Shown: piece after piece, positions 1 to 64,000 of the stretch
Layout: every line of letters begins with the position of its first letter
How positions within the stretch are numbered: the stretch's first letter is position 1
Origin: Macrostomum lignano
Taxonomy: Eukaryota
Length of the DNA stretch: 64,000 nt
Assembly (NCBI GenBank): GCA_002269645.1
Contig: NIVC01000986.1
Location: forward strand, 186,001 to 250,000
Reading direction: 5' to 3'
The notes under the pieces: model-generated
What the model was told of the DNA's origin: nothing
The model's database searches: none
Seen by the model: only the letters and a program-made list of their open reading frames with translations
Position numbers and translations under genes: made by a program

Positions 1-656
1 TCAATTTCCTGCCTTGAAATTTGGTTACCTTTTGTTACGCGTTGGCATTCACTCGTTAATGCTTGTGTTGACATTTGTTTTCCTGCTATTGTTAAAATCA
101 GCGAATCCCCCGGAGTTCTACAATATTTTATCCACAGGTCTACAAAACTTTTTTATTGCAATTTCAATAATTACGAGCTGGTGAGCCATAAGGTTTGTCT
201 TCCAGTCGTAAAATTGTCCCTATTGCGTTTTCGATGTGATGAGGATCGACTCATTGTTAGGGACGACTAAAAGTATACACAAATGCAAAATATCCAACAA
301 GATTCGTTCAGAAAAGTTTGTTTAATCCATTCTGCTCGTCAAACAACGCAATTAATGTCACAAGCTACATACACATAACTTACAGTAGTTATCATCTGTT
401 TATCTTGCTTTCCTGTTCCTACATCCGATTCCACAGCGGTAAAAGCTACCTGGGTTGGCTAAAAACTTCTGCTTTTAGTCGGTTGAGTACTGAGCTGGTC
501 ACTAACAAGCTCGTGGATGATAAAAGCTTTCCACCACTTCACTGCGGCCCATCGCTCTCTCCTTTATCCAGAGGCAAGGAAAGCAAACTGAAGGCAAAGT
601 GCAAGTCCTGTGCTAAATAAACCTGCGCTAATCGGTTACTGCAAATTCTCATAGCA

Positions 657-1427
657 ATGAACTCGCGCTATCCAGCCGCTGCGCTTCTCCTGCTGCTGCT
701 CTCCCAGGCGCAGTGGGCGAAGGTGACTCGCCAGCTGACCTTCCGCTACCTTGGCTGCTTCTTTGAGGGCTCCCCGACCCGCGACCTGCTGGGTCTAAGA
801 GGCCTGGACCAGCTGGGGCCTTACGGCCGGTGACGAGGCTTGACGAAGGCCTGACTTCCATCACTGGCATGACGCTGGAGATGTGCAGCCAGATGTGCGC
901 TCTGGGAGGCTTCACCTACTTTGGCGTCCAGTATGGCACCATCTGCTCCTGCGACTTCTCGTACGGCTCATCTGGCCCTGCTCCAGAGGCAGACTGTTCT
1001 ATAGGGTGCGACGGAAATACCTCCTAAAAGTGCGGAAACGGGTTCAGGATCTCCATGTACGAGATTCGCTACCAAGGTGAGCGATGGCTGGCAATTGTTC
1101 ATTAGCATACGTACTTAAGTACACCTATCTATTTATAATTCTATACCTATAACTGTCTGTTGAAACGCTTTTGTAGTTGAAGATATTTTTGAAACAGTCG
1201 CCGTCGCCTCAACGCAGCTGGTGCAAGTGAATCTCAGATACTCCGTGAAAACTCAAACTGCTGGTGCATCGAGATTTCTTATTGGCTGCCTGATGGAGTG
1301 TCGGGCCGCGGCCAGCGGTTGCCAGGCCGCGTTCTTTACTGCCGACAGCCGCTGCTACCTGCTGCGGTTTGCCGCGACGCCTGCGTCAGTGGCCGCGCTG
1401 CAGGGTGAGCTGTGGATCCGGGCCTGA
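657..1427 (+). pseudogene. Secreted WSC-domain protein with a C-terminal PAN/apple-like Cys module; disabled as assembled
   Basis: ATG 657 with signal peptide (MNSRYPAAALLLLLLSQAQWA), then WSC motifs YLGCF..RDL and MTLEMCSQMC..FTYFGVQYGTICSC..DCSIGCDGN. A frameshift lies near 824-830 and an in-frame TAA at 1025-1027 sits inside the domain (GNTS*KCGNG). Phase-1 intron 1077-1176 joins exon 1177-1427 (CLMECRAAASGCQAAFFTADSRCYLL). Confidence 0.7.
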
Positions 1428-1500
1428 GAGACCCCTGAGAGAGGGTGGAAAACTGGGACGCCGATTCATGAAAATAAGGCATTGCTGAATTATAATCCAC

Positions 1501-1701
<201 letters not shown>

Positions 1702-4454
1702 CTTGCACTATATGCTGAGTGCTCGGACATGGGTAATGTATTCAAAATTCAGAAAAACAACTTTTAAGCCTTTATATCAAATATATGCTGCAATCCATAG
1801 GGAAGTTAAGACTGAGTGATTTTTAAAGAGGACGCTTGCTGAATGAAGCACACAATTTAGCTCAGCATAGAAATAGAAAAACGCATTCGTTTCAAGACTT
1901 TTAACCGTAAAAGTTTGATGTTTACTGGAATTTCTAGCAAAATGCTTGCAACATACGTTTTCTAGCCTAATTGTAGGGTTTTACCGTCTTAAGAGGTTGT
2001 CTAAGACGTTGCATTTAGTTCTTATTTTGAGCGCCCGAGAGCATTCTGGAACTGTATCAGATGTCAGTATCTGTCATCAGCGTCTAAATATCATCAGCAT
2101 TAAAATAATTTATAGTATACATCTGGAGCAACTGTGGGTGATTTGGCTAAAGCACGGCACCTATTTTGTATTTTGTATATAGATGTACATGTACATGCTA
2201 GCCTACATGCATGCTACTAGTCATCTGAGATATATAGGAAATACCATTTCCTCTATCAGTGCTATATCATTCTGTATCCGTTCTTCCACATTGGTGCAAC
2301 AAAAGCCAACAGCGACGAAAAAAGACGCAGTCCTACGAAAAAGATGGTCCGTCAAGGGGAGACATGTTTGATGAAACTCATCTAGGAATTACTTTCAAAG
2401 TATTGTAGATGTACACATGTAGTTGTGTAACTGTTATAAACCTATCAGAGACAATGCACATGTTACCGAATTTCCATCTGAAGTTTCCTCGTCATGGAGT
2501 TTAAATTAACATCAATCAAACCGTTTGCAGCAAAAAACCGTAGACGGGTGCATAGTTCAGTAAATTCTCGGAATTTTCTTACGGCTTTTTAAAAACGGAG
2601 TACTTTGAACTTAACGCAATAGAAAAGAAAATTGAATTCTTTCACCGTGCCATTCGCGTCCTGCAACATGCCACAATTGCCACTGCATAGGCCCCACATA
2701 CAACAGTAACAAGCAAGTCAAATACTTTTTAATTTCAAAGCGCCTATTTTATCAAATTTTGTAGGCCTTGTTGTGCTTAAGGCAGCGTGGGCTATTGCAG
2801 GGTAGAAAAGTCAGTACAAAAGCAAAAAAGCTTGGAATTGGAGGGATGATGCCACTTATATTTGTAGTTTAATTAGTTCAACCATAAATTTATAGCATAA
2901 CTAGCATTATTTGGCTAACAGCAACCCCCAACCGGCCTAGGTCAACCCCAACTGGTCAGGGAAGAAGACAAACAACCCCAGCCAATCAGCCGCAAGAACT
3001 CTAGCAAGCTATATGCCTATATACACAACAGGCCTATAAAAAGGCATGCTAAGCAATATGCTAGGGGCCTAGGCCTATTATTAGAAACCTATATAAGGCC
3101 CATCGCCTTTCTGGCTTTCTGATCAGTTTAGTGTAATTGTTAGTAAGCCTAAGCCTACCTATATTCATTGATATTTTATTTTTAGGTAATATAACAAATA
3201 GCTTTCAATTTTCAATTTATAGGCCTAACTAGCAGTAGCAATAGGCCTAGCCCAAAGATAATATTATAGGCCAAATTATAGAGCCTTAGTCAGCATTAGA
3301 GATTGGGTAGGATCAATATTTTTAGGATTCCAATCTTTCTAGGATCCTTACTTAGATCTAGAGATTTTGGGATTATGAAAATGGTATCAAAATTCCATAT
3401 TTAATATTTTAGCATAATATAGAAGTGAACCTAGGATATGATCAAAAATTCTAAAATTAGGCCCTAGTCAGATGGGGAATCCTAATTTTAGGATTAAGAT
3501 TAGGATCCCATCCTATTTCTAAGAATTGTAACCTATGTTAGGCCTATAGTACAAGGCCTAAGATAGAAGCTTATATAGAGTAAGTCTAAATATTCATAAC
3601 TATAACTAATAATGGCCTCATTATATATTAAATTTAAATGAGCTTTTTAATTACTTTGCATGGCTAAATTGAGTGTCTTATATTTCTCATTATTAGGCTA
3701 AGACCATTATAAGCTAGGCCTATAATGGCTAGGCCTATAAAAAGAATCCAAAGCTACCTTGTAATCATTGTATACCCAAGAATATTTTATGTCTTTTAAA
3801 GATACTTAGCATTTTTGCAATATAAATGATTTGTAAATACCAAAATACATTGATTTAATTAAGCATATAATATAGGTCTTATAGAATCTTAATTTTATCT
3901 TGCTAGTATATAGTTTTTTATAAAATGTGGTATAACTATATCTAAAGGGCCTTTCTTATAAAATAACTTTGCTTTAGGCTTATATGTAATTAAAGTATTG
4001 TTCTTTGGTTGTAACTATTTAATGCTCTCCCTTTATTTTTTATCTATTATAAATTTTTCTTCTTTAAGTAGGTCTATGCCGTATACTGATACACCTAGAT
4101 AGTGTCTAGTGCATATGTATTATTTTCTTCAATATTTATCTTAGCATATAGCATGCCTAAATATCCATATCCATGAGTAGGCCTACTAAGTATTCCTTAT
4201 TTTTTAGCTCTAAATTCCTAGATCTAGACCTTAGACCTAGATAGTTGCCCTTGGATAGATAAGATTTGACTAGGAAAAGACAAGATCTATGCCTCTACTT
4301 TTGTACTCAGCAGAGGGCATGACTACTGCTAGTAGATGGCAGTACCTGGGCAGCTGTAATCCTTTTTTAGTTGGTCTATATAGGTACATAGCCAAGTTTA
4401 GTTATATGAATTTTACACACTACTGCCTATGCAATTTCAGTACAAGGAATCGCC

Positions 4455-7400
4455 ATGCTGTGCAAAAACTTTCTTGAAGTCCTCCAGGAGTTTCTTAGTG
4501 GTGAAGTGAGTCATTATTAATTAGCTTATTATTGCGTGACTGATTGACCAATGAGCTTGTTAGCCAGCTAAAGTGACCGCCTATTCCCACTTCAGAGAGT
4601 TCTTGTCTTCGTCAGCCTCGACCCGGAAGGCATTTGCGCTTGGAAAATCTTGCAGGTAAACTCGTTTCCGAACTCTTTTGTTGCAAGGCTGAGCCATTTT
4701 GTCATAACTGGCAGTCATTGAAGCCCGCCATCCCGAACTGCAGAGCCTGTTCAGGTGCCAGCACACCATGTACACCCTGCTGCCCGTGGCAAACTATCTG
4801 GATGTCAAAGACAGTTTCCGCGACAACTGCGAAGGCGTAAGCACTTCTTACGAATATTTTGGTTGAAAAGATTGAAGATCCGTCTTAAACATTTTTCCGG
4901 GCATTGGGTCCTGCGGATTTGGGCTATCAGGCTGCACTGGCAGTGAAAATGGCGATTTGCAACTGCAGCAGTTTCTAGGAAGCAGTAGCAAATGTGACAT
5001 TGTCAGACCCGATTTGCAACTGCAGTAGTTTCTAGGAAGCAGTAGCAAATGTGACATTGTCAGACCCGATTTGCAACTGCAGTAGTTTCTAGGAAGCAGT
5101 AGCAAATGTGACATTGTCAGACCCGATTTGCAACTGCAGTAGTTTCTAGGAAGCAGTAGCAAATGTGACATTGTCAGACCCGATTTGCAACTGCAGTAGT
5201 TTCTAGGAAGCAGTAGCAAATGTGACATTGTCAGACCCGATTTGCAACTGCAGTAGTTTCTAGGAAGCAGTAGCAAATGTGACATTGTCAGACCCGATTT
5301 GCAACTGCAGTAGTTTCTAGGAAGCAGTAGCAAATGTGACATTGTCAGACCCGATTTGCAACTGCAGTAGTTTCTAGGAAGCAGTTGCTAATGTGACATT
5401 GTCAGACCCGATTTGCAACTGCAGCAGTTTCTAGGAAGCAGTAGCAAATGTGATATTGTCAGACCCGATTTGCAACTGCAGTAGTTTCTAGGAAGCAGTA
5501 GCAAATGTGACATTGTCAGACCCGATTTGCAACTGCAGTAGTTTCTAGGAAGCAGTAGCAAATGTGACATTGTCAGACCCGATTTGCAACTTCAGTAGTT
5601 TCTAGGAAGCAGTTGCAAATGTGACATTGTCAGACCCGATTTGCAACTGCAGTAGTTTCTAGGAAGCAGTAGCAAATGTGACATTGTCAGACCCGATTTG
5701 CAACTGCAGCAGTTTCTAGGAAGCAGTTGCTAATGTGACATTGTCAGACCCGATTTGCAACTGCAGCAGTTTCTAGGAAGCAGTTGCTAATGTGACATTG
5801 TCAGACCCGATTTGCAACTGCAGTAGTTTCTAGGAAGCAGTAGCAAATGTGACATTGTCAGACCCGATTTGCAACTGCAGTAGTTTCTAGGAAGCAGTAG
5901 CAAATGTGACATTGTCAGACCCGATTTGCAACTGCAGTAGTTTCTAGGAAGCAGTAGCAAATGTGACATTGTCAGACCCGATTTGCAACTGCAGTAGTTT
6001 CTAGGAAGCAGTAGCAAATGTGACATTGTCAGACCCGATTTGCAACTGCAGTAGTTTCTAGGAAGCAGTAGCAAATGTGACATTGTCAGACCCGATTTGC
6101 AACTGCAGTAGTTTCTAGGAAGCAGTAGCAAATGTGACATTGTCAGACCCGATTTGCAACTGCAGTAGTTTCTAGGAAGCAGTTGCAAATGTGACATTGT
6201 CAGACCCGATTTGCAACTGCAGTAGTTTCTAGGAAGCAGTAGCAAATGTGACATTGTCAGACCCGATTTGCAACTGCAGTAGTTTCTAGGAAGCAGTTGC
6301 TAATGTGACATTGTCAGACCCGATTTGCAACTGCAGCAGTTTCTAGGAAGCAGTAGCAAATGTGATATTGTCAGACCCGATTTGCAACTGCAGTAGTTTC
6401 TAGGAAGCAGTAGCAAATGTGACATTGTCAGACCCGATTTGCAACTGCAGTAGTTTCTAGGAAGCAGTAGCAAATGTGACATTGTCAGACCCGATTTGCA
6501 ACTGCAGTAGTTTCTAGGAAGCAGTTGCTAATGTGACATTGTCAGACCCGATTTGCAACTGCAGCAGTTTCTAGGAAGCAGTAGCAAATGTGATATTGTC
6601 AGACCCGATTTGCAACTGCAGTAGTTTCTAGGAAGCAGTAGCAAATGTGACATTGTCAGACCCGATTTGCAACTGCAGTAGTTTCTAGGAAGCAGTAGCA
6701 AATGTGACATTGTCAGACCCGATTTGCAACTGCAGTAGTTTCTAGGAAGCAGTAGCAAATGTGACATTGTCAGACCCGATTTGCAACTGCAGTAGTTTCT
6801 AGGAAGCAGTAGCAAATGTGACATTGTCAGACCCGATTTGCAACTGCAGTAGTTTCTAGGAAGCAGTAGCAAATGTGACATTGTCAGACCCGATTTGCAA
6901 CTGCAGTAGTTTCTAGGAAGCAGTAGCAAATGTGACATTGTCAGACCCGATTTGCAACTGCAGTAGTTTCTAGGAAGCAGTTGCAAATGTGACATTGTCA
7001 GACCCGATTTGCAACTGCAGTAGTTTCTAGGAAGCAGTTGCTAATGTGACATTGTCAGACCCGATTTGCAACTGCAGCAGTTTCTAGGAAGCAGTAGCAA
7101 ATGTGATATTGTCAGACCCGATTTGCAACTGCAGTAGTTTCTAGGAAGCAGTAGCAAATGTGACATTGTCAGACCCGATTTGCAACTGCAGTAGTTTCTA
7201 GGAAGCAGTAGCAAATGTGACATTGTCAGACCCGATTTGCAACTTCAGTAGTTTCTAGGAAGCAGTTGCAAATGTGACATTGTCAGACCCGATTTGCAAC
7301 TGCAGTAGTTTCTAGGAAGCAGTAGCAAATGTGACATTGTCAGACCCGATTTGCAACTGCAGCAGTTTCTAGGAAGCAGTTGCTAATGTGACATTGTCAG

Positions 7401-10400
7401 ACCCGATTTGCAACTGCAGCAGTTTCTAGGAAGCAGTTGCTAATGTGACATTGTCAGACCCGATTTGCAACTGCAGTAGTTTCTAGGAAGCAGTAGCAAA
7501 TGTGACATTGTCAGACCCGATTTGCAACTGCAGCAGTTTCTAGGAAGCAGTTGCTAATGTGACATTGTCAGACCCGATTTGCAACTGCAGTAGTTTCTAG
7601 GAAGCAGTAGCGAATGTGACATTGTCAGACCCGATTTGCAACTGCAGTAGTTTCTAGGAAGCAGTAGCAAATGTGACATTGTCAGACCCGATTTGCAACT
7701 GCAGTAGTTTCTAGGAAGCAGTAGCAAATGTGACATTGTCAGACCCGATTTGCAACTGCAGTAGTTTCTAGGAAGCAGTAGCAAATGTGACATTGTCAGA
7801 CCCGATTTGCAACTGCAGTAGTTTCTAGGAAGCAGTAGCTAAATGTGACATTGTCAGACCCGATTTGCAACTTCAGTAGTTTCTAGGAAGCAGTAGCAAA
7901 TGTGACATTGTCAGACCCGATTTGCAACTGCAGTAGTTTCTAGGAAGCAGTAGCAATGTGACATTGTCAGACCGATTTGCAACTGCAGTAGTTTCTAGGA
8001 AGCAGTAGCAAATGTGACATTGTCAGACCCGATTTGCAACTGCAGTAGTTTCTAGGAAGCAGTAGCAAATGTGACATTGTCAGACCCGATTTGCAACTGC
8101 AGTAGTTTCTAGGAAGCAGTAGCAAATGTGACATTGTCAGACCCGATTTGCAACTGCAGTAGTTTCTAGGAAGCAGTAGCAAATGTGACATTGTCAGACC
8201 CGATTTGCAACTGCAGTAGTTTCTAGGAAGCAGTAGCAAATGTGACATTGTCAGACCCGATTTGCAACTGCAGTAGTTTCTAGGAAGCAGTTGCAAATGT
8301 GACATTGTCAGACCCGATTTGCAACTGCAGTAGTTTCTAGGAAGCAGTAGCAAATGTGACATTGTCAGACCCGATTTGCAACTGCAGTAGTTTCTAGGAA
8401 GCAGTAGCAAATGTGACATTGTCAGACCCGATTTGCAACTGCAGTAGTTTCTAGGAAGCAGTAGCAAATGTGACATTGTCAGACCCGATTTGCAACTGCA
8501 GTAGTTTCTAGGAAGCAGTAGCAAATGTGACATTGTCAGACCCGATTTGCAACTGCAGTAGTTTCTAGGAAGCAGTAGCAAATGTGACATTGTCAGACCC
8601 GATTTGCAACTGCAGTAGTTTCTAGGAAGCAGTAGCAAATGTGACATTGTCAGACCCGATTTGCAACTGCAGTAGTTTCTAGGAAGCAGTAGCAAATGTG
8701 ACATTGTCAGACCCGATTTGCAACTGCAGTAGTTTCTAGGAAGCAGTAGCAAATGTGACATTGTCAGACCCGATTTGCAACTGCAGTAGTTTCTAGGAAG
8801 CAGTAGCAAATGTGACATTGTCAGACCCGATTTGCAACTGCAGTAGTTTCTAGGAAGCAGTTGCTAATGTGACATTGTCAGACCCGATTTGCAACTGCAG
8901 TAGTTTCTAGGAAGCAGTAGCAAATGTGACATTGTCAGACCCGATTTGCAACTGCAGTAGTTTCTAGGAAGCAGTAGCAAATGTGACATTGTCAGACCCG
9001 ATTTGCAACTGCAGTAGTTTCTAGGAAGCAGTAGCAAATGTGACATTGTCAGACCCGATTTGCAACTGCAGTAGTTTCTAGGAAGCAGTAGCAAATGTGA
9101 CATTGTCAGACCCGATTTGCAACTGCAGTAGTTTCTAGGAAGCAGTAGCAAATGTGACATTGTCAGACCCGATTTGCAACTGCAGTAGTTTCTAGGAAGC
9201 AGTAGCAAATGTGACATTGTCAGACCCGATTTGCAACTGCAGTAGTTTCTAGGAAGCAGTAGCAAATGTGACATTGTCAGACCCGATTTGCAACTGCAGT
9301 AGTTTCTAGGAAGCAGTAGCAAATGTGACATTGTCAGACCCGATTTGCAACTGCAGTAGTTTCTAGGAAGCAGTAGCAAATGTGACATTGTCAGACCCGA
9401 TTTGCAACTGCAGTAGTTTCTAGGAAGCAGTAGCAAATGTGACATTGTCAGACCCGATTTGCAACTGCAGTAGTTTCTAGGAAGCAGTAGCAAATGTGAC
9501 ATTGTCAGACCCGATTTGCAACTGCAGTAGTTTCTAGGAAGCAGTAGCAAATGTGACATTGTCAGACCCGATTTGCAACTGCAGTAGTTTCTAGGAAGCA
9601 GTAGCAAATGTGACATTGTCAGACCCGATTTGCAACTGCAGTAGTTTCTAGGAAGCAGTAGCAAATGTGACATTGTCAGACCCGATTTGCAACTGCAGTA
9701 GTTTCTAGGAAGCAGTAGCGAATGTGACATTGTCAGACCCGATTTGCAACTGCAGTAGTTTCTAGGAAGCAGTAGCAAATGTGACATTGTCAGACCCGAT
9801 TTGCAACTGCAGTAGTTTCTAGGAAGCAGTAGCAAATGTGACATTGTCAGACCCGATTTGCAACTGCAGTAGTTTCTAGGAAGCAGTAGCAAATGTGACA
9901 TTGTCAGACCCGATTTGCAACTGCAGTAGTTTCTAGGAAGCAGTAGCAAATGTGACATTGTCAGACCCGATTTGCAACTGCAGTAGTTTCTAGGAAGCAG
10001 TTGCAAATGTGACATTGTCAGACCCGATTTGCAACTGCAGTAGTTTCTAGGAAGCAGTAGCAAATGTGACATTGTCAGACCCGATTTGCAACTGCAGTAG
10101 TTTCTAGGAAGCAGTAGCAAATGTGACATTGTCAGACCCGATTTGCAACTGCAGTAGTTTCTAGGAAGCAGTAGCAAATGTGACATTGTCAGACCCGATT
10201 TGCAACTGCAGTAGTTTCTAGGAAGCAGTAGCAAATGTGACATTGTCAGACCCGATTTGCAACTGCAGTAGTTTCTAGGAAGCAGTAGCAAATGTGACAT
10301 TGTCAGACCCGATTTGCAACTGCAGTAGTTTCTAGGAAGCAGTAGCAAATGTGACATTGTCAGACCCGATTTGCAACTGCAGTAGTTTCTAGGAAGCAGT

Positions 10401-13400
10401 AGCAAATGTGACATTGTCAGACCCGATTTGCAACTGCAGTAGTTTCTAGGAAGCAGTAGCAAATGTGACATTGTCAGACCCGATTTGCAACTGCAGTAGT
10501 TTCTAGGAAGCAGTTGCAAATGTGACATTGTCAGACCCGATTTGCAACTGCAGTAGTTTCTAGGAAGCAGTAGCAAATGTGACATTGTCAGACCCGATTT
10601 GCAACTGCAGTAGTTTCTAGGAAGCAGTTGCAAATGTGACATTGTCAGACCCGATTTGCAACTGCAGTAGTTTCTAGGAAGCAGTAGCAAATGTGACATT
10701 GTCAGACCCGATTTGCAACTGCAGTAGTTTCTAGGAAGCAGTTGCTAATGTGACATTGTCAGACCCGATTTGCAACTGCAGTAGTTTCTAGGAAGCAGTA
10801 GCAAATGTGACATTGTCAGACCCGATTTGCAACTGCAGTAGTTTCTAGGAAGCAGTTGCTAATGTGACATTGTCAGACCCGATTTGCAACTGCAGTAGTT
10901 TCTAGGAAGCAGTTGCTAATGTGACATTGTCAGACCCGATTTGCAACTGCAGTAGTTTCTAGGAAGCAGTAGCAAATGTGACATTGTCAGACCCGATTTG
11001 CAACTGCAGTAGTTTCTAGGAAGCAGTAGCAAATGTGACATTGTCAGACCCGATTTGCAACTGCAGTAGTTTCTAGGAAGCAGTTGCAAATGTGACATTG
11101 TCAGACCCGATTTGCAACTGCAGTAGTTTCTAGGAAGCAGTAGCAAATGTGACATTGTCAGACCCGATTTGCAACTGCAGTAGTTTCTAGGAAGCAGTAG
11201 CAAATGTGACATTGTCAGACCCAATCTATCACCAACTATTTTTTCAACAATGTTACAACAATGCAACTGCATTGTTGGCTCTTGTTGGCTCTCCATTCGG
11301 GTGCAGCAGAAAAATTCTCCACCGCTGCACAATGAAGACCATAGCGAGCCTCCCACCCGCAGGTCTCATTCGGAGTGCTGGTGAACTGCGGCGCCACCAT
11401 CGACATCTGGGAGACGCTGCAGCCTCCGGCAGATTTTCAATTCTACGTTATCGACTCGCACCGGCCCTTTCACATTAGCAACTTCTACAACCAGCAGCAG
11501 GTGCACCTGCTGGTCAGCGAGGGCGAGGAGGTCACCGTTCCTGCCTACGATGTCGTCTTCCGCGACTCCGATGTGAGTGCGCAGTGCCTTGTATAGAGAG
11601 CTAATCCTGTTCTGTGACACTTTTCTGTGGGTCCGCTGCTCCAATTCCTGTCATTCACATGAATCTCTTGCAATTCACCCGAGTCTCCTGCTATTCACCT
11701 GAGTCTCCTGCTATTCACCTGAGTCTCCTGCCATTCACCTGAGTCTCCTGCCATTCACCCGAGTCTCCTGCCATTCACCCGAGTCTCCTGCCATTCACCC
11801 GAGTCTCCTGCCATTCACCCGAGTCTCCTGCCATTCACCCGAGTCTCCTGCCATTCACCCGAGTCTCCTGCCATTCACCTAAATCTCCTGCCGTTCAGCT
11901 GAGTCTCCTGCCATTCACTCGAATCTCCTGCCATTCACCCGAGTCTCCTGCCATTCACCCGAGTCTCCTGCCATTCACCCGAGTCTCCTGCCATTCACCT
12001 AAATCTCCTGCCGTTCAGCTGAGTCTCCTGCCATTCACTCGAATCTCCTGCCATTCACCTGAATCTTCGACACGCACCAACCGTTTCCATTTACCTGAGC
12101 CTAACCATAAGCACTAACCCTGGCTCTCGCCGTTAGAACGAGAACTCGGACGCGGAAGAGGCGGACGAAGACGCCGACCCGGACGCCGCCACGGCCGCCC
12201 TGAGCGCCGCTGAGCGTCGGCGCGCCCGCCGTGAGTGGCGCAGCCGCAGAGAGCGGGCGCTGCTGGAGCACGAGCAGTTCACCTACCACGGCCCGACCTC
12301 CAGCCTGCTGCTGCTCGAGCAGGCCTTCCGCACCTCCCGGCCCAGCCTCTCGGCTCTGTGGTGCGCCATCGTTGGCCACACCTGGCAGCTGTTGAGCGGC
12401 CGCTTAGACTGGGACGCCTACTTTGAGGCCGTCTGCGGCCTGCAGGCCCATGTGACCAGCTGGCGAAACGCCTCCTCAGCGGCCTCCGCTTCCGCTACTA
12501 CCCTGGAATCGCAGCTGCAGGTGGGGGCTGCTGATGAACTGAGGAGCTCAGATTTCTATGACCCAACCTTGTGAGCAGCTTCAGGGCGGCCTTGACCTTA
12601 ACTGACCCAAACCGCCACCCCACCGCCAGGAGACCATCTCCTCCCCTGCCGAGCTTCAGTTCAGCCGCTGCCTGAACCTGTGGCTGCTGCGGCACTGGAG
12701 CCTGGAGGACTGCATGCGCTGCAGCCCGCACACCGCCTGCGCCCTGCAGCTGTTCGGCTCCCGCGGCCGCCAGCGACTGCTGCAGTTCCTTGCTGATGCC
12801 GGCATCGCCCAGAGAGAGGCCCGGCAGCCGTTCGACTGCATGTCCCTGCAGCTGCAGAACGGGCTGGAGAACTCCTTCAGCCGGCTGGCGGGTGAGCGGC
12901 GCTGGGACCCTGCCAGAATATTTGGCCGGTGGTGTCAGATTGCAGGATCATTTGAATGACGTAGGAGCCATCTAGATTTCCCAGAGGACCCTATGAGGAA
13001 CCAGGGTTCTCAGTTGACTCTTTAAGGTGTCGAAGTTTGCAGGCACCCTTTGAGTTATCGGTGATCGCAGACCCACAGCCAGTCAATGCACCAACCCTCC
13101 CCCCCCCAGGCAAATTCAAGCTGGACCCGGAGCGCCTCTTCCTGCCCACCTTCACTGCCAAGGCAGCCTTCCGGCCGGCCCTGGTGGCCACTGACTGCGC
13201 TCTGCTGTGCGCCTGCCACCTGACCCGGGGCGACTTCTGCGCCGCCATCGACTGCGTCACCATCGAGTGCAGCGAGGGCGTCTGCCGGGACCTCGGCCTG
13301 GTGCGCGACTGGCTGAGCGGACAGGTGGGTGACGGAGTTAAGGATTGGGTTGGGTCAACGGGTCACGGGTAAGGGACTGGGGTTGGGTCAATGGGTCACG

Positions 13401-14812
13401 GGTCAAGGACTGGGGTTGGGTCAATAAGTCACGGGTCAGGGACTGGGGTTGGGTCAACGGGTCACGGGTCAAGGACTGGGGTTGGGTCAATGAGTCACGG
13501 GTCAAGGACTGGGGTTGGGTCAATGAGTCACGGGTCAGGGACTGGGGTTGGGTCAATGAGTCACGGGTCAGGGACTGGGGTTGGGTCAATGGGTCACGGG
13601 TCAGGGACTGGGGTTGGGTCAATGAGTCACGGGTCAGGGATTATGGTTGGGTCAATGAGTCACGGGTCAGGGATTATGGTTGGGTCAATGAGTCACGGGT
13701 CAAGGACTGGGGTTGGGTCAATGAGTCACGGGTCAGGGACTGGGGTTGGGTCAATGAGTCACGGGTCAGGGACTGGGGTTGGGTCAACGGGTCACGGGTA
13801 AGGGACTGGGGTTGGGTCAACGGGTCACGGGTCAAGGACTGGGGTTGGGTCAATGAGTCACGGGTCAAGGACTGGGGTTGGGTCAATGAGTCACGGGTCA
13901 GGGACTGGGGTTGGGTCAATGAGTCACGGGTCAGGGACTGGGGTTGGGTCAATGGGTCACGGGTCAGGGACTGGGGTTGGGTCAATGAGTCACGGGTCAG
14001 GGATTATGGTTGGGTCAATGAGTCACGGGTCAGGGATTATGGTTGGGTCAATGAGTCACGGGTCAAGGACTGGGGTTGGGTCAATGAGTCACGGGTCAGG
14101 GACTGGGGTTGGGTCAATGGGTCACGGGTCAGGGACTGGGGTTGGGTCAATGAGTCACGGGTCAAGGACTGGGGTTGGGTCAATGGGTCACGGGTCAAGG
14201 ACTGGGGTTGGGTCAATAAGTCACGGGTCAGGGAATGGAGTTGGGTCAATGGGTCACGGGTCAGGGACTGGGGTTGGGTCAATGAGTCACGGGTCAGGGA
14301 CTGGGGTTGGGTCAATGGGTCACGGGAATTTCTCTCCCAGTTCCTGCGAGTTCCGCACAGCAGCCGGACTTAAGTCGGTCTCTGCCGATTGCCCGCCTCC
14401 CCAGACCGAGCAGGTGCAGGCGCTGCTGGACCAGGGCTCGGTGGTGAACCTCGGCCCCTTCCTGTTCGTGTCGCTGCCCGAGCAGGCGGGCCCGGCTGCG
14501 CTGCACCTGCTGGCCAGCCTGGCGCAGCGGGGCTTCGTCAGCCTCGGCAAGATGCGGCGGGCCGGCCAGCTGCCCCTGCTGGCCACCTGCCAGCTGCCGG
14601 GGTCCGGCGTGGCCCCCGAGTTCAGCACCGTCTTCCTCGGCCTGCCGCCCGTGGGTGCCGAGGACTGCCGCAACGTGTTCCGCGCCGCCATGCTGGAGGC
14701 CGCCCGTGGCTGCCGGGCCCTCGGCGAGGCCGAGTTCGACGGGCACGCTGTGCGGCTGCACCGCGAGGACGCCAGGAAGTTCTGCGACGCGCTAGTGAAC
14801 ATCATGTCGTGA
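4455..14812 (+). CDS. CDC45: Cell division control protein 45 (CMG helicase component), 8 exons, ~550 aa
   Basis: Exons 4455-4505, 4596-4655, 4744-4836, 11363-11572, 12137-12520, 12660-12891, 13110-13324, 14405-14812; all GT-AG and phase-consistent. Motifs match CDC45: RVLVFVSLDPEGICAWKILQ, YTLLPV, VLVNCGATIDI, FYVIDSHRP, VPAYDVVF, EQFTYHG, LWCAIVG, RHWSLEDC, QRLLQFLADAG, GPFLFVSL, EDARKFCDALVNIMS*. Confidence 0.93.
4953..11223. repeat. 57-bp tandem satellite, ~110 copies, in CDC45 intron 3
   Basis: Unit GATTTGCAACTGCAGTAGTTTCTAGGAAGCAGTAGCAAATGTGACATTGTCAGACCC, near-identical copies with a few recurring variants. Confidence 0.98.
11660..12066. repeat. 20-bp minisatellite in CDC45 intron 4
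   Basis: Unit GAGTCTCCTGCCATTCACCC, ~20 copies. Confidence 0.95.
13345..14323. repeat. 30-bp minisatellite in CDC45 intron 7
   Basis: Unit GGTTGGGTCAATGAGTCACGGGTCAGGGACTGG-like with 30-bp period, ~32 copies. Confidence 0.95.
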
Positions 14813-15965
14813 GCATCATGTCCTGAACATAATGTCCTGAGCATCATGTCCTGAGCATCATGTCCTGAGCATCATGTCCTGAACATAACCTCTTCTGAGC
14901 ATCATGTCCTGAACATCATGTCTCCTGAACATCATGTCCTGAACATCATGTCCTGAGCATCATGTCCTGAGCATCATGTCCTGAACATAACCTCTTCTGA
15001 GCATCATGTCCTGAACATCATGTCCTGAACATCATGTCCTGAGCATCATGTCCTGAGCATCATGTCTCCTGAACATCATGTCCTGAACATCATGTCCTGA
15101 ACATCATGTCCTGAGCATCATGTCCTGAGCATCATGTCCTGAACATCATGTCTCCTGAACATCATGTCCTGAACATCATGTCCTGAACATCATGTCCTGA
15201 ACATCATGTCCTGAACATCATGTCCTGAGCATCATGTCCTGAGCATCATGTCCTGAACATCATGTCTCCTGAACATCATGTCCTGAACATCATGTCCTGA
15301 GCATCATGTCCTGAACATCATGTCCTGAGCATCATGTCCTGAGCATCATGTCCTGAACATCATGTCTCCTGAACATCATGTCCTGAACATCATGTCTCCT
15401 GAACATCATGTCCTGTACATCATGTCCTGAACATCATGTCTCCTGAACATCATGTCCTGAACATCATGTCCTGAACATCATGTCCTGAACATCATGTCCT
15501 GAACATCATGTCCTGAGCATCATGTCCTGAGCATCATGTCCTGAACATCATGTCTCCTGAACATCATGTCCTGAACATCATGTCCTGAGCATCATGTCCT
15601 GAACATCATGTCCTGAGCATCATGTCCTGAGCATCATGTCCTGAACATCATGTCTCCTGAACATCATGTCCTGAACATCATGTCTCCTGAACATCATGTC
15701 CTGTACATCATGTCCTGAACATCATGTCTCCTGAACATCATGTCCTGAACATCATGTCCTGAACATCATGTCCTGAACATCATCTTGTCTGAATATTACA
15801 TCCTGAGGAATTTAATCATGTCCTGAACATAATTTCCAGAATATCATGTCCTGAACATTATTTCCAAAATATCATGTCCTTAACATTATGTCCTGAGCAT
15901 CATGTACTGAGCATCATCTCTCCTAAACATAAGTCCTGAACATAATCTCTCCTGAACGTCATGTC
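14795..15965. repeat. 14-bp minisatellite starting at the CDC45 stop codon
   Basis: Unit GA(A/G)CATCATGTCCT with occasional 16-bp variants; degenerates towards 15965. Confidence 0.95.
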
Positions 15966-16547
15966 TTGGACCACCATGCCCCTATTGATGCAATTTAAGG
16001 TTAGCGAATGACTTCAGCAATTTATTCTGTTTGGATTTTCGGTCGCGCATTTTCCTCATAAAAATCGCATGTCGCTCGCTTGTAGAAATTACGGTATTAA
16101 TTGCGCTAACTTAATTCGGTCTCAGAGTACTTTTATTAAACTTGATCCGTCGCATTTTATGGCTGCTACTCTCAGTAGCGCTGACGGAGTCTCCCAGTCT
16201 GGAAGCCAATAATTTCGCGCATTTCGATTGCTTTACAATGGAAAATATTTTTATCAAATTTTCGCTCACAAGTTTGCTCAGCTTGCTTAATTGAAGTTGT
16301 CCCCCTGCTGCTCTTGTGGGCTTTTCTGGGGGATCCGTGCTGAGCATCAGAATGGATAAATAAATATCGTGTGTAATAATAGCCAGCCCAGGCCTTCCTT
16401 TCAGTTGCTTTTATTTTCCTAAAATGTCTCATGACTCTGCTTTCGTTTTTATTCGTTTTTTCATCATCAGCCTCCACTTCTTACAGGACACACCGTTGCT
16501 GGCTTCCGCAACACCCTCACGTCTCCACCCACTGCGCTTTTCACTTC

Positions 16548-17375
16548 TCCACATCCCCCACAGCCCTCACATCTCCCACAGCCCTCACATCTCCCACAGC
16601 CCTCACATCCCCCACATCCCTCACATCCCCCACATCCCCCACAGCCCTCACATCCCCCACATCTCCCACAGCCCTCACATCCCCCACATCCCCCACAGCC
16701 CTCACATCCCCCACATCCCCCACAGCCCTCACATCCCCCACATCTCCCACAGCCCTCACATCCCCCACATCCCCCACAGCCCTCACATCCCCCACATCCC
16801 CCACAGCCCTCACATCCCCCACAGCCCTCACATCCCCCACAGCCCTCACATCCCCCACATCCCCACAGCCCTCACATCCCCCACATCCCCCACAGCCCTC
16901 ACATCCCCCACAGCCCTCACATCCCCCACATCCCCCACAGCCCCTCACATCCCCCACAGCCCTCACATCCCCCACAGCCCTCGCATCCCCCACAGCCCTC
17001 ACATCCCCCACAGCCCCCCACATCCCCCACAGCCCCTCACATCCCCCACAGCCCCTCACATCCACTACAGCCCCTCACATCCCCCACATCCCCCACAGCC
17101 CCCACAGCCCCTCACATCCCCACAGCCCCTCACATCCCCCACAGCCCCTCACATCCCCCACAGCGCCTCACATCCCCCACAGCCCCTCACATCCCCCACA
17201 TCCCCCACATCCCCCACATCCCCCACAGCGCCTCACATCCCCCACATCCCCCACATCCCCCACAGCGCCTCACATCCCCCACATCCCCCACATCCCCCAC
17301 ATCCCCCTCACATCCCCACAGCCCCCACATCCCCCACAGCTCCCCCACATCCCCCTCACATCCCCCACATCCCCG
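16548..17375. repeat. C-rich 9-bp-based minisatellite
   Basis: Mosaic of CCCCCACAT, CCCCCACAG and CCCTCACAT units. Confidence 0.95.
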
Positions 17376-17676
17376 CTAAAATACGAGGCACTCTAAAATT
17401 AGAGCCACTCGAAATATAGATTTCAACAAGAGCTTTGTCTAATTAGTTCACAATTGAATCCTCGCGCTGCAGCCCGGAACACTTGAAGTGAATTTGTTAT
17501 GTACATAAAAATGCGCAACACGAGGGCATAACAGCGAGGCAAAAACCTGCTTTGTTGAAGGTGGCTGTTTCGCAGGTTTGAGCAGACTGCTTTAAACATA
17601 GGAAGATAAGCTTGCACCGCATTATGCTAAAATTTACGTCTACAGGGCCGCACTTGTATTTTCAACCATCCAGCAT

Positions 17677-19400
17677 TCAGCCGGACGCCTTCAGGCCCGC
17701 TGCTGGCAGCGTAGCGAGCCACTCCATGCCCAGCAGCCAGTCCTGGCCGGAGCTCAGTGCGCCCGCTGAGGTCGCAGACTTCCGTACACCGCGCCACAGC
17801 CTGCGGAACAGCCGGGAGAGCTGCCGGTGCAGGGGTGGGTTTGAGCTTGATGATAGTTTTATTTTATAAAAAAAATGTGAAAATTTTGAAATATTGCAAT
17901 ACTTCGATGCATATGTGCATTTATGACCTAGCTTATATTTTGGATCGGGGTCCAGCTGGATTGGATTGGGTCCAACTGGGTTGGATTGGGTCCAGCTGGG
18001 TTGGATTTAGTCCAGCTGGGTTGGATCGGGTCCAGCTGGGTTGGATTTAGTCCAGCTGGGTTGGATCGGGTCCAGCTGGGTTGGATTTAGTCCAGCTGGG
18101 TTGGATCGGGTCCAGCTGGGTTGGATTTAGTCCAGCTGGGTTGGATCGGGTCCAGCTGGGTTGGATTTAGTCCAGCTGGGTTGGATCGGGTCCAGCTGGG
18201 TTGGATTTAGTCCAGCTGGGTTGGATTGGGTCCAGCTGGGTTGGATTTAGTCCAGCTGGGTTGGATCGGGTCCAGCTGGGTTGGATTTAGTCCAGCTGGG
18301 TTGGATTGGGTCCAGCTGGGTTGGATTTAGTCCAGCTGGGTTGGATCGGAATCCAGCTGGGTTGGATCGGGTCCAGCTGGGTTGGATTTAGTCCAGCTGG
18401 GTTGGATTTAGTCCAGCTGGGTTGGATTGGGTCCAGCTGGGTTGGATTTAGTCCAGCTGGGTTGGATCGGGTCCAGCTGGGTTGGATTTAGTCCAGCTGG
18501 GTTGGATCGGAATCCAGCTGGGTTGGATCGGGTCCAGCTGGGTTGGATCGGGTCCAGCTGGGTTGGATTTAGTCCAGCTGGGTTGGATTTAGTCCAGCTG
18601 GGTTGGATTGGGTCCAGCTGGGTTGGATTTAGTCCAGCTGGGTTGGATTGGGTCCAGCTGGGTTGGATTTAGTCCAGCTGGGTTGGATCTGAATCCAGCT
18701 GGGTTGGATCGGGTCCAGCTGGGTTGGATCGGGTCCAGCTGGGTTGGATCGGGTCCAGCTGGGTTGGATTGGGTCCAGCTGGGTTGGATTGGGTCCAGCT
18801 GGGTTGGATTTAGTCCAGCTGGGTTGGATCGGAATCCAGCTGGGTTGGATCGGGTCCAGCTGGGTTGGATCGGGTCCAGCTGGGTTGGATTGGGTCCAGC
18901 TGGGTTGGATTTAGTCCAGCTGGGTTGGATCGGGTCCAGCTGGGTTGGATTGGGTCCAGCTGGGTTGGATCGGAATCCAGCTGGGTTGGATTTAGTCCAG
19001 CTGGGTTGGATCGGAATCCAGCTGGGTTGGATCGGGTCCAGCTGGGTTGGATTTAGTCCAGCAGTTGGGTTGGATCGGAGTCCAGCTAGGGGGGGATATA
19101 ACTGGGAATGAAATTTCGCACCTTTCTCTTAGCAGTCCTGGCCAGCTTTCGAGCCGACCGTCCCTTGCCAGTCCTGAAAGTCGCGGTCGCCACGTCCGTC
19201 GCTTCCTCCTGAACCAGCGGCTCCGCAGCTGCAGCTTCGCCCTCAGCTGGGCAGTCGGCCGATGCATCATCGGCGTTCGCGTCCTGCGCTGCACTGAAGC
19301 TGCCAGAAAGGAGGCCTTCTGTCTCGGCGAAGCCGGCCTCTTCTACGTCGTCACGAAGGCGACGCCAACGACGGTGACATCTCCAGGAAGTTGACGGCAT
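17677..19400. other. Two GC-rich exon-like blocks (~17680-17830 and ~19120-19400) flanking a minisatellite; unknown gene, strand unresolved
   Basis: Minus strand gives a phase-0 splice (19400-19122 to 17820-17677; ..ARTAKRK|LSRLFRRLW..). The plus strand at 19133-19394 has coding-like GC3 usage after a good acceptor. No family recognised. Confidence 0.3.
17944..19087. repeat. 20-bp minisatellite with palindromic CCAGCTGG core
   Basis: Units GTCCAGCTGGGTTGGATCGG and GTCCAGCTGGGTTGGATTTA, alternating in the 5' part. Confidence 0.96.
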
Positions 19401-20887
19401 GCTTGCGGCTGGCTTGCTCTTCCCCTGAGTTGCTGTATTTGAAAGCTTCTGTCGCACTGCGCTATGCTTTAAGACCGGGCAATGGGAATGAGAGCGGGCA
19501 GCCAGCAGTCAGTGTCAGACCCTTCTGCCCCCCACCCCCGACATTCTCTGCCCAGTTATAAACTTTAGAGCACATCTGAGCAGCAGCACAGAGCTGTACA
19601 ATATGCTGGGTTGACGCCCTGCGCTGCACCTGCAGCTGCTGCCGTCACAGAGCACTCAGCGGCTCTCTATGCTCAGCTATTCTTCCGAAAACCAGAGTTG
19701 CCGCCCGCCTTCTCTAGGAAACAATAATTTAAATACACTGAGGGCGCGGTGCGCCAGTACTTGTTTGTGTGTCACCTCAGCTGCATGGAAGCACACAAAT
19801 TTACAAATACTAACCTTGGGGAATAAAGGCTTGTGTTCAATGAAGTACCGCCCAAACTTTAGTGCTGTGAGCAAGAGCAACTGTCATACCTGTAGGAATC
19901 TCTGGTTATCAACTTTTGTAATTCCTCCTCACCCATCTCACATTTGTTTACGTGCTCAACCATGCAGTTGGGCTCACAAATGTGTGCTCAGCTTTGCAGT
20001 CTGCAGTATCAACAGCCCAGCAGCAGGTACCGCTTCCAAAGCTTCTTAGCAACCCTGCTGAATCGAAGACTTCTTTAATGACGAAATGAGTCTATACTGA
20101 CTATGATTGTGTACTGTTGCCATAACAACATGCCTGGACTCTTTAGCTGTTCACTCAGCTGCCATGAGTCTGTGACGTGTCTACGACCAGCCAGTGCCTC
20201 GAGTTACCTTGCAGAGTTAAATGTGGTGAAGGCTGCACGCATTGCTCGGAAAGTGGTGTACCCTGAAGTAAAAAATGGTAACTAACAAGGTGAACTCGTC
20301 CACAAGCCCCACTGCGTGCAAAAAGGCTAAAAATAATTGTGAAAGAACTGACCTGGAAGCACTCTGCTCCCGGTGTCGTTCTGCTGCTTCAGCAGATCAC
20401 GAATTCAATCGCCTTGGCCCTCAAGGTCTCAATGATAGTCCAGTTCCCACCGGTAGTAATTGAATGACTCAGGATTCTCAATACCGGTCCCAATTTCTAA
20501 TTCAAAGTTGAAAAAAATTATCGACAAAAGCGCGCGTACTTTACGAGCTACTTGCAGCAAGCGCTTTTTTCCAGAGAGTTTACCTTCTGCACTGAAGGCA
20601 CAGAGAGATGTGGCAGCAATGTTTGCTCAATAAGATACTGAATGAAGTGCTTTGCTGACTTGAGGACAATTCTATGCTGGAAAAGAAGCCTGCCTTCAGG
20701 CCAATGCCGTTCTTCATAGCAGCAGCGCGCAGCAGGCAATGCATCTCTATGGCAACCAGCCCGCATCAAAGCCGCTCGGGCCGGAGGTAGATAAAGGCGA
20801 GCAAAAGCATCGGACTGGCTCAGTCTCGTGTTATTTGTCTCAAGAACAGTTTAACTCTTTACTACTGTCTCCATCAAGTGGTCGCAC

Positions 20888-22903
20888 ATGGAAGATGTGA
20901 GTTCCTGTTTGTGGGCCTTCCGAGAATTAAGAAAAAATCAGCATTAGTTGAGGCGCTCTCAAAAACGCTGTAAAAGACATTTCGCACTCACATGTAGTTC
21001 GTATAACCTCAGGTGGATGAGTTTCCTCACTTCAAAGTCCCCACACAAACCTGAAACAGTAATAGGCAGAATATTGTAAGACGTCATGTAAAAAGGCGCA
21101 CAAATACAAATGAACTATTTTTAGAACAAAGTCCACGCCACGCCAGCTTCAGAAGAGAGTAAGAGCACTGGAGCACTGCTGACGCAGGTCCTGGCCGCGG
21201 CTGCCAGCGAGACCACAGCCCACGGGCTCAGCAGGCTGGCGGGCCAGAGGCCGCTCTACATCAAGCTCTGCTGGCTGCTGGCCTTCCTGGCCCTGCTCGC
21301 TGTGTTCACCTTCAGCATGCACGGCTTCACAAGCAAGCTCGTCAGAGGCGAGGTCAGCACTTCCTACGAGGCCGAGGCTGTGGACTTCCAGTTTCCCGAC
21401 GTGTACTTCTGCAACAATGTCCAGGTGTCGGGCACCTACTCCGTCACGCTCGCCAGCGAGGTCGTCACCGACATCAACGCCAGGGTGACCGCCTCGCTCG
21501 CCACCTTCGACTCGGCGCTGCAGCGGCTGCTCAACTCGTCGCTCGCGAACGCCACCGAGTCTCAAATCGAGCAGATGAAGCTGTACAGACTGAAGTCCGC
21601 CATCCAGTCAATGCCGTACAGCTTGCTGGTGGACCATCTCGCTCACAAGGAGCAGCAGACGGTACTGAAGAACGACAGCAAGTCGGGCGTCTCCCTCAGA
21701 CCCTTCTATCACTCGAATCACCTCAAGTGTCTCAAGGTCGAGCTGACCGAGCAGAGACTCGCTGAGCTGAGCAAGGTCAACTCGGAGATCAGCTTCCAGT
21801 TCATTCTGGATCCGTACTTCACCGACTTTTATAGCGTATTGAATGTCAGCGCGTATTCACAGGTAATGAGCGTGACGGTCCCGCTGTACAACAACCTGAG
21901 TACATTCGTGTACGACTGGGACCTGGACTCGCCCTACGAGATCGACAGGCCGATGGGAATGAGGCTGTACCTGGCTCCTCGAGGCGAGTACCCGAGCAGG
22001 TTCGTGACCAACTTCCTGCTCGCTCCCGGCAGGTCCTACAGCATCGGGCTCAGCATGCAGAGCATCAAGAAGGAGCCCGAGGCGTACGGCGGACGCTGCC
22101 TGACGGAGGCTCCCGATGTGCAGTTCGTCAATCCGTACGACGGCTCGGCATACGCGTTCGGCTACAGCAACAGCTTCTGCTACTTCTCAGAGTTCGCTCG
22201 GCAGCTGTCTGTGAACGGCGGCTGCAGTCCGTACGTGAACCCGCTGCCGTGGCAGTTCAGGCACCTGCGCTTCTGCCTGAATGCGAGCGGCCTGAACGAG
22301 TCTCAGATCGAGTCGAACCTCCTGCAGGCGTTCACAGCTGACACGGCCGCGCTGAGCGACTTCCAGCAGCTGTGCCAGAGCAGGCAGCTGTGAGCGTCAC
22401 GGAAGTACGAGACCAGCACCTCCAGCGCGAACTGGCCCAACGAGAACGGGCAGATCCGGGTCATCACCGACGTGATGAAGACAATCTTGGAACAGGAGCC
22501 GAACGTTTCGAGGCCCGCTTGGTCAGCTATTAATCGGCTCATATCCATCTATTATTTCAGTCTTTCGCATTTGGAACAATTGGCTGAAAAGTTCTTCTCC
22601 CGTTCGGGCCTGAAAGTGACGCTGCGCAGCCAGGAGTCGCGCAGCTCGCAGATCCGACTGTCGCCCGGCTACTCTCTGCAGACGTTCATCGCCGACATGG
22701 GCGGCACTGCGGGCATCTACCTCGGCTGCAGCCTGCTGAGCCTGTGCGAGCTCGTCGAGCTGCTGTACAACCTGATCAAAGTGCTGAAGAGGCGCCCGAA
22801 TGCAAACGCAGTACACGCGATGCCTAAAATGCAAAATGGCAGCTCTGCTCATTTAGATGAAGGAAAACTCGATGAAATGAGCTCAGAGCAACAGCGGGTT
22901 TGA
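20888..22903 (+). CDS. DEG/ENaC (amiloride-sensitive Na+ channel family) subunit with one in-frame TGA at 22391-22393
   Basis: The frame is open from acceptor 21124/21125 to 22903 except for one TGA. Motifs: pre-TM1 TTAHG, TM1 CWLLAFLALLAVF, FPDVYFCN, Cys-rich loop, KYETSTSSANWP, TM2 FIADMGGTAGIYLGCSLLSLCELVE. A tentative first coding exon is ATGGAAGAT|GTGAGT at 20888-20896; the N-terminus is uncertain. Confidence 0.85.
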
Positions 22904-23339
22904 TATTTTGAGAAAGGACTTTCGTTGGATAAGGAAGCATGTGTTTTTATCTTTGCGGAAAGAGTTTGATTGTCTTTGACAGCCTTGAAATCCATGGCTT
23001 GAAACTTTTCACAAGCGCTCGTACATTCGAGACAGTATGTGTTGCAAGAACCAAGCAGAATTCAATATAACTAGAGAAAACTTTAGATTTCGTGTAATGT
23101 TGCTCTTAATGTCCTTTATCCGTGTCCTTTTGTTGGACGAAATACATCGGCAATTCAAAAAAATAAAACCAATCTCATTCATGTTGATCCTCTCTTTCAT
23201 TTAATAAACTTCAGACTCAACACCAGAAACAGCAGCAAAAAGTTATTCGATATCTTGAGCAGGCTTTTCTACGAGTAGCCTTAAGCAGCTAAATCCAGAA
23301 CCTTCTTGGAGCTCTATAAGAGCAGACAAGTCCTCACAA

Positions 23340-23735
23340 GCATGGTTGGATTCTTTTAGAGGCAGGAGGCTGTATGCACCCTGGAGCACCTTTAAGCGAC
23401 ACTGTCACCAACCGTCAAGAGAGACATTTCTGCCCATTCTGCCGACTCCCCTTAGCAAGCACACGAACGCGCGGATACGCACGCAGTCATGCGCATCGGC
23501 ATACAGGAGTGTACAGCGGCTCCAACTTTATTCATCGTTCGGCATGTACACTCCACTTCGCCTTGGAGGTTGGCGCTAATTGCACGAGCAGACCCAAGCT
23601 GAGATTCAAATTTAGTCCCAAATTAATATGACCCCTTGGAATCGAGCCTGGGACCGCTGGCAGTGAGTGCCGCGCTAGTGCCGCGAGTGCCGCGCTAGTG
23701 CCGCGAGTGCCGCGCTAGACTACTGATGTACAAGT
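23340..23735 (-). mobile_element. Possible tRNA-derived SINE with a short tandem duplication in its head
   Basis: Minus strand has an A-box-like TAGTCTAGCGCGG and a B-box-like GGCTCGATTCC, separated by a repeated 9-11 nt segment. 3' boundary is approximate. Confidence 0.35.
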
Positions 23736-24130
23736 TGTGTGATCACACGAAATTTAGCCTTATTTGATGGTGCTGAACGAGTCTGAAGCCTTATAAATTT
23801 ACTACAGGGTGCATACTATATACGGATTCATTGATGATACAGTGTGATGATTTATTAGTACATTTTAAGACAGTGATACAGTGAAGTGCTCGCAGCGACG
23901 CTCTCTGCGGATCCTTGTTTCAAAGGCAATCATTAAAAAGGTGCAGTTGATGCACGAGAAACTGCACTCAGCAGCATCTAAACCCCACCCCCCTGGCGCG
24001 GCTTGCTGGATGCCGCGGCTCAGCAGAGTTGCGTAACAGCCACCTCTCACCTCTAGCAGGCGGCAGTAAAAACGCAGGAATGTGGCTGTCAGTGTGGCAG
24101 TCAGTGATTGCGATTATACTGGTGAGGCAC

Positions 24131-25150
24131 ATGACGACCACCGCTGAAAAGCTGCGAGCTGTCGGAATGGCTGGAGCTGCATGGCACGCACTTCTTGCAG
24201 GCCGCGCGCTGAAGACGATCCATCCGGCAGCTGCTGGCCAAGTGGCAACGCACCAGCTCGGTTGCCCATGGCAACTCTGGCCGACTGCGAAGGCAGACAA
24301 CTGCGAGAGCTGACGACTTCTTTGGCTTGTCCGCGCGAACCGGACATTGCCAGCCAGCCACGATGCTGCGCCTGCTATGGCGCGAGAGTTCATCACGCTA
24401 GCTGCCCAGTGCCAGACAGTCCAGCGCAGAATCTGAGAGACAGCGTTGGCGTTCCCGGAAGATGAGGAAGCGGCTGCGACTGTCACCTGCGCAGTGAAGG
24501 CGAGTGGTTTTCAGCGACGAGGGTCGCTTTCGTCTTTTCCACAGCGACGGCCGAGTTCGTGTGTGGCGGGAGTCTGGACAGGAACTTCTCCCGAGTGCGT
24601 GTGTAGCGGGAGTCTGGAAAGGAGCTTCTCCCCGAGTGCGTGTGTGGCGGGAGTCTGGACAGGAGCTTCTCCCCGAGTGCGTGTGTGGCGGGAGTCTGGA
24701 CAGGAGCTTCTCCCGAGTGCGTGTGTGGCGGGAGTCTGGACAGGAGCTTCTCCCCAAGTGCGTGTGTGGCGGGAGTCTGGACAGGAGCTTCTCCCCGAGT
24801 GCGTGTGTGGCGGGAGTCTGGACAGGAGCTTCTCCCCGAGTGCGTGTGTGGCGGGAGTCTGGACAGGAGCTTCTCCCCGAGTGCGTGTGTGGCGGGAGTC
24901 TGGACAGGAGCTTCTCCCAGAGCTGCATCCTTCAAGATGACAACGCTCCGCCGCATCGAGCAGTCGCTGTGCATCTACTGGAAGAGCAGCTGGGAATCCG
25001 AATGCTGCGTTGGCCTTTAAGGTCGCCGGACATGAACCCAGTCGAGTACGCCTCGGACGTTATCAAGCGACGCACCCAGCAGCAGCAGAATCCTCCTGCG
25101 GATGCGGCTGGCAGTGATGGAAGTTTGGCAGCAGCTGCCACAGGACCGCA
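24131..25150 (+). mobile_element. Decayed Tc1-family transposase (pseudogene)
   Basis: Fragments across frames: QLLAKWQRTSSV..SGRLRRQTTARADD (HTH), Q*RRVVFSDEGRFRLFHSDGRVRVWR (first D), LQDDNAPPHRA (second D) and WPLRSPDMNPVEY..DVIKRR (E). It has stops, frameshifts and a deleted mid-catalytic region. Confidence 0.85.
24555..24918. repeat. 40-41-bp tandem expansion inside the Tc1 transposase
   Basis: Unit GAGTGCGTGTGTGGCGGGAGTCTGGACAGGAGCTTCTCCCC, ~9 copies. Confidence 0.93.
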
Positions 25151-25285
25151 TCAACAGGCTCAGCATGCCACGTCGAGTTGCTGCCCTGCTTCAAGTACGC
25201 GGGGCGTCCACGCGCTACTGACTTCTAGCAAGAGACTGTCTGCATGTGCACTTTTGCGTGATGCACTTTACTGCTGCAGCTTTAC

Positions 25286-25600
25286 TGCTCTAGCCTAGTG
25301 GTTAGAGCGTCGGACTCGCGATTGAAAGGTCGGGGGTTCGATTCTCGACTTATTCGGAACAATTCATGTTCTTGAGAAAGACACTTAACCCTGCATTGCT
25401 TCAGTTCACCCAGCTGTAAAATGGGTGCCAGCATTAGCTGGGGTAACTGAGGGTGTGTGGTGACTCCCCCCCGCCAGTCATTGGATTGAACAGCCGTACG
25501 CAGCCTTCTGATGCTCTGCGCAATAGCTGCGGCTGAGTGGTCGGTTGCATCTCTGCACTTTGGGTCAGGTGTAGTCAATTATTATCATTATATTAATACA
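25286..25600 (+). mobile_element. tRNA-derived SINE with a CORE-like central domain
   Basis: A box TAGCCTAGTGG and B box GGTTCGATTC. The central TTGAGAAAGACACTTAACCCTGCATTGCTTCAGTTCACCCAGCTGTAAAATGGGT resembles the CORE-SINE consensus. Ends in an (ATT)n-like tail. Confidence 0.75.
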
Positions 25601-25699
25601 TGGACATCATAAATCGTAGTCTGTTATCAAACATAACGGGAGACAGTCACGAGGAGCCATGCAGACACCATGCGCAGGAGATGCACAGTGGATTCAGCA

Positions 25700-26400
25700 G
25701 AGGATAAACACTCCGGCACTCACACTTCCCGGGGATAAACACTCCGGCACTCACCCTTTCCCGTGGATAAACACTCCAGCACTCACACTTCCCCGGAGAT
25801 AAACACTCCGGCACTCACATTTCCCGGGGATAAACACTCCATTCACTCACACTTCCCGGGGATAAACACTCCAGCACTCACACTTCCCGGGGATAAACAC
25901 TCCAGCACTCACACTTCCCCGTGGATAAACACTCCAGCACTCACACTTCCCGGGGATAAACACTCCGGCACTCACACTTCCCCGTGGATAAACACTCCAG
26001 CACTCACACTTCCCGGGGATAAACACTCCGGCACTCACACTTCCAGGGGATAAACACTACGGCAATCAAACTTCCCGGGGATAAACACTCCAGCACTCAC
26101 ACTTCCCGGGGATAAACACTCCGGCACTCACACTTCCCCGTGGATAATAAACACTCCAGCACTCACACTTCCCGGGGATAAACGCTCCGGCAATCACACT
26201 TCCCGGGGATAAACACTCCGGCACTCACACTTCCCGGGGATAAACACTCCGGCAATCACACTTCCCCGGAGGTAAAGGTTCGGGCAATCACACTTCCAAG
26301 GACAATTTACACTTGCACGGAGGTAAACACTCGAACAATTACACTTCCACGGAGGTATAAACACTCGGACAACTACACTTCCCCAAGAATAAACACTCCG
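25700..26400. repeat. 31-32-bp minisatellite
   Basis: Unit GGATAAACACTCCAGCACTCACACTTCCCGG, degenerating 3'; no spacers. Confidence 0.93.
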
Positions 26401-26639
26401 ACAATCACAATTTGCTAGGGATACATCCCGATATTTGAGGCAAACAAAATTCTGTTTAATATGGTCTTGGCACATGCTTTTTTATTTCTATTGTCTGAAG
26501 AGCTTTGCAAGAGATATGAAACCGTTGTGTGAAATTTCTATTATTCCGGAGCATCTCAGACAGCCAATTTTAAAAAAATCATACATAGGATATTTGCCCC
26601 AGTTTTCTGCTTGGCTTCCTTTCCTGAGTGGTTTGAATT

Positions 26640-29600
26640 TCAAAGTGGATCCTCACCGCCTGCAAGTCGCAGACACCGGTGCCAGTGTTTGCCCCAGTGC
26701 CTGGCGCGGCTGGGAAAGACCTGGAGGGAGCTGCTGCTTTCCACAGGACGCTTGCGGCTGCTTGAGAGAATAAAGCTCTGGGCATGGAGCTGTGTCAATA
26801 AAGTTGGCTTGGATGCACTCAGACTCACCCACTCAATGCAGCTCGGCACTGCAGTCCAAGTCACTCGCTATTGAAGAATCAGCCATTTTAGATACAGTTA
26901 CAAGTCCACGGAGAGAACGACGGTTTTCGGCAACTTGGAGAATATGATTCGGAGACTGGGATTGGGAGATGTATAGGTTCATTCACGTCACCAGTTAGAT
27001 CACTGGTTCATTCACGTCACCAGTTAGATCACTGGTTCATTCACGTCACCAGTTAGATCACTGATTCATTCACATCACCAGTTAGATCACTGGTTCATTC
27101 ACGTCACCAGTTAGATCACTGGTTCATTCACGTCACCAGTTAGATCACTGGTTCATTCACGTCACCAGTTAGATCACTGGTTCATTCACGTCACCAGTTA
27201 GATCACTGGTTCATTCACGTCACCAGTTAGATCACTGGTTCATTCACGTCACCAGTTAGATCACTGATTCATTCACATCACCAGTTAGATCACTGGTTTA
27301 TTCACGTCACCAGTTAGATCACTGGTTCATTCACGTCGCCAGTTAGATCCCTGGTTCATTCACATCACCAGTTACATCACTGGTTCATTCGCACGATCCC
27401 TAAGCTGGAATATCAAAGAATTGAGCACACGAGAGATAAAATTCAAACTTAAAGTTTGATAAGAGCGTGGCGCAGTGCGACAGAAGCACTTGACAACCCA
27501 TGTATTTACTGCAATAGCAATCTGCAGGAATGCAAGGGGTACACTCGTATTCGCTCAGGGAAGCCAAAGCTGTCTTCGCCTACTGTATAGTTATTCTAAT
27601 CTAATATATCCGTGTAATACTCGTAAGATACTTAAATATTAATCACAGCCAATAAATTTTAGTGCAAAAATATAGATTATAAAAACCATAAACTGAGATA
27701 AATTTTGCCGCTCTGCATACACAAATGGCGCAAAACAGCTATTTGAAAATTGATTATAATAGCATCGCATTAAAGCTACTTACAGTAATATTGATAGTAC
27801 CATGTAAAAACGCCAAAAATTACGGATTTCTGGTTAAATAAAGCTAGAAAAAAAGCTCTTGCTTTCGGCGGCAGTCAAATCAAGCAAAAACTCTGTTGCT
27901 GATTGAAAGATCTGCGGCAGCTTAAATTGGCTCCATGACCTGCAATGCGGGATGGATTAAGCAATAATCCTGCACTCAGTCTGTCCCTGCCAGTTACTCA
28001 GCCACTCTCACCTGCTTCCAAGGCTTTGGTTCGTTTGGATCCCGCAGGTAGGCACCAGCAGCGAGCTCTGACAGCGAGACCAGCACCGCGGGAGTGGTGG
28101 CCAGGCTTTCCGGCAGCCTGCAGGCGATGTGGCGCGAATTAGGGCGAGAACTGTGTGAGACTGATATGAGAACTGTGTGAGACTGATATGAGAACTGTGT
28201 GAGACTGATATGAGAACTGTGTGAGACTGATATGAGAACTGTGTGAGACTGATATGAGAACTGTGTGAGACTGGTATGAGAACTGTGTGAGACTGATATG
28301 AGAACTGTGTGAGACTGATATGAGAACTGTGTGAGACTGACATGAGAACTGTGTGAGACTGATATGAGAACTGCGTGAGACTGACATGAGAACTTATGCC
28401 TTACCCAAGCAGCCGCTCAACGATGGCCCGGGCGCAGCAGACAGCAAAGACGGACTCGGCGTGGGTGAGCTTGTAGAACTGCTGGCGCGAGGCCGGCCCG
28501 AGACAGGCGGACAGCTCCTTCTGCTGGCTGTTGTACATGAAAGCCAGCGTCTGAGGGGATTCGGGAATGTATCAATGTGCCACTTGCTAATAGAGCTGAC
28601 GGCCTGGCAGCCCCGCAGGAGGCAGCCCGCGACTCACCTTGACATCCTCCATGCTGGAATTCACGGGCAGCAGGCTCAAGAATGCCGGGTGCCGCGGCAG
28701 CGGGTTCAGGCAGAACAGCAGCACCGGGGCCGACCGGCTCCGTCTACGGCACAGCGCCAGGTACAGCAGGCTGGTGAGCCGGGCGGAGGTCAGGAACACC
28801 GGCGACAGAAACAGCGCCACCACGCTGGCCTGCGGAGTGAGAGGGTTGAAGGCTTGCAGGCTCACCTGCTGCATCACTCCCAGTCTGTCTCACCTGCTGC
28901 ATCACTCCCAGTCTGTCTCACTTGCTGCATTGCACTCCCAGTCTTATCTGCTGCATCACTCCCAGTCTTATCTGCTGCATCACTCCCAGTCTCACCTGCC
29001 TCATCACTCCCAGTCTGTCTCACTTGCTGCATCACTCCCAGGCTCACCTGCTGCATCACTCCCAGTCTCATCTGCTGCATCACTCCCAGTCTCATCTGCT
29101 GCATCACTCCCAGTCTCACCTGCCTCATCACTCCCAGGCCTACCTGCTCCATCGCCTCCATATCGTCATGCGCCTGTTCGGAGTCCAGACAGCGCACCTG
29201 CAGGTCGGTCGCGAATTCCTTGGCTTGAAGTCGGACGGCCTCAACCAGCGGCTCGCGCTCATCCGGGTGGCAGACTAGGGCCGCGTGGCAGATGTCCGCA
29301 ACTGGCAGGGGCCTCTCAGCAGCTGCAGCTGCCGCGGCCTTCACGAAAGCGCCCAGGCTGGCTGAGCTGAGCAGCGGCGGTTTTGCATTCAGCAGCGACT
29401 GGCGCAGCTTGTCGGTCTGGGACATCAGGGTGGAGAGTTCCTGGCGGTGGGTGCGGGAGACACTGGTGCATCGCCCGACACTCGGAAATAGTTTTCAAAA
29501 CATATGACCGAATTCGGAGACAATTTACAATGCATCAAGTAATTTTGACGCGACACTTCCAAGAACGATCACGTAACATTCTGAAACAGATCACGTGACA

Positions 29601-32600
29601 TTCTGAAACAGATCACGTGACATTCTGAAACAGATCACGTGACATTCTGAAACAGATCACGTGACATTCTGAAACAGATCACGTGACATTCTGAAACAGA
29701 TCACGTGACATTCTGAAACAGATCACGTGACATTCTGAAACAGATCACGTGACATTCTGAAACAGATCACGTGACATTCTGAAACAGAAACTCACGTGGC
29801 AATCTGGAAACAGCTGCTCTTTGAGATGGGCCGCCTTCTTGTCCCCTGACTTGGCCGTCAGCACCTTGGCAACGGAGGCGGCCACCCGCTTGACGCACTG
29901 CTCCCTGGAGACGGTGGCGTCCAGCCAGCGGGCCACGGACTGCAGCGCAGGAGGGCAGGCGGGCCCCAGGCGCTCCAGGCAGACGGGCAGCAGCAGGGCT
30001 TGGTGCCGGTCGCAGCGGTGCAGCATGGAGGCGATGGTGAACTCCTCCAGACAGACGGCCGACTTGGCGTAGTCCGGCGTCAAGAAGGCGACGATGAGAC
30101 GGCTGCCGCTAATGGCAGAGTAGATGGTCTCCATCCAGGAGAAGCCCGTCTGGATGCCCTGCTTGTCAAAGAAGATACGCAGCGCGGGGCAGGCGAGCCG
30201 CAGCTGGGTGAGGAACGGCTCCACGGCGGCCGAGTTGCGGTGGCAGTAGGAGATGAAGATGTCGTAGCCGCTGCCGCCGCCGGGCACCGCGGCCGGTGCC
30301 AGAGCCGGCTCGGCCTGCTTGGAGTCGCCTGCTGGATGCGGTTCAAAACACGCAAACTCAAACTGGGCCGCTTCATTCACCCACCTGGCCGCTTCACTCA
30401 CCCACCTGGCCGATTCACTCACCCATCTGGCCGCTTCGCTCACCCACCGAGCCGCTTCACTCACCCACCTGGCCGCTTAGCTCACCCACCTGATTGCTTC
30501 ATTCACCCACCTGGCCGATTCACTCACCCACCTGGTTGATTCACTCACCCACCTGGCCGATTCACTCACCCACCTGGTTGATTCACTCACCCACCTGGCC
30601 GCTTCACTCACCCACCTGACCGATTCACTCACCCACCTGGCCGATTCACTCATCCACCTGGCCGATTCACTCATCCACCTGGCCGATTCACTCACCCACC
30701 TGGCCGATTCACTCATCCACCTGGCCGATTCACTCACCCACCTGGCCGATTCACTCATCCACCTGGCCGATTCACTCATCCACCTGGCCGATTCACTCAT
30801 CCACCTGGCCGATTCACTCATCCACCTGGCCGATTCACTCATCCACCTGGCCGCTTCACTCACCCACCTGGCCGCTTCACTCACCCAACGCAAGCCGTTC
30901 CAGCCTGCCGCCGATCTCCCCGATGGCGGCCTGCAGTTTGTCGCAGCCGGGCTGGTCTGTTGGTTTGGGCCGGCAGTCAATCCACTGGATTAGCGACATG
31001 TAGGTGGGCGGGCTGGCCAGCCGCTCCAAGCAGACGGGCAGGAAGGGATGCCACCGCGTGTGCGCCAGGCACATCGCCACGTTGAAATCCTCGACGCAGG
31101 CCCGGGTGGCCAGGAAGGCCTGCGACAGCAGACAGACCACCAGACGGCTGCCCAGCATGTCGGAGCGCCGGGCGTCGATTGCTGACGTCGCAGCCGCCGC
31201 TTTGCTGCCTTCAGCAGCCTCGTCGCCCGACGAGCTGCTGCTGCTATCGTCACTGTGCACCACCTTGCGGCAGCGCAGGCTTTTCTGGTTGGCCTTCAGA
31301 CTGCGGGTGGTCCGCTCCAAGAACTGCAGGTCCTTCTCGCTGCAGACCACTAGCAGGTCCGCCTCAATGGGCACCGGCTGAGGGTTGGGGCAATTGGACA
31401 AGGACTTCTGAATCTTTTATCTGGAGTGGAAACTGGCCATTTTCATGCACCATGAGACTGGCTGGCTGGCTGTAGGCCAGGGAGATCGGGAAGGCAGTTC
31501 TAGAGCTTCGGTAAAGATAGTAAGAAAAAATGCTCTCAGATGAAAATTAGGAAGGGTTCCAGTCCACTCCAGCCTGCTCTGCCTAGAACTCCTTGACCCA
31601 AACACTGACGGTTCCACAGCCCACTCCAGCCTGCTCTGCCTAGAACTCCTTGACCCAAACACTGACGGTTCCACAGCCCACTCCAGCCTGCTCTGCCTGG
31701 AACTCCTTGACCCAAACACTGACGGTTCCACAGCCCACTCCAGCCTGCTCTGCCTAGAACTCCTTGACCCAAACACTAACGGTTCCACAGCCCACTCCAG
31801 CCTGCTCTGCCTAGAACTCCTTGACCCAAACACTGACGGTTCCACAGCCCACTCCAGCCCACTCTGCCTGGAACTCCTTGACCCAAACACTGACGGTTCC
31901 ACAGCCCACTCCAGCCTGCTCTGCCTGGAACTCCTTGACCCAAACACTGACGGTTCCACAGCCCACTCCAGCCTGCTCTGCCTAGAACTCCTTGACCCAA
32001 ACACTGACGGTTCCACAGCCCACTCCAGCCTGCTCTGCCTGGAACTCCTTGACCCAAACACTGACGGTGCTCACATCAGGCTTTCTGTGCCGACTCTCGA
32101 AGGCGTGCTTGAGCCGCTGGAACTCTTGGACGGGCCCGCCTGTCGTCCTCGGCGAGGCTCTCCACGGCCAGCTTGGAGGTGTAGATGACCAGAGTGTAGC
32201 GCCGCATGGGCAGGCCGATGCTGATCCACGTGTGCCAGGCCGTCACCAGCGCGTGCATGATGCGCGACTTGGAGGCCCGCTGGCAGCCCGTGGCCAGCAG
32301 CGGGCTGATGACGCTCATGTTGTCGGCGAACACCGTGAACATGGCACGGAAGATCTCGCCTACCGCCTTCTCGGGACTGCGCTCTCTGTTGGCCACCACC
32401 TGCTGCTCGAAGCAGAGCAGCCGCCTGTTGGTGGTGAGTGGGAGCCAGTCAGTCTGACACAAAGTGCTCTTATTCGCAAGCGCAGGTCTGCCTTACTTGT
32501 ACGGCAGATCAGAAGGCAGCGGCTTGGAGATCCAGCAGTTGAAGTTTTTCCGCAAGTCCTCGGCCTTTTCCCTGGCCAGGTCCCGCACGCTCAGGTTGAA

Positions 32601-35143
32601 CTGGCGCTTCAGGGCGCCGATAAGGGTTGACGGGACTGCTGAGTAGTCGGCTGAAACGAGGGTCGCGTGAGCTTCAGATCATAGGAATTTAACGGTAGAA
32701 CAACAAACTAGGAGCAGCCCCGTGACAGCTCAAAATCGATCTCAAAACTTGTCATGCAAAGATATTTTCGAAAAGTCCAAAATAATCGGCACATATTGCA
32801 ACACTTGCAAGCAGAGTTAATCTATTGTAGTAATGCTAGCAGGCTTGGGCACTGCCGCAAATCACGGCGGCAGCAGACCTGCAACACATGAAATCGAGCC
32901 CAAGGTGTTTTGGTGTGATGAGCCAGATGCGTTACCGCTGAGCCACTCTGCGTGCTGAGCCACTCTGTGTGCTGACTGAGCCACTCTGCGTGCTGAGCCA
33001 CTCTGTGTGCTGACTGAGCCACTCTGCGTGCTGAGCCACTCTGTGTGCTGACTGAGCCACTCTGCGTGCTGAGCCACTCTGCCCCTACTGTGCTGAGCTA
33101 CTCTGCCCCTACTGTGCTGAGCCACTCTGCGTGCTGAGCCACTCTGCCCCAACTGTGCTGAGCTACTGCCCCTACTGTGCTGAGCTACTCTGCCCCTACT
33201 GTGCTGAGCTACTCTGCCCCTACTGTGCTGAGCTACTCTGCCCCTACTGTGCTGAGCTACTCTGCCCCTACTGTGCTGAGCTACTCTGCCCCTACTGTGC
33301 TGAGCTACTCTGCCCCTACTGTGCTGAGCTACTCTGCCCCTACTGTGCTGAGCTACTCTGCCCCTACTGTGCTGAGCTACTCTGCCCCTACTGTGCTGAG
33401 CTACTCTGCCCCTACTGTGCTGAGCTACTCTGCCCCTACTGTGCTGAGCTACTCTGCCCCTACTGTGCTGAGCTACTCTGCCCCTACTGTGCTGAGCTAC
33501 TCTGCCCCTACTGTGCTGAGCTACTCTGCCCCTACTGTGCTGAGCTACTCTGCCCCTACTGTGCTGAGCTACTCTGCCCCTACTGTGCTGAGCTACTCTG
33601 CCCCTACTGTGCTGAGCTACTCTGCCCCTACTGTGCTGAGCTACTCTGCCCCTACTGTGCTGAGCTACTCTGCCCCTACTGTGCTGAGCTACTCTGCCCC
33701 TACTGTGCTGAGCTACTCTGCCCCTACTGTGCTGAGCTACTCTGCCCCTACTGTGCTGAGCTACTCTGCCCCTACTGTGCTGAGCTACTCTGCCCCTACT
33801 GTGCTGAGCTACTCTGCCCCTACTGTGCTGAGCTACTCTGCCCCTACTGTGCTGAGCTACTCTGCCCCTACTGTGCTGAGCTACTCTGCCCCTACTGTGC
33901 TGAGCTACTCTGCCCCTACTGTGCTGAGCTACTCTGCCCCTACTGTGCTGAGCTACTCTGCCCCTACTGTGCTGAGCTACTCTGCCCCTACTGTGCTTCC
34001 TTATACTTTAACACTGCAAGCCCGATCTCTATTAATAACCCATAAGTTTGCTCACCAGAGAAGGCCGAGATCATGATGACATCATAAGGCTCCTCACCAG
34101 GCACAATCTTGGTGATGTCTCCCAGACAAAGCTGCATCTCAGCCTGCTGGACTCTACTGGGCGAGTCCACCTGAATTTGGGACACCTGATGTAGCATTTT
34201 AATCAGGTGCACTGAAATAATTAATACAATGGGTATCAGCAGTAGGCAAAGTAATATAGCTTGTATTATTTTGCATTATTAAAACCTAGCCAACTAAGGT
34301 AATAACTTCAAGCTAGAACAGTTATATTGTTACTTGAGCAGAGCAAAGTATTAATACAAGCTACTATTGGTCTTGCTACAAGCTACTATCAAAATTAGCT
34401 ATCTAGATATAGTTTCTAGTGCATTTAAAGCTGCAATTACCTAGTGATTAGGGAAACATTCTGCAGATAAAGACTTCAACTAGCAAGCCATATGTGTATC
34501 ATCCATATGGATGCCTATTGCTCTCAACCAGTATATAAGATATTCTATTAATCCCAATTCAAGGCCCTTATTATTACCAATCTTGTGCTAAATCTAATTT
34601 GATATTTACCTTACATAAATTTTATTATTGTTTCCCAATAATTTACCTTGTTATGTAACAACTATGTAACAACATAGGTTACATAGGCCCCCTAGCTTTA
34701 CAAGACATATTTTGTTTTCAAATTAAATAGTTTTTCTTATTGGCTTAGACTTTAATGTCCCTTCTTTCTTTTAAAATTCTCTCTTTCTCTTTCTAAAAAA
34801 TGTATGTAGGAAATACAAATAACATAGAATCATAATTTTGTAAACAGAAAGCTTTATGAGTATCAATAGAACTTAAAGAAGACATATTAAAAGTTAAACA
34901 CTGGGTCTGCCTCCTATCTAAATCAACAAATTTTGTGCTGAAAATGAAAACCATATATTTCCGTAATATATTTTTCAGTAAAATCAGCCTCCTAAGATTT
35001 TCTAGAAACCTAGTTTCCCGTCCTTTTACTTGAGTGAGTATTCCTTGGTCCTGTCTTAGGACAGGAAGCATTGACAGATCAATCAATAATAAACAAGTCA
35101 GATCTTGAAGCCAGCCGTTACCCGCATAGAAAATGAAAGCCAT
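26640..35143 (-). CDS. Macro-like N-terminal domain + three TIR domains (>815 aa); one +1 frameshift as assembled
   Basis: Exons (minus): 35143-35122, 34211-34056, 32650-32497, 32424-32075, 31377-30885, 30331-29796, 29440-29144, 28829-28638, 28550-28405, 28117-28012; last exon(s) near 26867-26640 are tentative. All are phase-consistent except one extra base near 32132. Motifs: QLCLGDITKI..DVIMISAFS-ADYS..LIGAL..EDLRKNFNCWIS..RLLCFE..PLLATG; TIR YDIFISYCHRN..IFFDKQGIQTGFSW..SRLIVAFLTPDYAKSAVCLEEF. Confidence 0.75.
26976..27391. repeat. 29-bp minisatellite
   Basis: Unit GGTTCATTCACGTCACCAGTTAGATCACT, ~14 copies. Confidence 0.95.
28146..28393. repeat. 22-bp intronic minisatellite
   Basis: Unit GAGAACTGTGTGAGACTGATAT. 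Confidence 0.95.
28860..29143. repeat. ~24-bp intronic minisatellite carrying donor-like CAG|GTGAG on the minus strand
   Basis: Unit CTCACCTGCTGCATCACTCCCAGT with variants. Confidence 0.9.
29565..29787. repeat. 22-bp intronic minisatellite
   Basis: Unit GATCACGTGACATTCTGAAACA, abutting the donor at 29795. Confidence 0.95.
30365..30886. repeat. 21-bp intronic minisatellite that includes the 5' splice site
   Basis: Unit CCACCTGGCCGATTCACTCA(C/T); the minus strand reads G(G/A)TGAGTGAA. Confidence 0.95.
31562..32068. repeat. 57-bp intronic minisatellite, ~9 copies (unrelated to the CDC45 57-mer)
   Basis: Unit CCACTCCAGCCTGCTCTGCCTAGAACTCCTTGACCCAAACACTGACGGTTCCACAGC. Confidence 0.95.
32935..33997. 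repeat. Intronic array: related 16/20-bp units grading into a perfect 24-bp unit
   Basis: GAGCCACTCTGCGTGCT-type units, followed by CTACTGTGCTGAGCTACTCTGCCC x ~35. Confidence 0.96.
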
Positions 35144-35786
35144 ATTCCGAGTTTAAAATCACCCTATTCTTCCATGTTAGCCAGCTAATCAGGTAAGTCG
35201 GAAGACATTCCTAGTTAAAGTAGGAAGACGGAAGAATTGTTTAATTTAATGAGCGTCGCGGAAATTTAGGAGTTATGTCCAAATTTATCTACTGCGGTTA
35301 GTTGTGCGCAAAGTTTTTTGCAGTAGTAGTAAATGTGGAATTTCATATTTAGAAGCCCTGACGCCAAATCTCAGCCGTTTTTTGCCCGCCGTAGCAACGC
35401 TAACTCTCACACTATTAAATTTAACAAAAGTAAATAACTCTTATCACGGATACGAGTCTGTTTAATGACAAAAACGTATAATGTTTTTAATTTTTACACG
35501 GTCTCCAATCCAGATTATTTCTTTATTTAATTTTAACCATATTGCAAGAAAAATGAACAGTGATCAGTTGGAGATGCGCGTGGGAAAGAGCGAATGCGTG
35601 AATGTATTCACAATATGTCTATAAGTAGAAACTGAAGAAAATAAGAAATAAAAAAGCAGTGTGTTTTGGGAATCGCATTTATATCCTTTTTTTATGTTAT
35701 AAGATTTTTTTGTAAATCAATGCAGTTAGCTGACACACTTAGCTTCTAGGGGGCAAGCAGCTCGTCGAGTAAGTCGCCGCGGACAG

Positions 35787-36954
35787 CTAGCGTCTTCGCC
35801 ATTTCAAGCTGGGCCTCAGTACTGGCGGAGGATTGTCGATCAATAGCGTACACAGGAGATACATTGAAAGATCGGCCTCCAATGAAATTTTCACCAATTC
35901 TGAGTCTTCAGTCCTTCTACTCAAGTAGTCCTTGCATATAGGAGCCGGAGTCGCATGTAAGAGCATCACGACCTGAAATATGATAATAAACAGCAAATAT
36001 AAATGTGCCGTTGAAGTTTAACTTTTATAAATGGCGAACCTTTAGTGCGCTTTTATTATTATAAAATTGCAAAACCTAAAACTTCAAATTATGATAATCA
36101 TTTCTTTATATTTGCAAGCAAGTGACAGACATTGTTAATTAAGTTTGAAAGAATCTGGAAAATGCCTTTTTCGTAGAAAGAGATAAGGCTCCATACCTAT
36201 TAGTTCGATTAGCTGTAGCAGCTCCTTAGTAACAGGCTTGGTGGCTGCCGTAGCATCGAGCGCAGCAGCATTAGCCTGAATGGCGATGTCGAGTCACCGT
36301 TTGTTTATTGTTACGGCCGGGAGCTCCTCAACCAGATTACATGTACATGCCGCCTCATCGCCGTCCTGTCCAGTCGCGATGCCATTTTGCTCCTCTGTCA
36401 ACCTGTCCTGTGGTTCAGCCTCAGGCGTGTTTTCTTGTGTAGCCTGTCCAACCGTCCTACCACCATGGCTCTGGGCGCTGCACAATTCGATCAACTTATC
36501 GAGCTTTTTGTTCATTTGCTCCAGTCGCACGGTTGCCGATTGTCGGCGCCCCTAAAAAGTTAGGGAAATTCATAAAACAAAACATAACACAAATATACTG
36601 TACAGATAATACCACATTTTCTCATCTATAGTTTTGCAAGCTAGCCACCTACTGTAACAAATAAGTGCCAGGCGCTGTCCAGCATATCATTCTCACCGTC
36701 TCTATTCCCATGATTAGGAGGCAGTTCCTGATCAGCGCAAAGGTAGGCAAAGCAGGGCCCATCAGAGTCCCGGGTTGTAAACTGCTCGAAGAGCGTCCAG
36801 CTGCGGCTACATGTACTTTCCTCCCGTAGCATAGACGTAGAGGAGCCTCTTCTTTGCTCGCTGCAGTAATAACGCACAAGTCCTGTTCATTGACGGCTTG
36901 CATCGCATTCTGAGCAAAGCGAACTACGAACCATTTGTTTGATTGATGCTCCAT
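35787..36954 (-). pseudogene. Degenerate multi-exon coding remnant, possibly BEN-domain/transposon-associated
   Basis: TTTCAG acceptors precede ORF pieces MEHQSNKWFVVRFAQNAMQAVNEQDL.., a coiled-coil RLEQMNKKLDKLIEL and VVMLLHATP..; internal stops and frame changes. The family resemblance is only impressionistic. Confidence 0.25.
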
Positions 36955-38891
36955 GTGAAACCTGAAATAACTGCAAGGACAGTGAAAATAAAATTAGTCA
37001 TATTTTTCGATGGTACTGCACTATTTTTGTGAAGCACATTTTTTATTAACTTTTGTGTTTCTTCTACCAACTTTGGCAGTTTTACAACTTTACAGTTAGT
37101 ACTTTTTAAACTTTCTACTTATTCCAGACAAATATACCTATTTTATTCAAGAATATTTTGCTCTGACGGCTTCTACATGCCCAACAGCTTATACATTGCT
37201 TTTTATCTGACATGATAAAGCTAGAAGTCACTAATCACAATTAAAAAATATTTTATTAAAAATAACAAGGACAATACTACTGAGAATAAAAATCAAATGA
37301 TGGGAGCTCAAAGTGCAAATGCAAGTGCATGTAAAAAGGTTATTTTTGTGATTTAATGATTTAAAGTTATTTATTGATTTATAATGTGATTCAATACTGA
37401 ATTCTAAATGCCTTAAAAGGAATTTTCATTGATAAGCAGGATTTTGAGTGACTATAAAACTGTGAACCATTTTAGTTGTTTATTTGAAATATGTACAAAA
37501 ATTGTCTCTTTAAAATGAAGCTACCTAAAAGCTAAGATAGTTCTTACATTTAAAAAACTACATGTTTTAGCTGCTAAAATTGAGGATAGAAGAACAAAAA
37601 GTTATGCTTCTTTATAGAGATTTCTAACTTTATTTTTTATTAGTTGTAATTAATATTTTGCTAAAATATATATTAGTATAACTGTAAAACATAATTCGTG
37701 TTCAATGTGTTTTTTACTATGAAAGTTTCAAGACAGAATTTAAAAGATATATTATATAAAAATATCTATTCTTTATAAATAGCAAGACACACAAACCAAG
37801 GACTAAACAGTAACTAGTAGTATAGTTGCACACCTATCGCTTAGATCTTTAATTATTTTGGTTATTAATACCCTTTAAATAGTAGAAATGAACAAAAGAA
37901 AGCTAATTTCGAGATTGAGGCAAAAACTGAGAATGCGCACTTCCATGTTGCTAGCCGGGTCTCAGCCGCGTCAAAATTTTAAACTCATGCCCCAGATGCG
38001 GCTGTAGTAAAATCTTATAGATTATGGTCTGAAAGTTATGTCCTAAAAGATTGCGCGCGATAATTCGATAGTAGTTCATTTATGTACAAGTGAATGCACG
38101 CTTGTAAAATAAAAATGTATCTGAGCAGCGCGCGATAACATTCAAATCTATTACTTCTCATGCTGCGTTTCATTTATGTGTGTACAGAAGTTCAGCCTAA
38201 TATTTTAACTTAAAACTTTGAAATTTATTTACAGTTAGCTAAGTTCAACAGTCCTTTTTTCAACTTTTTTGATCCGTACTTTGTTAAAGTGCAATAAATT
38301 CAAACGTCAGTTTAACTTGGAAGCGATCTTAACTCTCATTCCTAGACAAACCTTGAATATTCACAGTTTAACTTGGAATTTAACCAGGAATCGGCTTGAA
38401 TTTTTTAAGCGGGTGAAGATCTGAACAAATCAAGCTTACTATTTAAAAAACGATGTAAGAAAAATAGGCGTAAGTAACAAAAATAGGCGTTCAAGTATAT
38501 CTGAGAACATATTTTTTTTAAAATTTTGTGCCTTTTTTACTTTTTTTGTTTTTTACTTAACCTAAATGTATTTTTTGTTATACAGTTATAATGATTGGTT
38601 GCTAGTATTTGATTTCAATACTTTATAGTATTTTTATTTAATATATTGGGGATAGCAGAGATAGTAAGCAGACTTTTAAGTATATGAGGTAATGATAACT
38701 CGCAAGTCATAAATACGCTTAATATTCATTATTACTCAAGGGTTCTAGCACATTTTTTCATCCCGAGATTGTTTAGAAAGCAATCTTGATAGCTGTAATC
38801 TGGAAAGCTAGTGTTTAATTAAAAAAGTTAGAATCTTGACATTTATAAAATTATAATACTTGCACTTTATAAGTAGTTACACGAAAACCAA

Positions 38892-41800
38892 ATGGATAAT
38901 AATACCGATGGCGCGTATGGTGCTGGAAAAGCACAAGGTTTCGGCTTCGCGTTCGATCCACTTGAATTTATAAAGCGACCTACAACTATCCTTCGTCTTG
39001 TCTCTTGGGTAAGCTGCTACAAAATATTTATGTATGATATGATACGCCTATGGCCATATAGGTGTGCAGTAGATATAAAACTGAAGGCAATGTTTCCTGT
39101 CCCAGTATACCGAAGTGCCTAATATATTGTTCCTAAAATTTCCTAAACTGGTACTGTTGCACATTAGAGTGAAACAAATTAGCTAAAGTTATATGTTAAA
39201 AATATGTTCAATATGTTTAGTATTCAACATTTACTTCCCATCAGAGTCTAGTTAAACATTAATAAACTTTCTATTTACTTATTTCACATGCTGGGTTGAA
39301 AAGCTTTTTTACTATTGGGTCAATCCTAGTATATAATCATTTATTGATTGTCACTAGGGGCCTAATAGTAATGCAGTCAACTATAGCAATGATAATTTAT
39401 AATAAAATGGTAGTACAAAACACTTGAAGTCTATAAAAGAGATTTCTAGATTCATTTGAATGTAAGAAATTATTTGATCTGCAATCATCATCTGGCTTGC
39501 AGTTTTTTGCTGTGATTGTATTTGGCTGCATCAGCAGTGGAGGCTACGTAGAAGATGTTTGCATCATGAAGGGCGACAAGAATGCTTGCGGCTTTGGCAT
39601 CTTTGTTGGCGTGTTCGCCTTCATCGCCTGCATCCTGTTCCTGCTGGGTGACGTGCTGTTCGAGAAGCTGTCCTCTGTGCAACATCGCAAGTTTCTCGTC
39701 ATTGGCGATCTCGGCTTTTCTGGTGAGTTGCAGGGTAAATTTGGGATGGGTGTAAATGCCAGCATGCAGGGTGAATCTTGGATAGGTGTGAATGAAAGCA
39801 TTCAGGGTGAATCTGGGATGGGTGTGAATGCCAGCATGCAGGGTGAATCTGGGATAGGTGTGAATGCCAGCATGCAGGGTGAATCTGGGATAGGTGTGAA
39901 TGCCAGCATGCAGGGTGAATCTGGGATGGGTGTGAATGCCAGCATGCAGGGTGAATCTGGGATAGGTGTGAATGCCAGCATGCAGGGTGAATCTGGGATA
40001 GGTGTGAATGCCAGCATGCAGGGTGAATCTGGGATAGGTGTGAATGCCAGCATGCAGGGTGAATCTTGGATGGGTGTGAATGCCAGCATGCAGGGTGAAT
40101 CTGGGATAGGTGTGAATGCCAGCATGCAGGGTGAATCTGGGATAGGTGTGAATGCCAGCATGCAGGGTGAATCTTGGATGGGTGTGAATGCCAGCATGCA
40201 GGGTGAATCTGGGATAGGTGTGAATGCCAGCATGCAGGGTGAATCTTGGATGGGTGTGAATGCCAGCATGCAGGGTGAATCTTGGATGGGTGTGAATGCC
40301 AGCATGCAGGGTGAATCTGGGATGGGTGTGAATGCCAGCATGCAGGGTGAATCTGGGATGGGTGTGAATGACAGCATGCAGGGTGAATCTGGGATGGGTG
40401 TGAATGCCAGCATGCAGGGTGAATCTGGGATGGGTGTGAATGCCAGCATGCAGGGTGAATCTGGGATGGGTGTGAATGCCAGCATGCAGGGTGAATCTGG
40501 GATGGGTGTGAATGCCAGCATGCAGGGTGAATCTGGGATGGGTGTGAATGCCAGCATGCAGGGTGAATCTGGGATGGGTGTGAATGAAAGTGTATTTGCC
40601 TTCGGTACTCTTGTCGGATTGCTTGGCTGCTGCCAGACCTATGGCCGATAGAAAATGGGTTCCGTTTGATAGAAAAGCCTACTTAAAGTAGTATAAACAC
40701 TGAAATACTCTAAGTATTGCCGCGCCCGAGCCGAGCAGTTCAGGCACACAAAGTACACAAAGAGGTCCTGAATTTCCCGCAAATTTACCGCGGGAGGTGG
40801 GTCAGCGGCTGCTCCGAGAACATCAATTTAAAATTCCATTGAAAACGTTTCGCTTGTTTTGCTGTCTGCATGCCAAGCTTTTCGATGACATGAAAATACT
40901 TTTCATTGCCTGGCGCTTCCAACTCCCGCAGCTGCCTGGGCCTTCTTTTATTTCGTGGCCTTCTGCTACCTCACCAACAAGTGGACCACCACCTCCGAGG
41001 AGTTCATCCTCATCAACGACGTGAAGCCGTGGCAGGCCTCCAACGTGCGCGCCAGCATCGCCTTCTCCTTCTTCTCCATCGCCAGCTTCGGCGCACTGGC
41101 CTTCTTCGCTTTTCAGAAATTCCGCATGGGCGCGCAGGGCGCCTTCCAGACTTCCGACCAGGTGAGCGGATCGGTGCACTGATGAATGCGAGTGGTGCCA
41201 GTCCGGGTCTGGGGCTGGCTGGGGAGCCAGTCCGGGTCTGGGGCTGGCTGGGGAGCCAGTCCGGGTCTGGGGCTGGCTGGGGAGCCAGTCCGGGTCTGGG
41301 GCTGGCTGGGGAGCCAGTCCGGGTCTGGGGCTGGCTGGGGAGCCAGTCTGGGTTTAGGGCATGGTTGGGGTGCCGGTCCGGGTTTAGGGCATGGTTGGGG
41401 TGCCGGTCCGGGTTTAGGGCATGGTTGGGGTGCCAGTCTGGGTTTATGGCATGGTTGGGGTGCCAGTCCGGGTCTGGGGCTGGCTGGGGAGCCAGTCCGG
41501 GTCTGGGGCTGGCTGGGGAGCCAGTCCGGGTCTGGGGCTGGCTGGGGAGCCAGTCTGGGTTTAAGGCATGGTTGGGGTGCCGGTCCGGGTTTATGGCATG
41601 GTTGGGGTGCCAGTCTGGGTTTATGGCATGGTTGGGGTGCCAGTCCGGGTTTAGGGCATGGTTGGGGTGCCAGTCTGGGTTTATGGCATGGTTGGGGTGC
41701 CAGTCCGGGTCTGGGGCTGGCTGGGGAGCCAGTCTGGGTTTATGGCATGGTTGGGGTGCCAGTCCGGGTTTATGGCATGGTTGGGGTGCCAGTCTGGGTT

Positions 41801-42767
41801 TAGGGCATGGTTGGGGTGCCGGTCCGGGTTTATGGCATGGTTGGGGTGCCAGTCTGGGTTTATGGCATGGTTGGGGTGCCAGTCTGGGTTTAGGACATGG
41901 TTGGGGTGCCAGTCTGGGTTTAGGACATGGTTGGGGTGCCAGTCTGGGTTTAGGACATGGTTGGGGTGCCAGTCTGAGTTGATGGCATGGTTGGGGTGCC
42001 AGTCTGGGTTTATGGCATGGTTGGGGTGCCAGTCCGGGTTTATGGCATGGTTGGGGTGCCAGTCTGGGTTTATGGCATGGTTGGGGTGCCGGTCCGGGTT
42101 TAGGGCATGGTTGGGGTGCCAGTCCGGGTTTAAGGCATGGTTGGGGTGCCAGTCTGGGTTTAGGGCATGGTTGGGGTGCCAGTCTGGGTTTATGGCATGG
42201 TTGGGGTGCCAGTCCGGGTTTAGGGCATGGTTGGGGTGCCAGTCTGGGTTTATGGCATGGTTGGGGTGCCAGTCTGGGTTTATGGCATGGTTGGGGTGCC
42301 GGTCCGGGTTTAGGGCATGGTTGGGGTGCCGGTCCGGGTTTAGGGCATGGTTGGGGTGCCAGTCCGGGTTTAGGACATGGCTGGGGTGCCAGTCCGGGTT
42401 TAGGGCATGGTTGGGGTGCCAGTCCGGGTTTAGGACATGGCTGGGGTGCCAGTCCGGGTTTAGGACATGGCTGGGGTGCCGGTCCGGGTTTATGGCATGG
42501 TTGGGGTGCCGGTCCGGGTTTAGGGCATGGTTGGGGTGCCGGTCTCGCCGAGAATTTCACGAACCCTACCCACCGCCTCATCCCACCTGTACCCAGATCG
42601 AGAGCCAGATTGCCGGCGCAGATGGCAGCGGCGGAGTCGGCGGCGGAGTCGGTGGTGGAGTCGGCGGAGCCCCGGGCGGCGGCTTCCAGCAGCCTCCGTT
42701 CGGCGCCGGAGGCGGTGGGGGAGACTTCGGCGGCGGCGGCCAGCAGTTCCAGCCGCCCGCCTACTGA
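38892..42767 (+). CDS. SYNGR: Synaptogyrin (MARVEL domain), 4 exons, ~245 aa
   Basis: Exons 38892-39008, 39503-39722, 40932-41161, 42597-42767, phase-consistent. Motifs: GAYGAGKA..FDPLEFIKRPTTILRLVSW, FAVIVFGCIS..GY, CGFGIFVGVFAF, QHRKFLVIGDLGFS, WAFFYFVAFCYLTNKW, RASIAFSFFS, C-terminal FQPPAY*. Confidence 0.93.
39728..40588. repeat. 30-bp minisatellite in synaptogyrin intron 2
   Basis: Unit GGTGTGAATGCCAGCATGCAGGGTGAATCTGGGAT-like with 30-bp period; starts right after the donor at 39723. Confidence 0.96.
41190..42545. repeat. 30-bp minisatellite (two interleaved unit types) in synaptogyrin intron 3
   Basis: GCCAGTCCGGGTCTGGGGCTGGCTGGGGA-type and GCCAGTCTGGGTTTATGGCATGGTTGGGGT-type units. 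Confidence 0.95.
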
Positions 42768-42818
42768 GTTGGCACTGACTGGGTGACCTGAGTGCTCGCT
42801 GCTCTGTTGGACTGCTCC

Positions 42819-42819
<1 letters not shown>

Positions 42820-42875
<56 letters not shown>

Positions 42876-42970
42876 TTCTGTCTGTCTGTCTGTCTTTCTG
42901 TCTGTCTTTCTGTCTGTCTTTCTGTCTGTCTGACTGTCTGTCTGTCTGTCTGTCTTTCTTTCTGTGTGTG

Positions 42971-43035
<65 letters not shown>

Positions 43036-43083
43036 GCCTGCCTGTCTGTCTGCCTGTCATCTGTCTGTCCATCTGTCTGTCTG
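42820..43083. repeat. (TGTC)n microsatellite
   Basis: Directly visible, with interruptions. Confidence 0.97.
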
Positions 43084-43457
43084 TACCTTCTCTCCAATCT
43101 CTTCTCCGGCCTTCCTCAGCTTTGGTCATCCTCCATTCCCGCCGCAGGAGCTCTTGCTTACCAGTCATGTCTCACTGGCCTGGCATTGGGCTCCCCTGGC
43201 CCTGCCAGAGCGCATAGGAAAATCCGCAGACTGTTTTTAATTACCCGTTTTATGTTGAGCAGTTTAAACACTTTAATTATTCTCAGTTCTTCTTGAGCTA
43301 ATCGGTTTTAATTAATCCCCTCTGTTAGCTCACACCTGTAATGCATATTATTGCTGCGAGAATCTGCAGTAGTCGCTTTTTCTCCATCAGCCGTCGTAAT
43401 TTTTTTGTCTGTAGCTTTTCCTTGTTTTCTTTTGTTATAGCAGATATTATTATTATA

Positions 43458-44284
43458 CGAGGGGTGTCCCAAAAGTTCCCGGAATGTCTAACGTAGCTCT
43501 TCAACAGAGCCATGAAATTTCAGGCCCATGGTGTCAAATGAAAGGAAATTTTGTCACAAAGAATACAAAGTTAAAATCATGTTGATATCTTTTTTATTCA
43601 AGAGCTACAGCAAGAAACTTGCGCAAAGGTCAGGGGTAGTGTTACACAACCTCAACAATCTATGGCAATAATTTTTTCATCTTCATTTTTGGAGTTTTTC
43701 ATTTTGAATTTGTGCTACTGACGTGTCAGAAAGACGTGGTAGTGTCTATGGAAAAAAGCAGAAATGCTCATAAAGCTAATCTGAGCTTTTGCACGAGTGC
43801 AGATAATTTGTACCAAGCGCTTGTTTTCAACTTGAAATTTCTTTGCGAAAATGAGTTCTCTTCAGAGCCTTGAAAGTCAGCGAAGTCAAGTTTTTGCCCT
43901 TTGGTCAGTAGGATGGAGTGGAGCCAAGATTTCTGACCACTTATTCTCCATCCACGGTGAGAACAGCCTGAAAAAAACTGCAATTTACGGATGGATCGAA
44001 CGCTTTAGAGATGGCCAGTCTGCTGTGAATGAATTCAAAATGAAAAACTCCGAAAATGGAGATGAAAAAATTATTGCCATAGATTGTTGAGGTTGTGTAA
44101 CACTGCCCCTGACCTTTGCGCAAGTTTCTTGCTGTAGCTCTTGAATAAAAAAGATATCAACATGATTTTAACTTTGTATTCTTTGTGACAAAATTTCCTT
44201 TTATTTGACACCATGGGCGTGAAATTTCATGGCTCTGTTGAAGAGTTGCGTTGGACATTCCGGGAGCTTTTGGGACACCCCTCG
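43458..44284 (+). mobile_element. Internally deleted, non-autonomous mariner element with ~250-bp TIRs
   Basis: TA|CGAGGGGTGTCCCAAAAG ... CTTTTGGGACACCCCTCG|TA. The arms at ~43458-43710 and ~44032-44284 are reverse complements. The interior retains a mariner HTH remnant, HLFSIHGENSLKKTAIYGWIERFRDGQSAV. Confidence 0.9.
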
Positions 44285-44874
44285 TAATTGCTGCTAAGAC
44301 TACGCTCGTATGGTTATTGTTATTCCTGTACCCTGGAAAGCAGCAGAGCCGCCACCGCATCAGCATAATAGGAAAATCCGCATGGATGCCGCTCCCTGGC
44401 CACGATAGCATTGCTCTGTTCGCTACACTTTTATTTATCACTCAGTTTTATCTACTAGTTTGCTCTCTATACTACTTATATCGTTACTCTCTAGTCAAGC
44501 GCATTCTGTCCGTATTTATCAGGCGACAACGAAATTTTGTGAACTGCTCGGATTAGCTATACAGTAAGCCTGTTTGCTGTTTCGTCTCCCAGCCACTACT
44601 TAACAGTTCCTCAGCAATTGTTTTACTGATTGATTATCGAGCACCCACTGGATATCCATGAGGTCACCTGATTAACCTCTGCACCCTGCTGCCTCGTCAT
44701 TCTAATGCAAAGCTTTGCTAGCCATCTAGTCAATTTCAGAATAAACTAATTAGCACTGGAGGCATATCAGTGCCTGGGCAGTCCCGGGCAACTACCTGAG
44801 CCGGTCCTGGCACCCGGGGCTTTTTGATTTGTTACTCATTTGCACTGCTGCTTGCGGAGCAGCTGGTGGAGAAG

Positions 44875-45870
44875 GGAGGTGCTGGGTCGGAGAGGAGGAG
44901 ATGCTGGGTGGGAGAGGAGATGCTGCGTGGGAGAGGAGATGCTGCGTGGGAGAGGAGATGCTGGGTAGGAGAGGAGATGCTGGGTGAGAGAGGAGATGCT
45001 GGGTGGGAGAGGAGGTGCTGGGTCGGAGAGGAGATGCTGGGTGGGAGAAGAGATGCTGGGTGGGAGAGGAGATGCTGGGTGGGAGAGGAGGTGCTGGGTG
45101 GGAGAGGAGATGCTGGGTGGGAGAGGAGATGCTGGGTGGGAGAGGAGATGCTGGGTGGGAGAGGAGATGCTGCGTGGGAGAGGAGATGCTGCGTGGGAGA
45201 GGAGATGCTGGGTGAGAGAGGAGATGCTGGGTGGGAGAGGAGGTGCTGGGTGGGAGAGGAGATGCTGGGTGGGAGAGGAGATGCTGGGTGAGAGAGGAGA
45301 TGCTGCGTGGGAGAGGAGGTGCTGGGTCGGAGAGGAGATGCTGGGTGGGAGAGGAGGTGCTGGGTGGGAGAGGAGATGCTGGGTGGGAGAGGAGATGCTG
45401 GGTGAGAGAGGAGATGCTGCGTGGGAGAGGAGATGCTGGGTGGGAGAGGAGATGCTGGGTGGGAGAGGAGGTGCTGGGTCGGAGAGGAGATGCTGGGTGG
45501 GAGAGGAGATGCTGGGTGGGAGAGGAGGTGCTGGGTCGGAGAGGAGATGCTGGGTGGGAGAGGAGATGCTGCGTGGGAGAGGAGATGCTGGGTGGGAGAG
45601 GAGATGCTGGGTGAGAGAGGAGATGCTGGGTGGGAGAGGAGATGCTGGGTGGGAGAGGAGATGCTGGGTGGGAGAGGAGGGGATGCTGGGTGGGAGAGGA
45701 GATGCTGGGTGGGAGAGGAGATGCTGGGTGGGAGAGGAGGGGATGCTGGGTGGGAGAGGAGATGCTGGGTGGGAGAGGAGATGCTGGGTGGGAGAGGAGG
45801 GGATGCTGGGTGGGAGAGGAGATGCTGGGTGGGAGAGGAGATGCTGGGTGGGAGAGCAGGGGATGCTGGT
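44875..45870. repeat. Purine-rich ~19-bp minisatellite
   Basis: Unit GGAGAGGAGATGCTGGGTG. Confidence 0.95.
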
Positions 45871-46022
45871 GTAGTGTGAGCATCTTTTGCGTATTCTATT
45901 AGTTAGGTTTTGCAATATTGTTATTGAATTATTATTTTAGTTTAGTCATGCGTTTTTGATGTACTTTTTCTTGTTAGTTAAAATCTAAATTTGTAAACAC
46001 AGGTTAGAAGTCAGACGCCAAT

Positions 46023-46500
46023 TGTGACTCAGCGGAGGGTTGAGTTTTTCTGCGAACCCCAGCTTTGCGCGGCCAGCCAATCAGAACCGGCCTGGACCCT
46101 GGCACGCGGCAAGTTCCAGTTCTACCCGGCGCCGCGGGCACAGTGCAAATCAGCTTAGCGGGCGGCCGGCCAGACGACCACCACCCGGCTTGAGGGGGGT
46201 TGTGAGGGTTTGACTCTGACTATATATGAAAGTGTATTTGGCAATCGGATCTCGCCTTCTTTCCCCGGTTCTTGGTTTTGTCCAGCTTCCCGGCCGCTTA
46301 CCCTCGTTTTGGTTCGCGCTTTGAGGCGCTTGAGTTCGTCACCCCCGGTCCATATTTTTGTTCCCGCCCGACCGCTTCAGTCTTGTAGCGTAACGATTCG
46401 GCATCCTTGTCTGACGTCGTCGCTATCAAGCGCGGTTTAGGTAGAGACTGTCGGATCTGATCAAGTACGCGGCCTCGACCCCGAGGGCCTCAGTGTCACA
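46023..46500 (-). mobile_element. Probable 478-bp LTR with an adjacent PBS-like site
   Basis: Termini are TGTGAC...GTCACA, with internal CCAAT and TATA-like motifs. On the minus strand TGGCGTC follows 2 nt after the end. No TSD and no second LTR in the window. Confidence 0.4.
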
Positions 46501-47419
46501 CTGAAGGGCAGCGCTGATAGAATTTAGTCAGTGCTCCGTTGAACGGTCAATTCGGCAGGGCTCTCGTTTGAGTGTAGGTTCTGGTTTAGGCCAGGGGTTA
46601 GGAGTCTTCTCCGTGGTCGTGTTCGGTTCCTCTTTTTCTTCTTCAAGCTGAGATCCGCTTGCCAATTGCGTTATTAATTTATTATTAATCGTTGTATCGT
46701 CATTACTCATTATCATCAGTGTCAATTTATCTGCGCCGTGAATCGTTTTGAGAACCTTGTAGCTTATTATAGCTTGTCAAATTAAACCGTCAATCAAGTT
46801 TAGTTATTCTTGAAATAGGATTATCACTCTAAATCTTTCGGTTCGTGTTCCCTCGTGTTCTTTCTTTTCTTGTACTGTACCTGCGGCTATTGGAGAAAGA
46901 CTGGTAGAACTCGCCGACCGGCGATAGGCGATTAGGGTCAATAGCTTTAAAATCTCCGAACGCTCCAAGTAGGTTTGTCTAGGGCCTAAATACGAAGTAA
47001 TTGCTTACCGTGCATGCTATTTATCTAATTGCCTTTTTATCACACTGGGATACATGGAAGAGGCCACATCAAATTGCTGACTGTGCAAACGCGAGACAAA
47101 GAGGCGGAGCTGTGAGAGCATCGTGGCTGCCAGATCAACCGAGTCCGCAGTGCGGAATGCCAGCCATGCAATGCATTGTATTTTATCTGCCATGGGCCTG
47201 CCGGTCCGCGCCAGTCAGTCTGCAGGGCTTGTCCGAATCGGGTTGGGAGAGGGTGGGCCATCCAAATACGTGTACAGCTATTTTTACGTGTGGTCTTACA
47301 AAGAGATTTCAAGCCTATAGATTGAAGATAGAATCAAGCCACTGAGATTTTACAAGCAAGGGAGAAAATCCTGCGGGTCAAGCCAAGGTGTGGTTCAGGC
47401 CTTGGAGAAGGGGGTTGAA

Positions 47420-48260
47420 ACTATACGAGGTGGGTCAAGCCTTGAAGAAGGGGGTCAAGCCTCGAGGGTGAGTCAAGCCTAGTACATGTAAGTGGACCAA
47501 ACCTAGAAAGTCTGCCAAGCCCAGGTGGGTCAAACCTAGAAAATGAGTCAAACCTAGGTGATTCAAGCCTAAAAACTGGGTCAAGCCTAAAAAGTAAAAA
47601 GTAAAAGACTAAAAAGTGAGTCACACCTAGAAGAAAGTGGGTCAAGACTGGAAGAAGGTGGATCAAACCTTCAAGAAGCTGGCTTATAGGGAAGCGGGTC
47701 AAGCCTACGAGAAGATGGTTCAACCTTAGGAGATTATTCAAGCCTAGGGGGAAGCGGGTCAAGCCTAGGAGATTATTCAAGCCTAGGGGGAAGCGGGTCA
47801 AGCCTACGAGAAGATGGTTCAACCCTGGGGGAAGCGGGTCAAGCCTAGGGGGAAGCGGGTCAAGCCTAGGAGATGATTCAAGCCTAGGGGGAAGCGGGTC
47901 AAGCCTACGAGAAGATGGGTCAAGTCTATGAGATTATTCAAGCTAAGGGGGAAGCGGGTCAAGCCTACGAGAAGATGGTTCAAGCCTAGGGGGAAGCGGG
48001 TCAAGCCTTGGGGGAAGCGGGTCAAACCTAGGGAGAAGCGGGTCAAGCCTAGGGGGAAGCGGGTCAAGCCTAGGAGATGGTTCAAGCCTAGGGGGAAGCG
48101 GGTCAAGCCTAGAAGATGATTCAAGGCTAACGGGAAGTGGGTCAACCTACATGTACATGCATGAGAAGATGGTTCCAGTTACGAGGTGGGTCAAAGGTTT
48201 AGGAGGAGGTGAATCGAACCTATTTGGTGGAGTCTGGGAGAACGGATGGTCAAGCCTAGA
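47420..48260. repeat. Degenerate ~21-bp minisatellite
   Basis: CAAGCCTAGGGGGAAGCGGGT-type units with variants. Confidence 0.85.
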
Positions 48261-48322
48261 CTAAGTTGCTCAGTAAAAAGGTCCGGTCGGTCCCGCAGCT
48301 GATTTGCCCGCGGAAAGCGCGG

Positions 48323-48925
48323 CTAGCCGAGCGCGCCGCCCAGGATGTTCATGATCGGCCAGTGATAGGCGTAGGGCCGCCGGCTCTGCAGCCGCTTGTA
48401 GTACAGGCTGCAGGGTCGCCACTGGCCGCGCTTGCCGTAGCGGCACAGCGGGCGGCCCCGTCCGCCAACGCGCTTGCCGGGCAGGTGGAAGGCGTGGTGC
48501 TCCTTCACCAGCCTGCCCAGCAGCCGGCGCAGCTCCGACCGGGACATTCGGCGACGCACATCGCGCCCGGCCATCAGCAGCTGGCAGTCGCCGCCGCCGC
48601 CACCGCCGCTCTCGCCGCTTTTCGTTGGCTCGTTGGCTGCTCGACGTCGGAGGCGATCCCCGACATCATCATCGTCGTCGATTTCGACTGCGTCGCCAAG
48701 TTCAGCGAGCGCGTCATCCTCATCCCAGGGCGCAGCGTCCTGCAGGTCGGCCGCCGCCACCGCGGCTGCTGAAGTCAGCGGAGGCGAGCCCTTCCGGCCC
48801 ACGGCGGCCGACGCAGCCATGGAGGCGGGCATCGGCGCCGGCGGGGGCTGCGCGTTGACCAACGTGGCAGCGGCGGACAGCAGCAGCAGCAGCAGCTGGC
48901 CCGCTGAGCCCGACAATGCCGTCAT
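48323..48925 (-). CDS. Secreted 200-aa protein, putative neuropeptide/prohormone precursor
   Basis: ATG ORF with high GC3, a signal peptide (QLLLLLLSAAATLVNA/Q), an acidic spacer, and processing-like sites RRR, GKR x2 and KR. Confidence 0.6.
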   Translation of the reverse strand: MTALSGSAGQLLLLLLSAAATLVNAQPPPAPMPASMAASAAVGRKGSPPLTSAAAVAAADLQDAAPWDEDDALAELGDAVEIDDDDDVGDRLRRRAANEPTKSGESGGGGGGDCQLLMAGRDVRRRMSRSELRRLLGRLVKEHHAFHLPGKRVGGRGRPLCRYGKRGQWRPCSLYYKRLQSRRPYAYHWPIMNILGGALG

Positions 48926-48967
48926 TAAGCCGGGCTGGAAATTCGAACTGGGCGGATGGCTTGCTTG

Positions 48968-49187
48968 TGTCAGATGGGTCCAGTGTGTCAGATAGGGTCC
49001 AGTGTGTCAGATAGGGTCCAGTGTGTCAGATAGGGTCCAGTGTGTCAGATACGGTCCAGTGTGTCGGATAGGGTCCAGTGTGTCAGATACGGTCCAGTGT
49101 GTCAGATAGGGTCCAGTGTGTCAGATAGGGTCCAGTGTGTCAGATAGGGTCCAGTGTGTCAGATAGAGTCCAGTGTGTCAGATAGGG
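48968..49187. repeat. 19-bp minisatellite
   Basis: Unit CCAGTGTGTCAGATAGGGT. Confidence 0.95.
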
Positions 49188-49779
49188 AGATGTGACAAGA
49201 AACCACAGCACACAGCAGAGGGTCCATGAACATCCCTCTGTCTAAAACAAGCTCACATCTTTGAGTCGAGCCGGAAGTCGCAGGTGGATTCGATGCTGAA
49301 TTGCAGAGCTCAGGCCGTCAATGAATGTTTGCTGCAGGCGGTCGGCATGGGAGGCAGTGGAGGCGGCCGGTGCGGTTCCTTCATATTGTGCCGGAGCCAC
49401 GGCCGAGTGGCCGGGAACAAAGGCGTTGGGGATACCAAATTAATGAGCAAGCCATGAATTCAGTTTTCAATGCAGAAATTACAGGTGGCTGGGGCTGATT
49501 CTTGAGATCTGCAGAAGCCGGTGCGAGACAGGCTGTGATTGGCAGATTGGACTGATCAGTGGGCGGAAGGTCCTGAAATCGAGCGCTTTTGTCCTCGGCG
49601 AAATTGATTTGCGCCTGACTGAGCAATGCAGAATGCCTGACAAATGCCGGGTGGCTCCGCATTTGGGAGGCGATCGGCCGTAGCGAATTTGCTGCGCGAT
49701 CGGCAAGCCGCCTCTGAGGAGTGTCCAGCCTGAGCCGGAGGCGAGGAGTCCAGGGCAAGAGAGTCCGGGGTGAGAGAAT

Positions 49780-51845
49780 CCAAGGACTGAGAGAGTCTAA
49801 TGCGAGAAATTCTATGAGAAAATCTAAGGTGAGAGTCCAAGGTGAAAATGTGCAATGTGACAGAATCCAAGGGGAAGTCCAAGGCGAGAGTTAAAGGTGA
49901 GAGAGTCCAAAGTGAGACAGTCAAAGGTGAGAGTCAATGGTGAGAGAGTCAAAGGTGAGACAGTCAAAGGTGAGAGTCAAAGGTGAGAGTCAAAGGTGAG
50001 AGAGTTAAAGGTGAGAGAGTCAAAGGTGAGAGATTTAAAGGTGAGACAGTCAAAGGTGAGAGTCAATGGTGAGAGAGTTAAAGGTGAGAGAGTCAAAGGT
50101 GAGAGAGTCAAAGGTGAGACAGTCAAAGGTGAGAGAGTCAAAGGTGAGAGTCAATGGTGAGAGAGCTAAAGGTGAGAGAGTCAAAGGTGAGAGAGTCAAA
50201 GGTGAGACAGTCAAAGGTGAGAGAGTCAAAGGTGAGAGAGTCAAATGTAAGAGAATCCAAGGTGAGACAGTCAAAGGTGAGAGATTCCAAGGTGAGAGAG
50301 TTAAAGGTGAGAGAGTCAAAGGTGAGAGGGTTAACAGTAGGAATACCAAGCCAATTTTCCGCCCGTCGAACTACCAAGAGGGGGGGAAAAATTCCCCCCC
50401 CCCTGACAATTTTTTTTGCTGCGCCGGAACGGAGCAACGCAGGCACACGAAATTCAAGAACACGGGCTAACTTCTTGTTGCGCACCTTCTCAAACAAGAA
50501 TCAAGTCGCCAACCCTCCGGACCGTCGAGATATTCGACGATTCTGCCAGAAGGTCGGATTTTTCCCATAAGCGCTAGTGTATTCAGTACACCCCTGTGCG
50601 CCAATTAGCACTGCGCCTCAGTGCAGCCTTGCCAAGTCTCCAAATTTCATCAGCACGTCGACCAAATGTGTCTGCATCAGCTCTGACTTCGTTGGTTACT
50701 GGCCTTCACCGAGACGGAGCTTCTAGACCTTCAACAGGTGGCACCAGGTGACTATGAACACCTTGATGCGAATTTCTCGAGTTTCACCGATCAAGCCTCG
50801 ACAGTAGGCAAGCCTCAACTGCCGGACATGTCTAAGCATGACGGAATGCTTAGGAGACTAGCTGAAGGTGTCCAGCAGTTGAGGCTTGCCTACTGTCGAG
50901 GCTTGATCGGCGAAACTAGAGAAATTCGCATCAGGGTGTCCATAGTCACTTGGTGTCATCTGTTGAAGGAGCCGACGGCGTCGGGATGATGACGGAATGC
51001 TTAGGAGACTAGCTGAAGGTGTCCAGCAGTTGAGGCTTGCCTACTGTCGAGGCTTGATCGGCGAAACTAGAGAAATTCGCATCAGGGTGTCCATAGTCAC
51101 TTGGTGTCATCTGTTGAAGGAGCCGACGGCGTCGGGATGATGACGGAATGCTTGAGAGACTAGCTGACAATGTCCGTCGGTTGAGGTTTGCTCATTATTG
51201 AAGCTTGATAAGAAAGACCTGACATAGTTGCAAAAGGACGTCCATAGTCACCTGATGCCACCTGTTGAAGGAGCCGACGGTGTCGGGATGATGACGGAAT
51301 GCTCAGGAGACTAGCTGAGGGTGTCCGGCAGTTGAGGCTTGCCTACTGTCGAGGCTTGATCGGTGAAACTCGAGAAATTCGCATCAAGGTGTTCATAGTC
51401 ACCTGGTGCCACCTGTTGAAGGTCTAGAAGCTCCGTCTCGGTGAAGGCCAGTAACCAACGAAGTCAGAGCTGATGCAGACACATTTGGTCGACGTGCTGA
51501 TGAAATTTGGAGACTTGGCAAGGCTGCACTGAGGCGCAGTGCTAATTGGCGCACAGGGGTGTACTGAATACACTAGCGCTTATGGGAAAAATCCGACCTT
51601 CTGGCAGAATCGTCGAATATCTCGACGGTCCGGAGGGTTGGCGACTTGATTCTTGTTTGAGAAGGTGCGCAACAAGAAGTTAGCCCGTGTTCTTGAATTT
51701 CGTGTGCCTGCGTTGCTCCGTTCCGGCGCAGCAAAAAAAATTGTCAGGGGGGGGGGAAATTTTTCCCCCCCTCTTGGTAGTTCTACTGTTAATGATGAGG
51801 GGGTCAGAGGTGAGAGAGAGAGAGTCAAAGGTGAGAGAGTCAAAG
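49780..51845. repeat. 13-15-bp AAGGTGAGAGAGTCA array interrupted by the foldback element
   Basis: The array occupies ~49780-50330 and resumes at ~51800-51845. Confidence 0.88.
50335..51788. mobile_element. Foldback/MITE-like non-coding element with ~460-bp TIRs and internal 151-bp tandem repeats
   Basis: TTAA|CAGTAG ... CTACTG|TTAA. The arms at ~50368-50828 and ~51321-51783 are near-perfect reverse complements. Internal units start at 50839, 50990, 51141 and 51292. Confidence 0.9.
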
Positions 51846-52688
51846 ACTGGAATTCAAAGCGAAGGAGCCGTGTGATTTAAGAATTCGGTGTCAATTTGGA
51901 TACTAGTTAGGTCAAGCCAGGTAGACAAAGTTCAGAAATTAAAACTGAGCAAGAAGCTTTGCATTCTATCCCTTTGTATTCGAATAACAGAGTCAGTAGC
52001 AAGCAGGTGGATGGGAGCGCAGCTGCAACAGGCAAAGAAGAGGTCGATAGCATCGGGCGAACAAATCAGTCACAGTCTCCGTGCCGGGCGAACGCACGAA
52101 AAAAGATTTGCGCAAACGTTGGACGAATCCGCCCGAGGCCTCAGGCCATGGCGCCACTTTGCAGTTGCAATGGCTGCGCCAGCCCAGCGGAGAGAGAATG
52201 AAAGAGCGCTGGCGGGCAGCGGGTGGTGGGGCTGCTGCGCCATGACTTCAGAGTGCGCGGGGGTCCGCCGCGTACGGGGCTACCAGTAAACCTCCCCGCG
52301 CACACGGCAGGCTGGGGCTGTAGATAATGGGGTGGTGGGGTGGTGGGGGAGGGGGTTGTCGCGTGAAACAGCGAGCGCTGCCAGCAAGTACAGTCGGCGG
52401 CTGTTGTGTCCCCCCAGGGCGCATTCAATTCTGCCTCGCAATTTCACAAGAGCGATTGTACTTGCGATCGTTGTGGCGGCCGGAGCAGTGGAAGGAGAGA
52501 CAAGCCGGCCCCAAATGCTATTTAGCGAACTTCTTCCATTCTCTCCGCCTGTCGCTTGCAGTTTTGAGGTTGGCAGAAGAAGAGCGCTCGGTTCTGCTTT
52601 CCGCTAATTCCTTCCGGAAGAGAAGTGAATTGTAGTACTCGTAACTGGTCTCTGCCAGGCAAATTACTGACCTGCACCGGCCAGGAGC

Positions 52689-55600
52689 ATGTCACTGCCG
52701 CCACGGAATGCGGTGAGTTCATGGGCGATGACCCAGTGTCTGCATGACCCAATGTCTGCATGACCCAATGTCTGCATGACCCCATGTCTGCATGACCCAA
52801 TGTCTGCATGACCCCATGTCTGCATGACCCAATGTCTGCATGACCCAATGTCTGCATGACCCAATGTCTGCATGACTTAATGTCTGCATGACCCAATGTC
52901 TGCATGACCCCATGTCTGCATGACCCAATGTCTGCATCACCCAATGTCTGCATGACCCAATGTCGAATGTCAGCCAGTACTCCCATGAATCACCCACTCA
53001 ACCTCCCATGACGTAATTGCTTTTAGGTGCCAGGAGGCGCACCGCAGCCTCACCTGGATGAAGATGAGGAAGATGAAGAGGAGCCCGACATCGGCATGGG
53101 ATCTTTCATGTCGGGAGATCCCAACTTTAATCGCGAAACCTCGGACTCACAGAGCATGACCAAGGCGCTCAGCGTGAGTCCCTTCATTCAAGAGAGAATT
53201 TGTGGAAGCGGTAAGGCAGTGTGGTGTGGCAGCCCAATACCAGTGAATCCCCGCCTTCTCTACAGACTCTGAAGACCTACCTGTCCCAGTACTCGGAGAT
53301 GAAGCGGTTCCGGCCGGCCATGCTGGTGTTCTTGCACAGCCTCCTGGCCAGGAAGGAGGCAAAGTGGTACAAGGCGCTCAACTTTGTGGTGAGTCCGAGC
53401 TGCAAGGCCGGGCGGGCTTCTGGAACAGCCAGTTTGTTTACCTGCGCCTTGAACCCCCCTCCCAAATACTCGCAGTTCTTCGACTGGCTCGCCGATGACT
53501 GGAAGACCGCCGGCCTGGCGCCCAAGCAGTCCAAGCGGGCGGCCTTCTCCGTCTACTCGACCTTCCTGAACCGGGAGGGCTCGCTGTCCCTGGAGGCGGT
53601 GGCGCGTAGCCTGGACCCGGGCCTGGGGCTCGGCCGGCCGGCGCTGAACGAGCCGATCAAGACGCTGTCGCAGCTGTTCGCCAAGCGGCCGATGGACAGC
53701 CACATTGAGCGAATCGCCGCCGGCTTCAGCAGCGCCCAGGCCAGCCTGCGGCCAACGCTGGAGGCGCTGGTGGCCTCAGTCAGCGCGGAGATTCAGACCA
53801 AGCGGCGCGACGGCTTCGTGTCCGACATTCTGCCCGGCGTGGACGGGCTGCGGCCGGATTTGTCCGACGAGCGGCAGCAGCGGTTCATCGAGCAGTGCCG
53901 CGGTGTCATGCTGGCGCACGTGAACTACATGATCGGCACGCCGTTCGGCGGTCACCTCGAGGCTGGCTGCCTGGCCTCGCTGCTCGAGCGGTTCTTCCGT
54001 CTGCGCCTGCCACCCGAGCTGCCGCCAGAGCTGCCGCAGTTTAACTTCCAGCGTCTGCGCGGCTCCGGCGGGCGAAGCTTCGGCGGCCTAAAAGAAATCG
54101 AGCGGCGGGGCACGCATCTGCTGAGGCCGGTGGAGCTGGACCGGATCCGGGCCTGCTCCGCATGCGGCAAGCTGCTCTGCGGGCCCGGGCCTCAGGCCAT
54201 GCGATGCAAGGGTGAGCTTCATGTGGTGCCTGGATGAGTGCTTCAACTGGTGCCTGGATGAGTGCTTCAACTGGTGCCTGGATGAGTGCTTCATGTGGTG
54301 CCTGGATGAGTGCTTCAACTGGTGCTTGGATGAGTGCTTTAACTGGTGCCTGGATGAGTGCTTTAACTAATGCCTGGATGAGTGCTTCATGTGATGCCTG
54401 GATAAGTGCTTCATGTGGTGCCTGGATGAGTGCTTCATGTGGTGCCTGGATGAGTGCTTCATGTGGTGCTTGGATGAGTGCTTCATGTGGTGCTTGGATG
54501 AGTGCTTTAACTGGTGCCTGGATGAGTGCTTTAACTAATGCCTGGATGAGTGCTTTAACTAATGCCTGGATAAGTGCTTCATGTGGTGCCTGGATGAGTG
54601 CTTCATGTGGTGCCTGGATGAGTGCTTCATGTGGTGCCTGGATGAGTGCTTCAACTGGTGCCTGGATGAGTGCTTTAACTGGTGCCTGGATGAGTGCTTT
54701 AACTAATGCCTGGATGAGTGCTTCATGTGGTGCCTGGATGAGTGCTTCATGTGGTGCCTGGATGAGTGCTTCAACTGCAAGTCGCAAGTCACATGCCCAC
54801 CCCCCCAGTCGGAGACTGCCAGGTGGTTTCGCACCGGGCCTGCATGGACCTGGTGAAGCCGATCAGCTGCAGCTCGGCGGCCGGGCTGCTCACTCGGAGC
54901 CACAGCAATGAGGGGCGCGACAGCTGTGAGTTCGAATCTGTTATCTGTTATCTTGGGGAGAGCGGTAAAATTGAAAATAGAAATCAATCAATGTACAATT
55001 GACAATAGAAATCAATCAATGTACAATTGACAATAGAAATCAATCAATGTACAATTGACAATAGAAATCAATCAATGTACAATTGACAATAGAAATCAAT
55101 CAATGTACAATTGACAATAGAAATCAATCAATGTACAATTGACAATAGAAATCAATCAATGTACAATTGACAATAGAAATCAATCAATGTACAATTGACA
55201 ATAGAAATCAATCAATGTACAATTGACAATAGATACTGCCACAACCCGGTGGCTAGCCAATGTACATTGCGCATTCCTTTCCTACCCCAACCTTGCGGCC
55301 TGATTGGCTAGCCAATGTACATTGCGGGTTCCTTTCCTACCCCATCCTTGCGGCCTGGTTGGCTAGCCAATGTGCATCTGCATTCAATATGCCTTAAGCG
55401 ATCCCTCGGCACTCCAGCTAGTTAGATGTACATTGCACTGAATTTCTCAACCCGTGGCCACTCTATAGAGCAGGTGGTAAGCGGGTGCATGCAGATTGTC
55501 CATTAGGCAGTTTCTATGTGCATTTAGCACAATGCAAGGGCTGATCCAGTTTCTACCAGCTGGTATTTATATTGGGCCAATATTTATTTCTCAAAAGTCC

Positions 55601-58600
55601 GTTTTTGATTGCCATTTAAATTTTCAGTTTGCTTAACATAACAAACGCATTTTATAAAAATTGACTTGCTCATTGAACTGGTATTAATGAAAGGTCTAGT
55701 TAAAATTCGACGACTCAATTGCTTTGCAAATAATACTACTCAATAGTAGGGAGATGTAATTTTCGCTTGATCATTGAACTCTTCAATGTTTGTTTCTTTG
55801 AAATCTGCTCCCCTTCGCCTGTTGAAGCGCACGCCTGCGGGCCCAGCGCCCATCCACAGCCCCAGGCCGGTGGACGCGGTAAGTATTGGCCGGGCCAACT
55901 GCCCCGTAGGAACTGCCCTTGATTTCAATTCGGATCTCTGCTTGTGAAAGACGGTCTGATGTGTTTTCTATTTCTTGTTTAAACTGCTGCACTCGTGTGA
56001 TAGCCTACCGTGAGCATATTTCACGCTACATAAGCTGCACTCGTGTGATAGCCTACCGTGAGCATATTTCACGCTACATAAGCTGCACTCGTGTGATAGC
56101 CTACCGTGAGCATATTTCATGCTACATAAGCTGCACTCGTGTGATAGCCTACCGTGAGCATATTTCACGCTACATAAGCTGCACTCGTGTGAAAGCCTAC
56201 CGTGAGCATATTTCACGCTACATAAGCTTCACTCGTGTGATAGCCTACCGTGAGCATATTTCACACTACATAAGCTGCAAACTCAGAATAAACCATTTTT
56301 AGTATATGGATAATGCAGTCTCCTCCAGTATATTGCAGTAGACAATTACAGCTAATTTTCTGTAGGCCAAGAAATTACTACATAATGAAACGCATTCCAC
56401 ATTACTTTAAAAAGTAAATTTAGCACTTACCACCTTTACGCTATTTATAATTCAAGCTTCAAGATGCCTTAATTTTGCACATGGGTCTCTCTGTCTCAGT
56501 CCACTTTCTCACCTTCTCAACTTTCAAGAACAAATCTCAGTCTAGTAAGAGCTGCGTGCCTGGTTGTATGGAATTCAAAAGTGTATCGATTTAAATGAGT
56601 GCCAGTGCAGGTGGTTGCCAGTGCAGGTGAGTGCCAGTGCAGGTGGGGGGCAGTGCAGGTGAGTGGCAGTGCAGGTGGGGGGCAGTGCAGGTGAGTGGCA
56701 GTGCAGGTGAGTGCCAGTGCAAGTGGGGGGCAGTGCAGGTGAGTGCCAGTGCAGGTGAGTGCCAGTGCAGGTGAGTGCCAGTGCAGGTGAGTGCCAGTGC
56801 AGGTGAGTGCCAGTGCAGGTGAGTGCCAGTGCAGGTGAGTGCCAGTGCAGGTGAGTGCCAGTGCAGGTGAGTGCCAGTGCAGGTGAGTGGCAGTGCAGGT
56901 GGGGGGCAGTGCAGGTGAGTGGCAGTGCAGGTGAGTGGCAGTGCAGGTGGTTGCCAGTGCAGGTGAGTGCCAGTGCAAGTGGGGGGCAGTGCAGGTGAGT
57001 GCCAGTGCAGGTGAGTGCCAGTGCAGGTGAGTGCCAGTGCAGGTGAGTGCCAGTGCAGGTGAGTGCCAGTGCAGGTGAGTGCCAGTGCAGGTGAGTGCCA
57101 GTGCAGGTGAGTGCCAGTGCAGGTGAGTGCCAGTGCAGGTGAGTGCCAGTGCAGGTGAGTGCCAGTGCAGGTGAGTGCCAGTGCAGGTGAGTGCCAGTGC
57201 AGGTGAGTGCCAGTGCAGGTGAGTGCCAGTGCAGGTGAGTGGCAGTGCAGGTGGGGGGCAGTGCAGGTGAGTGCCAGTGCAGGTGAGTGCCAGTGCAGGT
57301 GAGTGCCAGTGCAGGTGAGTGCCAGTGCAGGTGAGTGCCAGTGCAGGTGAGTGCCAGTGCAGATGAAGCACGCCATCCGCTCCCCAATCTCTGCACTCAC
57401 GCAGCCTTCTCAGTTTCTCACTCGCCAATCCTCGCAGTGCCGCAGCTCACAGCAGCCGTGGCCAGGTGGCTCGGTGAGTTTTGACTTCGAATTCGACCTT
57501 CAATTGTCTTCTTCTCTCATACTCGGCAGTTGGATTGGAAATAATCGCTAATCTTTACTCACTGATAAATCAATTGATTATTTTCTCACTGATTGAGCTG
57601 GCGATCTGCCACTGCATGTGGGATTCAAATCCTATTATACCAAATTGCTTTTGAAGACCACAGCATCCCTACACGCATTCCCTACCCGCCCCGCCTCAAA
57701 CTCCGAAGCTGCTCCGAAGGCAGCCGCAAGGTCTTCCGCGGCCGATGCTGCCGCCACTGAGCCAGCGAGCCAGGCATCCACAGCTGCCGCTGCGGGGCCT
57801 CCCCTGCCGCATCCCGTGGCCTCCATGCCGCAGCTCGGCGCGGACTTCGGCGGGGACGGCGGCCGCAGCGGCCACCGAGGCAGCCTGGACTCGGGGCAGG
57901 ACGCCATGGTGGGGGATTCAAGGCTGCTGTCGCCCTGCGATGTGGTGGTTGAACCGGTGAGAAATGCTGTTGCTGCTAGTGCCATGGGGCTGGCCGGCTG
58001 CGAGAGTGACTGGCTGGCTGCGGGAGTGACTGGCTGGCTGCGGGAGTGACTGGCTGGCTGCTGGAGTGACTGGCTGGCTGCGGGAGTGACTGGCTGGCTG
58101 CGGGAGTGACTGGCTGGCTGCGGGAGTGACTGGCTGGCTGCTGGAGTGACTGGCTGGCTGCGGGAGTGACTGGCTGGCTGCGGGAGTGACTGACTGGCTG
58201 CTGGAGTGACTGGCTGGCTGCGGGAGTGACTGGCTGGCTGCGGGAGTGACTGGCTGGCTGCTGGAGTGACTGGCTGGCTGCGGGAGTGACTGGCTGGCTG
58301 CGGGAGTGACTGGCTGGCTGCGGGAGTGACTGGCTGGCTGCGGGAGTGACTGGCTGGCTGCGGGAGTGACTGGCTGGCTGCGGGAGTGACTGACTGGTTG
58401 CTGGGGTGACTGGTTGGCTGCGGGAGTGACTGGCTGGCTGCGGGAGTGACTGACTGGTTGCTGGGGTGACTGGTTGGCTGCGGGAGTGACTGGCTAACTG
58501 CGAGAGTGACCGGCTGGATGCCAGATTTGCTGGGGATCGGGATCCATGCAGCCGGACGCTGATTTCCCTATTCCAGCTGACCCCGGAGGAGGACGCGGTG

Positions 58601-61600
58601 TTAAAAAATCCGGACATCGGCGGCGTCCCGGCCGACTTCCAGGGCTACATTGAGAGCACCGACCTGGCGCGCCGGCTCGCCCAGCTTCGGCCGGCCTCGG
58701 GCTCCGATAAGGACGCGGATCGATTCCGGGAGTACCAGCTGGCGCTGCACGAGGTGCGCGAGGCTTCGGCCTTCTTATTTTTATTGATATAGCAAACCAA
58801 CATTGAAAAACCGAGTCTCACCATTTGAAGCTCGAAACTCAAACTCGCAACGCGCGCAGGTGATCTTCAGCTCGAAAAGCCACCTTCGATCTCTCAACCT
58901 ACTGGAGCTGCTGTTTGTGCAGCCGTGGCCGCAGACCAACCGCCAGGTGCTGCAGCAGCTGGGGCTGCACTTCGTCAGCGAGTGCATCGCCCTCTACCGC
59001 AGCCTCCACGACTGCATCGGCGGCGGAGACAACCTGGCGGAGTTCCAGCGCACCGGCCGGCTGGAGAGGTTCGGCGACCGGCTGCTCGGCTGGTACTCGG
59101 AAGGCAACAACGCACTGAACTTCCAGCGGCTCGGCCTCAGCTTCGGCTTCTCCAAGGTCACCACCAGGCGGAAGACGGCCAGCATCAACGAGGACGACAT
59201 CATCCTGCGGCTCATCAGCCTGCGCCGGGAGGACCCGACCTTCAACCGGTTCTTCACCAGGGCCGAGGCGCACCCGGCCATGAACAAGCGCCGCTTCGTG
59301 GACCTGTACAGCGTCAACATGCAGCAGACCATGCGGATGGTCACCCTGCTGGAGACGGCCGCCAAGAAGGCCAAGAAGGCCCGGGAGGCCTGCGAGTTTG
59401 CCGGTGAGTTGAGGCGGTGGCGGCTCAGGGAGCGCTCAGCTTTGTAGGCTGCGGTGAATCGGCAAGTTAGACTGGCGCTTGAAAGACTTAGCAGGAATTT
59501 CACCTGCGGCTACCTGATAAAGAGCAGCTCACAGCAAAGCGTTTTCCAAAGACTCAAGCGACTCATGAGACGGTACTTAGTTCGCAAGGGGCCTCCATCT
59601 CACTGACCCCCGAGCACGCACACTCCGATCCATATGCGGACACACGCTCACATACGGTGCACATAGCCTGACTTTCTGATCGTCACAGGCGTGCTGAGCT
59701 GGCCCTCACAGGCGTAAATCGCGCGAAAACCCCCGGCCAATTACGAGCGCGGGTTCCAAATTAATGCTCTGCAGGGACCTTTGACCTTCTAGTGACCTCA
59801 AGTGCGTCAGTGGCATTTCTCAAATATCTCAAGTTTGTCTTTAAATTGTTTTGATTCGAGTGACTAATGCTTTTGTTTAATGTTTGAGTTGATCTATAGG
59901 GTCTCCGTGTCGCTTCGAATACGGGATTATAGAGCATCGAGTTTCTAAAAACTGGTTCCATGGACTCTTCTTGTGTCTAATCGGCGTTGTCTGATTGGTT
60001 GTAAACACCCACCCCAAGTCCACCTCTTCTGCACTGCACCCCTCCGCCGTGAGGTTTATATCGCCTAGTTCTTACTCAGTCTGCCTCACCTTTCTACCCT
60101 TCTCGCGCTGCATGAATTTTTCTTCTGCTTTTATATTTTCTGTACTGCACAAATAAACTTGTGTCGTGTCTATTCGCACTGTCACGCTACTCGATTTTCG
60201 CAAGCACTCGCGTCCTCCTTCCTTACCTTGGGGTGTGGTGTTTGGACCTGGATTGTCAAGTCAGTGCAAATCAAACCACAGCAGGGGGGGTTTCACAAAC
60301 TCGAAATTTCACAACGTCGAAAGCACCCTCCTTCATAAGGTCGAAATTTCACAAGGTCGAAATTTCACAACATCGAAAACTCGAAAAGCAGCCACTTTCA
60401 TAAGGTCGAAATTTCACAAGGTCGAAATTTCACAACATCGAAAACTCTCGCAGAAAACTTCATAAGGTCGAAATTTCACAAAGTCGAAATTTCACAACAT
60501 CGAAAACTCGAAAAGCAGCCACTTTCATAAGGTCGAAATTTCACAAGGTCGAAATTTCACAACATCGAAAACTCTCGCAGAAAACTTCATAAGGTCGAAA
60601 TTTCACAAAGTCGAAATTTCACAACATCGAAAACTCGAAAAGCAGCCACTTTCATAAGGTCGAAATTTCACAAGGTCGAAATTTCACAACATCGAAAACT
60701 CTCGCAGAAAACTTCATAAGGTCGAAATTTCACAAAGTCGAAATTTCACAACATCGAAAACTCGAAAAGCAGCCACTTTCATAAGGTCGAAATTTCACAA
60801 GGTCGAAATTTCACAAGGTCGAAATTTCACAACGACCTTGAAATAGCAAACCCACCACAACTTGATCTGGATTGTCAGTCAGTGCAAATCGAACCACAGC
60901 AAAGCCTCCCCCCACAACTAGATCCGGATTGTCAAGTCAGTGCAAATCGAACCACAGCAACCCCCCCCCCACAACTTGATCCGGATTGTCAAGTCAGTGC
61001 AAATCAAACCACAGCAAAGCCTCCCCCCACAACTAGATCCGGATTGTCAAGTCAGTGCAAATCGAACCACAGCAACCCCCCCCCACAACTTGATCCGGAT
61101 TGTCAAGTCAGTGCAAATCAAACCACAGCAAACCCTCCCCCCACAACTTGATCCGGATTGTCAAGTCAGTGCAAATCGAACCACAGCAACCCCCCCCCCC
61201 ACAACTTGATCCGGATTGTCAAGTCAGTGCAAATCAAACCACAGCAAACCCTCCCCCCACAACTTGATCCGGATTGTCAAGTCAGTGCAAATCGAACCAC
61301 AGCAAACCCGCCTCCCCCAAATTGACCCGGCAGACGAGGACGCGGAAAACCTGGAAAAGTGCGTTGCCATGGCGAAGGCCATCAGTGACTACTGCAACAG
61401 CACGGGGGCCAAGCTGAAGGAGCTGAGCAGGCAGCTGGTGCTCAGCAAGTCCTTCTCAATCTTCTGGGAACGGTCGCTAATGGACGAGACTCGGATCATT
61501 CGGTTCAAAGACCAGGTGTCCCACCTGCACACCTGCGAGCTGCACATGACCCGGGAGGTGTTCATGCCAGGCCTTGAGGGCTACCGCCTCAGGCTGTTCG

Positions 61601-63496
61601 TCTTTAGCGACTTCCTGCTGGTCATCTCTGAGTCGGACGAAGCCCGGGGCGTCAAGTACCAGCTGCTGAAACAGCTGGGTGAGCCTTGGGCCCTGCGCTG
61701 CTGCTATTTGTGCCGACTTGGAACTGAAGGAAATGAGTGAATAGATAGAGATAGGCGGTGGCAGAAAGTGACAAGATTGACTGAAAGCGACAAGATTGAC
61801 TGAAAGTGACAAGATTGACTGAAAGTGACAAGATTGACTGAAAGCGACAAGATTGACTGAAAGCGACAAGATTGACTGAAAGTGACAAGATTGACTGAAA
61901 GCGACAAGATTGACTGAAAGTGACAAGATTGACTGAAAGTGACAAGATTGACTGAAAGTGACAAGATTGACTGAAAGTGACAAGATTGACTGAAAGCGAC
62001 AAGATTGACTGAAAGTGACAAGATTGACTGAAAGTGACAAGATTGACTGAAAGTGACAAGATTGACTGAAAGTGACAAGATTGACTGAAAGCGACAATAT
62101 TGACTGAAAGTGACAAGATTGACTGAAAGTGACAAGATTGACTGAAAGTGACAAGATTGACTGAAAGTGACAAGATTGACTGAAAGCGACAAGATTGACT
62201 GAAAGCGACAAGATTGACTGAAAGCGACAAGAGCGATTGAAAGTGACGAGAGTGACTGAAAGTGACGAAAGTGATTAAAATAGTGACAAGAGTGACAAAA
62301 AATCTGTTCCGAGAGCGATGGAAGCTGTACCAGTGTGACAGGCAGGTTCCGCATGGATTCCAGGACCCAGCGTATCCGTGGTGGACTCGCAGCAGCAGCA
62401 GCAATCCGCAGAGCTCGCCAACTTGATCGAGACAAACTGCCCCCCGGTGATTCCGATGGACAGCGTGGTGCACATCTTCGACACAGCCACGGAGTCCAAG
62501 CGCCGCCTGCCCGGATCTCGCTTGGTGGATGCCGAGTTCCGCATCATCGTGGAGCAGGTGCCATGCCAATTTTGCCTCTATTTCCATTTTTAGTCGGTCA
62601 GCTTGCTGACAGGGGCTGTCAGTCGTAGGAATGTGCACTCCCTGACTCCTGAGCACCCTCCCATAGAGGTGGGCAGTGGACCCCAAACAAAGTTTCCTCC
62701 TCATCGCCAGGAAGTGGACCTGCGCTGCTGCTTTTGGGGTTGGCCCTCAGCGAGATGTGAGTCGCACAATGCCCAGGCTACGATTGCTTCGTGAATTTCC
62801 TCATAAAACAGGTGATGGCCAGGGGCACGGGCGGCGCCAACCGGGTCAAGCCGCTGATGCTGGAGTTCCGCATGAGCCTGGAGAAGCCGCGGCTGCCCTT
62901 CTTTCCCAATGAGACCCTGCGGCAGGCCAGCGACTTCGTAGAGTGCATCCGCGGCCTGGCGCCCCGCCTGTCGCAGCGCCAGCTGGACCGTCACGCCAGT
63001 CTCTCCGGCTCCGCGCTGGAGCTCACGGCGCGGGCCGCCGGCAGCTCCTTTCTGAGCCTCCCCGGGCAGCAGCAGCACCTGCCGGCTGCGCAGTTGCAGG
63101 CCGACCACCGCCGGGTGCACAGCTCCGCCGGCATCAACGTGCCGCGGCCTCAGACGGCCGTCCTGCGCAGGCCGGACACCGACGAGTCGGAGGGCGAGGC
63201 GGCGGGTCCGGAGGCCGGTGAGTGGGATTTGGGAGATTTGGCTGAAAAGCTGATTGGGATAAATCTGAGGACGATGTGATGATTTGTACCGGAGCACCGG
63301 GACCTGAGCCTCCCTCCTGCCTGCCTTTCCAGACAGCCAGCAGCCGTCTTCCCCCTCGGCCGAGGCTGCCGCCCCGCTGTCGGCTGGCCTTGCCGGCGAG
63401 CTGCAGAGCCGGGTGGAGGCGGCCATCCGGGAGCAGCAGACTTTGTTGCCCGTGGCTCTCGGCATCAACTGGTGCGCCTCCCCGGATGCGCTGACG
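52689..63496 (+). CDS. RGS-RhoGEF family protein (RGSL-C1-DH-PH; p115/LARG/PDZ-RhoGEF/RhoGEF2-like, no PDZ seen); 3' end beyond the window
   Basis: Exons ~52689-52712, 53027-53173, 53266-53388, 53476-54211, 54809-54925, 55828-55878, linker exons ~57363-57956 (tentative), 58577-58753, 58860-59403, 61334-61678, 62346-62557, 62812-63217, 63333-63496. Motifs: RGSL RPAMLVFLH..FSVYSTFL; C1 HLLRP..CSACGKLL..QAMRCK..DCQVVSHRAC; DH FNRFFTRAEAHP; PH LFVFSDFLLV. Confidence 0.8.
52728..52965. repeat. 16-bp intronic minisatellite
   Basis: Unit ATGACCCAATGTCTGC. Confidence 0.95.
54215..54775. repeat. 24-bp intronic minisatellite splitting the C1 domain exons
   Basis: Unit TGCCTGGATGAGTGCTTCATGTGG with variants; begins at the donor. 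Confidence 0.95.
54975..55230. repeat. 28-bp AT-rich minisatellite
   Basis: Unit GACAATAGAAATCAATCAATGTACAATT. Confidence 0.95.
55985..56280. repeat. 48-bp minisatellite, ~6 copies
   Basis: Unit CTGCACTCGTGTGATAGCCTACCGTGAGCATATTTCACGCTACATAAG. Confidence 0.95.
56598..57362 (+). repeat. 16-bp minisatellite with CAG|GTGAGT in most units
   Basis: Unit GCAGGTGAGTGCCAGT, ~47 copies. Confidence 0.96.
58000..58515. repeat. 20-bp intronic minisatellite
   Basis: Unit GGGAGTGACTGGCTGGCTGC. Confidence 0.95.
60295..60835. repeat. Hierarchical repeat (16-bp monomer, 62/65-bp blocks, 127-bp period)
   Basis: CATAAGG starts at 60399, 60461, 60526 and 60588; monomer AGGTCGAAATTTCACA. Confidence 0.9.
60850..61315. 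repeat. ~60-bp minisatellite with a variable poly-C tract
   Basis: Unit CACAACTTGATCCGGATTGTCAAGTCAGTGCAAATCGAACCACAGCAA(C)n. Confidence 0.92.
61765..62260. repeat. 19-bp intronic minisatellite
   Basis: Unit AAGTGACAAGATTGACTGA. Confidence 0.95.
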
Positions 63497-63502
63497 GTGA
63501 GC

Positions 63503-64000
63503 TGCTGGGGATCAGAGTGGGGTTCGGATTAGGGATCTGAGTGGGGAGCAGAGTGGGGATCAGAGTGGGGTTCGGATTAGAGATCTGAGTGGGGTTCGGA
63601 TTAGGGATCAGAGTGGGGTTCGGATTAGGGATCTGAGTGGGGATCAGAGTGGGGTCCAGAGTGAGGATCAGAGTGGGGAGCAGAGTGGGGATCAGAGTGG
63701 GGTTCGGATTAGGGATCTGAGTGGGGATCAGAGTGGGGTCCAGAGTGAGGATCGAAGTGGGGATCAGAGTGGGGATCAGAGTACGTGGGGATCAGAGTGG
63801 GGTCCAGAGTGAGGATCGAAGTGGGGATCAGAGTGGGGATCAGAGTACGTGGGGATCAGAGTGGGGTCCAGAGTGAGGATCGAAGTGGGGATCAGAGTGG
63901 GGATCAGAGTACGTGGGGATCAGAGTGGGGTCCAGAGTGAGGATCGAAGTGGGGATCAGAGTGGGGATCAGAGTACGTGGGGATCAGAGTGGGGATCAGA
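63503..64000. repeat. GGGGATCAGAGT-based minisatellite, truncated by the window end
   Basis: Begins just after the donor at 63497. Confidence 0.93.

What the first reader, a model, noticed from the sequence alone, without database searches (positions are those of the whole stretch)
26640..35143. Animal Macro-like + triple-TIR protein: possible one-polypeptide nucleotide-signalling immune module
Seen: the spliced minus-strand gene encodes an N-terminal alpha/beta domain opening with a Macro-type LxxGDIT motif (QLCLGDITKI..DVIMISAF), followed by three TIR-like repeats. No LRR, TM or ARM region was found. Known: TIR domains (SARM1, plant TNLs, Thoeris ThsB) cleave NAD+ using a conserved Glu, and type II Thoeris pairs a TIR with a Macro-domain sensor of the ADPR-derived signal. 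Inference: a signal writer and reader may be fused here, a bacterial-defence-like logic in a metazoan gene.
Basis: partly seen in the sequence, partly recalled or inferred. Interest (0 to 1): 0.8.

Follow-up and report, generated by a model that had tools for sequence, protein, structure and literature searches.

The report
Flatworm Macro-like plus triple-TIR gene
This flatworm gene joins an unannotated ADP-ribose-binding-type (Macro-like) domain to three TIR immune domains, and the same Macro-like-plus-TIR unit occurs in hundreds of bacteria, some archaea and many invertebrates, so it is a real, conserved and uncharacterised candidate NAD-signalling immune module, though this copy carries a one-base frameshift.

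Summary
The gene is real. It lies on the minus strand at 34197-28401, narrower than the finding's 26640-35143. It has eight GT-AG exons, and the window matches Macrostomum lignano protein A0A1I8IEA3 exactly.

The N-terminal domain has no Pfam, NCBIfam or PADLOC hit. It nevertheless models confidently (pLDDT 90) as a Macro fold. Foldseek top hits are all macrodomains, and hhalign against E. coli YmdB gives 95% probability, E 3e-8. It keeps the adenine-contacting GD(I/L)T Asp but lacks the MacroD catalytic Asn and Asp and the GGG loop, so it is probably a binder rather than a hydrolase.

Three TIRs follow. Only TIR2 keeps the catalytic Glu.

The Macro-like+TIR pair is a conserved unit:
- The family has 1171 clusters at 50% identity.
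- A TIR follows directly in 119 of the top 150 representatives.
- It occurs widely in bacteria and some archaea.
- A single animal clade of molluscs, echinoderms, a brachiopod, a nemertean, a coral and this flatworm carries the Macro-like+3xTIR form.

Two caveats apply. The genomic sequence has a +1 frameshift in exon 3; as written, the conserved splice sites give a 214-aa Macro-only product. The writer/reader mechanism is untested, and there is no specific link to Thoeris ThsA.

The parts
34056..34197 (-). Exon 1: ATG (34197) and the first strands of the Macro-like domain, with LGDITK (34125-34108) and ISAFS (34071-34057). An acceptor-like tttcag lies 15 nt upstream of the ATG.
   Evidence: orthologue N-termini align here
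32497..32650 (-). Exon 2: Macro-like domain, DYSAVPSTLIGAL...DLRKNFNCWIS. It holds the family-invariant Y50, D79 and W87.
32075..32424 (-). Exon 3: Macro-like domain, with RLLCFE (invariant E105), PLLATGCQ (loop 2, G145) and the last helix VQEFQRLKHAFESRHRKPD (32131-32075), which is encoded in a different frame. Ends at the strong donor GAT|gtgagc.
32128..32140 (-). +1 frameshift site (GGCGGGCCCGTCC). As written, frame 0 runs on to the TGA at 32078-32076, giving a 214-aa Macro-only product.
30885..31377 (-). Exon 4: TIR1, the counterpart of the bacterial TIR. The catalytic position is Asp (CVEDF, 31098-31084).
29796..30328 (-). Exon 5: TIR2, canonical, with the catalytic Glu retained (CLEEF, 30053-30039). 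The database model removes 30224-29973 as an in-frame 252-nt intron.
29144..29440 (-). Exon 6: linker and the N-terminal half of TIR3.
28638..28829 (-). Exon 7: C-terminal half of TIR3. The catalytic position is Leu (LTSLLYLAL, 28778-28752).
28401..28550 (-). Exon 8: conserved C-terminal helices (...HAESVFAVCCARAIVERLLG) and the TAA stop.

Best explanation
**What it is.** The gene belongs to a conserved invertebrate family, Macro-like + TIR1 + TIR2 + TIR3. Its first two domains are homologous to a widespread prokaryotic two-domain protein, Macro-like + TIR.

**Most likely mechanism.** These steps are inferred, not shown.
1. The Macro-like domain is a non-hydrolytic pocket for an adenine-containing ADP-ribosyl ligand: ADPR, NAD+ or a TIR-made ADPR derivative.
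2. Ligand occupancy gates the assembly and activity of the adjacent TIRs. This is how the ARM domain gates SARM1, and how STING, SAVED and CARF domains gate their fused TIRs.
3. TIR2, the only TIR with the catalytic Glu in every orthologue, cleaves NAD+.
4. TIR1 and TIR3 are mostly non-catalytic partners that supply the TIR-TIR interfaces a composite TIR active site needs.

**What is shown.** The fold, the homology, the motif pattern, the obligate Macro-like-to-TIR adjacency and the taxonomic spread.

**This locus.** It carries a 1-base frameshift that is either an assembly error or a very recent inactivation.
For: **Macro fold and homology.**
- The AF2 model has pLDDT 90.1 and pTM 0.88.
- Foldseek PDB top hits are all macrodomains: Af1521, macroH2A1.1, OiMacroD, YmdB and PARP9/14/15, with prob 1.0. 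Viral matches are likewise macrodomains.
- The profile hits only macrodomains among PDB sequences.
- hhalign against YmdB gives 95.2% probability, E 2.9e-8, over 159 columns.

**Binder rather than hydrolase (alignment).**
- GDIT aligns with YmdB GDIT. The Gly-Asp is invariant in 76 sequences and nearly invariant in 143.
- YmdB N25 corresponds to Phe, YmdB D35 to Ile, and the GGG loop is absent.

**Tight coupling to TIR.**
- 129 of 150 representatives have a TIR.
- In 119 the TIR follows directly, with a median gap of 12 aa.
- The pair stays together when fused to NUDIX, Hsp70-like, FHA or kinase domains, T6SS sheath proteins or CHAT-NB-ARC.

**Catalytic Glu.**
- Bacterial TIR: 69 of 70.
- Animal TIR2: 11 of 11.
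- Animal TIR1: 2 of 10 orthologues.
- TIR3: 8 of 11 orthologues; Leu in the window.

**One animal origin.** The 15 animal sequences form one clade in 199 of 200 bootstraps.

**Frame maintained after the frameshift.** Exons 4-8 total 1665 nt, stay in frame and contain no internal stop.

**Conflict-system context in a subset of prokaryotes.** TPR-S, patatin and a second TIR protein are conserved neighbours in 10-15 of 76 loci.
Against: - No ligand binding or NADase activity has been measured for any family member.
- Loops 1 and 2 of the pocket are remodelled, so the ligand may not be ADPR-like at all. I could not inspect model coordinates to confirm that the invariant S44, W87 and E105 line the cleft.
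- Those three invariant polar or aromatic residues could equally mark a new catalytic site.
- Most prokaryotic loci show no conserved partner gene, so the source of any signal is unknown.
- In this locus the frameshift uncouples the Macro-like domain from the TIRs.
- No M. lignano transcript-derived protein for this gene appeared in the protein searches.
Confidence: 0.45

Rival explanations
1. Writer and reader in one chain. TIR2 makes a specific ADPR-derived second messenger, and the Macro-like domain of the same or neighbouring molecules reads it. This would give self-propagating, feed-forward activation without a separate effector gene.
For: - The Macro-TIR pairing parallels type II Thoeris, where a TIR product is read by a Macro domain (papers read).
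- ThsA Macro domains oligomerise on ADPR binding.
- Most prokaryotic loci have no conserved partner, so the system may be self-contained.
Against: - All characterised sensor-TIR fusions use the TIR as an NAD+-depleting effector, not as the signal writer.
- No downstream effector domain is present in the animal proteins.
- There is no sequence link to ThsA_Macro.
Confidence: 0.15
2. The Macro-like domain is an enzyme of a new catalytic type. It would remove ADP-ribose from a substrate or degrade the TIR product, acting as a built-in brake or eraser. This resembles the Macro antidotes of DarT/DarG or the SirTM-Macro pairs.
For: - S44, W87 and E105 are invariant across 143 representatives.
- A NUDIX fusion points to ADPR metabolism.
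- Macro antidotes paired with NAD+-using toxins are established knowledge.
Against: The MacroD catalytic Asn and Asp and both glycine-rich loops are replaced. No known catalytic constellation (MacroD, TARG1 or PARG type) is recognisable.
Confidence: 0.12
3. Non-enzymatic adaptor. The three TIRs act only as scaffolds in Toll/MyD88-type signalling, and the Macro-like domain is a protein-binding or PAR-binding module.
For: - TIR1, and in this species TIR3, lack the catalytic Glu.
- Conserved invertebrate TIR families have been proposed as adaptors (PMC6321704).
- Several orthologues end in a CaaX-like motif, suggesting membrane recruitment.
Against: - The TIR2 catalytic Glu is invariant in 11 of 11 animal sequences and 69 of 70 bacterial ones.
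- The module exists in bacteria and archaea, which have no Toll pathway.
Confidence: 0.13
4. This particular locus is a recently inactivated pseudogene, or it encodes only a 214-aa Macro-only protein. The frameshift would then be real, not an assembly error.
For: - The frameshift and the in-frame TGA lie before the conserved donor.
- TIR3 has lost the catalytic residue that 8 of 11 orthologues keep.
- No matching transcript-derived protein was found.
- A related transcript, L002, also gives a Macro-only ORF followed by out-of-frame TIRs.
Against: - 1665 nt downstream stay open and conserved with canonical splice sites. The chance of that is about 1e-6 at 66% GC (my arithmetic).
- The indel sits in a G/C homopolymer run, which is typical of long-read errors.
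- All family-invariant residues are intact.
Confidence: 0.4

Closest known systems
Type II Thoeris (ThsB TIR + ThsA Macro-TM)
   Same: It pairs a TIR NAD+-processing domain with a Macro domain that binds an ADPR-derived ligand. Both Macro domains are divergent, and the nearest structural neighbours of both are OiMacroD, PARP14, macroH2A1.1 and Af1521.
   Different: - Thoeris uses two separate proteins, with the Macro domain fused to a transmembrane effector.
- Here the two are fused in one chain in the order Macro then TIR, with no TM segment.
- There is no sequence match to ThsA_Macro models or structures.
SARM1
   Same: An animal protein in which an N-terminal nucleotide-binding regulatory domain controls a C-terminal TIR NADase. 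The catalytic Glu is in the same helix position (established knowledge; for the alignment logic).
   Different: SARM1 has an ARM sensor, SAM octamerisation domains and one TIR. This family has a Macro-like domain, no SAM domain and three tandem TIRs.
Sensor-TIR fusions of bacterial defence and invertebrates (TIR-STING, TIR-SAVED, CARF-TIR Cat1)
   Same: A single polypeptide combines a small-molecule sensor with a TIR NADase. Cat1 TIR is the best PDB sequence match of TIR2.
   Different: The sensor fold differs. Those systems have an adjacent signal-synthase gene, whereas most Macro-like-TIR loci have no conserved partner.
MacroD-type macrodomains (E. coli YmdB, Af1521, OiMacroD)
   Same: - The fold (TM 0.6-0.74).
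- The GD(I/L)T adenine-contacting Asp.
- The P-x-x-x-T-G start of loop 2.
   Different: - The catalytic Asn and Asp and the GGG loop are replaced.
- Loop 2 reads G-(D/N/C)-Q instead of G-V-Y-G.
- The family has its own invariant S44, W87 and E105.
- It does not reach Pfam Macro.
Evolutionarily conserved invertebrate TIR-domain families (ecTIR-DC, Gerdol et al. 2017)
   Same: A TIR family that is absent from vertebrates and widespread in molluscs, echinoderms, cnidarians and brachiopods.
   Different: I could not read that paper. Whether this family is one of its classes, and whether its N-domain was recognised there, is unknown.

Membership tests
Macro domain superfamily | Three-layer alpha/beta/alpha macro fold | tested here: met
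   The AF2 model has pLDDT 90. Foldseek top-50 PDB hits are all macrodomain structures or macrodomain-carrier fusions, prob 1.0, TMt 0.6-0.74. Viral macrodomains match likewise.
Macro domain superfamily | Detectable sequence homology to bona fide macrodomains | tested here: met
   hhalign of A1 against YmdB gives 95.2%, E 2.9e-8. The profile against PDB gives YmdB E 3e-4 and only macrodomains. However, Pfam Macro models give no hit even at E<=10.
Macro domain superfamily | Adenine-contacting Asp in the N-terminal GD(I/L)T motif | tested here: met
   G26 and D27 are invariant in A2 (76 sequences) and nearly invariant in A5 (143 sequences). They align with YmdB GDIT.
MacroD-type ADP-ribosyl hydrolases | Catalytic Asn (NAAN), Asp (GVDGAI) and the Gly-rich loop 1; G-[VIL]-[YF]-G in loop 2 | tested here: not met
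   In the alignment, N25 corresponds to F46, D35 to I58, GGG is absent, and loop 2 is TG-C/N/D-Q.
Macro domain superfamily | Binds ADP-ribose or a derivative | not testable with these tools
   Needs ITC, DSF or a crystal structure.
TIR domain (NADase-competent) | Pfam TIR/TIR_2 match above the gathering score | tested here: met
   TIR2 scores 65.8 bits and TIR1 28.3 bits, against a cut-off of 28. TIR3 scores only 16.4 bits, but its AF2 model best matches TIR structures.
TIR domain (NADase-competent) | Catalytic Glu in the alphaC helix (C-x-x-E motif) | tested here: met
   Met for TIR2 only: CLEEF aligns with Roq1 WCLEEL and Cat1 WCWDEL. TIR1 has Asp and TIR3 has Leu.
TIR domain (NADase-competent) | NAD+ cleavage | not testable with these tools
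   Needs an enzyme assay.
Type II Thoeris | ThsA-type Macro domain (PF20016, or the PADLOC/NCBIfam ThsA models) fused to a TM effector, with a separate ThsB | tested here: not met
   - The N-domain has no Pfam, PADLOC or NCBIfam hit.
- The only Thoeris-model hits are through the TIR and lie far below the cut-offs.
- No TM segment is present.
- The protein is a single fused polypeptide.
SARM1 family | ARM repeats + tandem SAM + TIR | tested here: not met
   Pfam finds only TIR domains.

The most novel reading that the evidence does not exclude
Macro-like+TIR is an ancient, self-contained immune module shared by bacteria, archaea and invertebrate animals. A previously unrecognised Macro clade senses an ADPR-type nucleotide and switches on the fused TIR NADase. 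This would add a cross-kingdom TIR signalling system alongside SARM1, TIR-STING and Thoeris. In animals, the three tandem TIRs would form a pre-assembled composite active site.
Probability: 0.3. Interest if true: 0.8.

Novelty: new variant of a known kind. Interest (0 to 1): 0.62.

Why it matters
TIR domains are NAD+-processing immune enzymes in bacteria, plants and animals. How they are switched on is the central question for each system.

This work identifies a domain that no library searched here annotates and that is almost always fused directly in front of a TIR. The family has 1171 clusters at 50% identity. The domain is a divergent Macro domain, the fold that reads ADP-ribose. One animal lineage kept the module and added two more TIRs.

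The result is a concrete, testable candidate for ligand-gated TIR signalling that is conserved from prokaryotes to invertebrates. It also points to tractable bacterial proteins of about 340 aa for biochemistry. In addition, it corrects the database gene model for this flatworm locus.

Tried and rejected
**Searches that found nothing.**
- Pfam, PADLOC and NCBIfam on the N-domain gave no hit. Every hit on the bacterial homologues came through the TIR.
- I looked for a downstream CaaX exon like the one in several orthologues. The only candidate...TCNCI* at about 26900, is not in phase with the possible donor at 28403, so I rejected it.
- An exact look-up of P0124 in the assemblies found nothing on record.
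- Literature searches for Macro-TIR, TIR-Macro, ecTIR-DC, flatworm TIR proteins and conflict-system papers found no description of this module. Gerdol 2017 is not held.

**Ideas rejected.**
- The ORFs at the ends of the finding's interval (34793-35143 and 26640-26864) have no family or homologue support.
- I considered a tiny intron as a fix for the exon-3 frame. The only GT..AG candidate is 26 nt and gives the wrong frame.

**Technical failures.**
- The first Biopython tree run timed out. I redid it with numpy.
- A Pfam scan of the 143-sequence alignment exceeded the size limit. I replaced it with my own TIR HMM.
Full report
**Locus and organism.** The region is eukaryotic. The exons are separated by introns packed with minisatellite arrays. 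The UniRef protein A0A1I8IEA3 of the flatworm Macrostomum lignano (P0124, 635 aa) maps residue for residue onto ten minus-strand segments between 34197 and 27925. The window is therefore M. lignano DNA, or a sequence identical to it. tblastn found no second copy in the window.

**Gene model.** I used splice consensus and alignment to orthologues to build an eight-exon model. Every intron is GT-AG.

| Exon | Coordinates | Content |
|---|---|---|
| E1 | 34197-34056 | Start codon, Macro-like domain |
| E2 | 32650-32497 | Macro-like domain |
| E3 | 32424-32075 | Macro-like domain, frameshift |
| E4 | 31377-30885 | TIR1 |
| E5 | 30328-29796 | TIR2 |
| E6 | 29440-29144 | Linker, TIR3 N-half |
| E7 | 28829-28638 | TIR3 C-half |
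| E8 | 28550-28401 | C-terminal helices, TAA stop |

The CDS is 2311 nt, one base too many. Inside E3, at GGCGGGCCCGTCC (32140-32128), the frame shifts by +1.
- Upstream, frame 0 encodes the Macro-like core.
- Downstream, the next frame encodes VQEFQRLKHAFESRHRKPD. This is the conserved last helix of the domain; its F and K are invariant in the 12 animal sequences and nearly invariant in the 76-sequence family alignment. That frame ends at the strong donor GAT|gtgagc.
- In frame 0 a TGA occurs at 32078-32076, so the sequence as written gives a 214-aa Macro-only product.

Deleting one base gives a 769-aa ORF colinear with the 764-783-aa orthologues. Exons 4-8 (1665 nt, 66% GC) are in frame with no internal stop. 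I estimate the chance of that at about 1e-6, so the frameshift is either an assembly error in a G/C homopolymer run or very recent.

The database model P0124 differs in three ways:
- It avoids the problem with a weak donor (AGA|gttcca).
- It removes the in-frame 252-nt core of TIR2 (30224-29973), through which all homologues align.
- It ends in a four-residue exon instead of the conserved C-terminal helices.

**The N-terminal domain is Macro-like.** Pfam, PADLOC and NCBIfam do not recognise it. The evidence for a Macro fold is as follows.
- With a 76-sequence alignment, AlphaFold2 gives pLDDT 90.1 and pTM 0.88.
- Foldseek against the PDB returns only macrodomains, or fusions that use a macrodomain as crystallisation carrier, in the top 50. 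These include Af1521, macroH2A1.1, OiMacroD, YmdB and PARP9/14/15, with prob 1.0, E about 1e-7 and TM up to 0.74.
- The viral library returns coronavirus and torovirus nsp3 macrodomains and phage macrodomains.
- The family profile finds only macrodomains among PDB sequences, with YmdB at E 3e-4.
- hhalign against E. coli YmdB, fetched, gives 95.2% probability and E 2.9e-8 over 159 columns.

In that alignment the GDIT motif matches YmdB GDIT, which carries the adenine-contacting Asp of macrodomains (established knowledge). PLLATG matches FPAISTG, the start of loop 2. However, YmdB N25 and D35 are replaced by Phe and Ile, the GGG loop is missing, and loop 2 reads G-(C/N/D)-Q. The family has its own invariant residues, S44, W87 and E105, across 143 representatives. 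I conclude that this is a divergent Macro clade. It probably binds an adenine nucleotide and is not a MacroD-type hydrolase.

**The three TIRs.** Pfam TIR_2 gives E 2.7e-6 for TIR1, 6.6e-18 for TIR2 and 0.014 for TIR3. The TIR3 model has pLDDT 84, and its best PDB matches are TIR domains (RPS4, MyD88, SNC1, AbTir), mixed with other flavodoxin-like folds at modest E-values. Aligning TIR2 with Roq1 and Cat1 fixes the catalytic Glu as the second E of CLEEF. Residues at that position are as follows.

| Domain | Window | Orthologues / family |
|---|---|---|
| Bacterial family TIR | n/a | Glu in 69 of 70 |
| Animal TIR1 | Asp | Q/K/M in most; Glu in 2 of 10 |
| Animal TIR2 | Glu | Glu in 11 of 11 (window included) |
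| Animal TIR3 | Leu | Glu in 8 of 11 |

**Family and distribution.** A profile of the N-domain finds 1171 clusters at 50% identity with E<=1e-3.

The best matches are invertebrate proteins of 630-990 aa with the same Macro-like + 3xTIR layout. They come from:
- molluscs: Solemya, Pecten, Pinctada, Batillaria;
- echinoderms: Antedon, Amphiura, Lytechinus, Strongylocentrotus;
- the brachiopod Lingula;
- the nemertean Tubulanus;
- the coral Porites.

A transcript-like contig from a public sequencing run (L002) also carries the Macro-like domain and the TIRs on one RNA.

The bulk of the family is prokaryotic, about 340 aa, Macro-like + one TIR. It occurs in Planctomycetota, Acidobacteriota, Chloroflexota, Cyanobacteria, Bacteroidota, Proteobacteria, Myxococcota, Verrucomicrobia, an Asgard archaeon and methanogens.

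Of the top 150 representatives, 129 carry a TIR. In 119 it follows the Macro-like domain directly, with a median gap of 12 aa. The 21 without a TIR are mostly short proteins in which the Macro-like domain takes up most of the length, consistent with truncation. The pair stays intact when fused to NUDIX, Hsp70-like, FHA or kinase domains, to the T6SS sheath proteins VipA/VipB, or to CHAT + NB-ARC.

Animal TIR1 shares the bacterial C-terminal signature (PxYM...DCR...AC). It is therefore the counterpart of the bacterial TIR, and TIR2 and TIR3 are additions. In a neighbour-joining tree of the Macro-like domain, the 15 animal sequences form one clade in 199 of 200 bootstraps. That indicates one origin in animals rather than contamination or recent transfer.

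**Prokaryotic context.** Clustering the neighbours in 76 loci shows no conserved partner in most. A subset of 10-15 loci shares a TPR-S protein, a patatin-like phospholipase and a second TIR protein. That is the kind of company seen in conflict systems.

**Mechanism.** None of this is shown experimentally. My preferred reading is a ligand-gated TIR. The Macro-like pocket would bind an ADP-ribosyl ligand and control assembly of the adjacent TIRs. TIR2 would be the NAD+-cleaving unit, with TIR1 and TIR3 as structural partners. The reading rests on four points:
- the conserved adenine-binding motif without hydrolase residues;
- the obligate adjacency to TIR;
- the invariant TIR2 Glu;
- the analogy with SARM1 and with STING-, SAVED- and CARF-TIR fusions.

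Type II Thoeris is an analogy only. Its ThsA Macro shares the general fold neighbours but shows no specific similarity here.

**Novelty.** The held literature contains no description of a Macro-TIR module. The one paper likely to have classified the animal family (Gerdol 2017) could not be read. I rate this a new variant of a known kind. It is of real interest for the family as a whole and less so for this particular, possibly damaged, copy.

Noticed in passing
window 26976-27390, 28146-28394, 28857-29153, 29567-29813, 30366-30887, 31560-32068, 32937-33997: Every intron of the gene, and the 3' flank, is filled with a different minisatellite array (periods 17-57 nt, up to 39 copies, 84-100% matches). 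Several arrays begin at or next to a splice site, and their units repeat donor-like (GGTGAGTG, CAGGTGAG) or acceptor-like (TGTTTCAG) motifs. Some stay open in one frame for more than 160 codons.
   Followed up: partly
alignment A3 (orthologues P0129, P0269, P0135, P0136, P0132, P0134): Six orthologues end in a CaaX-like tail (SKTCTIL, SRTCCVS, SRSCSLL, SSSCVLL, SKSCQIL, SVACHLL). This suggests prenylation and membrane anchoring. The flatworm protein stops earlier, and no such exon was found downstream.
   Followed up: partly
L002 77-2099: A related transcript contig (run SRR15559849, species unknown) encodes the Macro-like domain as a 235-aa ORF. It then continues in another frame from the middle of TIR1 and lacks about 75 residues of TIR1, as if an exon had been skipped. 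It too would yield a Macro-only product, like the window as written.
   Followed up: partly
P0145, P0227, P0237 (prokaryotic representatives): In these proteins the Macro-like+TIR pair is fused to the C-terminus of the type VI secretion sheath proteins VipA-VipB, in one case with a kinase and an FHA domain in front. Other fusions involve NUDIX, Hsp70-like and CHAT+NB-ARC domains.
   Followed up: no
P0124 / UniRef100_A0A1I8IEA3: The UniRef name 'VLIG-type G domain-containing protein' does not fit the sequence. Pfam finds only a TIR domain and no GTPase domain.
   Followed up: partly
window 24504-25298 (+): A degraded Tc1/mariner-type transposase fragment (DDE_3, E 1.3e-5, below the cut-off). 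It is interrupted by a 41-nt tandem array at 24551-24922.
   Followed up: partly
window 21302-22393 (+): A long ORF matching the amiloride-sensitive sodium channel family (Pfam ASC, E 8.9e-11). It is probably an exon of a neighbouring DEG/ENaC gene.
   Followed up: no
window 34198-34217 (-): An acceptor-like ttatttcag lies 15 nt upstream of the start codon. It could be an upstream 5'-UTR exon junction or a spliced-leader trans-splice acceptor; M. lignano is known to trans-splice (from memory).
   Followed up: no
L028, L040, L046, L076 and similar Bacteroidota loci: In 10-15 prokaryotic loci the Macro-like-TIR gene sits in a conserved same-strand cluster. The cluster contains a TPR-S protein, a patatin-like phospholipase, a second TIR protein with a CarboxypepD_reg domain, and a PorP/SprF-like protein.
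   Followed up: partly
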